From NCBI GenBank assembly GCA_009991595.1, contig JAACVK010000028.1, positions 4,137-68,136 of the forward strand: a stretch of 64,000 nt of DNA, in the 5' to 3' direction. Positions within the stretch are counted from its first letter, which is position 1. The number at the start of each line of letters is the position of its first letter. This DNA comes from a bacterium (GTDB taxonomy: Bacteria; Bdellovibrionota; UBA2428). The translations under genes were made by a program, and so were the position numbers. The notes under the pieces were generated by a model. It was not told the origin of the DNA and did no database searches. It saw only the letters and a program-made list of their open reading frames with translations. This document shows, in pieces, positions 1-64,000 of the stretch.

Positions 1-196
1 GTTAAGAGGTCTAAGTATAGGAATTCAGGTGTTTTTAAATTCCAGGGAAAATAGATTCCGATGATCTGGACTCGATTTTTACGGCTTCCGAAATCTCGGA
101 CTTTTAGCAAAAGGAGAGGTCCAAAACGAAGAAGAATGAATTGAGGCTGGCACGATGATTGCTAATGATTCTAGGCCTCAGGAGGATTTAAAAAAC

Positions 197-1357
197 ATGT
201 ATTCAGTAACACTTAAAACCGCCGTCCTTTCAGCATTAGGAGCCTTTTCAATATCCGCTTTTTCGACCCCCGTTCAAAGCAATGAATGCTCCAATGGAAA
301 AGTAATTCACAAACCCAAGAACGCCAGTGCTTCAATTGATAGCGGATATTTCACAGATAAGACCTGTGAAACCATTTACGTGTTACCTCCCTCCAGCGGG
401 AATCGAACGATTCACTCCATAGCCGAGAATATGAGCAAAATGCATTGCCATTCGATAGATTCAAAGTTCAATATTCTTGATATTATTCGCTCAAAGATTG
501 CCGAAAACGAATCAATTCCAAGTGAAAAGATGACAGAGAAAAATAAAAGTGACCTCGCCATGTTGAAGAAATACTTCCTAAGCACCAAGGAGGAGTTGGC
601 GGAAGAAGCCTTATACGAAGGAAACACGGCCCACGTTGGCTATCAAATCTCGTGGACTCGATTGACCGAAGCCTACAAGAAAGCAAACCCTTCACTAAAA
701 GTTGAAAAACTGCCTTTGCGTGATGCTACGGCCAACAGAATCGCTGTTAGTTCTGAGGCCTCTAAAGACAGTTCCCTTTTACCTGGCACGCATACGCCTT
801 TTGAGTTGGCCGGAAGACCCTCCTTTGAAAGTCGACTCAGCATCGAAGATGCAGAGGAACGCTTGATGGATAGTTACGGCCTCCAAATGACTTACACCTT
901 GTTCGGAACTTGTGAGTTCAAATTTGAAACGGCCGACGCCATTATCTACAATTACCCACTTAAGGTAGCTCCCTACAAACTAAACTTTAACCCCGAAGAG
1001 ATTGCGAAAGCCCTTGTCTCGACTTCAAAATTGAGAGCGTTGTCACTGGAAGAGGCTTATAGCGCCATGGAAGCAATGCCGAAGATCTCTAAGATTCAAA
1101 TCACCAGTGAAGACAACACCCACATTTCAACTGACCAGCGTAAAGGAGTCATCAGATCATTAATTCGTCAGAGTCTAATGGGACTGACCGTGCCGTTGCG
1201 TGCGGACACAAGTGGTGAGCACTATTTTTTAAGAGATTCGGATCTAGAAATTAACCTAAGCCAAGTGCAAGCGCAGCTTTCCGAGATTCTAAAGAGCAAT
1301 GAGGCCGAAGCCTTTGATACTATTCTAGAGGTTGGGCAAATTATTCTTAAAGATTAG
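197..1357 (+). CDS. hypothetical secreted protein
   Basis: ORF 155..1357 in the track. The internal ATG at 197 is preceded by AGGAGG (179-184) and begins a signal-peptide-like segment MYSVTLKTAVLSALGAFSISAFS. No recognisable catalytic motif. Confidence 0.5.
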   Translation: MYSVTLKTAVLSALGAFSISAFSTPVQSNECSNGKVIHKPKNASASIDSGYFTDKTCETIYVLPPSSGNRTIHSIAENMSKMHCHSIDSKFNILDIIRSKIAENESIPSEKMTEKNKSDLAMLKKYFLSTKEELAEEALYEGNTAHVGYQISWTRLTEAYKKANPSLKVEKLPLRDATANRIAVSSEASKDSSLLPGTHTPFELAGRPSFESRLSIEDAEERLMDSYGLQMTYTLFGTCEFKFETADAIIYNYPLKVAPYKLNFNPEEIAKALVSTSKLRALSLEEAYSAMEAMPKISKIQITSEDNTHISTDQRKGVIRSLIRQSLMGLTVPLRADTSGEHYFLRDSDLEINLSQVQAQLSEILKSNEAEAFDTILEVGQIILKD

Positions 1358-1394
1358 AGCATCTGCTCAAAAGCTTTCGCCGGGTCAAGCGATC

Positions 1395-2153
1395 CTAAAT
1401 ATACATACCTTTAGGATCTAGCTTGTCTCGGAGTAAGCGAATATGACCTTCAGGGGGGTCTTTAAGTTCTTTTAGCTTATCGCTGAAGTTGAGTTTGAAG
1501 CCACATTTAGCTTGAACTTGCTCTTTGCTCACACCCGGGAAAAGTTCCGTAACAATCATTTCTTCTTGATCATTAAAGTCCATCACGCACATATCAGTAA
1601 TCACTTTAACTGGGCCGGCCCCAGGGCAACCCAGTTGGCTTCTTGTTTGCTCTCCAACCTTTCGTCCAACACTTGTGATGAAGTCACACTTCTCAACAAA
1701 GGCACGGTCATTGAGACGCATAATGATAAAAACTTTCTTAGAGTGAATAGCAATCTCGCAGGCACCGCCCGAGCCAGGAAGCCTGACCTTAGGGTTGCTG
1801 TAATCACCACCAATAGCCGTGGTGTTCAAATTTCCATAACGATCAATTTGCGCACCACTCAAGAAACCAACCGAAATATTGCCTCGCTGAAGGTAGCATT
1901 GAAAGATATCGGCCACAGAGCAAATGCTAGCAGAGTCCGTCACCAAAGCTGGATCACCGATTGAAACCGGCAATCGTTCTGGCAGAGTTCCAACAGCTCC
2001 TGATTCGTAAATCATAAAGAGTTCGGGCGCGTGAGTTTCTTTGGCTAAATTGCAAGCCACATTTGGTAGGCCGATACCAACAAAGACGACTTCTTTGTTA
2101 GCAAGCTCTTCAGCAGCTCGGCACACCATGCGCTCGGAAGGTTTAATATCCAT
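1395..2153 (-). CDS. CoA-transferase subunit B (3-oxoacid/glutaconate CoA-transferase family, beta subunit)
   Basis: 252 aa. GSGGACE motif carrying the catalytic glutamate of family I CoA-transferase B subunits. Overlaps the upstream subunit A gene by 11 bp, so operonic. Confidence 0.8.
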   Translation of the reverse strand: MDIKPSERMVCRAAEELANKEVVFVGIGLPNVACNLAKETHAPELFMIYESGAVGTLPERLPVSIGDPALVTDSASICSVADIFQCYLQRGNISVGFLSGAQIDRYGNLNTTAIGGDYSNPKVRLPGSGGACEIAIHSKKVFIIMRLNDRAFVEKCDFITSVGRKVGEQTRSQLGCPGAGPVKVITDMCVMDFNDQEEMIVTELFPGVSKEQVQAKCGFKLNFSDKLKELKDPPEGHIRLLRDKLDPKGMYI

Positions 2154-3051
2154 AATCCACTCCTTCGCACATACGAGACTTGGCCTTCAATCTCTCCATG
2201 GTCTTGGTTCCCAATTTTTTCATATAGTCTGCGTGATTCTCGGAAGAATAGACGAATTCATTTAACCAATCTGCATAAGTTTTAGAGTCACGAGAAATAA
2301 CATCCCAATTTACATAAAAATCATTATCACGATCATAGTAACCTTGAGCAAAACTAGGGTGACATCCCCAAGGCTCGTGAACCACACAATCGACAATCAC
2401 CTCGGGAATCAAAGTTCGGTTTGGGTCTCGCCTAATTACGGAAGCCTCGACGATTTCTTCGGCAACAACAATAACTTTCTTTGCAGCAAACGCACTTTCT
2501 TTTTGGGTTCCCATCAAACCCCAAACTTGAGCATTTCCATTTTTGTCAGCTCTTTGAACATGAACCACACAAACGTCGGGATTAAGAGCGGGAACCGTTT
2601 GTATTTTCTTTTGAGTGTAGGGACAGGTGATCTCCTTAATTGCAGGATTCACTTTTGGAATGTCCGTTCCATTGAAGGATTGAATCATCCCAAATGGCTG
2701 CCCCATGGAACCCGCCTGAAGCCGAGTCATCATACCGCCATGGGAATATTCCTCTAGTTCAATGCGCTCTGTGTATTTAGCCTCTGTGTGACGTCTAACA
2801 GCATGCAAGGAACCCACTCCAGGATTCCCCGCCCAGCTAAACACAAGCTTCTTACAAACCCCAGCTTCAATCATTTGATCATAAACAGTGTCTGGGGTTA
2901 ATCGGGCTAAAGTCAGATTCTTCTTCTTTTGTCGAATGATTTCATGTCCAGCTGCATGGCAAATCAAGTGCGTAAAACCTTCGATCACAAGAGTGTCTTC
3001 GTCTTGAACACATTCAGCAACAGCTTCCTTTAAAGAAACTAACTTAGTCAT
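2143..3051 (-). CDS. CoA-transferase subunit A (glutaconate/3-oxoacid CoA-transferase family, alpha subunit)
   Basis: 302 aa. Size and sequence typical of CoA-transferase A subunits (FSWAGNPGVG, HVQRADKNGN). Its start overlaps the aminotransferase stop by 4 bp. Confidence 0.75.
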   Translation of the reverse strand: MTKLVSLKEAVAECVQDEDTLVIEGFTHLICHAAGHEIIRQKKKNLTLARLTPDTVYDQMIEAGVCKKLVFSWAGNPGVGSLHAVRRHTEAKYTERIELEEYSHGGMMTRLQAGSMGQPFGMIQSFNGTDIPKVNPAIKEITCPYTQKKIQTVPALNPDVCVVHVQRADKNGNAQVWGLMGTQKESAFAAKKVIVVAEEIVEASVIRRDPNRTLIPEVIVDCVVHEPWGCHPSFAQGYYDRDNDFYVNWDVISRDSKTYADWLNEFVYSSENHADYMKKLGTKTMERLKAKSRMCEGVDYGY

Positions 3052-4415
3052 TTTTTAAAATACTCCTCAATTGAGTTCACAAGCTTATCGACTAGTTCGT
3101 CAGCATGAGCTTGATCCATGATATAGGGTGGGGCTACCACCCAACCATCTCCATTTACATCATCGGCCATTCCAGTGCTCACCCAAACTATGGCACCATT
3201 CTTAAAGGCCGTGGCCGCTAAACCTTCTGCGACCTTCTCTTTTCGATCAAAGGCTTTTTTGCTTGAACGATCTTTTACAAACTCAACACCCATCATCATC
3301 CCTTTGCCCGTTATAAATCCGACATGAGGGTGTTCCTTCAAACGTTCCATCAATTGATCTTGAATGTAGCTACCAATTTTTGTGCAATTATCCATTAAAC
3401 CTTCTTTTAAGATTTTTTGAACAACTGCCAGCCCACACGCAGCCACTCCCGGACTTTGCAAGTAGGTTTGAGCGTGCAAATAGGAACCAGAGTTTTGATG
3501 AATCACGTCTAAATGCTTTTGTTGAACAATCACCAATGCCAAAGGCATATAGCCGGCATTGATGGACTTCCCTAAAACCATCACATCGGGCTCAAAGTTC
3601 CAATGCTGAGAAGCATAGAACTTTCCAGTGCGTCCCGATCCACAAGCCACCTCATCAGAAATAGTAAGAATATTGTGTTTTTCGCAAAGTTTTTGCATTC
3701 GCTCCAAAAACCCATTCGGAGGTAAAGACCCCAAAGTTGAAGAAGCTCCCATAGGCTCAACAATTAAAGCAGCAATTTCTTCGGGATTCTCTTTTTGAAT
3801 CAAATCCTCGAGTTGTTTGATGTAAAAATCTGCTCCGGTAGAAAAGTAATCTCCCGGCACCTGATTACGGTATTCATAACAGGCATCAACAAATAGAATC
3901 GGCGACAAGTGCATCCCGAAGAATTTCTTATACGCGGGTCGAGCCGACATCGAAAGAGCCATAAAAGTATTGCCGTGATAACCCGGTGTGCGGGCGATGA
4001 TTTTCTTCTTTTTCAGATTGCCCTTTTCTGCGTGAACCTGAAGGGCAAACTTTAAAGCTGCTTCCACAGCATCAGATCCAGAATTGAGCATGGCTACTTT
4101 GTTCAAACCGGGGGGAGAGAGCGATGCAATCAGCGTAGCCAAATCCTCGCTCGCTTGCGAGGTAAAATGCTTTCCGTTTATGTAGGCAACTTTTTTGCAT
4201 TGCTCAAAAACAGCTTCGACAATATCGGAGTTATTGTGCCCCAAACAAGAAACAAAAGCTCCTCCGCACCCATCGATGTATTGGTTTCCCAAAGTATCAA
4301 AGAGATAAACTCCTTCTCCATGAGAAATAACTGGGTATTTCCATCGAAGGTCTCTTAAAAGCACGTTCCCTTGGGGATATTCTACAAAATCAGTCACTGG
4401 CAGTGATTTTATCAC
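3048..4415 (-). CDS. class III (omega) PLP-dependent aminotransferase
   Basis: 455 aa. The ISDEVACGSGRTGKFYA ... LGKSINAGYMPLA region matches the class-III aminotransferase PLP-lysine region. First gene of a three-gene minus-strand operon with CoA-transferase A/B. Confidence 0.8.
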   Translation of the reverse strand: MIKSLPVTDFVEYPQGNVLLRDLRWKYPVISHGEGVYLFDTLGNQYIDGCGGAFVSCLGHNNSDIVEAVFEQCKKVAYINGKHFTSQASEDLATLIASLSPPGLNKVAMLNSGSDAVEAALKFALQVHAEKGNLKKKKIIARTPGYHGNTFMALSMSARPAYKKFFGMHLSPILFVDACYEYRNQVPGDYFSTGADFYIKQLEDLIQKENPEEIAALIVEPMGASSTLGSLPPNGFLERMQKLCEKHNILTISDEVACGSGRTGKFYASQHWNFEPDVMVLGKSINAGYMPLALVIVQQKHLDVIHQNSGSYLHAQTYLQSPGVAACGLAVVQKILKEGLMDNCTKIGSYIQDQLMERLKEHPHVGFITGKGMMMGVEFVKDRSSKKAFDRKEKVAEGLAATAFKNGAIVWVSTGMADDVNGDGWVVAPPYIMDQAHADELVDKLVNSIEEYFKK

Positions 4416-4445
4416 TAAAGACAGGGTGCCTTCGAGTTTTACTAT

Positions 4446-4474
4446 TTGCAGCGCGCTAAGATTGCGCAGTGCAA
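4446..4474. promoter_or_regulatory. imperfect palindrome TTGCAgcGCGC-N7-GCGCagTGCAA in a divergent promoter region (candidate operator)
   Basis: Read directly. It has 9 of 11 matching arm positions with dyad symmetry, and lies between the divergent aminotransferase operon (start 4415) and the thiolase (start 4525). Confidence 0.3.
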
Positions 4475-4524
4475 TTAGAAAATAGATTCAAGTCGAACCC
4501 TTCTGGGGTAGACTCGCTTTTGCC

Positions 4525-5703
4525 ATGGCAAAAGTCCAAACAAAACTATTACGACCTGTTTATATCAACGCTGCTTTTCGGAGTCCTATTGGACGCTTCG
4601 GGGGAAGCCTTAAACATCTAAGCGCAGGGCAACTGGCTGCGAAGCTTCTTAAAAGTGCCATCGCTAAGTCGAAAACCTCTGAAGTGGATTCGGTTTTCTT
4701 AGGACACGCCAGACAGGCTGGCGCCGGCCCCAACACCGCAAGACAAGCCACTATTTTTTCTGGGCTAAATGAGAACATCCCCGCATACACACTCAATCAA
4801 GCATGTGCCTCTGGACTCACTGCCATCATGACCGGAGTAGACAAAATTCAATTAGGCCAAGCCGAAAAAGTTTGGGCTGGGGGAGTCGAATCCATGTCCA
4901 ATACGCCTTATCTTTTAGCCAACGCAAGATGGGGCCAACGACTAGGAAACGATCGGATCATCGATGGAATGTATCAAGATGGCTTTTTCTGTCCAATGTC
5001 CGACATGGTCATGGGACAAACCGTCGAGAATAACTTGGTAAGAGAGTTCAAAATCAGCCGCAAGGAACAAGACGAATACGCATTAAAATCTCAATTGCGA
5101 GCAAAGGCTGCCATTGAAGCAGGCCTTTATAACGATGAAATCCTGTCCATCGCTGCTGAAGGCAAAAACGAAGGCTTAGAAAAAGACGAACACGTCCGTT
5201 TTGACAGCAGCGCTGAATCTCTTTCCACCTTAGCTCCTGTCTTTAATGAAAAAGGCACGATTACCGCCGGAAACTCTTCGGGAATTACCGATGGAGCCTC
5301 TTGGCTTTTGCTCAGCTCTAAGAAAAACGATTACTCTATGGTCGAAGTGTTGGGCTATTCCATAACGGCCTTAGCCCCTCAACGAATGGGCCTAGGTCCG
5401 GTTTCAGCAACCCAGGATCTTTTAAGCAGCTTTAACGTAAAGATGAATCAACTTGCAGCCGTTGAACTCAACGAAGCCTTTGCAGCTCAAGTGATTGCCT
5501 GCCAACGAACTTTAAAGATCTCTGAGGATAAGCTCAACCCAAGAGGGGGAGCGATTGCTTTAGGGCACCCTATTGGTGCCACAGGTGCTAGAATTACCAC
5601 AACTCTGGTTCATCAAATTAAAGCTTCGGAACAAGGCTTAGGGTTGGCCACGCTTTGCGTGAGCGGCGGTATGGGCTTTTCTCTGCTTTTAAGAGCTGTT
5701 TAG
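4525..5703 (+). CDS. acetyl-CoA C-acetyltransferase (thiolase II)
   Basis: 392 aa. Active-site NQACASGL, GHPIGATGARI and C-terminal CVSGGMGFSLLL thiolase signatures. Confidence 0.9.
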   Translation: MAKVQTKLLRPVYINAAFRSPIGRFGGSLKHLSAGQLAAKLLKSAIAKSKTSEVDSVFLGHARQAGAGPNTARQATIFSGLNENIPAYTLNQACASGLTAIMTGVDKIQLGQAEKVWAGGVESMSNTPYLLANARWGQRLGNDRIIDGMYQDGFFCPMSDMVMGQTVENNLVREFKISRKEQDEYALKSQLRAKAAIEAGLYNDEILSIAAEGKNEGLEKDEHVRFDSSAESLSTLAPVFNEKGTITAGNSSGITDGASWLLLSSKKNDYSMVEVLGYSITALAPQRMGLGPVSATQDLLSSFNVKMNQLAAVELNEAFAAQVIACQRTLKISEDKLNPRGGAIALGHPIGATGARITTTLVHQIKASEQGLGLATLCVSGGMGFSLLLRAV

Positions 5704-6275
5704 AGTTCTTGAAGGTAGACATTCTTATAGCAAGCCTTGCCTGCTTTAGCTCCCCAGTGGCCAGTTTCATAACTCGCTTCGGTCATATTTAGTTTTGCGC
5801 TTTGAGCCCCTATGAACAGCCCTTGCTCCGGTTTACTAACTAGACCAATATGCCCCTGCCACCAAATAATATCTCCCGGCTTGGCTTGAGCGCAGTCAAT
5901 CTTGGCTCCTTTCTCATCCAATTCCTCTTTAAAGGTTACAGTGGTCATTCGATCACTTTTGAAAGGGTCCTTTCCTATAGCTTCCTGAATGGCCGCAGAC
6001 ACCAAACCAGAACAATCATAATCAGTCCCATTATCTGGAGGGGGCTTTCCCCATTCGTAATCTCCAATTGGAATCTTGGATTCAACAAACTTAAGGATAT
6101 TGTCTCGACGTAAATCTTCGAGGCTACCAAATTGAAATTGGTTTTGATTAAAATCGGGATGACCCTGTGGAGCAACATGTTGCTGGCTAACAGCCTGAGC
6201 GTCCTCCTGAATACTTACAAAAAATAATATGCCCACAAATGTAAGGAAATAGTAAAATGTGACCGAAGTTCTCAT
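5700..6275 (-). CDS. NlpC/P60 (C40) family secreted peptidase
   Basis: 191 aa. N-terminal signal peptide. DYDCSGLVS catalytic Cys context and a downstream GHIGLV His context typical of NlpC/P60. Confidence 0.7.
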   Translation of the reverse strand: MRTSVTFYYFLTFVGILFFVSIQEDAQAVSQQHVAPQGHPDFNQNQFQFGSLEDLRRDNILKFVESKIPIGDYEWGKPPPDNGTDYDCSGLVSAAIQEAIGKDPFKSDRMTTVTFKEELDEKGAKIDCAQAKPGDIIWWQGHIGLVSKPEQGLFIGAQSAKLNMTEASYETGHWGAKAGKACYKNVYLQEL

Positions 6276-6314
6276 ATAAGTAGCGTAATGAAGTTAACGA
6301 AGAGGGTGGGTTAA

Positions 6315-6905
6315 ATGATGAACAAGAGCACATTAAGTTTAGGTTTAGCTTTGTTCTTAGTGTCTGAAATTACAGGCGCTATGGTTTGTAACCAATCTGG
6401 CCTCAAACAAGCTTCTGCCCCTGAGGTCATCAAATGCTTTCTGGAAAACGACTACCTTGGCGGGCGCCTCGGTGGGAAGAACTCCGTTTTCAACCCAAGT
6501 TTTCTAACGGCTTGGGAAGGCGAAGCAGGCTGGGACATGGCCGTATTGACTGATTCCTACGATTTTAAGGCCATCCCGTGCCCTGCCAAGTCTAGCAAAA
6601 CCGCCCAATGCTTTAAAGTGAACTACAAAGTCTGGGGCACAATCACAAGTGGGCAAGAGGTTATCGATCCATCAGCTACAGTTCGAATGGAACACATGGA
6701 ATTCTTAGTCGACTTTCAATCCAAAGATGCCGCTTGGCGGGTGCTAAACCCCGAACCTTTTCCACCCCATGTTTCCATTTCTGCGATGAGCAAGCACCTT
6801 CAAAAACTAGTTGACGATTTTAATTCTTCAAAAAAAGAGAAGAAATCATCTTGGATGAATAAGCTTTTAAAAAGTTTAGAACGCCTCGAAAAAATAAAAC
6901 CCTAA
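6315..6905 (+). CDS. hypothetical secreted protein
   Basis: 196 aa. Signal peptide MMNKSTLSLGLALFLVSEITGA. No known motif. Confidence 0.5.
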   Translation: MMNKSTLSLGLALFLVSEITGAMVCNQSGLKQASAPEVIKCFLENDYLGGRLGGKNSVFNPSFLTAWEGEAGWDMAVLTDSYDFKAIPCPAKSSKTAQCFKVNYKVWGTITSGQEVIDPSATVRMEHMEFLVDFQSKDAAWRVLNPEPFPPHVSISAMSKHLQKLVDDFNSSKKEKKSSWMNKLLKSLERLEKIKP

Positions 6906-6912
6906 TTGAGCT

Positions 6913-7677
6913 CTAAAAATTATCTCTGCGCTTTCGAAGCTCTGTAAAAATCTCTAGTGCCGAAGCATCTGGCAAATTCAAAGCTTGTTTCAGAACTGGA
7001 TCCTGAGTTCTGAAGAAAAGATTGTTCTTGCGCTCAAATCTTAAACTAGTAGGAACGGTAGGGCCAGAGCTTGATTCCAGCTCTCTTTTCAAAGAAAGCA
7101 ATTCTGAATCATCCTTCAGAATACTCAAACTAAAATTCAAATTATGAAGAGTATATTCATGCGGAATAAAAATAAGGGTTTCATCGGGAAGCTTTGCTAT
7201 CGACTCTAGGCTTTCTAGCATTTGTGCGGGACTCCCCTCAAACAATCGACCGCACCCTAAGCTAAACACAGTGTCTCCACTAAATAGCCAGTTTTGCCCC
7301 TGGCAATAGAAAGCCATTTGATTAAGAGTGTGCCCATCACAGGCTATTGTTTCCCAACTAAGCCCTAGACAATCAAAACTTTCCCCTGGGTTTATCGTTT
7401 TAGAAAGCGAAGGAATTCGATCTAAATCTGCCTCGTTGCCCTTTACCGGAACATCAAAAACATCCAAGATGCCCTTCACTCCATCGGTATGGTCGCCATG
7501 ATGATGAGTTAAAAAAATTGCCACAGGTTTCTTCGAGCTGTCTTTTTTAAAGAAATCCAGGACAGGAGCAGCCTCCCCGGGATCAACCACAATGCATTGC
7601 CCAGTGTCAGTGTTCTCAACAAGGTAAATGTAATTGTCTATAAGCGAGGGAAGTTGTCGCCAGGAATAAGAACTCAA
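6913..7677 (-). CDS. gloB: hydroxyacylglutathione hydrolase (glyoxalase II, MBL fold)
   Basis: 254 aa. THHHGDHTDG metal-binding motif, GDTVFSLGCGRLFEG, HEYTL. Collinear with E. coli GloB over its full length. Confidence 0.85.
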   Translation of the reverse strand: MSSYSWRQLPSLIDNYIYLVENTDTGQCIVVDPGEAAPVLDFFKKDSSKKPVAIFLTHHHGDHTDGVKGILDVFDVPVKGNEADLDRIPSLSKTINPGESFDCLGLSWETIACDGHTLNQMAFYCQGQNWLFSGDTVFSLGCGRLFEGSPAQMLESLESIAKLPDETLIFIPHEYTLHNLNFSLSILKDDSELLSLKRELESSSGPTVPTSLRFERKNNLFFRTQDPVLKQALNLPDASALEIFTELRKRRDNF

Positions 7678-8198
7678 CTCAGTAGTTCCTTAGATTCTTT
7701 TAACAATGCGGCTTTCAATTTTTTTCTGTGATCCCTACGAATTTTTGCCTGCTTCTCTAAGGTTTTCTGTTTAGCTCCTTCTGTGATCAAAGGCGGCATA
7801 GGGGTAGGGACTCCTTTGCTATCCAAAGAAACGAAAGTGAGCAACGCTTTAGTAGTATAGAATTTTGTGCGCTTAATGGGGTTTTCAGCACTCACCACCA
7901 CCATGACTTCGCAACTGGTGTTGTTTACGCAGGTTAAGTTAGCTTCGATGGTGACGATTTCGCCTTGTTTTACACCCTTCAAAAAATGGAGCTCATCTAT
8001 GGAAGCAGTCACACAAATACTGCCCGCGTGTCGTTGAGCGGCGACCGAAGCGGCCACATCAATCCAGCTCATCACAGTCCCCCCAAAAACAGTTCCAAGT
8101 GCGTTTGTATGCTGGGGGAGCACGATTTCAGTCATAGTCACCTTGGAATCGTCAACACTCCGTGCTTTTTCTCTACTTTTGACGCTAGTTCTTGCCAT
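7674..8198 (-). CDS. acyl-CoA thioesterase (hotdog fold, YciA-like)
   Basis: 174 aa. N-terminal EIVLPQHTNALGTVFGGTVMSWID motif of YciA/Acot-type hotdog thioesterases. 4-bp overlap with gloB. Confidence 0.75.
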   Translation of the reverse strand: MARTSVKSREKARSVDDSKVTMTEIVLPQHTNALGTVFGGTVMSWIDVAASVAAQRHAGSICVTASIDELHFLKGVKQGEIVTIEANLTCVNNTSCEVMVVVSAENPIKRTKFYTTKALLTFVSLDSKGVPTPMPPLITEGAKQKTLEKQAKIRRDHRKKLKAALLKESKELLS

Positions 8199-8241
8199 AC
8201 TTTATGTTTTAAACCATCCGACATAGATTAAAATAAATTCT

Positions 8242-8841
8242 ATGAGGGATCTTTCCGTCCATGACGCAAACATTAAGAACCGTTTAGATCGAACCTTTAG
8301 ATTCTTAGGAGTAGAAGGCGTTTTTGTGTTTGGGATGGGCCTAGGATGGTCACTGGCACTATTCTCCTTGAAAGCCCATCTAAGCACGATTCCCATCTTC
8401 CTCTTAAGCACTGGATTCATAACATTGCTTGCGGCCAGTGGTGTTTTCTTTTGGAGATCCAAACTCAACCTAAGTGGATTTCAAAGCCGAAGCGCCATTG
8501 ATATCAGAGATTCCATCCGAGCTTTTCGAATACACGGCGCCCAGGTGCCTTTGATTAATCGACACAGTTTTCGGACTGAGATGATCTGCCTATCCCGAAA
8601 AGATTCCGTGCTACTACCCGATAACCACCGTTTCATTGTAGAACACTGGGCCGGACCCGGAGCTCAAATCAACCTAAAAAGCGGTGCTTTGGACCTAGAT
8701 TCTGAACAGATTCTTTATTTTGATAGCTCCCAACTTGAAAAGTGGGAAAAAGGGAAAATGCGCCTAGCTATTGTGCCAATTGATATTCGTGCCGATGAAG
8801 ATTTGGTGCTATTGTTGCACATCATTCCTCAGGAGGTCTAG
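8242..8841 (+). CDS. hypothetical membrane protein (two N-terminal TM helices, possible bPH/YdbT-like C-domain)
   Basis: 199 aa. Two hydrophobic helices followed by a soluble domain of about 120 aa. Confidence 0.4.
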   Translation: MRDLSVHDANIKNRLDRTFRFLGVEGVFVFGMGLGWSLALFSLKAHLSTIPIFLLSTGFITLLAASGVFFWRSKLNLSGFQSRSAIDIRDSIRAFRIHGAQVPLINRHSFRTEMICLSRKDSVLLPDNHRFIVEHWAGPGAQINLKSGALDLDSEQILYFDSSQLEKWEKGKMRLAIVPIDIRADEDLVLLLHIIPQEV

Positions 8842-8844
8842 AAC

Positions 8845-9384
8845 GTGTTTGCTGCCCATGAAGTCCCTCGAAAAGTAACAAGGCACCCACAGTTAGCAAA
8901 ACAGCCTTTAATTACTGGATCAAACGGACCTAACTTCAACAATCGAATTTGGGCAAAGTTGATCGATTTTGCTTTAATTCATTGTGCCTGCGCTCTGGGT
9001 AGTTGGTTTTGGGGCCCTGCTTTATTGCCACTTGAATTGTTACTTTGGTCCCGCGTGGAATGCGCCGGAAGAGGCCAATCACCTGGAAAATGGCTTCTCG
9101 GCCTACACACAATTGAAGTCTCCAAGGGAAGGGCTATCGGCACCTATAATAGCCTGATCCGGAACCTGCCCTTTGCTGTAATTTCATTTGCGTTTCTATG
9201 GAATTCCGTATTTAGCTGGGCTTTATTGGCTGTGGGAATGCTTGTCATTGCCGTTGAAGCCTTTTTTATCTATCGTTTAAAAACGGGAGTTCGAGTGGGA
9301 GACATCGTTTCTAACTCCAGAGTTTTTGATTATAAAGATGAACACACTTTATTCATCGAGCGCTTCCTAAAAGATGACACCTAG
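8845..9384 (+). CDS. hypothetical membrane protein, possibly RDD family
   Basis: 179 aa. The R..AKLIDFALIH segment resembles the N-terminal RDD-family signature. Multiple TM segments. Confidence 0.4.
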   Translation: MFAAHEVPRKVTRHPQLAKQPLITGSNGPNFNNRIWAKLIDFALIHCACALGSWFWGPALLPLELLLWSRVECAGRGQSPGKWLLGLHTIEVSKGRAIGTYNSLIRNLPFAVISFAFLWNSVFSWALLAVGMLVIAVEAFFIYRLKTGVRVGDIVSNSRVFDYKDEHTLFIERFLKDDT

Positions 9385-9505
9385 GCCCCTAAAAAACCCC
9401 GCTTTTCTGCATTGCGCCAGCAACTAGATCCATAAAGCACTCATGCTAGGTCGCGTTGCTTCCGATAAGGCGGTATTGTCTAAGCTTATGTTTAAGGAGA
9501 AATCT

Positions 9506-10546
9506 ATGAAACGTCCAGCAATGATTCTTACAGCGGTTTTCACTCTTGCTTTATTTGCGTCTTGTACAGGCAAAAAAGCAGACATTGTAACTCCGCTTTC
9601 CGATAACAGCGTCATCATCAAATACGAAGGTGGAACCGTCACAGCTAAAGACGTTACTGAATTCGTAGAGGCTCGCCTAAAGAGTCTTAATGAAGAAGCC
9701 GTGGAGCTTTATCAAAGAAGCGCCGAGCATGTTTTGCTTAACAAGCTATTAAAAGCGGAAGCCGAGAAACAAGGCGTTGGCTCTCCAGAAGAGTTGATGG
9801 CTAAAGCTACGAACAACGTAACTGTCAGCGACGAAAAGATTGCTGCCTTCATCAAAGAGAACAATCTTGAAAAGGGCTACAAAGATCCTGTTACCGGAAA
9901 AACGCGAAAAATCACAAAAGAAGAAATTCGTGGCTACTTAACTCAACAAGAGAGACAGTCTGCACGTGATTTGTTTATGCAGGGGCTAATGGCTTCTGCA
10001 AAGGTTAAAGTCATGCTTGAAGAGCCGCGTGTTGAAATCAAAACACCCAAAGACGCTCCAATCCTTGGCAACCCTAAAGCCAAAGTAGTGATTCACGAAT
10101 TCAGTGATTTCCAATGCCCATTTTGCTCGAGAGCAAAAGCAAGCGTGGATCAAATTCACCAACACTATGGCGACAAGGTAGCTATTGTTTTTCACCACTT
10201 ACCACTTCCAAGTCACCCTGCTGCAACACCTGCAGCCATTGCTTCTAACTGTGCTAACAAGCAAGAGAAGTTCTGGGGATTTCACGACAAGGCTTTTGAA
10301 AATCAAAGAGACCTTAGCGACGAGAACTTCAAGAAATGGGCTAAAGAGCTTGGCCTAGACATGGCCGCTTTTGAAGCTTGCATTGCAGACCCCAAAATGG
10401 CTGAAGCCGTTGAAGAGTCTAAAAAGTATGCTGAAAGCCTCGGAGTGAACTCCACTCCAACTTTTTACGTAAATGGTAAAAAGGTAGCAGGAGCTCAGCC
10501 ATTCCAACAATTCCAACGTATCATTGATGCAGAACTAGGTCTGTGA
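9506..10546 (+). CDS. DsbA-family thiol:disulfide oxidoreductase lipoprotein with N-terminal SurA-like/chaperone domain
   Basis: CPFC (CxxC) active site in a thioredoxin-fold C-domain. The ATG at 9506 is preceded by AAGGAGA and starts a lipoprotein signal (LALFASC). The track ORF start at 9443 is probably UTR. Confidence 0.75.
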   Translation: MKRPAMILTAVFTLALFASCTGKKADIVTPLSDNSVIIKYEGGTVTAKDVTEFVEARLKSLNEEAVELYQRSAEHVLLNKLLKAEAEKQGVGSPEELMAKATNNVTVSDEKIAAFIKENNLEKGYKDPVTGKTRKITKEEIRGYLTQQERQSARDLFMQGLMASAKVKVMLEEPRVEIKTPKDAPILGNPKAKVVIHEFSDFQCPFCSRAKASVDQIHQHYGDKVAIVFHHLPLPSHPAATPAAIASNCANKQEKFWGFHDKAFENQRDLSDENFKKWAKELGLDMAAFEACIADPKMAEAVEESKKYAESLGVNSTPTFYVNGKKVAGAQPFQQFQRIIDAELGL

Positions 10547-11193
10547 GCGATCTTCGAAGCGGACTTTTTGTCAGTTTCGAAGGGGGCGAAGGCACAGGCA
10601 AGAGCACCCAAATCAAACTCTTAGCGGAGGCCCTTGAAAAACAAGGGCACTCCGCTTTGCTTAGCTGGGAACCCGGAGGAACACCTCTAGGACAGAAAAT
10701 CCGAAGCCTTTTGATTGAACCCAGCGAAGATCCAATGTCTGCTCGCTGTGAAGCACTTCTTTATGCGGCCGCGCGAGCTGAGCACGTCGACAAAAAAATC
10801 AAACCGGCGCTAAAGGCTGGCAAGCTCGTTCTTTGCGATCGATTCATAGATGCCTCTCGAGCCTATCAAGGCTGGGCTAGGGGCCTTGGAGAGGCTCCCA
10901 TTACCGATATCAGCCTTTGGGCAACCGAGGGCATACTGCCCGACAGAGTCTACGTTTTCGACCTTGACCCAAACATTGGCCTGGAACGGGTCAAAGCCCG
11001 GCAGGGTGGAAAACTCGATAGAATCGAAGCGGCTGGGCTTGAATTTCATAGTAATATTCGCAAATCCTACCTCAGGCAGGCCTCAAAAGACCCCTTGAGA
11101 TACAAAGTCATCGATGCCTCGCAAAAGCTGGAAAGAGTTAGCGAAATGCTGCTAGAAGATTGTACTCAATGGTTGAAAAGCAAAATAGTTTAG
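10543..11193 (+). CDS. tmk: thymidylate kinase
   Basis: 216 aa. P-loop FEGGEGTGKSTQ. DRF/LID region typical of Tmk. Confidence 0.85.
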   Translation: MSDLRSGLFVSFEGGEGTGKSTQIKLLAEALEKQGHSALLSWEPGGTPLGQKIRSLLIEPSEDPMSARCEALLYAAARAEHVDKKIKPALKAGKLVLCDRFIDASRAYQGWARGLGEAPITDISLWATEGILPDRVYVFDLDPNIGLERVKARQGGKLDRIEAAGLEFHSNIRKSYLRQASKDPLRYKVIDASQKLERVSEMLLEDCTQWLKSKIV

Positions 11194-12041
11194 CCCACAA
11201 ACTTATGGGAGCTTATGATCGAGGCAGACTCGGTCATGCGCTTATTCTAAAAGTTTTAGGGCCCCATCAACTGGACGCTCAACACAACGACTTCTACTCT
11301 ATCCTAGAGACTCTGCAATGCAGCCAAAGATCTACAGGAGAAATGTCCTGCGGAACCTGCGACTCTTGTCGCCTGTTAAGACTTCGTCGAAACGACCCAG
11401 AAATCGCGCACCCGGATGCATTTTGGCTAGAACCCAAGAATGAAAATGGATACGCCGTTGAACAAATTCGCGAGCTCTCTAGATTTCTTTCCCTTAAAGG
11501 GAATTTATCTGCCAATCGGGTAATTTGGATCAATCAAGCAGAAAAACTCTTCGCCTCACAAGGGGCCGCTGCCAATGCTCTTTTAAAGATTCTCGAGGAA
11601 CCTCGCCCCAACTGCTTTCTACTTTTAACCTCTAAACAGCCCGAACTTTTAATGGCCACCATTCGCTCCAGATGCCATCAGTATGTTTTAGAAGCTCAAT
11701 CCTCTGAGGCTCTTGAAATTTCACAAGAATGGTCAGAGCTAGAAAGTTGGATCAAAGCGGGCGCCCCCGAAAAGGCTCCCTTTGCCTGTCCCTGTGACGA
11801 AGAGAGTTTCTGGAAAGACCGTAAAAAAGCTCTCGAAGAAATCTCTATGATTCAAGGACTTTTGTGGCAGAACTCTAAAGGACTCTTTCATCAATTCGAC
11901 CATCAACAGGCTCGTCGAGTGCTCGATTTTTTTAAGGGATTGGAACGATTTGTTTTATCTTTGCGTTCCTATTCCAACGCCACCCTTCAGTGGTTAAACT
12001 TTAAGATAGAAGCAAGACAAGGACTACTATGGAAACAATAG
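11160..12041 (+). CDS. holB: DNA polymerase III delta-prime subunit
   Basis: 293 aa. GHALIL (no Walker-A lysine), zinc module CGTCDSC, ANALLKILEEP, TIRSRC. Sits in the conserved tmk-holB position. Confidence 0.8.
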   Translation: MYSMVEKQNSLAHKLMGAYDRGRLGHALILKVLGPHQLDAQHNDFYSILETLQCSQRSTGEMSCGTCDSCRLLRLRRNDPEIAHPDAFWLEPKNENGYAVEQIRELSRFLSLKGNLSANRVIWINQAEKLFASQGAAANALLKILEEPRPNCFLLLTSKQPELLMATIRSRCHQYVLEAQSSEALEISQEWSELESWIKAGAPEKAPFACPCDEESFWKDRKKALEEISMIQGLLWQNSKGLFHQFDHQQARRVLDFFKGLERFVLSLRSYSNATLQWLNFKIEARQGLLWKQ

Positions 12042-12904
12042 AAGTTGTAAGAATTAAATTTCAATGGCCGGGACGAATGTATGAATTCGCCAATGTTCAC
12101 GAACTCCCCATCAAACGAAAAGACCTCGTGGTTGTTCAAACTCAAAGAGGAGGCATCAAAGTCGGGCAGGTAAGCGTTCCTCCTAGAATTCGCGAAAAAC
12201 GAAAAGACGACGAAAAAATGCGCTCCGTTATTAGAATTGCAAACGAACAAGACGTTCGTTTGGAAAAAACTACAGATGAATTTCGCTCCGAGGTAAAACG
12301 CTTTTTTCATACTCGCCTGGCTGGACGCGAAGTCCCCGGAGTAAAAATGGTTGATTGTGAGAAATCTGAGGGTGGGCTTGGACTGACTGTCTTTTACAGC
12401 AGCGAAAACAAGCGCTTTGATTACAAAGGAATGTCCAAAGACATCGGACAAAAGTTCGGAATGAAAGTCGACTTACGATCGGTTGGAATTCGTGATGCAG
12501 CAAGATTATCTGGCGGAATCGGCAGGTGTGGACTCAGCACTTGTTGCAGCACCTGGATTCCCGACTTCAACCCCGTGAGCATTCGTATGGCCAAAGATCA
12601 GGGCCTGTCTTTAGACCCTGATAGCATCAACGGACAATGCGGACGGCTCTTGTGTTGCCTAGGCTACGAACATGAGAACTATGTTGAACTGGCAAAAACG
12701 ATGCCTAAGATGGGCAAATTTGTAGTCACCCCCGACGGAGAAGGCAAAGTTGTTAAACTAGACATCCTTAAGGGAATGGTTGCTGTTCGAGGTGAAGGCG
12801 GTGCGGTGGAGACCTATCCATCCAGCGAAGTTACTAGAAAATTCGCGCCCAATAATCCAGGCCCTGACGACAAAGGACAGCGTCACCCTAAAGACCGAGA
12901 ATAG
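12029..12904 (+). CDS. PSP1 C-terminal domain protein (YaaT/RicT-like)
   Basis: 291 aa. Cys clusters CGLSTCCSTW and CGRLLCC characteristic of the PSP1/RicT family. Conserved position after holB. Confidence 0.75.
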   Translation: METIEVVRIKFQWPGRMYEFANVHELPIKRKDLVVVQTQRGGIKVGQVSVPPRIREKRKDDEKMRSVIRIANEQDVRLEKTTDEFRSEVKRFFHTRLAGREVPGVKMVDCEKSEGGLGLTVFYSSENKRFDYKGMSKDIGQKFGMKVDLRSVGIRDAARLSGGIGRCGLSTCCSTWIPDFNPVSIRMAKDQGLSLDPDSINGQCGRLLCCLGYEHENYVELAKTMPKMGKFVVTPDGEGKVVKLDILKGMVAVRGEGGAVETYPSSEVTRKFAPNNPGPDDKGQRHPKDRE

Positions 12905-12911
12905 ACTTTTT

Positions 12912-13700
12912 ATGAAGCTTTTTGATACTCACTCCCATTTGGCTGGTGAAGATCTAAAAGAAAAGGCGTTTGATTTAATCGATTTGGCGGAAAAGTCTCA
13001 GGTTCATGGGTTAAGCTTTATTGCAGCCGATGAAGCGAGCCTTAAAAACTGCCAAAATCTTTGTGAGCAGGCTCGAGTTAGATATCCACATCTCAACTTT
13101 ATTTGGAGTGCGGGCATCCACCCGCACGATGCAAAATCACTGAGTCCCTCGCTACGTGATTTAGTCGAAAAAGGCGCCCAGAGTGCGAACGCAATTGGCG
13201 AAACGGGTTTAGATTTTTTTTACGACTATTCAGAAAGAGATATTCAAGACAGCGCCTTTCGCTTTCACATACAATTAGCAAAGAAACTTTCAAAGCCTTT
13301 GGTCATTCACTGTAGAAACAGTGCCAAGGAAATTCTTGAAACTCTCGATGGAGAAAAAATAAAAGAACATTCTGATCCAGGAATACTCCATTGCTTTGCC
13401 GAGAACGACGAAATGGCAAAGGCTTTTTTAGACAGAGGCCTCCACATTTCTTTCTCTGGAATTTTAACCTTTAAGAACGCTAACTCACTGCGCGAGACCG
13501 CTAAATGGATTCCTCTTGATCGCCTACTCATTGAAACCGACGCTCCGTATCTTGCGCCTGTTCCTAACCGTGGGAAAGAAAATCAACCTGCATTTGTTTT
13601 AAATACCTTTGAAACCCTAGCAGCGATTCGTCCTGAAAAAAGAGAAGTGCTCGCCGACCAATTGTGGCAAAATTCGTGTAAACTTTTTAAAGTAACATGA
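12912..13700 (+). CDS. tatD: TatD-family metal-dependent hydrolase/DNase
   Basis: N-terminal MKLFDTHSHL and a DAPYL-type motif (ETDAPYLAP). The ATG at 12912 is chosen because the track ORF start at 12780 would overlap the PSP1 gene by about 125 bp. Confidence 0.8.
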   Translation: MKLFDTHSHLAGEDLKEKAFDLIDLAEKSQVHGLSFIAADEASLKNCQNLCEQARVRYPHLNFIWSAGIHPHDAKSLSPSLRDLVEKGAQSANAIGETGLDFFYDYSERDIQDSAFRFHIQLAKKLSKPLVIHCRNSAKEILETLDGEKIKEHSDPGILHCFAENDEMAKAFLDRGLHISFSGILTFKNANSLRETAKWIPLDRLLIETDAPYLAPVPNRGKENQPAFVLNTFETLAAIRPEKREVLADQLWQNSCKLFKVT

Positions 13701-14680
13701 ACTTAGAGACCAGCACCCCCTCTTTTGAATTCGAAAATAAAATTCAGCGTGTATTTATCATTGGTGTTTCTAGCTACATTGGTTCGGCTTTAGCCATCCA
13801 CTTGCGTGATGACTTTGAGGTCTTTGGAACATACTTCACTACCCCCACGCGCATTGATGGAGTGACCAGCCTCCCGCTGGACTGCTACGATGGAAACGAA
13901 ATTCTTGCTCAAAACAAACGATACTCACCAGACGCCATCATTTTTTGCGCTGGTTTTAATGACAAAGTTCGTTGCCAGCTTGAGCCTGGAAAGGCTGAGG
14001 CTCTTAACTTTAACGCCGCAGCTATATTTTTCAAACTTCTAGCATCTAAGATGCGCTTCATATACTTTTCTACTGATGAAATTTTCGCTGGCGATCCATC
14101 TAATGCGGGGCCCTTTAGCGAACAGGACACTGCTTCACCAAGTAGTGTTTGGGCTAAGACTAAATTCCAAGGTGAAAGCCTAGCGACCCATCACAAAGCC
14201 TTCACGGCAACGTTTCGCCTTGGCAAAGTCTACGGAGAGACCATGGGGTGTCCTCTCTATCCTAAACAAAATTGGATCAATTCAGTATCAAAGCAACTTA
14301 TCGAAGGTGAGGAGGTTCCTGCTAGAATCAATCAAATCCGTAGTTACACTTATATTGGTGACATTGCTCGCTCTGTTAAAAACTATTTAAATGCCCACAA
14401 CAAACCGACTGCTCTTTACAACTTGGCTTCTACCAAGAGTTATTCAGAACACGACTTTATCTCCGCCTACGCCCAAACCTTCAAGCTAGACACCAATCTT
14501 ATAAAGAAAACAAAATACACACCGCCCTTACCCAGAGAGGGTTACCCGGAACCTTTAAATTGCAGTCTAAACTCTGGTGCCATCAAGGACATTTATAACT
14601 TTGTCCCGCAGAATGCCGAAGAAGGACTCTTGGAATTAAAGAATCGTTTGCATCAAGGCTGGACTAAAAAATGGAGCTAA
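13697..14680 (+). CDS. NAD(P)-dependent epimerase/reductase-like protein (RmlD-like Rossmann fold, possibly non-canonical)
   Basis: 327 aa. N-terminal VFIIGVSSYIGSAL dinucleotide-binding-like segment, and WAKTKFQGE aligning to the RmlD YGKTKLAGE catalytic region. Confidence 0.5.
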   Translation: MNLETSTPSFEFENKIQRVFIIGVSSYIGSALAIHLRDDFEVFGTYFTTPTRIDGVTSLPLDCYDGNEILAQNKRYSPDAIIFCAGFNDKVRCQLEPGKAEALNFNAAAIFFKLLASKMRFIYFSTDEIFAGDPSNAGPFSEQDTASPSSVWAKTKFQGESLATHHKAFTATFRLGKVYGETMGCPLYPKQNWINSVSKQLIEGEEVPARINQIRSYTYIGDIARSVKNYLNAHNKPTALYNLASTKSYSEHDFISAYAQTFKLDTNLIKKTKYTPPLPREGYPEPLNCSLNSGAIKDIYNFVPQNAEEGLLELKNRLHQGWTKKWS

Positions 14681-14691
14681 AAAGTTAAAAC

Positions 14692-15459
14692 TCAACGATA
14701 GCTTTGCTGAACAAATTCAGAAAAGAAAAATCGAACAACATCGCTCTTTTCCAAACGTTCTCCGCGATAGCTCCAGTAAAGCTGATCGAGAGCACCCCAA
14801 GAGGCTTGAATTTCAAAGACTGGTTTGCGTCCAGGAGCAAAGAGGTCTCCTAGGTATTGATTAAAAGCAAAGAATATTTTTCCAGCTTGCTGAGCTGAAA
14901 CAATCAGCTTCACCGAATTTCGGTAAAGCATAAAATCATGTTCCGTGCGTGAAACCTTGTAAACATGCACATGATGAGCGGCCGACTGACGGCTAGAATT
15001 AAAAACTTCTGCGTTTTCTCGAATGTTCTTTTGCAAAGAGGTCATGAACTCAGCCGTTTTGGCCTTTAAGAGTTCGTGCTTGCGGTAGCTGTTGTGATAA
15101 TCAACACTTCCTTCACGATCCATCCTTCTTTCTTCGAGAGCAAGATGAATAGCCCATTTCGAATCTGAAACCTTTGATTGAACAATTCCCTCACGAAGAG
15201 GCATTAAAGCCGAGTCAGCAATGAGTTTCTTGTTTTTAAAGCTTGTTTTTTCTTGAAGCGGAACTGGTTTAGAAAGATCGATAGAATTCCAAGAGGCTTT
15301 TTGGGGTGGGCTGCTATTTTCGCTTGCTGGCCTTGGGTCAGACCACTCACGAAGGGAAGACGAAGACGTATCTACTTGCTCAGCCCCAGGGCCTGAAGCA
15401 TTTTGATCGATTCTAAAGTCTCTCAAATTTCCGAAATTTGAGCTTAAATCCCTGCTCAT
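14692..15459 (-). CDS. hypothetical protein (disordered N-terminus)
   Basis: 255 aa ORF convergent with the upstream gene. No recognisable motif. Confidence 0.45.
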   Translation of the reverse strand: MSRDLSSNFGNLRDFRIDQNASGPGAEQVDTSSSSLREWSDPRPASENSSPPQKASWNSIDLSKPVPLQEKTSFKNKKLIADSALMPLREGIVQSKVSDSKWAIHLALEERRMDREGSVDYHNSYRKHELLKAKTAEFMTSLQKNIRENAEVFNSSRQSAAHHVHVYKVSRTEHDFMLYRNSVKLIVSAQQAGKIFFAFNQYLGDLFAPGRKPVFEIQASWGALDQLYWSYRGERLEKSDVVRFFFSEFVQQSYR

Positions 15460-15797
15460 CTACTTCAAGTCTAAGACTCTATGCCCCATAATTACAAGAC
15501 AAAAGAATGGCAGGGAACCGTCTCGGCCGACACAAGGAGCTCATTTTGACCTCAAAAATTGAGGTGGGCGTCCTAGAAACCCACATAATGGGCCTCAAAT
15601 GCAGATATAAGGCTTCCAGCCTGTAAAAACCGGCCGGCATGCACACCATCTGCAGGCAGGACTCCCTTTCTTAAAACATAGGACAAAATGTGATCGTCCT
15701 TAAGAAAACCGCACCAGACAGTTTTCCCTGCCTACTTCTACAGTATATACCCAACAGGTCTTGCACTCAGAAGAAAAATCCATGAAACTAACGTTAG

Positions 15798-16895
15798 ATG
15801 TCTAAGTCCGTGAAATCTTCGGCAAAAATTCTGTTAGCAGATGACTCTGTCACTATGCATCGAGCCGTCAGTTTAGGCTTGAAAAAGGAACCTTTTGAGG
15901 TTCTGTATTGTGACAACGGTCAGGATGCTCTCAGACTCACTAGGGAACACCGACCACTCATTGTATTGGCAGACCTTGATATGCCAGGCATGACGGGAGC
16001 AGAGCTTTGTAATGTTATTAAAAAAGATCCTGATCTTTCTAATGACATAAAAGTTATTTTACTCTGCGGATCTTTTGATCAGATCGACGAAAAAGAAGTC
16101 GAAAAAATTCCTGCCGACGCCCGACTATGGAAACCGTTTGAATCTCATGTCTTGGTTTCTATGATCAACACGCTCTTAAAAATCTCTCCCAAGCAAAGTG
16201 CAGAAGCTACGGCTCAGATGTCACGACCATCTAGCCCTACAATGAACATTCAAAGACCTGCCGAAGAAACCGAAGACATCTCGAGCGATTCTTTGATGCC
16301 CATGGCAGACAGTATGGCCAATGCCGCAACTTCACAGTTCAAGGCACCTGAAATTGACTCTCCAAATGAGCCTACAGCGCAAATGCCTTTCCAGACTCCA
16401 CCTCCTAGAACACCTCCACTGCCTCCGCCGCCGCCACCTATAGCGCAATCTAGGACGCCTGAGATGACTGCCCCCCTTAAAAATGAAGATGTCATCCGCG
16501 ACAATCTTTGGAGTAGTGATTACGACCAAATGGAAACAGGGAGCAACATTCGCGAAAAAACCACTGAAGAAAAGCAACCAAACTTCGCTCAAGAAGGCGA
16601 AGATTCGGAATTCGGCCCTGACTTTGAATTAGTAGGGACCCCAAAAAGCATTGCTTCCCATGTTTCAAATTTCATGGACCCACCCCCTGCACAGGCTAAA
16701 GAAAACACTGAATCTTTTGAAGGCTTTGCTTCGGACAATAGTTCTCCTGGAAACATAGCAGGGTTCAATGAGAATGATGTGCGCGAAATTGTTCGCGAAG
16801 AAATTCAAAAAGCTTTTAATAGCTATTTGAAAGACGGTTTAGAGCGCAGACTTCGAGATGTAATTTCTCAAATTGAAAAAAGCTCTAAGTCATAA
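15798..16895 (+). CDS. CheY-like response regulator receiver with long Pro/acidic low-complexity C-terminal tail
   Basis: N-terminal REC domain with acidic pair LLADDS, phospho-acceptor VLADLDMPGMTG and conserved K (WKPF). The remaining residues (about 235 aa) are disordered, including a PPLPPPPPP run. Confidence 0.7.
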   Translation: MSKSVKSSAKILLADDSVTMHRAVSLGLKKEPFEVLYCDNGQDALRLTREHRPLIVLADLDMPGMTGAELCNVIKKDPDLSNDIKVILLCGSFDQIDEKEVEKIPADARLWKPFESHVLVSMINTLLKISPKQSAEATAQMSRPSSPTMNIQRPAEETEDISSDSLMPMADSMANAATSQFKAPEIDSPNEPTAQMPFQTPPPRTPPLPPPPPPIAQSRTPEMTAPLKNEDVIRDNLWSSDYDQMETGSNIREKTTEEKQPNFAQEGEDSEFGPDFELVGTPKSIASHVSNFMDPPPAQAKENTESFEGFASDNSSPGNIAGFNENDVREIVREEIQKAFNSYLKDGLERRLRDVISQIEKSSKS

Positions 16896-16909
16896 AGTTT
16901 GGACATTCT

Positions 16910-17650
16910 GTGACTTTTAAAATTGGAAAGTCTATTGAATTAGATACCTGCGCTAGCACTCAAGAAGAAGCTTTGAAGCTGCTTCGGCAATCAAAAGATT
17001 TGAAGTCACTCTATTGGGTTCGAGCTAACACTCAAAGCCAAGGGCGCGGCAGACAAGGTAGAGTCTGGCTTAATTCGGAGGATTCTCTTTTGTGTTCGGT
17101 GGCGCTTGAATGGCCCAAAGACAAGGAGCTGCCAGCATGGATTAGCCTAATGGCAGGGTGGGCGCTCTTTGAAAGCGTCTCCTCATTAGCAAGAATCGGC
17201 CAAAGCGAACTTTTTTTAAAGTGGCCCAATGATCTATGCGTGACCAAAGAAGAGCAAAACTTTAAACTTGCCGGCGTCCTGTGCGAACGAAAATCAAACA
17301 AACTTTGTATTGGCTGGGGATTAAACATTAAAGGACAACCTTCACACGAAAAAAGTATTTCTTTAGACGATATTTTAAAGAGCTCTGTAGATAAATTGAT
17401 CTTATACAGCCACTTACAAGAAAACTTTCACAAACTTCTTGAGCAGATTTTGAGCGATGAAGATCAGGGGCAAAACTTAATTTTTCACAAGATCTGCTCG
17501 GTGGGAATGAAACATTTCTGGGGAAAGGCACTGCTCTTCAATAAAAGCATAGAGGGAACAGCTCAATCCTTGAAGCCAGATGGAAGCCTTGTCATAAGGA
17601 ATGCTACTGGCAAGCTCGAAACGATTTCTTCTGGAGAAGTGACCCTCTAG
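16910..17650 (+). CDS. birA: biotin--[acetyl-CoA-carboxylase] ligase (group I, no HTH)
   Basis: 246 aa. Biotin-binding motif QSQGRGRQGRVW and KWPNDL. Confidence 0.8.
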   Translation: MTFKIGKSIELDTCASTQEEALKLLRQSKDLKSLYWVRANTQSQGRGRQGRVWLNSEDSLLCSVALEWPKDKELPAWISLMAGWALFESVSSLARIGQSELFLKWPNDLCVTKEEQNFKLAGVLCERKSNKLCIGWGLNIKGQPSHEKSISLDDILKSSVDKLILYSHLQENFHKLLEQILSDEDQGQNLIFHKICSVGMKHFWGKALLFNKSIEGTAQSLKPDGSLVIRNATGKLETISSGEVTL

Positions 17651-17719
17651 GCGCTTGGATACATCGGGACCGGGTGGTTTTATCTTCAACCACCCTGTCC
17701 CGATGTATCCAAGCGCCTA
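17648..17719. repeat. 72-nt near-perfect palindrome (30-bp stem with 29/30 pairs, 12-nt loop) starting at the birA stop codon
   Basis: Read directly. 17648-17677 pairs with 17690-17719, with a single mismatch at 17671/17696. The loop is TTTTATCTTCAA. No U-tract follows. Confidence 0.8.
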
Positions 17720-17900
17720 AGCCTAGGCTTTAAGCTCCTGAAATTTTGTAGTTTTACCGTAAATTGTTAAGCTAGTGTTAAGATTCTAGACAATTCTCGT
17801 TTTCAATAAATCATGTAAAGAACTGTTTTTACGAAGCTTTTAAAGATCGAAGCTTTTGGCACACTCAATGCAATCTCTGTAGTGAATAGGAGAGTTGTAA

Positions 17901-18398
17901 ATGAGAGAGTTGAAATTTTTGAAGGTATTTACCATAGGCTTATTAGCCTTAACTGTAATGATTGGTTGTGGAAAAAAGAAAAACAACAACGATAACAATC
18001 AACCGCCACCACCGCCGGTAAACGGCCAACCAAACCGAGATAACAGAGTAGGGCACCCAGGGTATCCTGAGTATGACATCAATTCGCGCCCCGTATTGAT
18101 TAGGATTCATAACTTTTCAAACGGTGACACAAGAACTGAATGCCTGAACTATCAAAACCAAGACGTCCCTTGTGGAGACGTATTTCGTTTAGCTGGAATT
18201 CAGCCAAACCAATACCTTCCGTTTCAAGAGATTTATTTGGACCAAATGGGTTATGGACAACAATACCAAAACCAATATTCTGGTTGGCAACAATATGACA
18301 ACCGTTACGGATATCCCACTTATCCCGGCGGAACAATCTATCCTCAACAGAATGGATTGCGCTTCCAGGCTAACGTTCAAGGCTACTACGGAAACTAA
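17901..18398 (+). CDS. Q/N/Y/G/P-rich low-complexity lipoprotein
   Basis: 165 aa. Signal peptide with lipobox MIGCG, then NNNDNNQPPPPPVNGQP and a Q/N/Y-rich C-region (QQYQNQYSGWQQYDNRYGYPTYPGG). Confidence 0.55.
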   Translation: MRELKFLKVFTIGLLALTVMIGCGKKKNNNDNNQPPPPPVNGQPNRDNRVGHPGYPEYDINSRPVLIRIHNFSNGDTRTECLNYQNQDVPCGDVFRLAGIQPNQYLPFQEIYLDQMGYGQQYQNQYSGWQQYDNRYGYPTYPGGTIYPQQNGLRFQANVQGYYGN

Positions 18399-18438
18399 AA
18401 CTAAAGTTTAACAACTCTTTGATTATCGTGTAATAAAG

Positions 18439-18496
18439 ATCCATGGGACGTCACCGCAACCAACAAATTGGAAGCGAAGAAAGACGTCCCATGGAT
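18439..18496. promoter_or_regulatory. 14-bp perfect inverted repeat ATCCATGGGACGTC / GACGTCCCATGGAT with 30-nt spacer spanning both candidate trmL start codons
   Basis: Read directly. Arms are 18439-18452 and 18483-18496. ATG 18443 and ATG 18491 each lie inside an arm. Confidence 0.6.
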
Positions 18497-18979
18497 CGTT
18501 CCTTATCCGCCCCGAACGCACTAACTATCGTGCTCTACCAACCTAGAATTCCCCAAAACACAGGCTCCATTGCCCGAATGTGTGCGGCCACTGGTAGCAG
18601 ACTCGACCTAATAAACCCCCTCTTTGAGATTGACGATAAAAAACTAAAACGAGCCGGTCTCGACTATTGGCATTTACTAGACGTTCGTCACTTCGAGAGC
18701 CTAGAAGATTGGCAAAAACAAAACTCTCAGATCACGCCATGGCTAGTCGAAGTTGGCTCCCCGAAGAAATACACCGACGCTCAATTCTCGCAAGCCGACT
18801 ACCTTATGTTTGGCGATGAACAAGACGGAATACCAGAGGCCTTGTTAAAGCAGTGTCCCGATCAACACTTGAGTCTACCTCAACAAGGAGTCAGAAGTCT
18901 CAACCTTGCCACCAGTGTAGCCGTTGTTACCTACGAAGCTCTTAGACAATTGGACTGGTATTCCTTAGAGTCTATATAG
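18491..18979 (+). CDS. trmL: tRNA (cytidine/uridine-2'-O)-methyltransferase, SpoU/TrmL family
   Basis: TIVLYQPRIPQNTGSIARMCAATGSRLDLI matches the TrmL N-terminus (MLNIVLYEPEIPPNTGNIIR). The start could instead be 18443 (track ORF). Confidence 0.8.
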   Translation: MDRSLSAPNALTIVLYQPRIPQNTGSIARMCAATGSRLDLINPLFEIDDKKLKRAGLDYWHLLDVRHFESLEDWQKQNSQITPWLVEVGSPKKYTDAQFSQADYLMFGDEQDGIPEALLKQCPDQHLSLPQQGVRSLNLATSVAVVTYEALRQLDWYSLESI

Positions 18980-19100
18980 TTGCTGACATTTTCCTCCTGA
19001 ATGTGACAGTAGTAGCAATTGTCTAACATCCCTCGACTCTCTATCTTCTCAATACGAAGCAGGTACTGCTTCACTGTCAGGAAGAAAAGGAACTAACACT

Positions 19101-19526
19101 ATGAAAAAATCAATTTTAACCGCACTATTTTTAGTATTTTCAGCTCAAAGTCACGCATGGACTCAAGTCGCTTTTTGCGACACCCCAGGTGACGCTCTTG
19201 GTGGAGTTATTCTCTACACGGATGGAGCTGATCTAATCCTCCAAATTAGCGACCTTAGCGATAACCCTCCTCAGGAGCTTCGCACCAGCAACGGTGATCT
19301 TGAGCAGCACTTAAACATTAACAAGGAGCTTCAAGACCTCAACACCCATAGGGTTGCAAAAAGCTACACCTTCGCCTCAGAGAAGACCCTTGCCTTTGGA
19401 GGGGTTTTAACGAATTCTGCAGTCCTTAACATTAAGGTCGGCCCTAGAAATTCAAGAAATCTCAACTCAACCTTGGCTCATAAAGGAAATGTATATTCTC
19501 TCTATTGTGTAGATCCACAATTCTAG
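19101..19526 (+). CDS. hypothetical secreted protein
   Basis: 141 aa. Signal peptide MKKSILTALFLVFSAQSHA. AAAGGAA RBS upstream. Confidence 0.5.
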   Translation: MKKSILTALFLVFSAQSHAWTQVAFCDTPGDALGGVILYTDGADLILQISDLSDNPPQELRTSNGDLEQHLNINKELQDLNTHRVAKSYTFASEKTLAFGGVLTNSAVLNIKVGPRNSRNLNSTLAHKGNVYSLYCVDPQF

Positions 19527-19542
19527 AAGCCCGTAAAATTGA

Positions 19543-19582
19543 GAAGCTGTGAAACTCATAGGTTTCACAGCTTCTTTTGCAT
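19543..19582 (+). terminator. rho-independent terminator
   Basis: GAAGCTGTGAAAC-TCATAG-GTTTCACAGCTTC hairpin followed by TTTTGC. Confidence 0.6.
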
Positions 19583-19658
19583 TTAGGGCCTCAATCCAAG
19601 ACAAAGTCTTGGCACTTAAGACCAAGAAGCACCAATTGAATTCGATATAATAAAGGCC

Positions 19659-20123
19659 ATGGGCTCCAATCAAAAATCAATGTTCTTAGCCGCATTGCTA
19701 CTTTTCACCTTTTACTCCCAAGCAGCAGAGGTCATGAAGATCCGCGAAGGTGTTCTTCTAAAAGATTCTCCAAGCGAGGATTCGGGCTCAACTTTTTTTG
19801 CAAGACCCGGACACCTCCTTCTCGCCGTATCCGCAAAAGCGGACTGGTACCTTGTAAGTGACGGGCTCCACACCGGGTGGGTCCCCACTAAATTTGTAGA
19901 AAGCACAACAAGCAACAAGGTGATGCCTCTTTATTTGGTTTCAGACTTAAAACAGGGCAAGATTCAATTTAAACCTGAAGACGCGAGCCTGAGCCAAGCC
20001 AACAGAAGCTTAACGGAAGCCGAGCAAGAATCCTTAGTGAAAAAAGCCCAACAACTTGAAAAAAAACTTGGAAACGGACCAAGCAAACTTTATCGCTCTG
20101 ATCAGCTTAAAAAGAAGAAATAA
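19659..20123 (+). CDS. hypothetical secreted protein (possible SH3b-like domain)
   Basis: 154 aa. Signal peptide. The DWYLVSDGLHTGWVPTKFV segment resembles bacterial SH3. K-rich C-terminus. Confidence 0.45.
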   Translation: MGSNQKSMFLAALLLFTFYSQAAEVMKIREGVLLKDSPSEDSGSTFFARPGHLLLAVSAKADWYLVSDGLHTGWVPTKFVESTTSNKVMPLYLVSDLKQGKIQFKPEDASLSQANRSLTEAEQESLVKKAQQLEKKLGNGPSKLYRSDQLKKKK

Positions 20124-20125
20124 AA

Positions 20126-20163
20126 AAGCCCTGCCATATCTAATATGGCAGGGCTTTTGATTT
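20126..20163. terminator. bidirectional rho-independent terminator between convergent genes
   Basis: AAAAAAGCCCTGCCATAT-CTAAT-ATGGCAGGGCTTTTGATTTT. There are T/A runs on both sides, so it can serve both the plus-strand gene and rpsI on the minus strand. Confidence 0.8.
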
Positions 20164-20184
20164 TGAAGACTAATAGAAAACGAA

Positions 20185-20580
20185 TTAACGCTTACTAAAC
20201 TGAGTTCCTCTACGTGCTCCACGAAGACCGTATTTCTTACGCTCTTTAGATCGTGCATCACGAGTCAAGTAACCACCTGCTTTAAGAGGAGCTCTCAAAT
20301 TAGGATCAAAGCTTTGAAGAGCGCGGCTAATGCCGTGTCGAATCGCTCCAGCTTGTCCAGAATGTCCGCCACCATCAGCAAGAGCATAAACATCAAACTT
20401 GCCAAGCAAGTCCAACTCTTCGAAGGGTTGGTTTACAATAAGACGCAAAATAGGGCGTCCAAAATATTCGTCAATGACTTTACCGTTAATGAATATTTTT
20501 CCTTGTCCTGGTCTCACACGAACGCGAGCCACTGAGGTCTTTCTTCTTCCAGTTGCGTAAACAAAACTCTGAGTACTCAT
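20185..20580 (-). CDS. rpsI: 30S ribosomal protein S9
   Basis: 131 aa. [19 protein letters not shown] and C-terminal [17 protein letters not shown]. Confidence 0.95.
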
Positions 20581-20593
20581 ATTAAATTATTCC

Positions 20594-21265
20594 TTATGCT
20601 CTCTTTTGCCCTTGGTACTTCAAAGCCCAAGTAACAGGATTCTGCGCAGCATGAGGATGTTCACTGCCGGCATAAATTTTCAACTTTTTCATTTGAGCGC
20701 GACCCAAAGAATTTCGAGCGATCATGCCGTGAACGGCTCTCTCAATAATTCTCTGGGGGTGTTCTTTACGAACTCGGCCAGCAGGACGAATTTTCATTCC
20801 GCCAACCCAACCGCTGTGATCATAATATTTTTTCTTATCTTCTTTGTTGCTTGTGAATTTAACCTTTTCGGCATTCAAAACAACAACAAAGTCTCCAGCG
20901 TCGTTATTTGGAGTGAAACAAGCTTTGTGCTTGCCTCTTAAAAGAATGGCAATCTCAGAAGCCAAACGTCCTACAGTCTGGCCGTTTGCATCAACGATAA
21001 GCCATTTTCTCTCATTGTTGTCCTTAGGGGCAAACAATGTGCGAGAAGCCAAAGGCTGAATTTTTCCCTTTTGCTCTGTAATCAAAGCAGATGCAGGAGC
21101 GACGCTCTCAGGCTTAACCTTGGGTCGCCCAGCATCAGCCTTCACGGTCTTAGTGCTTTTAGCAGTCCTAAGCTTCGTTCTTGAGCTTGCACGCACAGCT
21201 GTCTTTTTTTGCTTAACAGCTCTGCGAAGTGTTTGTTTTTTTGTCTTCTTTTTTTCCATACTCAT
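20594..21265 (-). CDS. rplM: 50S ribosomal protein L13 with ~80-aa Lys/Ala/Thr-rich N-terminal extension
   Basis: The C-terminal ~140 aa align to L13 (WLIVDANGQTVGRLASEIAILLRGKHK ... LKIYAGSEHPHAAQ). The ORF stays open upstream through KKKTKKQTLRRAVKQKKTAVRASSRTKLRTAKSTKTVKA. Confidence 0.85.
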   Translation of the reverse strand: MSMEKKKTKKQTLRRAVKQKKTAVRASSRTKLRTAKSTKTVKADAGRPKVKPESVAPASALITEQKGKIQPLASRTLFAPKDNNERKWLIVDANGQTVGRLASEIAILLRGKHKACFTPNNDAGDFVVVLNAEKVKFTSNKEDKKKYYDHSGWVGGMKIRPAGRVRKEHPQRIIERAVHGMIARNSLGRAQMKKLKIYAGSEHPHAAQNPVTWALKYQGQKRA

Positions 21266-21488
21266 TTTTAAATTCTACCTTCGTTATAACGTCGCGAATT
21301 CTCAAGCTTCTAGGCTCTATCTTCAGACCCTGTCAAGTAAAACAAGTGAGGCTTTTCCACTGAGAGTCGCGTGTGGTGATATAACGCAGTCCAACGCGTT
21401 AAGCTATGAGATTTTTTATGAATATCACTTTGCTGGTCAAATATCTGGCTAGCCTTGGCCCCCTACAGTTGAGCTAAACTTATAGAAG

Positions 21489-21917
21489 ATGGGAAGATAT
21501 ATTTGTCCAGTTTGTAGAGCTCACCGCGAAGTGGACTTGAGGGATCGTATTTCTTGGAATTCCCATTCAAAGATCCTCATCACAATCGCTTTTCTCTCCA
21601 TTACTGCCTACCTACTTCGCGGACCCGCTTTGGCCTTCAAGCTCACCTTTCTCTACCTCCCGATTTGGGCAATGATTGAGTTTTTTCATTGGAGTAAAGT
21701 GAGAAATGATAGCAAATGTCCTCACTGCTTTTTCGATCCAATTTTATATCAAAGAGACTGGAAAGCGGCCCGAAAAATTGTCGAGGAGCGCCTCGGGAGC
21801 ATTAAAAGTGTTGTCGAAAAAGAAAGGGCCATCAAAGTTGCCCAGTTCCTTGGGAAAGCCCCGCCAACCGAAGAACAAGGCCCTGCTCCAGAGCTAATAC
21901 CCGAAAACCCTGCCTAA
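21489..21917 (+). CDS. hypothetical membrane protein with N-terminal Cys-pair (zinc-ribbon-like)
   Basis: 142 aa. CPVCRAH ... CPHCF. Two hydrophobic segments. Confidence 0.45.
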   Translation: MGRYICPVCRAHREVDLRDRISWNSHSKILITIAFLSITAYLLRGPALAFKLTFLYLPIWAMIEFFHWSKVRNDSKCPHCFFDPILYQRDWKAARKIVEERLGSIKSVVEKERAIKVAQFLGKAPPTEEQGPAPELIPENPA

Positions 21918-21996
21918 CTAACAACAAGCGTCACTTGCTAAAAGCCTCTTTTTGTTTCGTTTAGCCCCCTTACACTTCGTGCTAAGTTATTGATCT

Positions 21997-23301
21997 ATGA
22001 AAACTGCTTACTTAGCCTATGGAACTAGAAGCCCGTTTGCCAAAGCCGGAACCGATTTAAAAACCGTGCATGCGGCTGAACTGGGCCGTCACGCACTTGC
22101 CGAACTCATTGCTCGTTCGAATCTAAGCCATGAACACTGGGGAAAGATTGTAGACGAGGTCATCATCGGAAACACAGGAACGCCTGCCGATGCCGCGAAC
22201 ATTTCACGTGTCATTGCTTTACGAGCTGGACTACCTGAAAACGTTTCAGCTTACACTGTCCATCGCAACTGTGCTTCGGCAATGGAAGCCATGGCCCAAG
22301 CAACTTTAAAAGTTCAAGCAGGGCAGGGCGATGTCTTTATTGCGGGGGGTGCCGAATCCATGTCCCAAATGCCTTTGATGTATAATAACAAAGCCACCAG
22401 CTTTTTCGACAAGCTTTCTCGAGCACGTAGTCTTGCAGATCGCTTAAAAGTATTAAAAGACATTCCTCTTAAAGATTTTTTGAAGCCTAGGATTGCAATC
22501 ATGGAGGGGCTCACAGATCCCTTTTATGACATCAACATGGGAGAAACCGCCGAGATCATTGCCAAGGAATTTGGCATCAAACGAAATGAGCAAGATGAAT
22601 TTGCACTTTGGAGCCATCAAAAGGCCGTCAAAGCTCAAGAAGCTGGCCACTACGCAAACGAAATTGCCCCTTATAGTGTGCCTCCTAAATTCGAGAACAC
22701 CCTTACCAACGACTCAGGACCACGTGCCAATCAAAGCATGGAAGCCCTTGCAAAATTAAGACCTTTCTTTGACAAGAAGTTTGGCAGCATCACAGCTGGA
22801 AACTCATGTCCCATTACAGATGGAGCCTGCATGGTTTCAATCGTAAGTGAAGAAGGCTTGGCAAAACTTGAAGGAGCTAAGGCCATTGCGAAGATTACAG
22901 GTTACGCATTTGCTGGACTTGATCCTCGCCGGATGGGTCTAGGCCCCGTTTTTGCGACAAAGAAACTCTTGGATCAAACAGGTGAAAAACTGCAAGACTT
23001 CGATGTTATCGAAATCAACGAAGCCTTTTCCGCCCAGGTGATTGGTTGCCTTCGTGCTTTTGAGTCACAAAAGTTTTTTGATGAACATTTTAACGGCGAT
23101 AAAGCCATGGGAGCCATTGCTCCAGAACGCTTAAACCCCAACGGTGGGGCCATTGCGATTGGACATCCTGTAGGAGCTACTGGGGCAAGAATTGCTTTAA
23201 CAGCAGCGCTTGAAATGAATCGACTTGGAGCCAAAAAGGCTCTCGCCACCATGTGCATTGGTGGCGGCCAGGGCGGCTCAATTTCCTTGGAAGCTGTTTA
23301 A
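21997..23301 (+). CDS. fadI: 3-ketoacyl-CoA thiolase (FadI-like)
   Basis: 434 aa. HRNCASAMEA active-site Cys, GHPVGATGARI, CIGGGQGGS. Immediately upstream of fadJ. Confidence 0.85.
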   Translation: MKTAYLAYGTRSPFAKAGTDLKTVHAAELGRHALAELIARSNLSHEHWGKIVDEVIIGNTGTPADAANISRVIALRAGLPENVSAYTVHRNCASAMEAMAQATLKVQAGQGDVFIAGGAESMSQMPLMYNNKATSFFDKLSRARSLADRLKVLKDIPLKDFLKPRIAIMEGLTDPFYDINMGETAEIIAKEFGIKRNEQDEFALWSHQKAVKAQEAGHYANEIAPYSVPPKFENTLTNDSGPRANQSMEALAKLRPFFDKKFGSITAGNSCPITDGACMVSIVSEEGLAKLEGAKAIAKITGYAFAGLDPRRMGLGPVFATKKLLDQTGEKLQDFDVIEINEAFSAQVIGCLRAFESQKFFDEHFNGDKAMGAIAPERLNPNGGAIAIGHPVGATGARIALTAALEMNRLGAKKALATMCIGGGQGGSISLEAV

Positions 23302-23320
23302 GAAAGGGATTTAGAAAATT

Positions 23321-25519
23321 ATGGAAACACTCTTTAAAGGAAAAGCCTTTAAGTTACATCAAGACAAAAACATTGGAATTTTGGAGTTTGATTTAGAGGG
23401 CGAGAAAATTAACAAGTTTGGAGAGTTCCAACTTAAAGAGCTAGGCGACCTTTGCGACAAGATCAAAGCTGGAGACTATAAAGTTAAAGCCCTTTTGATC
23501 CGATCGGCAAAAAAAGACTCCTTCATTGTAGGAGCTGACATCAACGTGATTCAATCACTCGCCGATGAAGCAGAAGCCCGCAAGGCCTCCGAATTGGGTC
23601 AGAGCACTTTTTCAAAACTTGAAGATCTATCGATCCCAACCCTAGTTGCCATTCACGGAGCCTGCATGGGTGGTGGAACAGAAATGGCCTGTGCGGCCAA
23701 ATATAGAATTTGCTCCGATTCGAGTCGAACTGTTATCGGAGTCCCAGAAGTTAAACTAGGGTTTTTACCAGGATGGGGTGGCACTTATCGCCTACCAAAG
23801 ATGGTCGGACTTATGAATGCCATTGATATGATTTTAAGTGGAAAAAGTATTCGCCCGCACAAAGCGCCTAAAATGGGTCTTGTGGACGAACTCGTTCCCG
23901 AAGCTCTTTTTGATGCTAAGTCCGTGGAATACACTCACATGTTGGCTGAAGGAAAAGTCCCCTTTAACAAGAGCCGAAAAGTCTCGCTTCCCGAAAAACT
24001 TCTAACAACAAACTTTATTGGTAAAAAAGTTTTCTTTTCAAAGGCAAGAGAGCAGCTGCTGTCCAAAACAAAAGGACATTACCCAGCTCCTTTGGCCGCG
24101 CTTGAACTCATTCGAGACAAGTCCTCTTTGAAGCGCGATGCCTACATGAAAGAAGAGGCACGCGTCTTTGCTCAACTTTGGGCGACCCCGGTTTCTAAAC
24201 ACCTCGTTTCTCTATTCTTCCTAACCGAAGATGTAAAAAGAGACCCTGGCACGACAAGCTTGGATAGAGAACAATTAAAATCCCTACCAAAATTTAATCA
24301 AATGGCCGTGCTTGGTGCAGGCGTTATGGGCGGCGGCATTGGCTATCAAAGCGCAAGTAAAGACATTTACGTTACCTTGAAAGACATCCGCCACGAAGCT
24401 GTAGCCGCGGGGAAAGCTCATGCTCAAAAACTATTTAATAAATTGGTTGAGCGCAAACACATGACCCGCAGCCAGGCTTCGCAAAAAATGTCCCACATTC
24501 GTGGACAAGTAGACTACACAAGCTTTGGCAGTCTCGATTTAGTGATCGAAGCTGTTGTCGAAGATTTGGAAATCAAAAAGAAGGTCTTTGCTGAGGTAGA
24601 AACTAAAGTGAGCGATCAGTGTGTGATTGCGACCAACACTTCAAGCCTTCGTTTGGAGGACATGCTTCCAGCCTTCAAAAAACCTGAACGTTTTGTGGGC
24701 CTCCACTTTTTTAACCCAGTCGATAAGATGCCCCTAGTTGAAGTGGTAACTCATCCGCAAATTTCACCCGAAACAGTCGCTAGGGCGGTTGCCTATGTAA
24801 AAGCCATTGGCAAAACTCCCGTTGTTGTAAAAGATGGCCCAGGATTCTTAGTCAATCGACTGCTTTTACCTTGGCTGAACGAAGCAGGATACTGTCTGCA
24901 AGAAGGTTACGACATCGTCGAAACAGATAAAATTTTAAAGAAGTTTGGAATGCCCATGGGCCCCTTCGAGCTTCTCGATGAAATTGGTCTCGATGTTGCC
25001 TGCAAAGTTAGCCATATCTTACACGCCTCCTTAGGCCAGCGCTTCAAGCCTTCTGACGGACTTGATAGAATTATGGAAGCCAACAAAAAACTTGGTGAAG
25101 GACAAACCAAAAGACTTGGTAAAAAATCTGGGCTTGGTTTTTACAAATGGGAAAACGGAAGAAGAAAAGAAGCCGACACGGAGGCTATTCACAAAATTCT
25201 TTTCCCTACTGGAGTGAAGGCTCGAACAGAACTCAATCCCGAAACATTGATAAGACGTTTGATCTATCCAATGATCAACGAAACGGCTCTTATTCTAAAA
25301 GAACAAATCGTTGAAAAAGCGTGGCAGGTGGATGTGGGGATGATCTTCGGAACAGGCTTCCCTCCTTTTCGCGGGGGCCTCTGCAGATACGCAGACTCAG
25401 TTGGCTTAAAGAACATCGAATCGGAATTGCAACGCATGTCGACTCTTTATGGAGCTCGATTGAAACCCACTGAAGCCCTAAGTGCTTACGCCCAAAGTGG
25501 TGGAAAGTTCTATGACTAA
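23321..25519 (+). CDS. fadJ: fatty-acid oxidation complex alpha subunit (enoyl-CoA hydratase / 3-hydroxyacyl-CoA dehydrogenase)
   Basis: 732 aa. N-terminal crotonase fold (AIHGACMGGGTEMA). Central NAD-binding segment VLGAGVMGGGIG. C-terminal 3HCDH domain. Confidence 0.9.
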   Translation: METLFKGKAFKLHQDKNIGILEFDLEGEKINKFGEFQLKELGDLCDKIKAGDYKVKALLIRSAKKDSFIVGADINVIQSLADEAEARKASELGQSTFSKLEDLSIPTLVAIHGACMGGGTEMACAAKYRICSDSSRTVIGVPEVKLGFLPGWGGTYRLPKMVGLMNAIDMILSGKSIRPHKAPKMGLVDELVPEALFDAKSVEYTHMLAEGKVPFNKSRKVSLPEKLLTTNFIGKKVFFSKAREQLLSKTKGHYPAPLAALELIRDKSSLKRDAYMKEEARVFAQLWATPVSKHLVSLFFLTEDVKRDPGTTSLDREQLKSLPKFNQMAVLGAGVMGGGIGYQSASKDIYVTLKDIRHEAVAAGKAHAQKLFNKLVERKHMTRSQASQKMSHIRGQVDYTSFGSLDLVIEAVVEDLEIKKKVFAEVETKVSDQCVIATNTSSLRLEDMLPAFKKPERFVGLHFFNPVDKMPLVEVVTHPQISPETVARAVAYVKAIGKTPVVVKDGPGFLVNRLLLPWLNEAGYCLQEGYDIVETDKILKKFGMPMGPFELLDEIGLDVACKVSHILHASLGQRFKPSDGLDRIMEANKKLGEGQTKRLGKKSGLGFYKWENGRRKEADTEAIHKILFPTGVKARTELNPETLIRRLIYPMINETALILKEQIVEKAWQVDVGMIFGTGFPPFRGGLCRYADSVGLKNIESELQRMSTLYGARLKPTEALSAYAQSGGKFYD

Positions 25520-26477
25520 CGAAGGCATATTGGATCGAGCGCGCGAGTTGCTTCGCATTGAAGCCCGCGCCATTGAACGTTGCGCAGAAAAGCTCGACCA
25601 TCGCTTCCTAGAGGCTATTGAGCTCATCCGAGAAACACATAAGAAAGGCAAGAAACTTATTCTAATGGGAATGGGCAAAAGTCATTATGTCGCTGGCAAA
25701 CTTGCCGCCTCTTTTATGAGCACTGGCATTACAGCCGTCTTCGTTCATCCCGCTGAAGCCTTTCACGGAGATTTAGGTGGGATTCACCAGGACGACCTTT
25801 GTATCTTAATTTCTAAAAGTGGAGCGACTCCCGAACTACTCGGCCTTATTCCCTTTTTTAAGGGAAATAACCCTGTCATATCCATAACAGGAAACGTGAA
25901 GAGTCACCTAGCTTTAGCATCAACACTGAGTCTCGATGCTGCCGTAGAAAAGGAAGCCTGTCCAATCAATATGCTTCCTACAGCAAGCACCACAGCTGCC
26001 TTAGCCGTTGGCGATGCACTTGTTTCAGTTTTTGCAGAAGATCAGGGTTTTGATCGCAAGACTTTTGCTGGCTACCACCCTGGAGGCTCTATCGGAAAGC
26101 GGTTGAACTTTACCATTTCTCAGGTAATGGTTGGCTTAGATCAAACGCCTCATGGATCCGCGGCTCAAAGTATTGCAACCGTCGCATCCAAGATGAGCGA
26201 CCAACCTGTAGGTGCTTATTGCATTGTTAATGAGAAGCTAGAACTCATTGGCATTCTCACTGACGGAGACATGAAACGAATCCTTTCCAAAGGAATTCCT
26301 GCCACGACTGCGGTTAGTGAAGTTATGAATCCTTCTCCCATAACTGTGGGACCAGACCTTTTGATCGACAATGCCATTGCTGTCATGGAACAGAAATCAA
26401 GACCCGTGAATTGTTCTCCGGTAGTAGACGCCAACAACAAACTTCTAGGAGTCGTAAGATTACATGACCTCATCTAA
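25482..26477 (+). CDS. kdsD: arabinose-5-phosphate isomerase (KpsF/GutQ family; SIS + tandem CBS)
   Basis: 331 aa. SIS domain (GMGKSHYVAGKLAASF) followed by a CBS pair. Precedes kdsB and kdsA. Confidence 0.8.
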   Translation: MLTPKVVESSMTNEGILDRARELLRIEARAIERCAEKLDHRFLEAIELIRETHKKGKKLILMGMGKSHYVAGKLAASFMSTGITAVFVHPAEAFHGDLGGIHQDDLCILISKSGATPELLGLIPFFKGNNPVISITGNVKSHLALASTLSLDAAVEKEACPINMLPTASTTAALAVGDALVSVFAEDQGFDRKTFAGYHPGGSIGKRLNFTISQVMVGLDQTPHGSAAQSIATVASKMSDQPVGAYCIVNEKLELIGILTDGDMKRILSKGIPATTAVSEVMNPSPITVGPDLLIDNAIAVMEQKSRPVNCSPVVDANNKLLGVVRLHDLI

Positions 26478-27285
26478 AGGCAACGCCTCCAAGCCCGAAT
26501 ATTTAATCATTGTCCCACTTCGCCTCAACTCAACGCGAATCAAACAAAAGGTTTTATCTGAAATCAACAAAGAAAGTTTAGCGCAAAGAGTTTTAAAAAA
26601 AGCTCTCGAGGTTCAAAAGAGAAACCCAAATGTCATGGTGGTTGCAGCCATTGATTCTTTAAAGACAAAAGCTCACCTAAAAACTGTCTTTGGTGATTCT
26701 TTACAAATTGTTCTTACCAGCCAACTACTTAGAACCGGCAGTGACCGCGTCTTTGCAACTTTTAAAACGCTCGTGCGGCAAAAAATTGTTTCAGAAAAGA
26801 AAGTCAAAGCCATCGTCAACCTTCAAGGCGACATGCCGTTTTTTGATCCTCAGGTTTTGAAGCGCTTGATGGAACAGTTCAAGAGTGTGAAACCTAACCA
26901 TCCCTTAATGTGGACCCTGGTTCAAGAATGGCCTCACGAGTTCAATCCTAAACACCTGTCTCATGTAAAAGCCATACTAGCCAAAGACAAGCGTGCTTTG
27001 TATTTTTCAAGATACCCAATTCCTTGTACTAAAAAATTCAACATGGGGACTTTACTCTTTCATGTGGGCGTCTACGCTTACACACCTCGCGCATTACGCG
27101 ATTTTTGCACCGCTCAAAGCCCCGTAATGGAAATGAGCGAAAGTTTAGAACAACTGCGAGCTCTTTACATTGGAATTCCATTTTTTGCCGAAAAGGTTCG
27201 ACCTCGACCCGGCTTCAACTTTCGAGGAATTGACACCGCCAGTGATTTAAAATGGGCAAAAGAATTTGCCAAAAAAGGACACTAA
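26464..27285 (+). CDS. kdsB: 3-deoxy-manno-octulosonate cytidylyltransferase (CMP-KDO synthetase)
   Basis: Collinear with E. coli KdsB: IVPLRLNSTRIKQKVL ~ IIPARYASTRLPGKPL, NLQGDMP ~ NVQGDEP, ALYFSRYPIP ~ ALYFSRATIP. Confidence 0.8.
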   Translation: MTSSKGNASKPEYLIIVPLRLNSTRIKQKVLSEINKESLAQRVLKKALEVQKRNPNVMVVAAIDSLKTKAHLKTVFGDSLQIVLTSQLLRTGSDRVFATFKTLVRQKIVSEKKVKAIVNLQGDMPFFDPQVLKRLMEQFKSVKPNHPLMWTLVQEWPHEFNPKHLSHVKAILAKDKRALYFSRYPIPCTKKFNMGTLLFHVGVYAYTPRALRDFCTAQSPVMEMSESLEQLRALYIGIPFFAEKVRPRPGFNFRGIDTASDLKWAKEFAKKGH

Positions 27286-27288
27286 AGA

Positions 27289-28131
27289 ATGTTTCAACCC
27301 CCTTTATCTAAAACCGTAAAAGCAACACTATCTTCCGGAGATTTTATCTGGGGCGACGCTAAGACATGGAACTTATTTGCAGGGCCAGACATCTACGAGA
27401 ACGATGAAGTGGTTCATGAAACAGCAACTACCCTCAAAAAGATTACCAGCGAACTAAACATTCCTTGGATATTTAAGTGCTCATTCGACAAGGCAAACCG
27501 ATCCAGTGGAACAAGCTTTCGAGGTCCGGGGATGGACACGGCCCTGAAAGGTTTTGCAGCCATCAAGAAAGAATTAAACATTTCTCTAATCACCGACGTT
27601 CACGAATGTTGGCAAGTAGAAAAAGTGGCTGAAGTTGCCGATGTGATTCAAATACCCGCATTTCTTTGCCGACAAACTGATTTACTCCACGAAGTAGCCA
27701 AAACAGGCCGAGTCATTAATTTAAAGAAAGGACAGTTCATGGCTCCTTGGGACATGAAGTCTGCCGTTGAAAAGATTGCAGAAAAAGGAAACGAAAAGGT
27801 GCTTCTCTGCGATCGTGGCACGAGCTTTGGTTATAACCGACTAGTGACCGACATGACGGGATTAGTTGAAATGCGATCGCTGGGCTGCCCTGTCGTCATG
27901 GATGCAACACACGCTGTTCAACTTCCTTCCGGATTAGGGAACAAGAGTGGGGGGCGACCTGAGATGATTTCTGTTCTTGCAAGAGCGGCCATGGCTGTTG
28001 GAGTCGATGGAGTCTTTTTAGAAACTCATCCCGACCCTGCGAAAGCTCTTTGCGATGGTCCTAGCTCAATAAAGCTTTCCGAAATGAAAGCTCTCTTGAG
28101 TCAATTGAAAAAAATCTCAGAGCTTTCCTAA
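27289..28131 (+). CDS. kdsA: 2-dehydro-3-deoxyphosphooctonate aldolase (KDO-8-phosphate synthase)
   Basis: 280 aa. FKCSFDKANRSSGTSFRGPG and QIPAFLCRQTDLL motifs of KdsA. Confidence 0.9.
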   Translation: MFQPPLSKTVKATLSSGDFIWGDAKTWNLFAGPDIYENDEVVHETATTLKKITSELNIPWIFKCSFDKANRSSGTSFRGPGMDTALKGFAAIKKELNISLITDVHECWQVEKVAEVADVIQIPAFLCRQTDLLHEVAKTGRVINLKKGQFMAPWDMKSAVEKIAEKGNEKVLLCDRGTSFGYNRLVTDMTGLVEMRSLGCPVVMDATHAVQLPSGLGNKSGGRPEMISVLARAAMAVGVDGVFLETHPDPAKALCDGPSSIKLSEMKALLSQLKKISELS

Positions 28132-28151
28132 CGACTTCAATTACAAATACA

Positions 28152-28190
28152 AAAAAAGCCCCAGCTTTAACTAAAGCTGGGGCTTTTAAA
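28152..28190. terminator. bidirectional rho-independent terminator
   Basis: AAAAAAAGCCCCAGCTTT-AACTA-AAGCTGGGGCTTTT between kdsA (+) and a convergent small gene (-). Confidence 0.8.
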
Positions 28191-28212
28191 GTAATTATAA
28201 AACTTAGATCAA

Positions 28213-28524
28213 CTAATTAACTTCGCAAACCCCCCAAGCAGTTGCAGTGCAATCTTCGAAGTTTCGATCATTCCAGCTTGTGCAAGAACATCTTGCGTCA
28301 TCGGAATCGATCAAACGAGCCCCCACACCCATAGCCGAACAATTTGAAACCAAGTTGGATTCGGCTTGATTTTCCGCACTTCGGCAGGCCAATCCGCCGC
28401 GAGGTCCAGTTGAACGACCAACACCGGTGACTTCATATTGATTGTCACCTAAGTCGGGACCCGATCCCATTGAAAAACCCACAGTGGATAATAAAACAGA
28501 AAAAACGACTAACATTACTCGCAT
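28213..28524 (-). CDS. small Cys-rich secreted protein
   Basis: 103 aa. Signal peptide. Several Cys in the mature part (CRSAE, NCS, CSC, DC, CEVN). Confidence 0.4.
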   Translation of the reverse strand: MRVMLVVFSVLLSTVGFSMGSGPDLGDNQYEVTGVGRSTGPRGGLACRSAENQAESNLVSNCSAMGVGARLIDSDDARCSCTSWNDRNFEDCTATAWGVCEVN

Positions 28525-28634
28525 AAAAACCCTCCCGGTTAAATCTAATTATTAGGAGAGAGCCTAACCCAAAGTGCTTCTTTGAAACAATCTTTGTGGG
28601 AATAGAATGCGAAAGCATAAGCTGCGCAGCGCAG

Positions 28635-29015
28635 CTATTTTTTCTTATTTAAAAACTGAAGCTCATCTGGAGTGTAGGCTTTGTTAGGATCGTAATGCTC
28701 TTGCTGTCCCTTTGGGGCCTTTTCCACCTTAAACAACACTTGGTCGGGATCGATGACAGTATCCTCAAAACGGTCCATTGTGGCGCCCTCTTCAATGGGA
28801 ACAATAATGTATTCAATTTGTTCAGACTCCAATTCGGAAGGCGGACTACGTCCCTTATCTTTCTGACCTTGCTCACCTAACTTAGGATGGGTGGTTAGCT
28901 TTGAAACCTCCTCGTCGACGCTATTGCCAGCAAACGCGTAGACAAGGATCGAAAAACAAAGCCACCCTAGAGCAACCAGACATTGCTTAACACAACGAAG
29001 CATCATCTTTCCCAT
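28635..29015 (-). CDS. hypothetical small membrane/secreted protein
   Basis: 126 aa. One N-terminal TM or signal segment. K-rich C-terminus. A palindrome GCTGCGCaGCGCAGC (28619-28633) lies just past the stop. Confidence 0.4.
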   Translation of the reverse strand: MGKMMLRCVKQCLVALGWLCFSILVYAFAGNSVDEEVSKLTTHPKLGEQGQKDKGRSPPSELESEQIEYIIVPIEEGATMDRFEDTVIDPDQVLFKVEKAPKGQQEHYDPNKAYTPDELQFLNKKK

Positions 29016-29061
29016 TCTACGTGAAATCCACTAGCAGGAATCGACAAGAATTTGTCGCCAA

Positions 29062-30585
29062 TCAAAGCTGCTCTAGCTGCTGCTGCATTCTAGCCATCAG
29101 CTCATCATTCCTGTAGATCTTCTGCTTCTCTTCTAGAACTTTAAGATTTCCATCTAAATAGCCTTGAATAGAGCTAGACGCTCTATTGGCTACTAATTCA
29201 CTAGACGTCACATCCGCAGAGGACTTGCTAACAAATTTCAGAAGAAAAAGACTTTGCCCTTGAGATGCCACTAAAGGATAAAACTGTCCCTTGTTCTTCA
29301 ATGCGAACAATCTATTGACATCTATGTTGCTAACACTCAAAGCACCAATGGAATCCTCCAATGGACTCCATTCGACCTTTGACTCCCACTTGGTGTTTAG
29401 TTGACCCAAACTAGAAGAACTGAGACTTCCGGCCTTCAAGGCGTCCGCCAAAACTTTCTGAGCAAAGGTTCTTTGATTCTTCTCTTCTAAGAACCTTCGC
29501 GCCAAAACCTTTTTCACTTCGTCAAATGACTTGCTAACGCCCTCTTGGCGATCAATGTATTCGATGAGGTGAAAGCCGAAACTACTTTGAATCACTCCCG
29601 AAAGCTTCTCTTTGGGAGTCAAAGCAAAGGCTGCATCAGCAAATTTTGGATCCATGGTCTTGTGCTCAAAAAAGCCCAAATCTCCGCCACGATCTGCGTT
29701 AGATTTGTCAGCAGAGTGTTTCTTAGCAGCTTCTTCAAAGCTCATTTTTCCACTAGCAATTTTTTTGCGAATCTCTTCGGCCTTTTTCTTGCCGCCCCCA
29801 GCTTCGTTGATGAGAATGTGTCGGGCGTGAACCTTCGCTTGGGTTTCGTAATCATTTCGATGACTTTCGTAAAAACCCTTAAGCTCAGTGTCAGCAGCAG
29901 AGTCTGCCAGTAGGTCATCCACATCCTTTTGAGACACAGAGGGGGCCTTCACCGAGGAAGGCTTCACTTCGAGTAGCTCAAACACAAAGTCTTGCTTTAG
30001 AAGCTTGGCTTCTTCGAGTTCAGCTTGGGAAACCAAGGCGACAGGAACGGATAAGTTGTAAAAAAGCGCATCTCTGAAGAGTTGTTCTCTAACTCGGTTT
30101 TCATATTCTCCGGGACGAGCCACCATCTGCTTATATAAAAGAGGATCGAACTTTCCGTCTTTTTGAAAAGCGGGATTCTTTGCCAGCAAATATCGAATGG
30201 CTTCGGCGGGCACTTTAAAGCCGTGTTGTTTAGACAAGGCCATCATGTAACGTTGTTGAATCAGTGAGTTTAATACGGATTGAGGACTCACTTGAGCTTT
30301 TAAGAGACTTTCTAGAAAAGCTTTGGTCTGAGCATCGGCTTTTGAGCCTTTAAATTGACGCTCCATGGCAGTTCGAGCGTTTTCAAGTTGGTATTCGAAG
30401 GCTTGGCCAAACTCGTTAATGGTGATCCTCTCACCCATAACTTTTGCGGCTGACCCCGCGTTCCAAAGGCCCCCTCCGCCGCCTACATCGGCTCCTGTGC
30501 CAAACAACGAGATCACCATTCCTACTGCAGCTAGCCCGAAGATAATCGAAAAGAAGTTACGATAACGCCGAATAAAATTAAACAT
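29062..30585 (-). CDS. periplasmic chaperone/peptidyl-prolyl isomerase, PpiD/SurA family (single parvulin domain, N-terminal TM anchor)
   Basis: 507 aa. N-terminal TM FFSIIFGLAAVGMVISLF. Parvulin motifs HARHILI ... GGDLGFF ... FGFHLIE. Confidence 0.75.
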   Translation of the reverse strand: MFNFIRRYRNFFSIIFGLAAVGMVISLFGTGADVGGGGGLWNAGSAAKVMGERITINEFGQAFEYQLENARTAMERQFKGSKADAQTKAFLESLLKAQVSPQSVLNSLIQQRYMMALSKQHGFKVPAEAIRYLLAKNPAFQKDGKFDPLLYKQMVARPGEYENRVREQLFRDALFYNLSVPVALVSQAELEEAKLLKQDFVFELLEVKPSSVKAPSVSQKDVDDLLADSAADTELKGFYESHRNDYETQAKVHARHILINEAGGGKKKAEEIRKKIASGKMSFEEAAKKHSADKSNADRGGDLGFFEHKTMDPKFADAAFALTPKEKLSGVIQSSFGFHLIEYIDRQEGVSKSFDEVKKVLARRFLEEKNQRTFAQKVLADALKAGSLSSSSLGQLNTKWESKVEWSPLEDSIGALSVSNIDVNRLFALKNKGQFYPLVASQGQSLFLLKFVSKSSADVTSSELVANRASSSIQGYLDGNLKVLEEKQKIYRNDELMARMQQQLEQL

Positions 30586-30671
30586 CCCCCTTATCTTCGT
30601 TATGTGCTCAGTTTTGTCAACGGACGCTAGTAAGAAATGTATAGTATCGTTACAATAGTCTAGGGTAAGGG

Positions 30672-31526
30672 ATGTTTTTTCAAAAGTTTTGGCGCCAACA
30701 CAAAAAACGGGTCTTTGTGGCCCTGCTGTTTCTGCTACCCTTTACGCCCTTCGTGCTAAAGGAAGCCAATCTACCGAGAATTCACTTTAATGACTTGGTG
30801 CAAAGCTACGTTGTCCATCCAGTTGCTGAAATGCTGAGTAGCGCAAAATCCGGGGTGTCTTATCTATGGGACGGATACATCAACCTAGTGGACACTCAAG
30901 AACAAAACGTGCAACTCACAACTAAGGTGGATGAACTTCAAGCAAAGCTACTCGAACTATCGGAGCTAAGTCTAGAGAATGAACGTCTAAACAAACTTCT
31001 CTCCATCCCTGAGCTTTCCAAAAGCGAAGGACTTGGCGCAAAAATTATTGGCAAAAACACAGACAATGAATCGTTGGGCTTCTTTATAAATGTAGGCAAA
31101 GATCAAGGCATCCGTGTCGGCATGCCGGTTCTAAGCGCGAGAGGAGCCGTCGGTTCCATTCGAAACGTGTTTAAAGACTCATCGCTTTTTGTTTCAATTT
31201 TGGATCCCTCGCACGCCATCGATGGTGTTGTGAGAAGAACAAGAGCCAGGATGATTATCGAAGGTTTAGGAGCCTCACTTCTTGCTCAACTTAAATACTT
31301 AGACCGCGCAGAGGATGTGAGAGTGGGAGACGAAGTTGTCGCCAGCGGTGTGGATGGAGTTTTCCCCAAGGGCGTTTTGATTGGAAACATTGTCGATCTC
31401 CATCGACCAAGACATGGAGTTCTTCAAGAGGCTCGCCTGCGAGCAGCTGTAGATATTGGAAAACTTGAGGAAGTCATTGTACTGTTACGAGATAATCCCA
31501 CTCGAGAGGTTTCAACCCCTCAATGA
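30672..31526 (+). CDS. mreC: rod shape-determining protein MreC
   Basis: 284 aa. N-terminal TM, coiled-coil, then MreC beta-domain (GMPVLSARGAVGSIRNV). Followed by mreD and PBP2. Confidence 0.8.
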   Translation: MFFQKFWRQHKKRVFVALLFLLPFTPFVLKEANLPRIHFNDLVQSYVVHPVAEMLSSAKSGVSYLWDGYINLVDTQEQNVQLTTKVDELQAKLLELSELSLENERLNKLLSIPELSKSEGLGAKIIGKNTDNESLGFFINVGKDQGIRVGMPVLSARGAVGSIRNVFKDSSLFVSILDPSHAIDGVVRRTRARMIIEGLGASLLAQLKYLDRAEDVRVGDEVVASGVDGVFPKGVLIGNIVDLHRPRHGVLQEARLRAAVDIGKLEEVIVLLRDNPTREVSTPQ

Positions 31527-32065
31527 GTAGCACTCAGAAAAGATTTCTAGAATGGCCGTTGTTGCTCATGATCATTTGGCTCATTCAGGGTTTTGAAATT
31601 TCCCTTTCAAGAATGTCTCTCTTTGGAATCGTTTCCATTCAACTTTGCCCCGTCATTATTTTGTATCTTTCTCTAACCCGTGACTGGTCTCAATTGGCAC
31701 TTTTAGCTACGGCCTTTGCCTACATTGGATCATCGGTCGCAAGCGTCCACCCCATGATTTTCATCAGTGTCTATCTTTGGACTGCCTTCATCGCCAAAGC
31801 CTTGGTTATCACCCTTGCCCTAGAGAACCGCCGTGCATTTACTTTTCTAGTAATGACCTCAGTCGTCTTTGCAAAACTGCTGTATGCCTCTATTCTTCGA
31901 GTTCAAGGTGTTCAGATTGAATATGGGATTGTTCTCCAAAGCATTTTAGGGGCTAGTTTCTTCTCTTCCATATTAGCGTTTCTCATTTACCCCACCTTAG
32001 TGTTTTGGGATCGCTACTTTGAACACGACATAGATAGCTCTAGGGATTTAAACCCACTGATGTAG
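31523..32065 (+). CDS. mreD: rod shape-determining protein MreD
   Basis: 180 aa polytopic membrane protein. 4-bp overlap with mreC. Confidence 0.65.
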   Translation: MSSTQKRFLEWPLLLMIIWLIQGFEISLSRMSLFGIVSIQLCPVIILYLSLTRDWSQLALLATAFAYIGSSVASVHPMIFISVYLWTAFIAKALVITLALENRRAFTFLVMTSVVFAKLLYASILRVQGVQIEYGIVLQSILGASFFSSILAFLIYPTLVFWDRYFEHDIDSSRDLNPLM

Positions 32066-32075
32066 GTATGACATA

Positions 32076-33986
32076 ATGTTAGGCGAAAGAGAACATGTAG
32101 AAGAACTAAGGATTAGAGTCCACTTCATATTCTATTTCATAGTTTTCATGTTCTTTATCCTTGGGCTGCGAATGGCGTTTTTGCAAATCGTTGAAGGAGA
32201 GAAATACCGTTTCTTCTCTCAAGAAAACACTCTCAAAAAAGAGAAAATACCTGGCCCCCGCGGAAGAATTTTTGACCGCAACATGCAACTACTCGTAGAC
32301 AACAGACTTCAATTGGACGTCACTCTTACGCCACAATTCTCTAAAGACCCTAAACAGACGATACAAGATCTAGCGACCTTAATAGGCAAAGACTTTGACG
32401 AATTGTGGCTTGGCTACCGTAGGCGGCAGAATAGACTGGCCAAGTTTTCTCCTATTCCCGTAGTTCCCGATGCGAGCTGGGAAACAGTCGTTAAGATTGA
32501 AACCAATAAGAGTCGGTTTTCAGGAATCGATGTTGAACCTAAAATGCGTCGATTTTACCCATTCGAACACAATGGAGCCCATTTGCTGGGTTACCTTTCA
32601 GAGGTTTCTAAACGGGAACTTGCCCGCTTTCATGAACAAGGTCAAAACTACGACAACGGTGATTGGATAGGGCGCTTCGGTTTAGAGAAGGAATGGGAAC
32701 GTTACCTTCGTGGTCGTGATGGCTATCGCTACGTAGTGGTCGACGCCCATGGACATCGTATTGTTCGAAGCGACTCTAGCCAGAACGTCATCTCAAGCTA
32801 CTTAGGTCGCAGCACAACTCCACAACCAGGCAAAAGCCTTATTCTTACCATCGATCAAGCTTTACAAAATACAGCTGCCAAAGCCATGGAAGGTAAAATG
32901 GGAGCCGTAGTCGCTTTGGACCCTCGAACGGGCGAAGTCTTAGCCATGCATTCAAACCCCGGCTTTGATCCTACAATTCTCACTAGCCATCGTGGAGAGT
33001 TGTGGACCAACTTCATGAAGAACCCCTATGGCCCACTTAGCAATAAAGCCATTCAAGATCACTATCCTCCAGGTTCAACCTATAAAATTGTTACTGCTCT
33101 TGCGGGCCTCAAAGAAGGGCTCATTACCACCAAAACAATGGTCAAATGCAATGGAGGAATTCATTTCGGACGGCGTTTTTACCATTGCCATAAAAAAGGT
33201 GGCCACGGCTGGGTAAACCTTCAACAAGCTATCAAACAAAGTTGCGACGTTTACTTTTACACCTTGGCACAGAAAATAGGGATTGACCTTATAAGTGAAG
33301 AAGGCTTTCGATTGGGCTTAGGCAAACTCACGGGAATTCGTCTCCCTGGAGAAATCCCAGGAAACCTTCCTACAGAAGAATGGAAACGAAAAACCTATAA
33401 TGCTCCTTGGCTTCCCGGCGAAACGCTTTCGGCATCAATTGGCCAAGGTGCAAACTTAGTTACGCCGCTTCAACTTGCCTTGTCCTATGCAACTTTTGCC
33501 AACGGTGGCGACCTCTATCGACCTTACATTGTTTCAAAAGTATTGAATGAAGAAGGGAATACGATTGAAAGATTCACCCCTCAGCTACTTGGACATCAAA
33601 GCATCAATAAAGAGTTTTATAAAGTCATCGAGGACGGACTACACGATGTTGTAAACGACCCTAAAGGAACGGCCTACTGGTCCGTAAGAAGCAAAGATGT
33701 TGAGATTAGCGGAAAAAGTGGAACCGTTCAGGTTATGAGCTTTGGTAAAGACGAAATATATCAAAAGTGTAATCTTTTACCTTTTGAAAAAAGACACCAC
33801 GCCTGGTTTGTCGGATTCGCCCCCACCGAAAAGCCCGAGATTGTCGTGGCCACCTTTGGAATGCACGAGTGTGGGGGTAGCACCTCGGCAGGTCCTGTCG
33901 TTAAAGCGGTCATCGAAGAGTGGAATCGCTTGCGACAAAACCGAGAGGCCACCAAGGTTGCCAAGAAAACTGCTAACTATCGTTAG
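32076..33986 (+). CDS. mrdA: penicillin-binding protein 2 (elongasome transpeptidase)
   Basis: 636 aa. N-terminal TM. SxxK active site in PGSTYKIVTALAGL. KSGT motif. Confidence 0.85.
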   Translation: MLGEREHVEELRIRVHFIFYFIVFMFFILGLRMAFLQIVEGEKYRFFSQENTLKKEKIPGPRGRIFDRNMQLLVDNRLQLDVTLTPQFSKDPKQTIQDLATLIGKDFDELWLGYRRRQNRLAKFSPIPVVPDASWETVVKIETNKSRFSGIDVEPKMRRFYPFEHNGAHLLGYLSEVSKRELARFHEQGQNYDNGDWIGRFGLEKEWERYLRGRDGYRYVVVDAHGHRIVRSDSSQNVISSYLGRSTTPQPGKSLILTIDQALQNTAAKAMEGKMGAVVALDPRTGEVLAMHSNPGFDPTILTSHRGELWTNFMKNPYGPLSNKAIQDHYPPGSTYKIVTALAGLKEGLITTKTMVKCNGGIHFGRRFYHCHKKGGHGWVNLQQAIKQSCDVYFYTLAQKIGIDLISEEGFRLGLGKLTGIRLPGEIPGNLPTEEWKRKTYNAPWLPGETLSASIGQGANLVTPLQLALSYATFANGGDLYRPYIVSKVLNEEGNTIERFTPQLLGHQSINKEFYKVIEDGLHDVVNDPKGTAYWSVRSKDVEISGKSGTVQVMSFGKDEIYQKCNLLPFEKRHHAWFVGFAPTEKPEIVVATFGMHECGGSTSAGPVVKAVIEEWNRLRQNREATKVAKKTANYR

Positions 33987-34005
33987 TTATGATAAAACAA
34001 ACAGA

Positions 34006-34046
34006 AAAAGGTCTCCTTGAGAACTGTCTCAAGGAGACCTTTTGTT
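34006..34046. terminator. bidirectional rho-independent terminator
   Basis: AAAAAGGTCTCCTTGAGA-ACTG-TCTCAAGGAGACCTTTTGTTT. Perfect 14-bp stem. Confidence 0.8.
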
Positions 34047-34159
34047 TAAAGCATTAGATAATTAATTCAAACAAGGTAGGGATAAATCATCAGCAGCTTT
34101 TGTCGCAAGACGATTGATGTTGTTCAGAAGACCGCACATCTTGCTCTGCTTGTGGTTTC

Positions 34160-35059
34160 TTAAGTTGCATCAGCAAGAAAGGAGTCCAAGTCTTCTTTAG
34201 AAAGCGTATAATCCTTTCCACAAAACTCGCATTTGACTTCTATCGTGTTTTTATCCGCTTCAAACAAATGTTTTCGCTCTCCAGTGGTTAGCAAATTGAG
34301 AGCACCCAAAACTCTTTCTTTAGTGCATCTGCATTTCAATTCGATATTTGTTTCGTGAAGTTCCCGAACCTTTTGTGTTCCTGTAATAAACTTTGCCATA
34401 GTTGCCGTTGCAAGTTCGGGATCATCGTCAATCACCCACTGTGACAAAGGCCCCAATTGTTGCAAATGAGTGTCAAGCGCTTGCATGCGAGCCACACTCA
34501 CACCGTCTTCCTCGGGAAGAAAGTGAATCAAATATGCACGTGCCATTTCCACAAAGAAAGGCCGCTCTTTTGAAAGCTTCGGATCAAAAGCCAATTTAAC
34601 AGATAACCCCAAAGCGCAACGTCGTTGCTCGGATTGTCGAAAGTAGTCTTCAATATCCGTATTAACCTTGCCCGTGCTTTCAATAATCCCAGAGCTAACA
34701 ATGTGATTCTTAACTTTTCTACAGCTGAAGGTTCCTCGACCTAAAGAGGTCTCGAGATGATCCGACATAACCTGCGCATTCGTCATCGACGCTCTGACCT
34801 GTCCAAAGCCGTCGGCCGCTGCTGTTAGATCACCAAACAATCCATCCGTTTTCCATTGCATTTCTATGGATTCTCTCTCAGAAGGATCGTTGAGAGCCTG
34901 AACGGCCGCTGCAGCCATCACGGAATGTCCGATATGAATCATGGCGGGAGGAAGCGCCTGAAGCCGATCCAATATTTCTTGAACTAGTGAAGTCGCCTCA
35001 ATAGTTACGAGAACAAGTTCGTTGTTCAAACTTAGGCTACGACGTAGCGAAGATCTCAA
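34160..35059 (-). CDS. hslO: redox-regulated chaperone Hsp33
   Basis: 299 aa. C-terminal zinc centre CRCTKER ... CEFCGKDY (CxC...CxxC). Confidence 0.85.
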   Translation of the reverse strand: MRSSLRRSLSLNNELVLVTIEATSLVQEILDRLQALPPAMIHIGHSVMAAAAVQALNDPSERESIEMQWKTDGLFGDLTAAADGFGQVRASMTNAQVMSDHLETSLGRGTFSCRKVKNHIVSSGIIESTGKVNTDIEDYFRQSEQRRCALGLSVKLAFDPKLSKERPFFVEMARAYLIHFLPEEDGVSVARMQALDTHLQQLGPLSQWVIDDDPELATATMAKFITGTQKVRELHETNIELKCRCTKERVLGALNLLTTGERKHLFEADKNTIEVKCEFCGKDYTLSKEDLDSFLADAT

Positions 35060-35062
35060 AGG

Positions 35063-35386
35063 TTAAATTGCCTTTGTGATCAACTTCTCAATGACGTCCT
35101 TTGGTTGGTTTCCAACAATTTGGTCCACCATTTTTCCGCTCTTGAAAAGAATCATTGCGGGAATTCCACGAATTCCAAACTGCGCTGCAAGATTTTGGTT
35201 GGCATCCACATCAAGCTTAACGATTTTTACTTTGCCGTCGTAGCTAGTGGACAACTCTTCAAGCTTGGGTGCAAGAGCCTTACAAGGTCCACACCAGGCG
35301 GCCCAAAAATCGACCAACACGGGAACATCGCTCTTAAGCACTGAATTTTCAAAGTTTTCTTCTGTTACTGCCTCTAATGAACTCAT
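35063..35386 (-). CDS. trxA: thioredoxin
   Basis: 107 aa. WAAWCGPCK active site. Confidence 0.95.
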
Positions 35387-35415
35387 AGTGGTGAATTTAT
35401 CGGTTCAGTGCTAGT

Positions 35416-36195
35416 TTGACAACTCCAATGAAGGGCCGATACGAGGTTGCGTTAGCATTTTTCTTACCGTGGATTTTAGACTTCTTTATGGGTCGATCCG
35501 TCATGGCTTCACTCATTGGTGCCTCCATTTGGGGAATAGGGGTTCTTTTGGTCCTTTTGAGGACTCGGATAAAAGAAGTCCGTTTAAAGAAAAATCTTAC
35601 GTATATTGCGGGTTTTCTTTTTGGAATTTGGATCGGGCTATGGCTTGTTTCTGCCAACGAATCGGTGGTTTGGGCTTGGAACGAAACCGGACTCAGGCTT
35701 CTAACCATTGGCCACGCCTCACTGCTAACAGCTGGTTTTGGAATGACCTTGGTCTTGCTAGTCTCTTCCATTGCTTGGCTCCTTAAAGAGCGAGGCTTGA
35801 AGAATAAGAAATCTCAAAGATGGCTACCTTCCCTTGAAGGGCTCGCTAAAGCCAGTCACATTTCTTTGAGAGCCTCCATTTGGTTTTGGACCACCGGGCT
35901 GTTTTTCGCGATTTTAGCTGCACTTATTCGCTGGCAACGAGTTCACGATGTTCCCGCCTTTGGCGCCCTCATTCACTACGAATGGCTCTCCGATCCCAAA
36001 GTTATTCTAAGCATTGCACTTTGGATTCCCCTAGTGCTTTGTCGATTGTTTCGCGGAGTCTTTTCCGAAATCCAAAAAGCTCGTTACCAAAGCTTTGCCG
36101 TTATGGCCTTGCTTTTTGTTATGATTTTCCTGTTCATGTCTTCCACGGAATTGCCCTTTAGCCGCCACGAAGCCTTGAGGTGGATCACTCGATGA
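35416..36195 (+). CDS. polytopic inner-membrane protein immediately upstream of hemA (possibly CcsA/HemX-like)
   Basis: 259 aa. About six TM helices. Trp-rich VWAWNETG segment. 16-bp overlap with hemA. Confidence 0.35.
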   Translation: MTTPMKGRYEVALAFFLPWILDFFMGRSVMASLIGASIWGIGVLLVLLRTRIKEVRLKKNLTYIAGFLFGIWIGLWLVSANESVVWAWNETGLRLLTIGHASLLTAGFGMTLVLLVSSIAWLLKERGLKNKKSQRWLPSLEGLAKASHISLRASIWFWTTGLFFAILAALIRWQRVHDVPAFGALIHYEWLSDPKVILSIALWIPLVLCRLFRGVFSEIQKARYQSFAVMALLFVMIFLFMSSTELPFSRHEALRWITR

Positions 36196-37514
36196 GTAAC
36201 CAATGGGTAGATTCTCTCAGCTGCCTCAGCGTAAGCGCGATCAAAGAAGTCCCCGCCAATATAAGAGAAGCCCTTACTTTGAGTCCTAGAATCAAAGCTG
36301 AAGCCCTCAAAGATTGGATCACATCCTCACGGCAAAGGAATAAACGAGCCTCACTATTCTATTTAAGCACTTGTCACCGAGTTGAGCTCTATGGCTTCGA
36401 TATTGATCCGGAGGATCTAAGGAGAAAGTGGGCGGAGCTTGCTGGTGAAGAAGCAACGAAATGTTTTGAAATATTGCGAGGTAAAGAATGCCTTCGTCAC
36501 TGGATACGAGCTTGTGCAAGCTTAGAAAGTGAAGTGTTGGGAGAAACCCAAATCACTGGCCAAATGAAAGACGCCTTTCAAGAAGCCAGGCAAGAAGGGT
36601 TGCTCTCGGGGCCTTTAGATAGATTCTCCCAGCGAGTTCTGGCTTCCTCCAAGTTTTTAAGATCCTCCTTACCTCTTGGAGAGGGGACTGTGAGTGTGGC
36701 CCACGTTGCCGTTGATGGGCTAAAAGATTTCTTTGATGACCTAAGCGGAAAGTCTGCCCTCGTGGTGGGCGCTGGATCCATGGCAAAACAGAGTATCTCT
36801 CGCCTCAAAAAACTTGGGGTAGAGAAGATCTATTGGGCCAATCGAAGCGAGTCCAAAATTGATCAAAGCCCTTTACTCGATGAAAGAACCACCAAGGTAG
36901 ATTTTTCTCAGATTCATTCCCATGTTTGGAACAACGCCATCTCCGTGGTAGCGACCTCGAGCCACACAAAAATCATCAAAGAAGGAAGACTTTTCAACAC
37001 CGAAGCAACTCTTCGAAGTTCTGAAAGCATTTCCACTAGAGTCATTTTGGACCTTGGCCTGCCTCGCAACGTTGAACATGAAATTCATGGTAAAGAAGGG
37101 TTCTTCGTTCGAGACGTCGATGAATTCAGTAATATTGCCGGTGAAAACTCTGAAAAAAGACGTAAATACATGTATTTGGCGGAAAAATTAGTCGAGCAGG
37201 AGATCTTAAAAATTGAGGAAAACACTCGCTCCTGGAGCCAAGTCCCGTTAATCACAGAACTTATTGATCTCATTCAAGAAAGAAAAGAAGACGATCTCCA
37301 ACGCTTCAAACTGGAAAAATCTGGAAATATCGAGTATATAACAGGGAACATTTATTCAAGTTTGTTGCACGGCATCTTGAAAGAAGCTGAGAGACTCGAT
37401 GAAGAGGCCTCAAATGACTTTCTTCAAAATATTGTGCGTGCATGGAGGCACTCAGGAAAATGGCGGCGAAATCAAAAAGCGGAGCTAAAAAAAGTACCGC
37501 AAAAAAATCCGTAG
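36180..37514 (+). CDS. hemA: glutamyl-tRNA reductase
   Basis: 444 aa. Active-site LSTCHRVELYG, NADPH-binding VVGAGSMAKQSI, dimerisation-domain length appropriate. Confidence 0.85.
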   Translation: MDHSMSNQWVDSLSCLSVSAIKEVPANIREALTLSPRIKAEALKDWITSSRQRNKRASLFYLSTCHRVELYGFDIDPEDLRRKWAELAGEEATKCFEILRGKECLRHWIRACASLESEVLGETQITGQMKDAFQEARQEGLLSGPLDRFSQRVLASSKFLRSSLPLGEGTVSVAHVAVDGLKDFFDDLSGKSALVVGAGSMAKQSISRLKKLGVEKIYWANRSESKIDQSPLLDERTTKVDFSQIHSHVWNNAISVVATSSHTKIIKEGRLFNTEATLRSSESISTRVILDLGLPRNVEHEIHGKEGFFVRDVDEFSNIAGENSEKRRKYMYLAEKLVEQEILKIEENTRSWSQVPLITELIDLIQERKEDDLQRFKLEKSGNIEYITGNIYSSLLHGILKEAERLDEEASNDFLQNIVRAWRHSGKWRRNQKAELKKVPQKNP

Positions 37515-38713
37515 CAAAAAAAGCTACAGCCACTAAAAAGAAGGCTGAAGCAGCTGCCAAGCCCGCTAGCTCATCTAAAAAAGTTGCAACGAAGAAAAAG
37601 GCTACAAAAAAGAAGAGTAGCCCTTTAGGATCTTTCGGTAGGTCCGCCAAGGCTACTTCAAAACTTTCGGGAATGTCCGGCATAGGGTTGGACTTCATTG
37701 GTCGATTTCCCGTTCGACAAAAGAACTCTGAAAAAAAGAATGATCAGAAAAAGCAGAACGTTGGCCCTGTTTTTCCACAAGGCGAATACCAAATCGCTTG
37801 TCGCAAGGATTCGTTGTCAGAAGCTCTGTTGCATGAATTTGTTGCAGTCTTCAAATCGAAGCACACCAAAGATAAATTACATAAAAAAGAAATTCCGCCT
37901 TCTAACAAAGAACCATTTATTAGCCTAGAAGAAAGCCCTAGCTACCTTCATAGACATGTTTATACTAGAGCGGCTTTTGATTCTCTTAAAGACAAAGAAT
38001 TCGACATGTTGGTCATCAACATGAAGCAAGTTCCGTTACAACTCCCAAAAGAGTTGACCATCGCCGCGTGTCTTCCTCGAGAAGACCCTAGAGATGCGAT
38101 GGTAACCACGGGAACCTATGGTGCAATTCAAGAACTTCCTACCAATGCCCGCATTGGCGCAAATTCGCGCAGAAGATTGATGCAAATCAAAGCCTTGCGC
38201 CCAGACATCGAAATCATCGAAGTGCGCGGAGATGCCGATGAACGAATTCGACAGCTAAAAGCCAAAGACCTATCTGCTGTTATGCTCGCATGGGCAACTC
38301 TACGACGTTTGAATATTTCTCCACGTTACTACGTGGCTCTTCAACCCGAGCAAATGCTTTCAGCCGGATGCCAAGGCATTGCGGGAATTATTTGCAGAAG
38401 CTCTGACAAAGAACTGATCGAGAAACTAAACTATGTTGACGACTCAGAAGCCTCATGGGCAAGTCGTTGTGAGCGTGCTTTCTTGCAAAAGTTCGGTGAA
38501 TTCGGAGACATCCCCGTGGGCGCCAATGCTCACCGCAAAGGCACTCAAGATCCTTGGATTTTGGACGCAGTTATTGGTGATGCTGAATCCGGAGAAGTTC
38601 TTCAACATCGAGAAATTGGAACAAGTCGCTGTAAGCCTGAATCGCTGGCCGACAAGGCTTATGTCGGAGTGCTTGCTAAGGGTGCCAGAAAATTTTTACC
38701 GTTTAACTTTTAA
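37442..38713 (+). CDS. hydroxymethylbilane synthase (HemC)-like protein, apparently catalytically degenerate, with ~110-aa Lys/Ala-rich (histone H1-like) N-terminal tail
   Basis: Residues about 116-423 align along the whole HemC fold: [12 protein letters not shown] ~ [64 protein letters not shown] ~ [70 protein letters not shown] ~ AERAMNTRLEGGCQVPIG. Confidence 0.6.
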   Translation: [423 protein letters not shown]

Positions 38714-39729
38714 ACGAGAAAATCTTCTGTCCAACTAGACACAGTTTCAACCCAACGAGGGTGGGAATTAAGCGAGGGAACAAGGAGCAGCTCTTTGCCA
38801 CCCGCTTTTATAAAATCTTCCTTGCCACGCATACCAAGCTCTTCGATTGTTTCCAGGCAATCTGCAACGAAGCTTGGTGAAAAAATCGCTAAACGCCTTA
38901 CCCCTTTTTCGGCCAATTTCACCAATTCAATATCTGTGAACGGTTTAATCCAAGGGTCTTTGCCTAAACGCGATTGAAAGGCCATGCTTCGCTTTTCCGG
39001 AGGTAAGCTAAGAGCCGAAGAAATCAACTCAGTATTAACCCAACAATGATGCTTGTAGCAGTTTCGGTTAGCTTCACAAGGAATTTGACAACAATCGGGT
39101 TTACTCAAGCAATAGCTCTTACTTGGATCAGTGTATTTTAGATGTCTTTCAGGAATGCCATGATAACTAAATAGATAGTGATCAAAGACTTCGTGTTTAA
39201 GAAGTTCTTCTTTATAAATATCGGCCGCACATTGAATATAATCAGGATCCTTGTAGAAAGCAGGTGTGAAGCTAAGCTTGCCTTTATACTTAAATTTCTT
39301 TAACAGACGCTTACACTCTTCTTCAGTAGAAGTGGTGGAGGCCCAGGCGTATTGTGGATACAAAGGCATCACCAAAAGATCATCCACCCCACGATCAATC
39401 ATTTTCTTAAGAGTTATATCCAGAGACGGTTGACCATAGCGCATAGCAAATTCAACAATGCCATCCTGAATCTTAGCTCGCACCTGCTTTGTAAGTTCGC
39501 GTGTAGAGCTGACTAACGGGGAGCCATCCTTAGTCCAAATCTGTTCATAAGCTTCGGCGGACTCGAACTTGCGCTTAGGAACAATCAACCAATTCACTAA
39601 AATATAGCGCAAAGGATAGATGGCATCGATCACATAGGGATCCATTAAAAATTGTTTTAGGTAGGGGTCAACCGCTTCAGGAGTTGCATCATCAGGACTA
39701 CCTAAATTTGAAATCAAAACACCTTTCAT
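38710..39729 (-). CDS. hemH: ferrochelatase
   Basis: 339 aa. MKGVLISNLGSPD N-terminus, internal YQIWTKDGSPL, HGIPERH-type motifs. Confidence 0.85.
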   Translation of the reverse strand: MKGVLISNLGSPDDATPEAVDPYLKQFLMDPYVIDAIYPLRYILVNWLIVPKRKFESAEAYEQIWTKDGSPLVSSTRELTKQVRAKIQDGIVEFAMRYGQPSLDITLKKMIDRGVDDLLVMPLYPQYAWASTTSTEEECKRLLKKFKYKGKLSFTPAFYKDPDYIQCAADIYKEELLKHEVFDHYLFSYHGIPERHLKYTDPSKSYCLSKPDCCQIPCEANRNCYKHHCWVNTELISSALSLPPEKRSMAFQSRLGKDPWIKPFTDIELVKLAEKGVRRLAIFSPSFVADCLETIEELGMRGKEDFIKAGGKELLLVPSLNSHPRWVETVSSWTEDFLV

Positions 39730-39732
39730 CTA

Positions 39733-41079
39733 CTACACTATCTCCTTCGCTACTTCTCGCGATTTTTCTAGCAAATCCGAAAGTCCAATTCTTCCGAGGT
39801 AATTCCCCACAAGATAAACTTTTTTTTGTTTAAATTTAGACTGAAAGGAAGACTCTCTTAGATACTTTTCCAACTCAACTGAATAATACGGAAGAGCCTG
39901 AGGCCAGGTTTGAACTCTGAGGTCTCGAAAGACAAGCTCTTTTCCATACAAAGCCCTTTGTGATTCCTTAATCCAGCTTTCCAAAGAGTCCTTAGAGTGA
40001 TTCACTCCAGAAAAAATCCACGTTTCAGAGCGCAGAGAGCTTCGATTCTCAAAAATATCAGAGTTGAAAAGAACCCCGAGAGGAGTGATTCCTTCTTCTC
40101 GCGCAAAAAGCACTCCAAAGCCATGAATCTGTTTTGGGTCTGTCTCACAAAAAGTCGTCACGGATGTTAAAGGCAACATTTCCGAAACATTGAGCAAAGC
40201 TCTACTCTCGCATGGAAATTGTTTATTAAGCAAGCTAGCAGCACAAGAAGCTGAAGACGCAATCAAGACAACATCAAAATCCTTCTGCAAGCGTAAAAGA
40301 TTTTCAGAATCCATCGCCTGTCCAAAATGAAGAACAACTCCACTTTTCTTGAGAAAGGCCTCCATTCCCTTTATCCATTCGCCCATACCCTTTTTAGGAG
40401 CCACACTTTGGCGCTTAACGGCGCTTTTCTTTCTAGACTTATCAAACAAGCGTGACAAAACTAAACTTGCACTTAGACGCTCAGAGCTTCCCGCATAAAT
40501 GCCTTGGATCGCGGGTGCTATCAACTTTAAACTAACTGCTGCGCCTAAAGCTCGAATGGCCCATTCAGACAAAGTTTCACCAGCTAAAGGTTTTTTATTC
40601 TTCACCAAGGGAAGAATAAAAATCATTTTAAGAGTTTCCCATAGGGATAATGGCCAACGTTGAGCCTTCTTATCTACATAGATGTAGCGTCTTTTGCTTT
40701 CTCTCAAAGCAGAATGAAGCCTAACCCCAATATCCCGTGAAATTTCCTGTAAAAGTTCAGTATCGACAAAAGCATTGGCGGCCGTCTCTACAAGACCTTT
40801 GGGAGTTTCTATTGTAGAAATTAGACCACCAGACGTTGGACGACGTTCGAAGACTTCGACCTGACAACCAAATTTGGACAAAAAGTAAGCAGAACTCAAT
40901 CCCGATATTCCAGCCCCAACAATGGCTACTTTTTTACTTGGTGCCTTCACTGGATTAACTATACTTTTGCCTAACTCTTTGAACAAAATAACGAACGTGT
41001 TCCTGAGGAGTTTTAGGCAAGACTCCGTGCCCCAATCCACAAACCCAGCGTGAGCGTTGGACGGAGTTGAGCTGATCAA
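39733..41079 (-). CDS. hemY: protoporphyrinogen/coproporphyrinogen oxidase, HemY (FAD amine-oxidase) family
   Basis: FAD dinucleotide motif KKVAIVGAGISGLSSAYFL about 50 aa into the track ORF. The ORF overlaps hemE by about 125 bp, so the real start is probably near GTG about 40948 (protein about 405 aa). Confidence 0.75.
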   Translation of the reverse strand: MISSTPSNAHAGFVDWGTESCLKLLRNTFVILFKELGKSIVNPVKAPSKKVAIVGAGISGLSSAYFLSKFGCQVEVFERRPTSGGLISTIETPKGLVETAANAFVDTELLQEISRDIGVRLHSALRESKRRYIYVDKKAQRWPLSLWETLKMIFILPLVKNKKPLAGETLSEWAIRALGAAVSLKLIAPAIQGIYAGSSERLSASLVLSRLFDKSRKKSAVKRQSVAPKKGMGEWIKGMEAFLKKSGVVLHFGQAMDSENLLRLQKDFDVVLIASSASCAASLLNKQFPCESRALLNVSEMLPLTSVTTFCETDPKQIHGFGVLFAREEGITPLGVLFNSDIFENRSSLRSETWIFSGVNHSKDSLESWIKESQRALYGKELVFRDLRVQTWPQALPYYSVELEKYLRESSFQSKFKQKKVYLVGNYLGRIGLSDLLEKSREVAKEIV

Positions 41080-41974
41080 AATCTTTTAAGTAGTCGTCTA
41101 AGGTAGCTTTGAATCCAGCTTCCGGAAGAAAGAGCATGCACTGGTCAAAATTTCCTTGAACAAATCCAAATCGCTCCTCTTTAAGCAGGTCGATTACGTT
41201 CCACCTATGATCCACGCCAACGCCTGCGAATAGCTCACTAAAACAAGGATCGGAAATATGTTCTCTGTGAGTAGCCTTACCGTAATATCCGAGTTTCCCT
41301 GGATACTGGGCCGCTAATCTCTTAAGATGAGGAACACACCACTTGTTAAACTCTCTAGCTGACAACTCACCAGCAGCCGTGTCGAAGATCATGACAAGCT
41401 CTGCTCCTCCGTCCAGTTGCAACTTAATGTTCGAGATTAACAATTCAGTCATAACCTCAGCGAAACTTGCATATAAATCAGGTTGTCTCTTGGCCTCTAC
41501 CAACGACCCCGCGTGAGAGCCCTCAACAGCATAACAATACAGGGTCCACGGTCCGCCCACAAAGCCAATCAAGCTCTTGTTATCGGGCAACACCTTTCGG
41601 GTAGCTTCAACAGCCGCTTTTTGAAACTTCAAAAACTCAAGAGCTTCAGAAACAGGGCGCAGCTGGGAAAGCAAGGATCGATCAAGCTTTTTATCTAATT
41701 TGGGCCCCGGCGAATACTCCAGTCCAACACCCAATGCTTCAAGAGGAAACAAAAGATCGGAGAATAAGATCGAAACATCAAAATCGAAGTCTGCGACTGG
41801 ACCAAGAGCTACTTCGGCCGCAAGATTGGGGTCTTTGCAAAGCTCCATAAAATCGTGTGATTTTTTTAAATTTTGGTAATGATCGTGGTAACGCCCGGCT
41901 TGCCTCATAAACCAAACAGGAGGACTTTTATGGTCATACTTTCGATTAATGATAGAAGAAAATTTTGAGTTCAC
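40955..41974 (-). CDS. hemE: uroporphyrinogen decarboxylase
   Basis: 339 aa. PVWFMRQAGRY signature near the N-terminus. Confidence 0.9.
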   Translation of the reverse strand: MNSKFSSIINRKYDHKSPPVWFMRQAGRYHDHYQNLKKSHDFMELCKDPNLAAEVALGPVADFDFDVSILFSDLLFPLEALGVGLEYSPGPKLDKKLDRSLLSQLRPVSEALEFLKFQKAAVEATRKVLPDNKSLIGFVGGPWTLYCYAVEGSHAGSLVEAKRQPDLYASFAEVMTELLISNIKLQLDGGAELVMIFDTAAGELSAREFNKWCVPHLKRLAAQYPGKLGYYGKATHREHISDPCFSELFAGVGVDHRWNVIDLLKEERFGFVQGNFDQCMLFLPEAGFKATLDDYLKDFDQLNSVQRSRWVCGLGHGVLPKTPQEHVRYFVQRVRQKYS

Positions 41975-42061
41975 TCCTTGCTTTTAGCCAAGGGGAGCCG
42001 CCCTGCCAATGCTCTTTTTCAAGGAAATAGGGAAAGCTTCCGTGCTTAATCCTATTTTAAA

Positions 42062-43627
42062 CTACTTAGAGAGAAGAAATTCCCCCAAAAGCTCGGGATC
42101 AAAGACGCCATGGGCATAATCTGTTGGGGCCCACTTGATTGGGGCTCCTAACTGTTCTGCTGTGGCTGCAAATTTCTCACTATTGGTATAGAAAGCAAAG
42201 TCATCGACTGTTCCCGTTGTAAGAAGAAAAGGGACACTATCAGGATTCAGCTTAGATTTTGCGACATTTAAGGGATTGGACTGTTCCCAATGAAACTGAG
42301 TAGGGAACTCTTGTTTTACTAAGTCATGAGCAACCTTTGCTAAGAGTACATTATTCTTGTGCTCATCGGATGCAACACACATATAAATGTAATCATCTGG
42401 TAACCATGGATTACAAAGTGGAATCATAGGTGCAATAATAGCTGCTTTGTCCCATAAACCCGGCCGTTGCATCATGATGGTCAGGGCGTTAAATCCACCC
42501 ATCGATACGCCCATCAGCAATCTTCTTCCCATAATCTCTCCGCCAAAATGTTCAGCCTCAATCGCAGGAATTGCTCCATCGGCAATTTGGACTAAATTCG
42601 CAAGATCCCCATCAGCACTTTCATGCGCTCTCAACATCCAGAGTGTGTCTAAAGAAATACCAACCACTGCAGGAGCATCATAGCCTTTTTCGCTCCAATA
42701 CAAGCGAAGTTTGCGCCGCATTTCGGCATTAGATCCCTCCGTCCAATCCTTATCTCCACCAAATGCCCCGTGAAAATAGTAAAGAACGTCCTTTGATCGA
42801 CTATCAGGTGTTTTGGTAATGCAGTAACTGTAACTCAACTCTTCAACTGTGGAATCAAAGCAATCTTGCTTCCACACCACATCTTTATCGTTTTCTGCAA
42901 TCGTTAGTACAAACTCACTTTTTGCACCCAACACTGCACCATCCACATCTACAAGGTGCAAAACAACACTTTCTGCTGGCTCATAAAGCTCATCATCTTC
43001 TATATCGACAATGGCTACGACAGAGCTTTCTCCTCTACGAACTTGAAGAGTGTCATCCTTTATTCGATAATCATCTCGATCTGTAGCACTACCTTCAACC
43101 GAAAGTTCAAAACGAACATTCTCAGAAGCTGGCCTATCCAGCTTGATAAGAATCTCTACTTCCTTTTTTTCTTCGCTTACCTCTAAAGCGGAGGATTGAA
43201 ACTCCAAGACGGCAGGGGAACCTTCATCGTCTAGAATTTCAACTTCATGTTGACTATTCTCACCCACCTCAAACCCTTCATCGGGCAGTAATTGAATAAT
43301 TAAATTTTCCGTACCTTCAGCGTATCTATCATCTCGAGGTCTCAATTCTAACTCCGCGCGAGTTTCACCGCGGCGAACACGAATTCGATTTCTGCTATTC
43401 AAGCGATAGTCTCGGCTAGAAGCACTACCAAAGACCTGAAATGGTATATTAATAGATTTTTCCGTTGCTTCGCTAAGCTCGACAACAATTATCAATTCGT
43501 CCCTTGAGCCCTCAAAAACACTGCTCCTTTGTTCTTGAAATGAAACGGTCATTGCATTTGTGGAGGCACAACAAAGAACTGCCCCTAAAAGCAGGGCTAA
43601 GTTTTTCTTTGAATTATATTTTTTCAC
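42062..43627 (-). CDS. secreted protein with two N-terminal Calx-beta-like repeats fused to an alpha/beta-hydrolase (esterase D-like) domain
   Basis: Signal peptide. Two repeats of about 100 aa rich in D/E/R with motifs RDYRL...VRRGE and RDDYRI...VRRGE. C-terminal GVSMGGFNA (GxSxG) nucleophile elbow. Confidence 0.6.
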   Translation of the reverse strand: MKKYNSKKNLALLLGAVLCCASTNAMTVSFQEQRSSVFEGSRDELIIVVELSEATEKSINIPFQVFGSASSRDYRLNSRNRIRVRRGETRAELELRPRDDRYAEGTENLIIQLLPDEGFEVGENSQHEVEILDDEGSPAVLEFQSSALEVSEEKKEVEILIKLDRPASENVRFELSVEGSATDRDDYRIKDDTLQVRRGESSVVAIVDIEDDELYEPAESVVLHLVDVDGAVLGAKSEFVLTIAENDKDVVWKQDCFDSTVEELSYSYCITKTPDSRSKDVLYYFHGAFGGDKDWTEGSNAEMRRKLRLYWSEKGYDAPAVVGISLDTLWMLRAHESADGDLANLVQIADGAIPAIEAEHFGGEIMGRRLLMGVSMGGFNALTIMMQRPGLWDKAAIIAPMIPLCNPWLPDDYIYMCVASDEHKNNVLLAKVAHDLVKQEFPTQFHWEQSNPLNVAKSKLNPDSVPFLLTTGTVDDFAFYTNSEKFAATAEQLGAPIKWAPTDYAHGVFDPELLGEFLLSK

Positions 43628-43878
43628 TCTATTCTCCCCTGAGATACTTGTTGTTAAAAGTCAGAGCTATTGAATCAGGAGAAATACATACAGAAACAAT
43701 CAAAAAAGCTCTCGTTATAAGACCGCTTACATGAACTGTTGGCAAGAAAGTTTTACTCTTTCACTTGTACCGGAAAAACTTGAGTTCACACATTAAAGTT
43801 ATGTGAAACACGACAAAAGACACGGGCAAAAGTTGGATATTACAAGAAGATCTAGAGAAGAATTAAAGTTCCAAGAAG

Positions 43879-45360
43879 CTAGACTAGAGCCTTTAGAAAG
43901 AGTTCCTTTGTAGGGAAGGCTAAGGGAGCGACTTCGGTCTCCTCTTCGATTAGCCTTGCAGTATGACCCAAGCCACAAGCATGTAACTTAGTCTTTAGCT
44001 CAGGAAAACACTCCAAACTCCGTTTAAATTGTGAAAAGCTTTTCCAGTAGAACAGTTCAAAGCCTTGAAAATCCTCATATCTCAACGTTAAATTCTCAAG
44101 CTTGTAGGTCGCAAGAAACTCTTTATCCTTAGAAATCGCCCCATCTACATGAGACAACTTGGTCCAAACAATTGGACGCCCTATAAAGGATAGTGGGTCG
44201 TCCTGATCTTCTCCGAAAGATTCGCTACATCCATTAACAAAGAACCCTCGATCAACTAACTTCTTCCAACTATCCAAGCCAGCAGTCCAAAGAAGGCGAT
44301 GCCTCGGCTCTGTGTAGGTGACAGGCAGAGCATCAGCTTTCGCGACCCAAAGAGCATCTAACTGTTTAGGCCATTGAACAGAAATTTCTTCTCGTTTGAA
44401 AAACGAGATCCCCTCAGCACTCCACACCTTATCAACAGAAACTTTTGGAAGCGGTCGAAAGCTCTCAAAAAACTCGTCGTTCAACAAAACTCCCGCCTCT
44501 GTCTTTCCACAACAACGAATCCAAACACCAGAAGGTGTAGACCTAACACTGACTCCAATCTTTTGGTGACAACCACCACCATGATACTTCAGTATTTTAC
44601 GCTCTTCCTGAACGTCTGAAAAAGTCTTCTCACAATGAATCTCCATCAGGAGGTCTCTCATTCTCTGATCATTCTTACGAATTTCTATTGCCAGAGCTCC
44701 TTGAGCCGCTGCGTTTGGGTTTTCTCGTAAAGGCACGACAATGAAGTTTAAACTCTTAAAGGACTCCAATAGTTGCTTTTTAGTTTTTTCAAACTCGATC
44801 TCAGATCTAGTCACTAAGCGATCGAGAGCTGCTTTTGCCACGACAAGTGCACTTGCATCCTTTGATTCAATTAACTTTTGGACTCGGGTCGGAACGTTGC
44901 CACGGATATCTAAAAATTCGACGTGCTTAGGTTTAGAGGGCAAAAATTCTTTGAGGAAAGGATCTAAATTGAAAGCTCTCCGCGGAGAAGAAGAGAATAC
45001 CTTCAGTTCGGCAGATGGTTGATCGAGCCATTCCTTTTTTATCAAGATTAAATCTCGTGGGTCAGCGCGCTGAGTTGTTGCAACTACTTCGGTTTGTTCT
45101 GCCAACTCTGTTGGCAAATCCTTCCAAGAGTGAACGACCAAATCACACTCGCCATTGACTAGATCCTTAGTCAAGTCTTGGGTGAAAACCCCTTTCTCTG
45201 GCATTTTCCAAAGTGGGTCGTGGAGGTTGATATCGCCAAGCGATTTCTTGAACAAAAATTCCACTCCCAAATGAGGGTGGGCGGTTAACAGACAATCCCT
45301 CACATGCATCGCTTGCACGCGGGCTAAATCACTTCTCCTGGCTCCAATTCGTATTTTCAT
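43879..45360 (-). CDS. hemC: hydroxymethylbilane synthase with ~180-aa C-terminal extension (possibly truncated uroporphyrinogen-III synthase-like)
   Basis: N-terminal ~310 aa carry the catalytic Asp (HSWKDLP), RGNVPTRVQKL and the cofactor cysteine (GGGCHQKIG). The C-terminal ~180 aa carry no motif I can assign. Confidence 0.8.
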   Translation of the reverse strand: MKIRIGARRSDLARVQAMHVRDCLLTAHPHLGVEFLFKKSLGDINLHDPLWKMPEKGVFTQDLTKDLVNGECDLVVHSWKDLPTELAEQTEVVATTQRADPRDLILIKKEWLDQPSAELKVFSSSPRRAFNLDPFLKEFLPSKPKHVEFLDIRGNVPTRVQKLIESKDASALVVAKAALDRLVTRSEIEFEKTKKQLLESFKSLNFIVVPLRENPNAAAQGALAIEIRKNDQRMRDLLMEIHCEKTFSDVQEERKILKYHGGGCHQKIGVSVRSTPSGVWIRCCGKTEAGVLLNDEFFESFRPLPKVSVDKVWSAEGISFFKREEISVQWPKQLDALWVAKADALPVTYTEPRHRLLWTAGLDSWKKLVDRGFFVNGCSESFGEDQDDPLSFIGRPIVWTKLSHVDGAISKDKEFLATYKLENLTLRYEDFQGFELFYWKSFSQFKRSLECFPELKTKLHACGLGHTARLIEEETEVAPLAFPTKELFLKALV

Positions 45361-47938
45361 AACTTAACAATGCACTCAAACTCTTCCGCCCTGGCATTTT
45401 CATCAATTCTGAAACATCGATTTCAGCATCACCATAAAAGCGTTGGTAGTTAATATAGTTTCTTAGAAGCTTTTGGACATAATTTCGAGTCTCTTTATAA
45501 CTAATCCGCTCGATGAACATCAGTGGGTCCGATTTAGGATAGTATCCTTTCCACTTCTCTACGGGAGGCATTCCGGCATTGTAGGCAGCAAAAGCACAAA
45601 TCAATGATCCGTCTAACTTTTTCAATAAACCAGCGAGATGCTGAGCCCCTAATTGTACTGCAATTTCGGGTCGATAGAGCATTTCTGGATCAAAATCGGC
45701 AATCCCCGCGATTTTGGCCTCCTCCTCCGCCACTGGAGGAATCATTTGCATGAGCCCCAAGGCATTCGCCCAAGAACGTGCTTTTGGATTATAGGCACTC
45801 TCTTGGCGTATCAAGGAAGCAACAATCCAGGGACTGATTCCCTCTATCTTAGCTCGTTCTTTGATTTTATCCCAAAAGGCAAGTGGATAGAGATAAGCAA
45901 GTTCAGCCTCTCCAATGTCTTTTCCAAAAGCTTGCCTAGAAATCTCGCCCATCCTTAGGGCGCCCATAGGATCTCCTAATGACTCACGCAACCAGGCCAC
46001 CGACCTAGAAAAATTCAAACGCGACTGTTTGGAATTCTTTTTTCGAAGAATGTAACGCCAAGCGGAAGCATCGACGCTTGAAAAAAACTCTTCTGCTTCC
46101 TGAGGATAGCCAGCCTTGGCCAAGAAATATACTCTCGAAAGAGAATAAAACTGTGGATCCTTGGCATTTCCGTTGGAAGAAAAATAGCGATCCCAATTTG
46201 GCTCGCCTTCGGGCTTCTTAGCAACTCGTTTCCATCCAGGAGGCTTCACCCCCAATTCCATCATCGCAATCCCCGACATCGCTCCATAAAAGGAGTAGGG
46301 ATCACTTTCGTAGGCTCTTTTAAAACTAAGCAAGGCTTGCTTTTTGTTTCCTAAAATTTTATCAAGACGACCCAACCAAAAATAAAGTTGTCTCTGATCA
46401 CCGTCATCTGTAATCAAAGGCTGAATTTCCTTTAAATCAGAATGCAAGACTGCCAAGTCCTTTACGCTTTCGCTCAATTCCCATTTGAGAAATAAGCGTC
46501 TCCACAAAACAAAGCTTCGCATCTCACGAGTCAGGCCCCATTTAAGCGATTCGGTTAAATCATTGATTGCCGCTTTTTTTGCGAAGCTTTGTTCACTAAT
46601 ACGAGCCAAATAATACTCTGACTCAGCCAAAGACAATTGCAGATTATTCTTCTTATTAAAACTAACAATGCGCTTTAAAATACTTTTAGCTTCTTCGGTC
46701 CTTTCATAAGTCCAAAACCAACTAGCAATTTGAATTGCGCGATCAATGTCTTCGGCAAGAGTCTTTGAACTTCGATCAATGCGAAGGTATCGATGTATTT
46801 GAAGATATTTTTGGATCAGGGCCGGGATCTTCGGTCGCTGATCTAAAATTCTATAAATTTTTATATGAAGATTAAACGCTTTCCACAGCAGAGCTTTATC
46901 CTTGCGTTTCCAAGTTGGTAAATTAAAAATTTGATCCAAAGTTTTTTGAGCTTTTTCTCCATCTACCGCGCGGACCCAAGCTTCGGAGCTCTCAATCAAT
47001 TCCTCCATGTCCATATTGGAAGGAGAAGGGGGGCGAAAAAAAGAAGAAACTTTTAAAACACTAGCAACACTTCGTAGTTGCCTACGGTCTTCTTCCTTAG
47101 GGTAGTACAACCATAGTTGATTCAAGCGGTCTAAGAGCAACTTGCGATCAGGAGTATTTTGAGGAACTCCGGCCAGTTTTAGACTTTCTGTCCAAAAAAA
47201 GAAATCTCTCTCGTGCCTTCCATCGATCTTAGAAGATCTCCAGCGAGTCAACTCTTGTAAAACCCAATCGCGAATAGGGTAGGCACCAAACTCTCCAACC
47301 CAATACAATGCACGCTTTAAAAGGCTTTCTCGATGAACCCTATATTTAAACAAAATGTTCTGATACTTTTTTACAAATTCATTTACCTTAGAAAAACGAA
47401 GAGAATCCCCGTAAATCATGAGCATCGTATAAGCAGCCTCGAAATCTAAAACTCCATCTTTCTCAATAATAGGCAAAAGCCAACCCTCAGCCTCTTCAAC
47501 CCACTGTCTAGTTCGAGCAATCAACACAGCTTCAGGATTGAACTTAGGTTCGAGATGCGCTTCAGGCTCTGGAGCCCCGAATAAATATTTCATGAAGTTT
47601 GGGGTGGCTTCAGAATCATTCCCAGGATCTTCACCTCCCGCCAATTGTGGACCAGGTGAAGCTCCCTTGAGAACTGAAGTGTGGATTTCTGAAATCTGTT
47701 GATGAAGGATTTTTCCGACCACATGTCGGAGAGAAGGATTAAAGTTTGTTTTTTTGTCCTCTAAATATTTGGCCATGGTTTCTAAATCACATTTAGAATT
47801 CCATTCAGATTTTTCAAGATTAAAACTCAAACATTCCTTTAACTCAGGAATTTTAATCACCGAGGATGAAAACGCAGAAGTAGCACAAAAGCTAAAAACC
47901 CACGCGCTACTCAGCTTTAGAAACCTCGACATGCACAA
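45329..47938 (-). CDS. slt: soluble lytic murein transglycosylase (Slt70-like, superhelical N-domain + SLT domain)
   Basis: 869 aa. Signal peptide. C-terminal SLT catalytic motif ASLIRQESAYNPKARSWANALGLMQMIP ... AYNAG. Confidence 0.8.
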   Translation of the reverse strand: MCMSRFLKLSSAWVFSFCATSAFSSSVIKIPELKECLSFNLEKSEWNSKCDLETMAKYLEDKKTNFNPSLRHVVGKILHQQISEIHTSVLKGASPGPQLAGGEDPGNDSEATPNFMKYLFGAPEPEAHLEPKFNPEAVLIARTRQWVEEAEGWLLPIIEKDGVLDFEAAYTMLMIYGDSLRFSKVNEFVKKYQNILFKYRVHRESLLKRALYWVGEFGAYPIRDWVLQELTRWRSSKIDGRHERDFFFWTESLKLAGVPQNTPDRKLLLDRLNQLWLYYPKEEDRRQLRSVASVLKVSSFFRPPSPSNMDMEELIESSEAWVRAVDGEKAQKTLDQIFNLPTWKRKDKALLWKAFNLHIKIYRILDQRPKIPALIQKYLQIHRYLRIDRSSKTLAEDIDRAIQIASWFWTYERTEEAKSILKRIVSFNKKNNLQLSLAESEYYLARISEQSFAKKAAINDLTESLKWGLTREMRSFVLWRRLFLKWELSESVKDLAVLHSDLKEIQPLITDDGDQRQLYFWLGRLDKILGNKKQALLSFKRAYESDPYSFYGAMSGIAMMELGVKPPGWKRVAKKPEGEPNWDRYFSSNGNAKDPQFYSLSRVYFLAKAGYPQEAEEFFSSVDASAWRYILRKKNSKQSRLNFSRSVAWLRESLGDPMGALRMGEISRQAFGKDIGEAELAYLYPLAFWDKIKERAKIEGISPWIVASLIRQESAYNPKARSWANALGLMQMIPPVAEEEAKIAGIADFDPEMLYRPEIAVQLGAQHLAGLLKKLDGSLICAFAAYNAGMPPVEKWKGYYPKSDPLMFIERISYKETRNYVQKLLRNYINYQRFYGDAEIDVSELMKMPGRKSLSALLSYENTNWSQEK

Positions 47939-48186
47939 TAGCTTATCAGAGACTAGCCCAAGACTGTGAGCCAGCAGGGTGGTGTATTAATGCTCCAGCC
48001 CAAAACTTAGTTTACATAATATGTATTGTGTTATCAGCTGAAAACCAGGCAGCAACTATCTTCTGATCAAGTAAACCCATATCTTATCAATAAGTTAAGA
48101 TACCGCCTAATTGTTAAGCCTCTTGATCAAAGCTTCGCGAAAGCTTTGCTGGCCAGATCACTTAGGAGCTCCATAAAATAGACTCA

Positions 48187-49128
48187 ATGAAAGCAAATAA
48201 AACTGTTCTGTCACAATTAGCACTTTTCGGAATCTTCTCCTTTACTCTACAAGCTTGCCTCCAATCTAAGACGGGAAGTGGAACAACGGGAGGCACAGCC
48301 AATAGTGCAACTTCGCCAAGTAACAGTAACGGCTCTCCGTCCTCTTCAACAGAACCAGGAACTTCGCCAGAAATCCCTGACCAACCCAGCAATGGAAACG
48401 ACGCTAGCGGTGGAACAAATAATGTTCCTGGCGGAACAAGTGGAAATGGCACCTCACAAAACACGAATCCTGAGGCTTTCGCCGAGTCTTATCTTGCCCA
48501 AGGAGCTCATTCTGAAGGTATCGATGGACTAGCAGATGCTACAAAATTTCAAACTGTAAGCAATCTTAGAGTTCAATGTTCCCCATGGAGCACCAAACGT
48601 CTAGGTTTCAATTTTTTTCAAGGTCAAACGCTTCCAATCTCTCACCTATCTCCTTCTGTGAAGGACACAGATCTTAAAGACCCCACTAAACAAATTGAAT
48701 CGACATTAGTGCAAGTGGGCTCAACCTCAAAGCTGTCGATGCAATACCTCAGAGACCTTTCAATTTACCTCCCAACACGCAAAAACGAAAGTTTGAGCAT
48801 AGAAATCAATAAATCCTTCTACGGAAAATTCACACAGGCAGGTAAAGGCGGTCGTAGCAAAGTCTATTCTCTGTGGTCAGCCAATGCTGGTAGTCCGTCG
48901 CCCGTTCTAGAAACATCAAAGAAATATTACACTCCAAAGCTGCATCGAGTGGAAACTCAGGGCCAGACTAAAGAACAAAATGTAGGCGCCCCAGTCTATG
49001 GAATGTTAATCAGAATTGATTCAACAAAAGCCATTAACAAACAACCACTAGCTTCCTTTTTCTACGTAAGGACCATTGCAGGCACGACCTCTTACTTGGG
49101 CCGTTGTGCTTACGTTTCGAGCCCTTGA
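48187..49128 (+). CDS. hypothetical lipoprotein with S/T/G/N-rich disordered linker
   Basis: 313 aa. Lipobox LQAC. About 100 aa of low-complexity linker, then a globular domain. Confidence 0.5.
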   Translation: MKANKTVLSQLALFGIFSFTLQACLQSKTGSGTTGGTANSATSPSNSNGSPSSSTEPGTSPEIPDQPSNGNDASGGTNNVPGGTSGNGTSQNTNPEAFAESYLAQGAHSEGIDGLADATKFQTVSNLRVQCSPWSTKRLGFNFFQGQTLPISHLSPSVKDTDLKDPTKQIESTLVQVGSTSKLSMQYLRDLSIYLPTRKNESLSIEINKSFYGKFTQAGKGGRSKVYSLWSANAGSPSPVLETSKKYYTPKLHRVETQGQTKEQNVGAPVYGMLIRIDSTKAINKQPLASFFYVRTIAGTTSYLGRCAYVSSP

Positions 49129-49257
49129 ATGATAAATAACCGCAATCATTAAAGATGACCTAACTAAGTAGTTGTTTTTAATCAGATAATATTTTTACAC
49201 ATTGTATTAAAATTCGGTCACAATAGAAGAATGGGGCTGTGTAGGGGAAATTTGAAA

Positions 49258-51555
49258 ATGAGCTTGAAGCTCATTGCGAGTTTCGCACTCACTTGTCAAT
49301 TCTCATACGCCGTTGACTCCACTAAACCTTCAGCAACCCCCGCTTCGAACGCTCAAATTTGTAATATAAACTATTCCAGATACGGCTCGATTGCTGGAAA
49401 TCAAGTCATCTTAGAGTTACTCCAAGAAGGCCCGGTCATCAGCCTCTACCGAGGAAGCAAAACCGATCTCGAAGAACTTCAGAAAGCTCTCTCTAACATA
49501 GAGGACTCAAGCTACAACGATCCAGTCATACAAGACCTCATCGCAAAACAAATGTCTATTGAAGACTCTGCCAGAATCAGAGCAACATTAGAGCACACAA
49601 ATGCAGCCAATCTGGCTTTGGCCTCGCGACCTCACTTCTTACGCCGTTCCGTTCCCTTTGCGAAGCCGCGGTCCATCGAGGTAGCCGATCTTCCCCGTCG
49701 AAGAACGCCCGAAGAGCTAAATCAAATAGAGGATATTTTCAAAGACGCTAATCTAAGGAAGTACATTGATCAAAAATATCGAGGAAAGATTGGCGAAGAC
49801 CCTTACACAAAATCGCTAATGTCAATCGACGAACTAACGCAAGGTCAAGAGCTAACAGACGCCCATCTTGACGCTTTAATTGCCTTGAGAAAAAAAGTTT
49901 CTAGCTTTAAAAAGAAATCCAATTACTTTGAGATAAACGGTCGACTTGAAATCTATGTGAACACCCAAATTCGAGACTTTCTCGTAGAGAACAAAGACAA
50001 AATACTCAAAGAGTTTAAAGCAAACGCTCATAGAAACAACAAGGGACTCACTCTACATCTTCCGATCCTAAAACCCGACGGCCAATTCGGAATAAATGTC
50101 ATTGCATTAGAAAACTCATCTGACTTTCATCGCATCTTAGAAAGCTATGAAAACAAAATCGAAATGTTCGAGAAAATGGATAGTGAGCTTGTGGAACATG
50201 CAGTTGAATACATGCAACTACGCCACGTTGTAGACCAGTTTAAAACTTTCTACGAAACAAAAGCCACTTCGGCTCAGAAAGCCACAACCCACAGAGGAAC
50301 ATTAGACCCTCCAGAAACAACAACACCCACGATGGAATCTATGTATAGGTGGTATAGTCAGAATTTTTCAGAATCAAGCGCTCACATTCCAAGCCCAGGT
50401 TACATGAATTATGCACGTCTCCGAATGTCGGAAAACCGAGCCGGGTATTTCGTTGCAAACCACTGGAAGACTCTTCTAAAAATCACGGCCCCAACTCTTA
50501 CTATTGGTGGCGCCACACTCTACGGAACCCGCGGACTAACCTACATCAGCAACAATATGACAGAACGTCGAGACAAGAGGAATCTTTTTAACACCGAATA
50601 TTGGATTAAGAAATGCACCACATTTAAAAAAGAAGCGATCACTTTCTTCGAAGGACAAAAAGGAGAGGAAACAGCTTTAGGCCAGATTAGAAATTGCTTA
50701 GCGGATTACAAGAAACTTCTTTATGCGAACTATAATGAAACACTGAACAAAACCAGAAAACACGATCCCAACTATTCAGATGAAAGAGCCGAAGAAGAAC
50801 TCTTTAAAATTATCACACAGTGGAACCTCGTGTCTGAACCTGCAATCAAAAGAGGATCTGATGCAGTAAGAATGGATCTGATCACCGCCATCAATCAAGA
50901 AACATATGAAGCAGAAGTCTACGTAGAAGCTAACTTTGCCACCGTTAAAAAGAAGCAAGAAATCGAGGCGGAAAGAATCGCTCAAAACCCCAACGCGCCG
51001 CTTGTAGCAGCCGCCGATGTTAAGTTAAGCCAAGCCTTTGAAGAACAACTTATCAAACTCATTTCAAGTACAGACAAAGTCATTTCTACCGGTAAAGCAA
51101 AATTAGAAAAGAACCAGATTTATCAAAAATCCAACACAGAAATTCGTGCCCTTTATCAGATCCAAGATAGCGAAGTGCCAAAACCCACCGATCCTGTGGA
51201 GGTAGTCGCTGCAAAGAATGAAGCCTTGGAAAAAAAGAAAGAAATAATGGAAGCTGAAATCGCTGAAATTGCTCCTTATATAGACGCTCTTAAGGCCCAG
51301 GAAGTCGTTGTCATCACTCAACTAGGAAAGTTTAAGCGGGATCTAGAGGCCGTCAAGAGTGAATCGGAAAGAGAAGGTATTCGAACTATTATAAAGGATA
51401 CCGAATCTCAGCTGATTAAAATCCAAGGTGAACTACAACCTCTTGCCTCAAAAAACAAAGAACTAGTGTCCATCATCTTTAGGAATGATTTAGACCCAGG
51501 AGGAAACAACATTCCAAGTGCTACAAACAATCCTGCACCCGCTGTTAAACCTTGA
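49258..51555 (+). CDS. large hypothetical secreted protein with C-terminal coiled-coil
   Basis: About 765 aa from ATG 49258 (signal peptide MSLKLIASFALTCQFSYA). No known motif. The C-terminal about 150 aa are heptad-like and E/K-rich. Confidence 0.5.
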   Translation: MSLKLIASFALTCQFSYAVDSTKPSATPASNAQICNINYSRYGSIAGNQVILELLQEGPVISLYRGSKTDLEELQKALSNIEDSSYNDPVIQDLIAKQMSIEDSARIRATLEHTNAANLALASRPHFLRRSVPFAKPRSIEVADLPRRRTPEELNQIEDIFKDANLRKYIDQKYRGKIGEDPYTKSLMSIDELTQGQELTDAHLDALIALRKKVSSFKKKSNYFEINGRLEIYVNTQIRDFLVENKDKILKEFKANAHRNNKGLTLHLPILKPDGQFGINVIALENSSDFHRILESYENKIEMFEKMDSELVEHAVEYMQLRHVVDQFKTFYETKATSAQKATTHRGTLDPPETTTPTMESMYRWYSQNFSESSAHIPSPGYMNYARLRMSENRAGYFVANHWKTLLKITAPTLTIGGATLYGTRGLTYISNNMTERRDKRNLFNTEYWIKKCTTFKKEAITFFEGQKGEETALGQIRNCLADYKKLLYANYNETLNKTRKHDPNYSDERAEEELFKIITQWNLVSEPAIKRGSDAVRMDLITAINQETYEAEVYVEANFATVKKKQEIEAERIAQNPNAPLVAAADVKLSQAFEEQLIKLISSTDKVISTGKAKLEKNQIYQKSNTEIRALYQIQDSEVPKPTDPVEVVAAKNEALEKKKEIMEAEIAEIAPYIDALKAQEVVVITQLGKFKRDLEAVKSESEREGIRTIIKDTESQLIKIQGELQPLASKNKELVSIIFRNDLDPGGNNIPSATNNPAPAVKP

Positions 51556-52704
51556 CTAGTTGGCTGCAACTGTAAACTCGACTGTCTTATCTATATAGTT
51601 AACCGCATCGACGATATCTTTGTATTCCGAAGAGGTTAATAACACGTGGCCAATCTCAGCACTGACGCCATCTCGGTTTTTTATCTTCCCACCGACTTCT
51701 ACAGATAGCTGAGTTTCTACAACACAACGGTTAAGCGCAACCTTGTCCCATCCCTTTATGTCTTCCAGAATTCCTTCGCCCGGGTGAATGATCACAACTC
51801 CGCTATGGCTTAAAATCTCAGGGTTTAATTCCGGCTCAATCCCCGTTTCTATATCTAGGAACGCCTCCCATGCGTTAAAACCATAAGACATAGAAATAAG
51901 GTCCATAATATAACCACCAGGGGGTCTTAATGCGATTTCTCCGAACAAAGGCCCCTTTTTCGAACGATAGATCTCTAAGTGAGTGACTCCCCACTTTATA
52001 TTCATCGCTTCTATGACTTTCTCATTGAGTTCGAGAATCGACTTTAATTCAGCTTCAGCAAAACTCGCAGGAATAATGTTCACTCCACTTTTACGAAAAT
52101 ATTCCGTAACATTCGTGAAAAGTATTTTTCGATTATGGATAAAAGTTTCGACACTCGCCTCTGGAGCTTCGACAAATTTTTCGATGAGTCTATCTTCTTT
52201 AAGGTTCTTCTCAATCACTTCAAGGTTAGAACTAATAACTGTTCCCCTACCCCCTGAATTAACTCGATCCTTCACAACTAAAGGTAAATCAAGCTCTTTA
52301 GAAACCTTCTTCAAATCTAAGTTCTTTTTGACAGCAGTAAATTCTGTCATAGGAATTCCGACTTCGTGAAGAAACTTCTTCATAATAAGTTTATCCGTGC
52401 AACGCTCCACTAAGGCCTTGGAGTTAACTCGGGTCTTTAAGAGTCTTCGAGCAAAATAGGCACAAACCACCGACGACTCAGTGCTAGCGATCACGTGAGA
52501 AATTCTCTCTATCTCACGATCATTCAGAATTGCCTGGATCTTAAAGCTATCGTCAAAAAAATCTGAAACAATGCAATCAATGGGTTTACAGCCCTTTAGT
52601 TTGTACCTTTTTTCAGTCCAGAGAACATAGGGAATACCACGGTCTTCAATGATTCGTAAAAGTTCGCGCCTGAAGCCAAGAACGAGTATTCTCTCTTGCA
52701 CCAC
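51556..52704 (-). CDS. ATP-grasp domain carboxylate-amine/thiol ligase-like enzyme
   Basis: 382 aa. The LVVKDRVNSGGRGTVI glycine-rich loop and overall pre-ATP-grasp/ATP-grasp layout. Confidence 0.55.
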   Translation of the reverse strand: MVQERILVLGFRRELLRIIEDRGIPYVLWTEKRYKLKGCKPIDCIVSDFFDDSFKIQAILNDREIERISHVIASTESSVVCAYFARRLLKTRVNSKALVERCTDKLIMKKFLHEVGIPMTEFTAVKKNLDLKKVSKELDLPLVVKDRVNSGGRGTVISSNLEVIEKNLKEDRLIEKFVEAPEASVETFIHNRKILFTNVTEYFRKSGVNIIPASFAEAELKSILELNEKVIEAMNIKWGVTHLEIYRSKKGPLFGEIALRPPGGYIMDLISMSYGFNAWEAFLDIETGIEPELNPEILSHSGVVIIHPGEGILEDIKGWDKVALNRCVVETQLSVEVGGKIKNRDGVSAEIGHVLLTSSEYKDIVDAVNYIDKTVEFTVAAN

Positions 52705-52766
52705 ACCATTATAATGCTCATTCGTGTTAGATAAGAGTTCTAAATAAAATCTTAAGACACGCTACA

Positions 52767-54176
52767 TTAACGCTTTTTAAAATGAATCTTTAGGGGACAA
52801 CCCTCAAAGCCAAACTCGTCCCTCAAGACGTTTATAATATATCGTCTAAAGGAAAAGTGAATTCGGTTAGCATCCACGTTTGTAAACATTATGAATTCTG
52901 GTGGGTTGGTCGCAACCTGAGACAAATAATAGAATTTCACTCTAAGCGCACCATCCACACCAGGATGTTCTCTGTTCTGAATCTTCTCTTCAAAAACCTT
53001 ATTCAAAGTCGAGGTCTGGATGCGCTGGTTACGAGCTTCAGCCAGCTTTCGAACTGTAGGCAAAATCTGATTTAGCCCCATACCCGTTTTAGCCGAAATC
53101 TTGAGTCTAGGAACCCACTGTAAAAAGTCAGTTTTTAGGTCTTCTGTTCGCTGAAAGTTCCATGCCTTTTGCTCAGGGTCTTCAGCGCCTTCAACCAAAT
53201 CCCACTTATTGTAGAGCAGAGCCATACTCAAGCCTGCATCCATAGCAAAGCCACAAATAGATTGATCCATATCAGTCACACCTTCACTTGAGTCCATTAG
53301 GATCAAAGCAATGTCCGACTTCTTGGCCATCTTCTTAATCTTTTCACCAGCAACCCACTCTACTTGCCGCTCTCGCCGACCAGGGCGACGAAGCCCTGCC
53401 GTGTCGTGTAAGTTCCAATCATAACCCTGGTAACTAATCATGGAGGTTGTAATGTCGCGTGTGGTTCCAGCAACATTGCTTACCACGTGAGCTTGAATTC
53501 CTGTCAGCTTGTTAATTAGACTCGATTTACCCATATTGGGACGACCCAGAACCAAAATTCGGGCATCTGCGCGAGATTGCTCCATTACATCGGGCGATTC
53601 TTCGTTCAGTTCTTCCAGTGCAAACTTAGCTTGGGACAAATCCTCCCAAAAATCAGAGAATCCAACATTATGCTCACAAGAAATATCGAAGAACTTATCA
53701 AAACCTAGTGAATAGAAAGAACTCATATCGAAGTCTTTTCGATCACATTTGTTGATCATGGCCCATACAGGAACACTTCTCTTTCGAGGCAATCTTTTGC
53801 GAAGCCACAAAGCGACCTTCTCATCTTCGCTATGCAATCCGACACTGCCATCCGCTACAAAAAGGATCAAATCAGCGTTTTCAATCGCATGTTCGGCTGC
53901 GGCTTCAATCTCATCCCCTAAAAAGTGATCTTCCAAAGAACCACCTACTCCACCGGTATCAACCAATGCAAAAGGCTTATTGATAGGAGTGTCTTCGACT
54001 AAAATTTCTTGACGGTCGACGGTGATACCTTCTTTGTTTCCTACGATGGCTCTTCGACTCTGACTCAAGCGATTAAAGAGAGTTGACTTTCCAACATTGG
54101 CACGTCCGACGATAACAATCTTTGGAGGGCGTTTAGTTTCAGCTTCAAGGAGCTGCGGTAAATCCAAGTTCTTCAA
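52767..54176 (-). CDS. der: ribosome-associated GTPase Der/EngA (tandem GTPase + KH-like)
   Basis: Two G domains (GRANVGKSTLFNRL; GRPNMGKSSLINKL; DTAG/DTGG). The track start is a TTG that overlaps era by 32 bp, so the real start may be a little downstream. Confidence 0.9.
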   Translation of the reverse strand: MKNLDLPQLLEAETKRPPKIVIVGRANVGKSTLFNRLSQSRRAIVGNKEGITVDRQEILVEDTPINKPFALVDTGGVGGSLEDHFLGDEIEAAAEHAIENADLILFVADGSVGLHSEDEKVALWLRKRLPRKRSVPVWAMINKCDRKDFDMSSFYSLGFDKFFDISCEHNVGFSDFWEDLSQAKFALEELNEESPDVMEQSRADARILVLGRPNMGKSSLINKLTGIQAHVVSNVAGTTRDITTSMISYQGYDWNLHDTAGLRRPGRRERQVEWVAGEKIKKMAKKSDIALILMDSSEGVTDMDQSICGFAMDAGLSMALLYNKWDLVEGAEDPEQKAWNFQRTEDLKTDFLQWVPRLKISAKTGMGLNQILPTVRKLAEARNQRIQTSTLNKVFEEKIQNREHPGVDGALRVKFYYLSQVATNPPEFIMFTNVDANRIHFSFRRYIINVLRDEFGFEGCPLKIHFKKR

Positions 54177-55141
54177 GATGTTTCGTGCTCCTATCCCATC
54201 CGTTCACCACCTTAACCAGTAGCTTCAGAATGATTTCCTGACCCGTAATTTCTTCGTATCGCTTGCGCGCAAAAATTCCAATTTCCTTAATCTTTTGTCC
54301 CTGAGCACCCACCAATATGCGCTTCAAACTAGGTGTAGCCACCCAAATCATGGCAGCGACTTCCGGTTTTAATTTTTTATTTTCGTGCTCTAAAAATTGA
54401 ATCACCTGACACTCGGTCTTATAGGGGACTTCTTTATAGAACATTTGAAAAATCGCTTCGCGAATCAAATTCTCAACTAACTTTCGCTCCGTTAGTTCTG
54501 TCCACATTTCTTCAGGAAATTCAGGACTACCAACAGGTAAATTTGCCTCGATGACTTTTTGAACGGCGTCTACATTAGATCGCGCATAATCTTTTCCGTG
54601 AATGGCCGAAATAGGAATGATGTCAGAGATATCTGGAAACACCGTTTGGCATCTTTCAATAAGCGGTAAAAGATCTGGCTTACCAACACGATCAATTTTA
54701 TTCAGAATCAAGATCCACTTAGACGCTCGTCTTGCTTTCTTTACGTTTTCAGCAATCCAATAAGGTATTTTATCGGCGCCGCCTCTGTCGAGTTCGATGT
54801 CGGCCATATCTCGTTGCAAACTTTTCGAGTCGGCAATCCAAAAGCACAAATCGGCTTGATCCAAGGCTTCTTGCACTTGGTTGTGCATCGATCGCTCGAG
54901 AAGACCTCTTTGGAGGTTAATGCCCGGAGTGTCTAGAATCAAAGACTGCCCTGACCAAATTCCATCTTTATAATGCTGTAGAATGCCTTTAATATTTTGC
55001 CGGGTCGTTTGCGGTCTGTTGGAGGTGGCACTGAAGTCCACATTCATCAACGCATTCAACAGAGTTGATTTTCCAGCATTAGGGCGCCCAAAAAATGCGA
55101 CTCTCCCAAACTTAAATTCTTCTTTTACTTCAGGCATCCTG
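54145..55141 (-). CDS. era: GTPase Era
   Basis: G1 GRPNAGKSTLLNAL, then DTPG, NKID, and a C-terminal KH domain. ATG 55141 has a GGCAGGA RBS. Conserved rnc-era order. Confidence 0.9.
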
Positions 55142-55897
55142 CCCACCTTCCTTAAACAAATTTGGTCGCCCCAACAACTCGTTTAATTGATTTGAATTAA
55201 AATCAATTTCAAGCAAGAGCTTTTTAGCTGCTTTCTGGGTTGCATTCTTCTTAGTCACGCAAGTGGCCTCAACCACTTCAATTCCTTGTATTCGAAGAGC
55301 CATAGTGAATTCCCGAAGATGATCCGGACCTTCACTCTTTTTACAGATGTAAGAAGGAGTTCCGAACCCTGCCTTCTGGCACATTTCCTGTAGTGTGCTC
55401 TTAAAGTCTGAACTCCTCAAAAGAGCAGCATCAAGCTCCTCTATGTTCTTGGGATTAAGCTCTAAGCTCATAAAAACAATTTTCTTTGCAGCTTCAATAC
55501 CACCATCCAAGTAGACGGCTCCAATGATGGCTTCAAGCATATCGGCTAGAAGGCTGCTACGCTCCCGACCCCCGCTCTGCTCTTCACCCTTGCCAAGTCG
55601 AATGAGTTTGCCCAGCTCCAGCTTTCGAGCAGCTCTTGCCAGTGACCTCTCGGCAACAAAGAAACTTCTCAGCTTAGAAAGCTGTCCTTCGGAATGACCG
55701 GGAGCGCTCTCCATGAGAAATTCTGTGCAGCAAAGATCCAACACGGCATCGCCTAAAAATTCCAGACGTTCGTTATGAGGCGAATCGCCATATTCATGAT
55801 GATGGGATCTGTGGGTCAGTGCTTCGATTATGAGCTCAATTCTTTTGAACACATAATCCAGGCTCTGCTCAAGGCCCTGAATTTGCTTTACTTCCAT
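55130..55897 (-). CDS. rnc: ribonuclease III
   Basis: 255 aa. ALTHRSH and ERLEFLGDAVLDL catalytic signature. C-terminal dsRBD. Confidence 0.9.
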   Translation of the reverse strand: MEVKQIQGLEQSLDYVFKRIELIIEALTHRSHHHEYGDSPHNERLEFLGDAVLDLCCTEFLMESAPGHSEGQLSKLRSFFVAERSLARAARKLELGKLIRLGKGEEQSGGRERSSLLADMLEAIIGAVYLDGGIEAAKKIVFMSLELNPKNIEELDAALLRSSDFKSTLQEMCQKAGFGTPSYICKKSEGPDHLREFTMALRIQGIEVVEATCVTKKNATQKAAKKLLLEIDFNSNQLNELLGRPNLFKEGGQDA

Positions 55898-56074
55898 GTA
55901 ACTTGCTCAGATTACTCATTTTCATGCACCGTGTCTAGGGAAAGATTCAACTTTACCCAGCTCACCCTCCTCCAAGGATAGCCATATTCTAACAGGTGCC
56001 GATAACTCACTGAAATTAATTATTAAAAACCCACAGCTTTTAATCCTCAAACTTAGGTCTTAAACTGAAGACTC

Positions 56075-57700
56075 ATGAAGCGCACAATCAAAGCTCTAAT
56101 GGATCTCGCAAACTTAAGGCAATTTTTCATCGCATTTTTCATCTCGATGATCGCATTGAACCTCTATTTCTATTTCTACATGCCCATGCTGCTTTGGAAT
56201 CTAGTCCTAACCGCGCCTCCGCTTTTAGTTGGACTTTATGACGTCACCCAAACCTCTCACACCATCCTCAGAAACTTCCCAATCATTGGGCACTTTCGCT
56301 ACGTATTAGAAGCCATTCGGCCTGAGATAAATCAGTATTTCATTGAATCCAACCAAGACGGCAAACCTTTCTCCAGAGAACTTAGATCTCTCATCTATCA
56401 AAGGTCTAAAAGAGTCTTAGACACCATTCCCTTTGGCACCCAAGACGATGTGTATGCAACTGGCTATGAATGGATCACTCACTCTTTTGCCCCAAAACAC
56501 TTTAGCGCCCAACAGCTACGAATCATGGTCGGCGGAGATGAATGCAAACATAAATACAATGCGAGCATTATGAACATCTCAGCGATGAGCTACGGAGCTT
56601 TGAGCACAAACGCCATTCGCGCTCTGAACGGTGGAGCTAAAGATGGCAACTTCGCGCACAACACCGGAGAAGGTGGCATTAGCCCGTATCATTTAGAAAA
56701 CGGCGGCGATCTTATTTGGCAAATTGGGACTGGCTATTTTGGCTGTCGAAATCGAGACGGCACCTTCAATGGAGACCTCTTTAAAGAGGGAGCTCAAAGA
56801 CCAGAAGTTAAAATGATTGAACTCAAGCTTTCTCAAGGAGCTAAACCTGGACACGGCGGTATTTTACCTAAAGAAAAAGTCACCCGTGAAATTGCAGATA
56901 TTCGAAAAATTGTCATGGGAGAAGATGTTCTTTCTCCACCAGGACACTCTGCTTTCTCCACTCCAATAGAACTTTGTTTGTTTATACAAAAGATGAGGGA
57001 ACTTTCTGGAGGAAAGCCCGTAGGATTTAAGTTTTGCCTAGGCAAGAGATATGAGTTCATTTCAGTTTGCAAAGCCATGATTGAAACAGGCATCCTCCCG
57101 GATTACATCGCCGTAGACGCTGGCGAAGGAGGAACAGGAGCCGCTCCCGCAGAATTCTCAAACTCTGTAGGCTTTCCCGGTATTGATGGACAACTCTTTG
57201 TTCACAACGCTTTGATTGGTTTTGGACTTCGCCGGAGAATCAGACTCATTGCCTCGGGACGACTAGTCACAGGCTTCCATGTTATAAAACGCTTAGCCCT
57301 AGGCGCCGACATGGTTTACTCAGCAAGAGCGATGATGATGGCCATGGGCTGCATTCAAGCCCTCCGCTGCAATAACAACACCTGTCCCACTGGAATTGCC
57401 ACTCAAGACAAGCGATTAGTCGCGGGATTAGTGCCATCCATTAAACGCGACAGAGTGAAGAACTACCATGCTGAAACAATGAAAAGCACTGCTGAACTGC
57501 TGGGAGCCATTGGCCTCAACGAATTGAACCAACTTCGTCCTTTTCACATTATTCGAAGAGCAAGTCCTCAACGACACTACACTTATGATGAACTCTTTGA
57601 GTTTATTCCGGACGGATCGCTGCTAGGTCCAAACGTACCCAGTAGCTTTAAATTTTACTTAGAAGGCACCAAGGCTAGCTCTTTCGATCGCAATGCCTAA
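56075..57700 (+). CDS. membrane-anchored FMN-binding glutamate synthase-domain protein (GltB central domain family)
   Basis: 541 aa. Two N-terminal TM helices. The C-terminal GFPGIDG ... LIASGRLVTG ... ALGADMVYSARAMMMAMGCIQALRCNNNTCPTGIATQD region is the conserved GltS FMN-domain C-terminus. Confidence 0.7.
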   Translation: MKRTIKALMDLANLRQFFIAFFISMIALNLYFYFYMPMLLWNLVLTAPPLLVGLYDVTQTSHTILRNFPIIGHFRYVLEAIRPEINQYFIESNQDGKPFSRELRSLIYQRSKRVLDTIPFGTQDDVYATGYEWITHSFAPKHFSAQQLRIMVGGDECKHKYNASIMNISAMSYGALSTNAIRALNGGAKDGNFAHNTGEGGISPYHLENGGDLIWQIGTGYFGCRNRDGTFNGDLFKEGAQRPEVKMIELKLSQGAKPGHGGILPKEKVTREIADIRKIVMGEDVLSPPGHSAFSTPIELCLFIQKMRELSGGKPVGFKFCLGKRYEFISVCKAMIETGILPDYIAVDAGEGGTGAAPAEFSNSVGFPGIDGQLFVHNALIGFGLRRRIRLIASGRLVTGFHVIKRLALGADMVYSARAMMMAMGCIQALRCNNNTCPTGIATQDKRLVAGLVPSIKRDRVKNYHAETMKSTAELLGAIGLNELNQLRPFHIIRRASPQRHYTYDELFEFIPDGSLLGPNVPSSFKFYLEGTKASSFDRNA

Positions 57701-59636
57701 AAAAGCTTCTCTTCTTTTATTAAGCGTTCTCCTTTTCCTCGGACATGCTTTGAGTTTTGCCACGTCTTATGTCGGCATGAATGAGGCAAAACTCAAAGAT
57801 ACGTTGTGGAGGTGTCGACTCTCAATTCCAATCTTAGGAATTCCTAAACATCCCAAACTGCAATATCCAATTTTCGACCCGGAAGTTCATCCAGTGCCTG
57901 TTGATATTTTATTTCCCGATCTTCAACCCGATGCAATCGTATTGGAATACCTGAACCTAACTGAAATTGAACAGCTTGCTGCCGTTACAGCTTGTGCACG
58001 AAGATTGGATGCTATGTGCAAATCACTCTTTCAGACCCTCCTGATACAAAGCAAGCACGTCTCTGTGCGAAAGAAAGTTGCTTTGGAGATATCCAGTAAC
58101 CCACAAAACCAGGGAGTTCCTCTCGCAAGACTCTGGCTGGCCCAACACTTAGAGCCAGATCCTGAGCTAGCCTCTCTACTTGAAACTTTAGCTTCTAATA
58201 CTAAGAATGAAGCGACTCGGTACAATAGAGAGCAGCAAAGCTACTCGAAGTTAGAGGTTAGAGATGCTTTCTTTTCAGAAAACTTAAGCCCCTCTGAAAA
58301 ACAAGTCCTCAGCGAAAAAGTCCGAATGGGAAGAAGTCCAGTCTATCATACTGAAGAAGCAATCTTCATCGAGCTAGCAAAACACCATCGACGAACTATT
58401 TTAAAGTATCAAAATGAAATTAAAAGAGCCAAGCGAGCCGTGTCTAAAGAGCAGAATAACAACAAAAAAGCGATCAAGCAGCAGGTTTTGGAAAAGCTAG
58501 AGGCTGAGTACATTGAACTTATTCAATACATCGATAAGACCAGGCTTTACTTCAGAGACGGACTCTACAGTAGAGAGTTAGCCCGGATACATGATTTAAA
58601 CATGGGACAAATCAAAGCGGTCTTAGCAGATTCAAGCCTCATCAATAACCGCTACTTTCCAAACGCCACCCAACCTTTTACAGCAGGCCAACCCGCTTAT
58701 GTCGTACAATCAACCGGAACACTTGAAGTCGCGCGTGGATGGGGCGGAAAAGCCAATCAGTTCGCCGGATTCTATCAACCTCCGCGCTTGTCTGCATTTT
58801 TATCCTCCGAAGAAATCCGAGAGATTGTAGCCACACCGTCTCTTAACTCACACTCATATTGGAGTTTTTTCAAAGTGCCCGCCAATCACTTCATGGTGCT
58901 TGGACTCGTTGCACCTCAACGCGAACTCAATGCTGGAGTGAAAAAGGATTGGGGAATTGGTGGAAACGGTGGTGAACTCCAATATTGGGCACCTCAAACA
59001 TTTGAATACGACAGTTCAAAATGGAGCCAAGGCTTTTTACCTTCCGAAACTCACCAATGGAGCATCAAGGTTTCTTTAGTTTCTGAAAGAGTCCGAAATC
59101 TTCAAAAAGCTGCCTTAAACCAAAGAAATGATTTTGAAAAGCTAGCCTACCTATGGACATCTATTCAAGACGAACTAAACAAGCAGCCCCAAAACACTGA
59201 AAAGCAAAAAGCTGCACTCCTTTCAGAAAGAAACTCTATTAGAGACTATTTTTTAGAAATCATAAAAATGTCATTAGATGAAAAGGGCCGCTATTTCAAA
59301 GATGGTTACGATCAAGAACGTGGAAACTTAAGTCGCCTTGCCCTATGGTCAGTCGACATAAAAAGAGTCGAATCCGAAACAAAGATCTTACTAGAAAATT
59401 TGTTTGACCAAGCAGGAACGTCAGAAACAAAACCGAGTGCTGAAGCTTTGACTCAAGCATTTTACCGTCAGATCGAAGAAGAAATAGATAAGATCACTAG
59501 CGACTGGAAACCACCTTTTCCTGCAGGGCCAAAAACTGAGGCTCTTAGAGTTGAGTATACAAATGAGTTAAAGAAGAACCTAATTCCAAGACCTTCCTCT
59601 ATGAGCGATGAGAATCCCTCAAGAATCGAGCGATAG
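57693..59636 (+). CDS. large hypothetical secreted protein
   Basis: 647 aa. Signal peptide MPKKASLLLLSVLLFLGHALSFA. 8-bp overlap with the upstream gene. No known motif. Confidence 0.5.
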   Translation: MPKKASLLLLSVLLFLGHALSFATSYVGMNEAKLKDTLWRCRLSIPILGIPKHPKLQYPIFDPEVHPVPVDILFPDLQPDAIVLEYLNLTEIEQLAAVTACARRLDAMCKSLFQTLLIQSKHVSVRKKVALEISSNPQNQGVPLARLWLAQHLEPDPELASLLETLASNTKNEATRYNREQQSYSKLEVRDAFFSENLSPSEKQVLSEKVRMGRSPVYHTEEAIFIELAKHHRRTILKYQNEIKRAKRAVSKEQNNNKKAIKQQVLEKLEAEYIELIQYIDKTRLYFRDGLYSRELARIHDLNMGQIKAVLADSSLINNRYFPNATQPFTAGQPAYVVQSTGTLEVARGWGGKANQFAGFYQPPRLSAFLSSEEIREIVATPSLNSHSYWSFFKVPANHFMVLGLVAPQRELNAGVKKDWGIGGNGGELQYWAPQTFEYDSSKWSQGFLPSETHQWSIKVSLVSERVRNLQKAALNQRNDFEKLAYLWTSIQDELNKQPQNTEKQKAALLSERNSIRDYFLEIIKMSLDEKGRYFKDGYDQERGNLSRLALWSVDIKRVESETKILLENLFDQAGTSETKPSAEALTQAFYRQIEEEIDKITSDWKPPFPAGPKTEALRVEYTNELKKNLIPRPSSMSDENPSRIER

Positions 59637-59643
59637 CGCTGCA

Positions 59644-60228
59644 CTATTCACAATAGCTAGAACTTGTTCCGCAAGGAAGGTCATTGAAAAACAATCTAAT
59701 TCCTGTAAACAAAGCATAAGCAGCCGTGCCTTCGAAATAATAATCGGCATGACCTCCAACAAAAAATTCAAACCCAGAGCCAATATATAGCTTTGGCGCA
59801 AACTCGATGAAAAAGCCCTCGGTATTCGAATCTAAGTCTCTATACACGAAAGAGGCCTCCAATGAGGTCGTCCTTTGGAGCTGAGCAAAGCCAGCGGAGA
59901 GAGTAAAATATTTCCTCCAGTAAACAGACCCCAAAGATAACCGACGGGCATTCACCTTACTAAGAGCCTTTGAATCCTGCCAATGATAGGCTTGATACCC
60001 AATCAGGACTCCCCAGTTTTTCCAAGTTTCCGTATTACCTCGAAACCCAATCCCAAAACTAGGAGCACTCAAATTAGACACGGTAGCCTGATCTATTCTG
60101 CTTTCGAAACTCAAGAGATGATAAGAGCCTTGAAAAAATGGAACAGCAAAGCAAGCGGTAGACCCGAAAAAAAGGACAGTTAAGAATAAAAGTTTAATCC
60201 GCTGATTCAATTCTGGTCGCACTCTCAA
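59644..60228 (-). CDS. putative outer-membrane beta-barrel protein
   Basis: 194 aa. Signal peptide. Alternating aromatic/hydrophobic strands. A Y/F-rich C-terminal region with a terminal aromatic strand (ALFTGIRLFF). Confidence 0.45.
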   Translation of the reverse strand: MRVRPELNQRIKLLFLTVLFFGSTACFAVPFFQGSYHLLSFESRIDQATVSNLSAPSFGIGFRGNTETWKNWGVLIGYQAYHWQDSKALSKVNARRLSLGSVYWRKYFTLSAGFAQLQRTTSLEASFVYRDLDSNTEGFFIEFAPKLYIGSGFEFFVGGHADYYFEGTAAYALFTGIRLFFNDLPCGTSSSYCE

Positions 60229-60248
60229 AAAGCAGGCTGCTTGAGTGC

Positions 60249-60644
60249 TTAGTCTACTACGTATCTACACTCCCAGCGATCAACTAAATCAGAAACTCCG
60301 TCTGGAAAATGATCAGTGTTGGTGTAGCTCAAACTCACAATTGTCTTTCTTACAGATTGCCCTTCGAGGGCGCCCTTTAAATCCAATCGAATGGATGTCG
60401 TTTTAAGGAGCCGCTTGAGCTTAGCATATCCTTGAAGATTGTTATCGTGTGCATTGTTAGCTTTATCATAGGAAGCGGCTTGTGCTTCTACAGATTGATC
60501 TAGCTCGCTCATGTTCCAAAGACTTGGACAATCCTGCTCTGTAGCGCCCTTTGCTGAAATACGAGTCAGAGACATTTCTTCAGTTTCTTGAGCAGAGACT
60601 GAAAAAGCAAAAATCGATAAAATTGCAATGAAAGCAAACCGCAT
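60249..60644 (-). CDS. small hypothetical secreted protein
   Basis: 132 aa from ATG 60644 (AGGAG RBS 11 nt upstream). Signal peptide MRRMRFAFIAILSIFAFSVSA. The N-terminal 186 codons of the track ORF 60249..61211 overlap phnE out of frame and are treated as artefact. Confidence 0.5.
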   Translation of the reverse strand: MRFAFIAILSIFAFSVSAQETEEMSLTRISAKGATEQDCPSLWNMSELDQSVEAQAASYDKANNAHDNNLQGYAKLKRLLKTTSIRLDLKGALEGQSVRKTIVSLSYTNTDHFPDGVSDLVDRWECRYVVD

Positions 60645-60793
60645 CCTGCGCATACTTTTGAACACTCCTTCTTGAGATGTGCGCAATATATCACAAATTA
60701 CGCAATGCGTCAAAGGGTTTGTAAAAGAAGATATCTTGCAAGTGACTGATTTTACTAGCCACACCACCACAGATTGCGCCCCACAGAAGGCTT

Positions 60794-61819
60794 TTACTTC
60801 AAAGCTTCGCGGAGGTAGGCCGAAGCTGTGTCCATAAGCCACACAACTGCAGCAATCACGACGATGATGCACCCTACTTCTGGCCAGAGGGCTTGCCCTT
60901 GATATTTGATAAGCATGGTTCCAATACCACCACCGCCTACCAAACCAATGATCGTGGCCATTCGAACGTTGATGTCCCAACGATAGATTGTAAAAGCCAC
61001 GTAAGGAAGAATTACTTGCGGCACAATGGCAAACCAAATGGTCTGTAAAAAACCAGCGCCCGTTGAACGAATCCCCTCGATGGGCCCCTCGTTCACAGCT
61101 TCTGTGATTTCTGAATACTGTTTGGCCAAGGAAGCTACAGAATGCAAACACAAGGCCAACATTCCAGCAAAAGGTCCAATCCCCACCCAAACAGAAAAGA
61201 TGATCGCCCAAATGAGCGCTTCCACAGAGCGAGTCACGTTAAGAACCGTTCTCAAAAAAGCATAGAGCATAAAGCCATAGCGAGAAGTCATGATATTTTT
61301 TGCACAGAAAAAGCTTAGAATGAAGGCCAAAGGAATGGCTAAGATGGTCGCCATAAACGCAATGAAGATGGTTTCAATAATTTTGAGAACCGCTAAAGGA
61401 AAAATACCAAAGTTAGGACTTGCTAGCCCCTTAAACAATCTCATCGCTCCTGCAAATCCATCCGGGTCTGTGAGTTCGTAAAAAGAAAACTTAGTTTGGT
61501 TGATCCCTACTAAAATGGTGACCAACAAAGTCATCCACAACTGCCAACACCACAGTTTTGTAAAACCAGCCTCAGTTTGAGAAGGATCTTTCTTGTGAGA
61601 GGGCGCAAAAATAATTTGGCCTAAAGTGATCTTGGAACTCTTGTTAAGCAAGATTGAAACAACACAACCCACCCCCACTAAAACGAAGGCAAGAGCAAAG
61701 TTATAATTCATGTTGAGCATTTGCTCTTCGCTTGGGCTTAAAAACACAACTAGGGCAATCAATGCCAAATAAGCAAAAATCACGCTATCAAAAACAGTTC
61801 TTTTAAACGAATAACTCAT
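60794..61819 (-). CDS. phnE: phosphonate/phosphite ABC transporter permease
   Basis: 341 aa. PhnE-type EAA-loop region and multiple TM helices (ALIWAIIFSVWVGIGPFAGMLAL). Follows phnC and phnD. Confidence 0.75.
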   Translation of the reverse strand: MSYSFKRTVFDSVIFAYLALIALVVFLSPSEEQMLNMNYNFALAFVLVGVGCVVSILLNKSSKITLGQIIFAPSHKKDPSQTEAGFTKLWCWQLWMTLLVTILVGINQTKFSFYELTDPDGFAGAMRLFKGLASPNFGIFPLAVLKIIETIFIAFMATILAIPLAFILSFFCAKNIMTSRYGFMLYAFLRTVLNVTRSVEALIWAIIFSVWVGIGPFAGMLALCLHSVASLAKQYSEITEAVNEGPIEGIRSTGAGFLQTIWFAIVPQVILPYVAFTIYRWDINVRMATIIGLVGGGGIGTMLIKYQGQALWPEVGCIIVVIAAVVWLMDTASAYLREALK

Positions 61820-61831
61820 CGATCTCTTCCC

Positions 61832-62602
61832 TTAATTGACGTGAACTTCTTTGGCGCCGGCACCATAAATAGTTTCAAACCATTCTTCGTTAATTTCTTT
61901 TGGATCGCCCTCATAGACGAGCTCTCCATCCTTAAGGGCAATCACGCGAGTCGCATACTGACGAACCAAGCTTAAAAAATGCAGGTTACAAATAATAGTA
62001 ATGCCTAACTCTTGATTCACCTTTCGAAGATAGTCCATTACGGTATGACAGGTGGCAGGATCTAAACTCGCCACAGGTTCATCCGCTAAAAGCACTTTAG
62101 GATTCTGAGCCAAAGCACGAGCAATCGCCACTCGTTGCTGCTGACCACCCGAGAGTTGATCGGCCCTAATGTGCGCTTTGGATCCGATTCCAACCAAATC
62201 CAAATAGCGAAGAGCTTCTTCTTTTGCTTTCGGATCAAACTTTCCAAACAAGCTAGCCAGAGTGGACGTGTAACCCAATCGACCCATCATCACATTCGAT
62301 AAAACTGTATGCCTCGGTATGAGATTAAAGTGCTGGAAGATCATCCCCATCTGCTTCCGAATGTCTCTCACTTCGTGGCCTTGAATTTTTGCGATGTCTT
62401 TATTTTCAAACAACACTTCGCCACCGGTCGGATCGTGAAGTCGATTAAGACATCTGAGCAAAGTGGACTTCCCTGATCCCGACAGACCAATCACAACTAA
62501 GAACTCACCCTTTTTTACATCAAAGGAAACGCCTTTCAGAGCGCGCACACCATTTGGATAAGTTTTTTCAAGATTCTTAATGGACAGTATCGTTGAATTC
62601 AT
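61832..62602 (-). CDS. phnC: phosphonate ABC transporter ATP-binding protein
   Basis: 256 aa. Walker A GLSGSGKST, signature LSGGQQQR, Walker B LLADEP. Confidence 0.85.
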   Translation of the reverse strand: MNSTILSIKNLEKTYPNGVRALKGVSFDVKKGEFLVVIGLSGSGKSTLLRCLNRLHDPTGGEVLFENKDIAKIQGHEVRDIRKQMGMIFQHFNLIPRHTVLSNVMMGRLGYTSTLASLFGKFDPKAKEEALRYLDLVGIGSKAHIRADQLSGGQQQRVAIARALAQNPKVLLADEPVASLDPATCHTVMDYLRKVNQELGITIICNLHFLSLVRQYATRVIALKDGELVYEGDPKEINEEWFETIYGAGAKEVHVN

Positions 62603-62619
62603 TCCATTCTCTCTCTTTT

Positions 62620-63543
62620 TTATTTTTGAGTCGCCAGAGTTTCTGCTTTTACTCCAGTAGTTTCCAAAATTTCTCGGACAGCGTCATAATCAGAGTCTTT
62701 AGCCGGGATAAAATCGGTCGCCCCGTAGATTTTGTAAAAAGCATCTTTTCCTTCTGGAGTTTTTACAAAAGAAAGGAAAGCATCAATCACTACTTTTTCA
62801 ATTTCAGCTGGTAAATCTTTTCGAAATACAATTGGATCATTGGGAATTGGATCAGAGAGTTGAATAATTCCAACTTTCTCTTCAATGTCTGGATATTGAG
62901 TCTTCACTAAGCGACGAGCGTCTTGAATTTTTCCTTCAGCTTCGGGTGAATAGAAAGTAGCGCCCGCATCTACCTGACCTTGGTAGATCATAGAAACCAC
63001 ACTGTCGTGCCTCATGGCGAAAACAGTTTCAGAAGGATTAATGTTCTTTTCTTTCAATACTTTTAAAGGCAGTAAGTATCCAGAGGTGGAAGCCGGATCG
63101 ACATAAGCCATTTTTTTGCCTTCAATGTCTTCAATCTTTTTAATCGGCCCGCCCTTTTTGGCTAAAAACTGCGCTTGGTAGGTAGGCAGCCCAAAGCGAA
63201 TGACGGTCAGCTTAGCTTGCGCGCCATACCTTTCGTTGGCCATCAAATAGCCAAAGGTATTAATGGCAGCAATGTCGGCTCGCTTGGTTCCAAGAGCCTC
63301 TACTACCGCCACGAAACTTGCAGGAATAGCGATCTCATATTTGTAGGGAGTATTGGCTTCAAGATATTTTTGAATGGTCTTAGTGTTGTCTTCGATGACT
63401 TTCACGTCTACCGAAGGAACAAAGTATATTTTGATTGGGTTCTCTGCGCTTCCAAGTGGCCCGCGCTCCCTCGTGCAAGAAGCTGTAGATCCAATCAGAA
63501 TTAAAGAAAAAAGATAAATTGATAATTTCTGGATGAGTTTCAT
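62620..63543 (-). CDS. phnD: phosphonate/phosphite ABC transporter substrate-binding lipoprotein
   Basis: ATG 63543 with AAGGAG RBS. Lipoprotein signal MKLIQKLSIYLFSLILIGSTASC. PhnD-family periplasmic binding fold (YVDPASTSGYL). Confidence 0.75.
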   Translation of the reverse strand: MKLIQKLSIYLFSLILIGSTASCTRERGPLGSAENPIKIYFVPSVDVKVIEDNTKTIQKYLEANTPYKYEIAIPASFVAVVEALGTKRADIAAINTFGYLMANERYGAQAKLTVIRFGLPTYQAQFLAKKGGPIKKIEDIEGKKMAYVDPASTSGYLLPLKVLKEKNINPSETVFAMRHDSVVSMIYQGQVDAGATFYSPEAEGKIQDARRLVKTQYPDIEEKVGIIQLSDPIPNDPIVFRKDLPAEIEKVVIDAFLSFVKTPEGKDAFYKIYGATDFIPAKDSDYDAVREILETTGVKAETLATQK

Positions 63544-63680
63544 GGGTTTCTCCTTGGTTGAACAGGGGGGGAGACAGATTTGAGTCATTTCCGGGGTAGA
63601 TCTAACAAAAATCCCCCCAAGGGCCAAGCGAAAGGAAATCAGATTTTGGTGAGGGCGAATGTCACGTTAAGTGCCTGATT

Positions 63681-63965
63681 TTAAATAGCTTGAGCCTCGC
63701 AGCTTGCAATGCCAGCGCGTTGTTTTGCGTGCTCGTAGGGAAGCTCTTGTTTTATTTCATTCCCTTGAGCGTCTTTCACACCACTTCGAATCGCATAGGT
63801 GAATTCATCCGTGGTCTTAGCTATCTCGCCTAGCTTCTTAGCATTCTGTGGCGCATCGACCCGAGTGAAGATCATTTTTGAATACTTATCTTGGGCCACA
63901 CACTTTGAACCCAAGCCACTCTTATAAGTTCCCTCGTCTTTGCTATTGGCCGTGTAGAAACACAT
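63681..63965 (-). CDS. hypothetical protein (5' end may extend beyond the window)
   Basis: 94-aa ORF. The reading frame stays open upstream of the annotated Met to the window edge. Confidence 0.3.
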   Translation of the reverse strand: MCFYTANSKDEGTYKSGLGSKCVAQDKYSKMIFTRVDAPQNAKKLGEIAKTTDEFTYAIRSGVKDAQGNEIKQELPYEHAKQRAGIASCEAQAI

Positions 63966-64000
63966 TAGCTTTTTACCGCCTTCTTCTTTCCAACCTAAGA

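Follow-up and report, generated by a model that had tools for sequence, protein, structure and literature searches.

At the 3' end of hemA, the gene for glutamyl-tRNA reductase, this stretch of Bdellovibrionota DNA (64,000 nucleotides, hereafter the window) carries a second open reading frame that begins before hemA has ended. The second frame is lysine-rich, encodes a protein resembling HemC and in its longest form spans 37442..38713, in the -1 frame relative to hemA. Given that the shared segment contains a run of seven adenines that can be read as a slippery heptamer, a sequence-only reading of the locus had placed three explanations side by side. These were a true gene overlap, a programmed -1 frameshift that joins HemA to the HemC-like protein, and a homopolymer length error that splits one long reading frame. 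The question is whether the locus encodes one protein or two, and how translation of the second would begin.

The locus was compared with 19 Bdellovibrionota/Bacteriovoracaceae loci, 18 of which include upstream sequence. The nearest homologue is 59% identical. The features on which the argument depends are listed in Table 1.

Table 1. Features at the hemA/HemC-like junction, within the HemC-like gene and at the canonical hemC/D gene (positions in the window)
Feature	Position	Strand	Description
hemA, glutamyl-tRNA reductase	36180..37514	+	TIGR01035 and Pfam GlutR_N, Shikimate_DH, GlutR_dimer
GGAGG, putative Shine-Dalgarno of the HemC-like gene	37444..37448	+	within hemA codons W422-R423, 11 nt before ATG 37460
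HemC-like start codon (predicted)	37460..37462	+	MAAKSKSG...; P0001 and JGI/Logan gene calls; relatives start MA.K
Low-complexity N-terminal tail, aa 1-76	37460..37687	+	K/A/S/T-rich, predicted disordered (AF2 pLDDT 41-53)
First A7 run	37487..37493	+	A_AAA_AAA in the hemA frame; AAA-AAA-A(GT), Lys-Lys-Ser, in the HemC-like frame
Second A7 run	37501..37507	+	(GC)A-AAA-AAA, Ala-Lys-Lys, in the HemC-like frame; A_AAA_AAT in the hemA frame from 37502
hemA stop codon TAG	37512-37514	+	Val codon GTA plus G of the next codon in the HemC-like frame
Third A7 run	37516..37522	+	Ala-Lys-Lys-Ala; just past the hemA stop
Family-specific motif, aa 77-108	37688..37783	+	LDFIGxFPxRK...KKQxxGPVF; ahead of the folded core
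HMBS-fold core of the HemC-like paralogue, aa 109-417 and stop	37784..38713	+	PF01379, E=3.6e-40
Canonical hemC fused to a hemD-like C-terminal part, 493 aa	43879..45360	-	TIGR00212, 191.3 bits, profile positions 1-259

Results

Translation starts at the junction

Counted from GTG 36180, the hemA product is 444 aa long; the JGI and Logan gene calls prefer ATG 36192, which gives 440 aa. The protein passes the equivalog threshold of TIGR01035 (222 bits, cutoff 209.55) with aa 22-417 matched, and carries the Pfam domains PF05201, PF01488 and PF00745, the last as a weak match (19.8 bits). The ORF upstream overlaps hemA by 4 nt. At the other end of the gene, the overlap with the HemC-like frame covers HemA aa 428-444, and given that the profile match stops earlier, at aa 417, these 17 codons lie outside the conserved family.

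The database protein P0001 (417 aa) begins with MAAKSKSG, which corresponds to ATG 37460, and the gene calls on the JGI contig and the Logan contig also put the HemC-like start at this codon. The overlap had been described from the sequence as 72 nt long. The overlap itself stands and its length does not, being 73 nt (stop included) from ATG 37442 and 55 nt from the supported ATG 37460. As a start codon, ATG 37442 was considered and rejected: it is part of the conserved GCATGGAGG element (as 'CATGG'), and the Shine-Dalgarno lies downstream of it. Given that relatives carry TTG, GTG or CTG at the matching position, and that in L008 an in-frame stop follows, ATG 37442 does not appear to be where the HemC-like gene begins.

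The sequence around the preferred start is conserved to a degree that the protein would not call for. In all 11 loci with an overlap (the window and 10 Bdellovibrionota relatives) the element GCNTGGRGGC shows no variation, and ATG-G comes 11-14 nt after it. Read in the hemA frame the element is Ala-Trp-Arg. The wobble base of the alanine codon is free to vary, and the codon after tryptophan is AGG in 9/11 loci and GGG in 2/11, with CGN in none. Because the wobble base varies while the next codon is only ever AGG or GGG, the pattern points to a constraint that acts on nucleotides, as for a GGAGG Shine-Dalgarno, and not on protein. The AWR motif is not present in relatives without a hemA/HemC-like overlap. 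A spacing of 11-14 nt between Shine-Dalgarno and ATG falls among the longer functional ones, and this counts to some extent against a genuine overlap.

Folding of 37415-37500 gave no structure around the start that would sequester the Shine-Dalgarno (z = -0.80). A crude consensus scan detected neither a sigma-70-like promoter nor a terminator on the + strand at the junction, and its sole + strand promoter-like matches were weak and lay within the HemC-like ORF. A candidate 'terminator' on the minus strand (37529..37509) was discarded, as it merely mirrors an A-run of the other strand. An Rfam search at the gathering threshold, covering the whole window, returned no match.

It is conceivable that the HemC-like gene starts further downstream, at Met72 (ATG 37673) just before LDFIG. 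In this scenario the lysine-rich stretch would be an untranslated spacer and there would be no functional overlap. Such a start would agree with the homologues P0015, P0016, P0028, P0035, P0036 and P0044, which are tail-less and begin right before FIG (M-[ED]-FIG), and with the predicted disorder of the tail. However, it is where the tail begins that the conserved Shine-Dalgarno and ATG-GCN are found, every relative keeps the tail frame open and consistently K/A/S/T in composition, and substitutions between L017 and L014 are biased towards third codon positions in this frame (see below). There is no convincing Shine-Dalgarno before ATG 37673 either, where only a GGGA sits directly beside the ATG. 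We consider a start at Met72 improbable, and suggest that ribosomes would initiate at ATG 37460.

Conservation, selection and length of the overlap

In 18/18 related loci with upstream sequence, hemA lies immediately 5' of the HemC-like gene, and in every one of them the two are separate ORFs. Ten related loci have an overlap, which ranges from 52 to 118 nt. Nine have none: in seven of these the hemA stop TAA is followed after 3 nt by ATG, and in two the genes are separated by a gap of 30-51 nt. With the window included, the downstream gene is in the -1 frame in 10 of the 11 overlaps, the exception being L018, where it is in the +1 frame.

These loci bear directly on the suggestion that a homopolymer-length assembly error at an A7 run has split one long hemA-hemC ORF. 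Three A7 runs crowd into 36 nt, and some sequencing platforms are prone to errors in runs of this kind. However, a JGI metagenome contig (4676 nt) and the Logan assembly of SRR6053076 (3920 nt), which may share reads, show zero mismatches over the junction, and the two-ORF arrangement of the relatives extends to L009, L010, L015 and L018, whose overlaps contain no homopolymer of at least 6 nt. A conserved Shine-Dalgarno and ATG would be purposeless inside a single ORF, and the HemA profile stops before the junction. An error of this kind seems to us extremely improbable.

For the overlap as a real feature, the pair L017 and L014 shows which of the two frames is maintained. Across their 91-nt overlap, 12 of 17 substitutions fall at position 3 of the downstream codons, which is position 2 of the hemA codons, and amino-acid identity is 26/30 in the downstream frame as against 18/29 in the hemA frame. 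Given that the substitutions favour the third codon position of the downstream frame, selection in the overlap acts on this frame only, and the hemA tail is unconstrained.

The length of the overlap is what composition predicts, with hemA ending at the first chance stop. Each hemA codon starts on the second base of a downstream codon, so the hemA frame can close only where that base is T. Among the first 75 downstream codons just 8 qualify, a scarcity that follows from the abundance of Lys, Ala, Ser and Thr in the tail. Where the 10 overlaps in the -1 frame (window included) end, the downstream frame has a Val or Leu codon in every case. The codons of the HemC-like tail were also shuffled, with ATG-GCG held fixed because A-initial codons after the ATG would create ATGA stops. 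The median overlap in the shuffled tails was 55 nt (5-95% range 13-160), and the observed overlap is 55 nt. Overlaps between bacterial genes are usually 1 or 4 nt, and that this one is far longer has to be set against the view that it is genuine.

The A7 runs and the slippery heptamer

The hemA frame reads CTA-AAA-AAA-GTA at 37485-37496, which places A_AAA_AAA in the zero frame, with six sense codons between the heptamer and the hemA stop. On these points the sequence-only reading was accurate, and the sequence also bears out its statement that a -1 slip at the heptamer enters the frame of the K-rich ORF, where it continues AGT ACC GCA AAA AAA TCC GTA (STAKKSVAKK). The second A7 run that it described is present as well; a third had been missed.

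The heptamer is a by-product of composition and lysine codon choice. In the HemC-like gene the A7 runs encode Lys-Lys as AAA-AAA dicodons, of which its tail has four, and any AAA-AAA dicodon in the downstream frame reads as A_AAA_AAN one base later in the hemA frame. The window holds 19 A-runs and 16 T-runs of at least 7 nt, and in-frame A_AAA_AAR motifs number 20 in its 46 ORFs of at least 200 aa (10 A_AAA_AAA, 10 A_AAA_AAG).

A programmed -1 frameshift at the first A7 run, or transcriptional slippage that adds one A there, would produce a functional fusion of HemA(1-438), a K-rich linker and HemC-like aa 12-417, 844 aa in length. In its favour, the heptamer is in the right frame, the -1 frame leads without a stop into the HemC-like ORF, and the -1 frame prevails among the overlap loci. 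A_AAA_AAA is moreover shift-prone: heptamers without stimulators give ~0.1-0.5% frameshifting in E. coli, with A_AAA_AAA among the motifs above 0.1% (Sharma et al., PMC4066793). Together with A_AAA_AAG it accounts for 72% of the heptamers in IS1/IS3 elements (PMC4066793), and C_AAA_AAA gave 25-60% frameshifting in the over-expression vector pDEST17 (Belfield et al., PMC1851650).

The relatives argue against a programmed event. Neither A_AAA_AAA nor A_AAA_AAG is found in the overlap of any of the 10 related overlap loci; the overlaps of L008, L010, L015 and L018 lack any X_XXY_YYZ motif, and those of L009 and L014 have weak motifs only (A_AAC_CCG, G_GGA_AAT). The +1 frame of L018 and the nine loci without an overlap are equally hard to reconcile with it, and the ease with which AAA-AAA dicodons generate heptamers weighs against it too. 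None of the 81 database homologues of the HemC-like protein is fused to HemA, the longest being 526 aa and the sole Pfam domains among them PF01379 and PF03900.

Stimulatory elements point in the same direction. No stimulatory structure follows the heptamer: the predicted fold of 37494-37580 has an energy of -16.2 kcal/mol, no better than that of shuffled sequence (z = -1.13), and the first helix in this fold starts 18 nt downstream of the heptamer. A Shine-Dalgarno-like stimulator is likewise missing from the 10-14 nt upstream of the shift site, the spacing that Larsen et al. reportedly described for dnaX in 1994. The nearest upstream GGAG (37481-37484) is 2-3 nt away from the heptamer, a spacing that in work on prfB and dnaX is unfavourable to -1 shifts, and the GGAGG of the HemC-like gene is ~39 nt away. 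Productive transcriptional slippage in bacteria typically involves runs of A9 or longer, and A7 is below this. A functional fusion made in either way is very unlikely in our judgement; low-level accidental slippage at A_AAA_AAA may nevertheless be possible.

A HemC-like paralogue beside a canonical hemC/D

The N-terminal tail of the HemC-like protein has 22 Lys codons of 75, and both its length and its sequence vary among relatives, some family members having no tail at all. In the AlphaFold model (mean pLDDT 79.5) aa 1 to ~105 are disordered and aa 109-417 are folded with confidence, most of the core exceeding 90; aa 71-100 stay at a pLDDT of 41-53, and the block aa 101-110 already averages 84. 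The family-specific motif that precedes the core has near-invariant columns at I80, G81, F83, P84, K92, K97, K98, G102, P103 and F105. In Foldseek comparisons the folded part matches the bacterial HMBS structures 4MLV, 5H6O and 1PDA with TM scores of 0.89-0.94 at 25-28% identity. Against TIGR00212 the protein scores 169.5, a narrow pass of the cutoff of 164 that involves profile positions 54-277 only.

The active-site columns were compared in an alignment of 34 family members and 9 canonical HMBS. The cysteine that holds the dipyrromethane cofactor (E. coli Cys242, in G-[GS]-C) is present in 9/9 canonical sequences and in 0/34 family members, and the window sequence at this site is FGEFGDIPVG. 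The catalytic aspartate (E. coli Asp84, S-x-K-D) is replaced by Gln in the window (NMKQVP) and is D, E, Q or N across the family, and the Arg11 and Arg149 columns are not conserved. Retained in the family are REDPRD, the equivalent of K83, the paired Arg131/132 and the Q-G motif. The family also has invariant motifs of its own, namely LDFIGxFP before the core, RKGTQDPWILD and GTSRCKPESLADKA. Two cysteines elsewhere in the protein, Cys337 and Cys391, are invariant in the family.

A canonical hemC/D is encoded on the opposite strand of the same window, with the motifs RIGARRS, SWKDLP and GGGC all present and 41% identity to the HemCD of L013. Full canonical hemC/D genes are found in L012 and L013, and partial matches occur at the locus ends of 6 further loci. 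Given that ferrochelatase, protoporphyrinogen oxidase and uroporphyrinogen decarboxylase genes follow the HemC-like gene of the window on the opposite strand, the locus is a heme biosynthesis cluster. The hemC/D gene is probably the real hydroxymethylbilane synthase of this genome. Since it has all of the canonical motifs and is located in the same window, the HemC-like protein would not be the genome's enzyme for the hydroxymethylbilane step. We regard it as a paralogue, for which the earlier label of 'pseudo-HemC' is justified by the missing cofactor cysteine and the presence of a canonical gene.

Discussion

Taken together, these analyses make it very probable that hemA and the HemC-like gene are a genuinely overlapping, separately translated pair within one heme operon, an arrangement that is conserved in the clade. 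Of the three explanations that the sequence had first suggested, this one is borne out by the conserved internal Shine-Dalgarno and start, by the overlaps in 10 related loci and by the selection on the downstream frame alone. Programmed frameshifting and a homopolymer error are both unsupported. The former meets a heptamer that is not conserved, the lack of a stimulator, a downstream gene with initiation signals of its own and the absence of a fused homologue. The latter meets two further assemblies that are identical over the junction, as well as relatives in which there are two ORFs everywhere, even where the overlap has no homopolymer.

On this view the locus works as follows. Ribosomes would translate hemA as far as its TAG, and the HemC-like gene would be initiated independently at ATG 37460 from the GGAGG embedded in the last conserved hemA codons (Ala-Trp-Arg). 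With an ATG-GCN (Met-Ala) start, the hemA frame reads TGG at this point and encounters no ATGA stop. It then runs on to where the downstream frame has its first hydrophobic codon, here GTA, which with the G that follows supplies the TAG. The last 17 hemA codons are a passive, unconstrained tail. We infer that expression of hemA and of the HemC-like gene is translationally coupled, and no fusion product would be expected.

For annotation, this means that hemA and the HemC-like gene would be a correctly annotated overlapping pair, with an overlap that is real but ordinary and that includes an internal ribosome-binding site. A lysine-rich N-terminus looks like a frameshift cassette when its codons are read one base off, which is a reason for caution in scans that look for an overlap plus a slippery heptamer.

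The paralogue may matter more than the overlap. It is an HMBS-fold protein without the cofactor cysteine, always coupled to hemA and present alongside a canonical hemC/D, and a search of the literature brought up no relevant description of a HemC paralogue in Bdellovibrio. Because the gene always adjoins hemA and has its Shine-Dalgarno inside it, its product may act with HemA as a partner or as its regulator. We therefore raise, as a tentative idea with the chances against it, that the family could be a Bdellovibrionota-specific, cofactor-less HMBS-fold pseudo-enzyme with a polybasic disordered tail and the LDFIGxFP motif. It might serve glutamyl-tRNA reductase as a stoichiometric partner or as a regulator, for instance by sensing porphobilinogen or another tetrapyrrole precursor, and a rare -1 slip at the runs of Lys codons could now and then tether the two proteins covalently. 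The paralogue is an uncharacterised candidate for controlling heme synthesis at its first committed step in the predatory Bdellovibrionota.

Comparison with known systems

The HemC-like core has the three-domain HMBS fold of HemC (1PDA, 4MLV, 5H6O). Unlike HemC, the family lacks the cofactor cysteine (34/34), has a variable catalytic aspartate, carries a polybasic disordered tail and motifs of its own, and coexists with canonical hemC/D.

The junction resembles E. coli dnaX in having an A-rich Lys-Lys heptamer in the zero frame, close to where an ORF ends on its 3' side. However, dnaX has A_AAA_AAG, a hairpin and a Shine-Dalgarno-like element, whereas here the heptamer ends in A, there is no hairpin 5-9 nt downstream and no Shine-Dalgarno-like element 10-14 nt upstream, the heptamer is not conserved, and the downstream frame has its own initiation signals. 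With the orfA-orfB arrangement of IS3 and IS911 the locus has in common two overlapping ORFs, the second in the -1 frame, and an A_AAA_AAA in the overlap. In IS elements, though, orfB is usually without an efficient start, and the motif and its stimulator are conserved in the family; at the hemA/HemC-like junction the opposite is the case.

The locus is also like the overlapping, translationally coupled genes of bacterial operons. The two genes share a strand in what is probably one biosynthetic operon, and the 3' end of the upstream gene contains a Shine-Dalgarno and ATG for the downstream one, an arrangement conserved among relatives. Unlike the usual coupled genes, which overlap by 1 or 4 nt, those of this clade overlap by 52-118 nt and combine an ATG-GCN start with a tail that is poor in position-2 T. 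The long overlap can be ascribed to these two properties, because ATG-GCN gives no ATGA stop and a Lys/Ala/Ser/Thr tail is short of the position-2 T from which a stop in the hemA frame would be made.

Features of the HemC-like paralogue and its neighbours

The gene immediately 3' of hemA (37460..38713, +) is a paralogue of hemC, and it holds that position in all 18 related loci. The dipyrromethane-cofactor Cys is absent from each of the 34 family members examined, and in the protein encoded here the position of the catalytic Asp is occupied by Gln. Nearby is a canonical hemC/hemD-like fusion in which every motif is present (see table). Judging from these residues and this gene order, the HemC-like protein is a candidate pseudo-enzyme or partner of glutamyl-tRNA reductase (GluTR). 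Our literature search found no paper on this paralogue.

N-terminal to the HMBS-fold core, the HemC-like protein carries a conserved motif, LDFIGxFPxRK....KKxDxKKQxxGPVF, that looks like a linear interaction motif. The predicted structure is mostly of low confidence in this region (pLDDT 41-53, aa 71-100). The motif is kept even in family members that have no Lys-rich tail; the tail itself differs in length among them, between 0 and about 200 aa (e.g., the family proteins P0056, P0046 and P0049), with no sequence conservation across the family.

Coordinates of features around hemA and the HemC-like gene
Feature	Position	Strand	Remarks
Membrane-protein-like ORF, 235-259 aa	35416..36195	+	
Antisense ORF, 130 aa, Phe-rich (FFFVAFFFVATF...)	37306..37698	-	
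Lys/Ala/Ser/Thr-rich N-terminal tail of HemC-like protein	37460..37687	+	
LDFIGxFP motif	37688..37783	+	aa 77-108 of HemC-like protein; strongly conserved
Protoporphyrinogen-oxidase ORF, TTG start	39733..41079	-	mechanical ORF list
hemE	40955..41974	-	mechanical ORF list
Canonical hemC/hemD-like fusion	43879..45360	-	all motifs present; 5 kb from HemC-like gene

Gene junctions and operon structure

In a sister clade (loci L003, L004, L005, L006, L016 and L019), hemA ends in TAA and, after 3 nt, is followed by the HemC-like ATG in the same reading frame (e.g., L005 3839-3847), with an SD of AGAGG or GAGG within the final hemA codons. This arrangement may be ancestral to the long overlap, which would have arisen via loss of that TAA stop. 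Opposite the junction, the antisense ORF is an artefact: it is simply what the Lys-rich coding sequence gives when reverse-complemented. A minus-strand 'terminator' (37529..37509), the reverse complement of an A-run, is an artefact too.

The 125-nt overlap between the protoporphyrinogen-oxidase ORF and hemE in the mechanical list was likewise ruled out as an ORF-listing artefact, because in the gene calls for the JGI contig, whose sequence is identical, the oxidase has 405 aa and this overlap is absent.

Upstream, the membrane-protein-like ORF, which had no match in Pfam or NCBIfam, overlaps hemA by 4 nt (36192..36195) if hemA starts at ATG 36192, and may be the third gene of a tightly coupled operon with hemA and the HemC-like gene.

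Comparison with known systems

The Lys/Ala/Ser/Thr-rich tail of the HemC-like protein resembles that of histone H1. The ORF upstream of hemA is reminiscent, in its position, of hemX of Bacillus.
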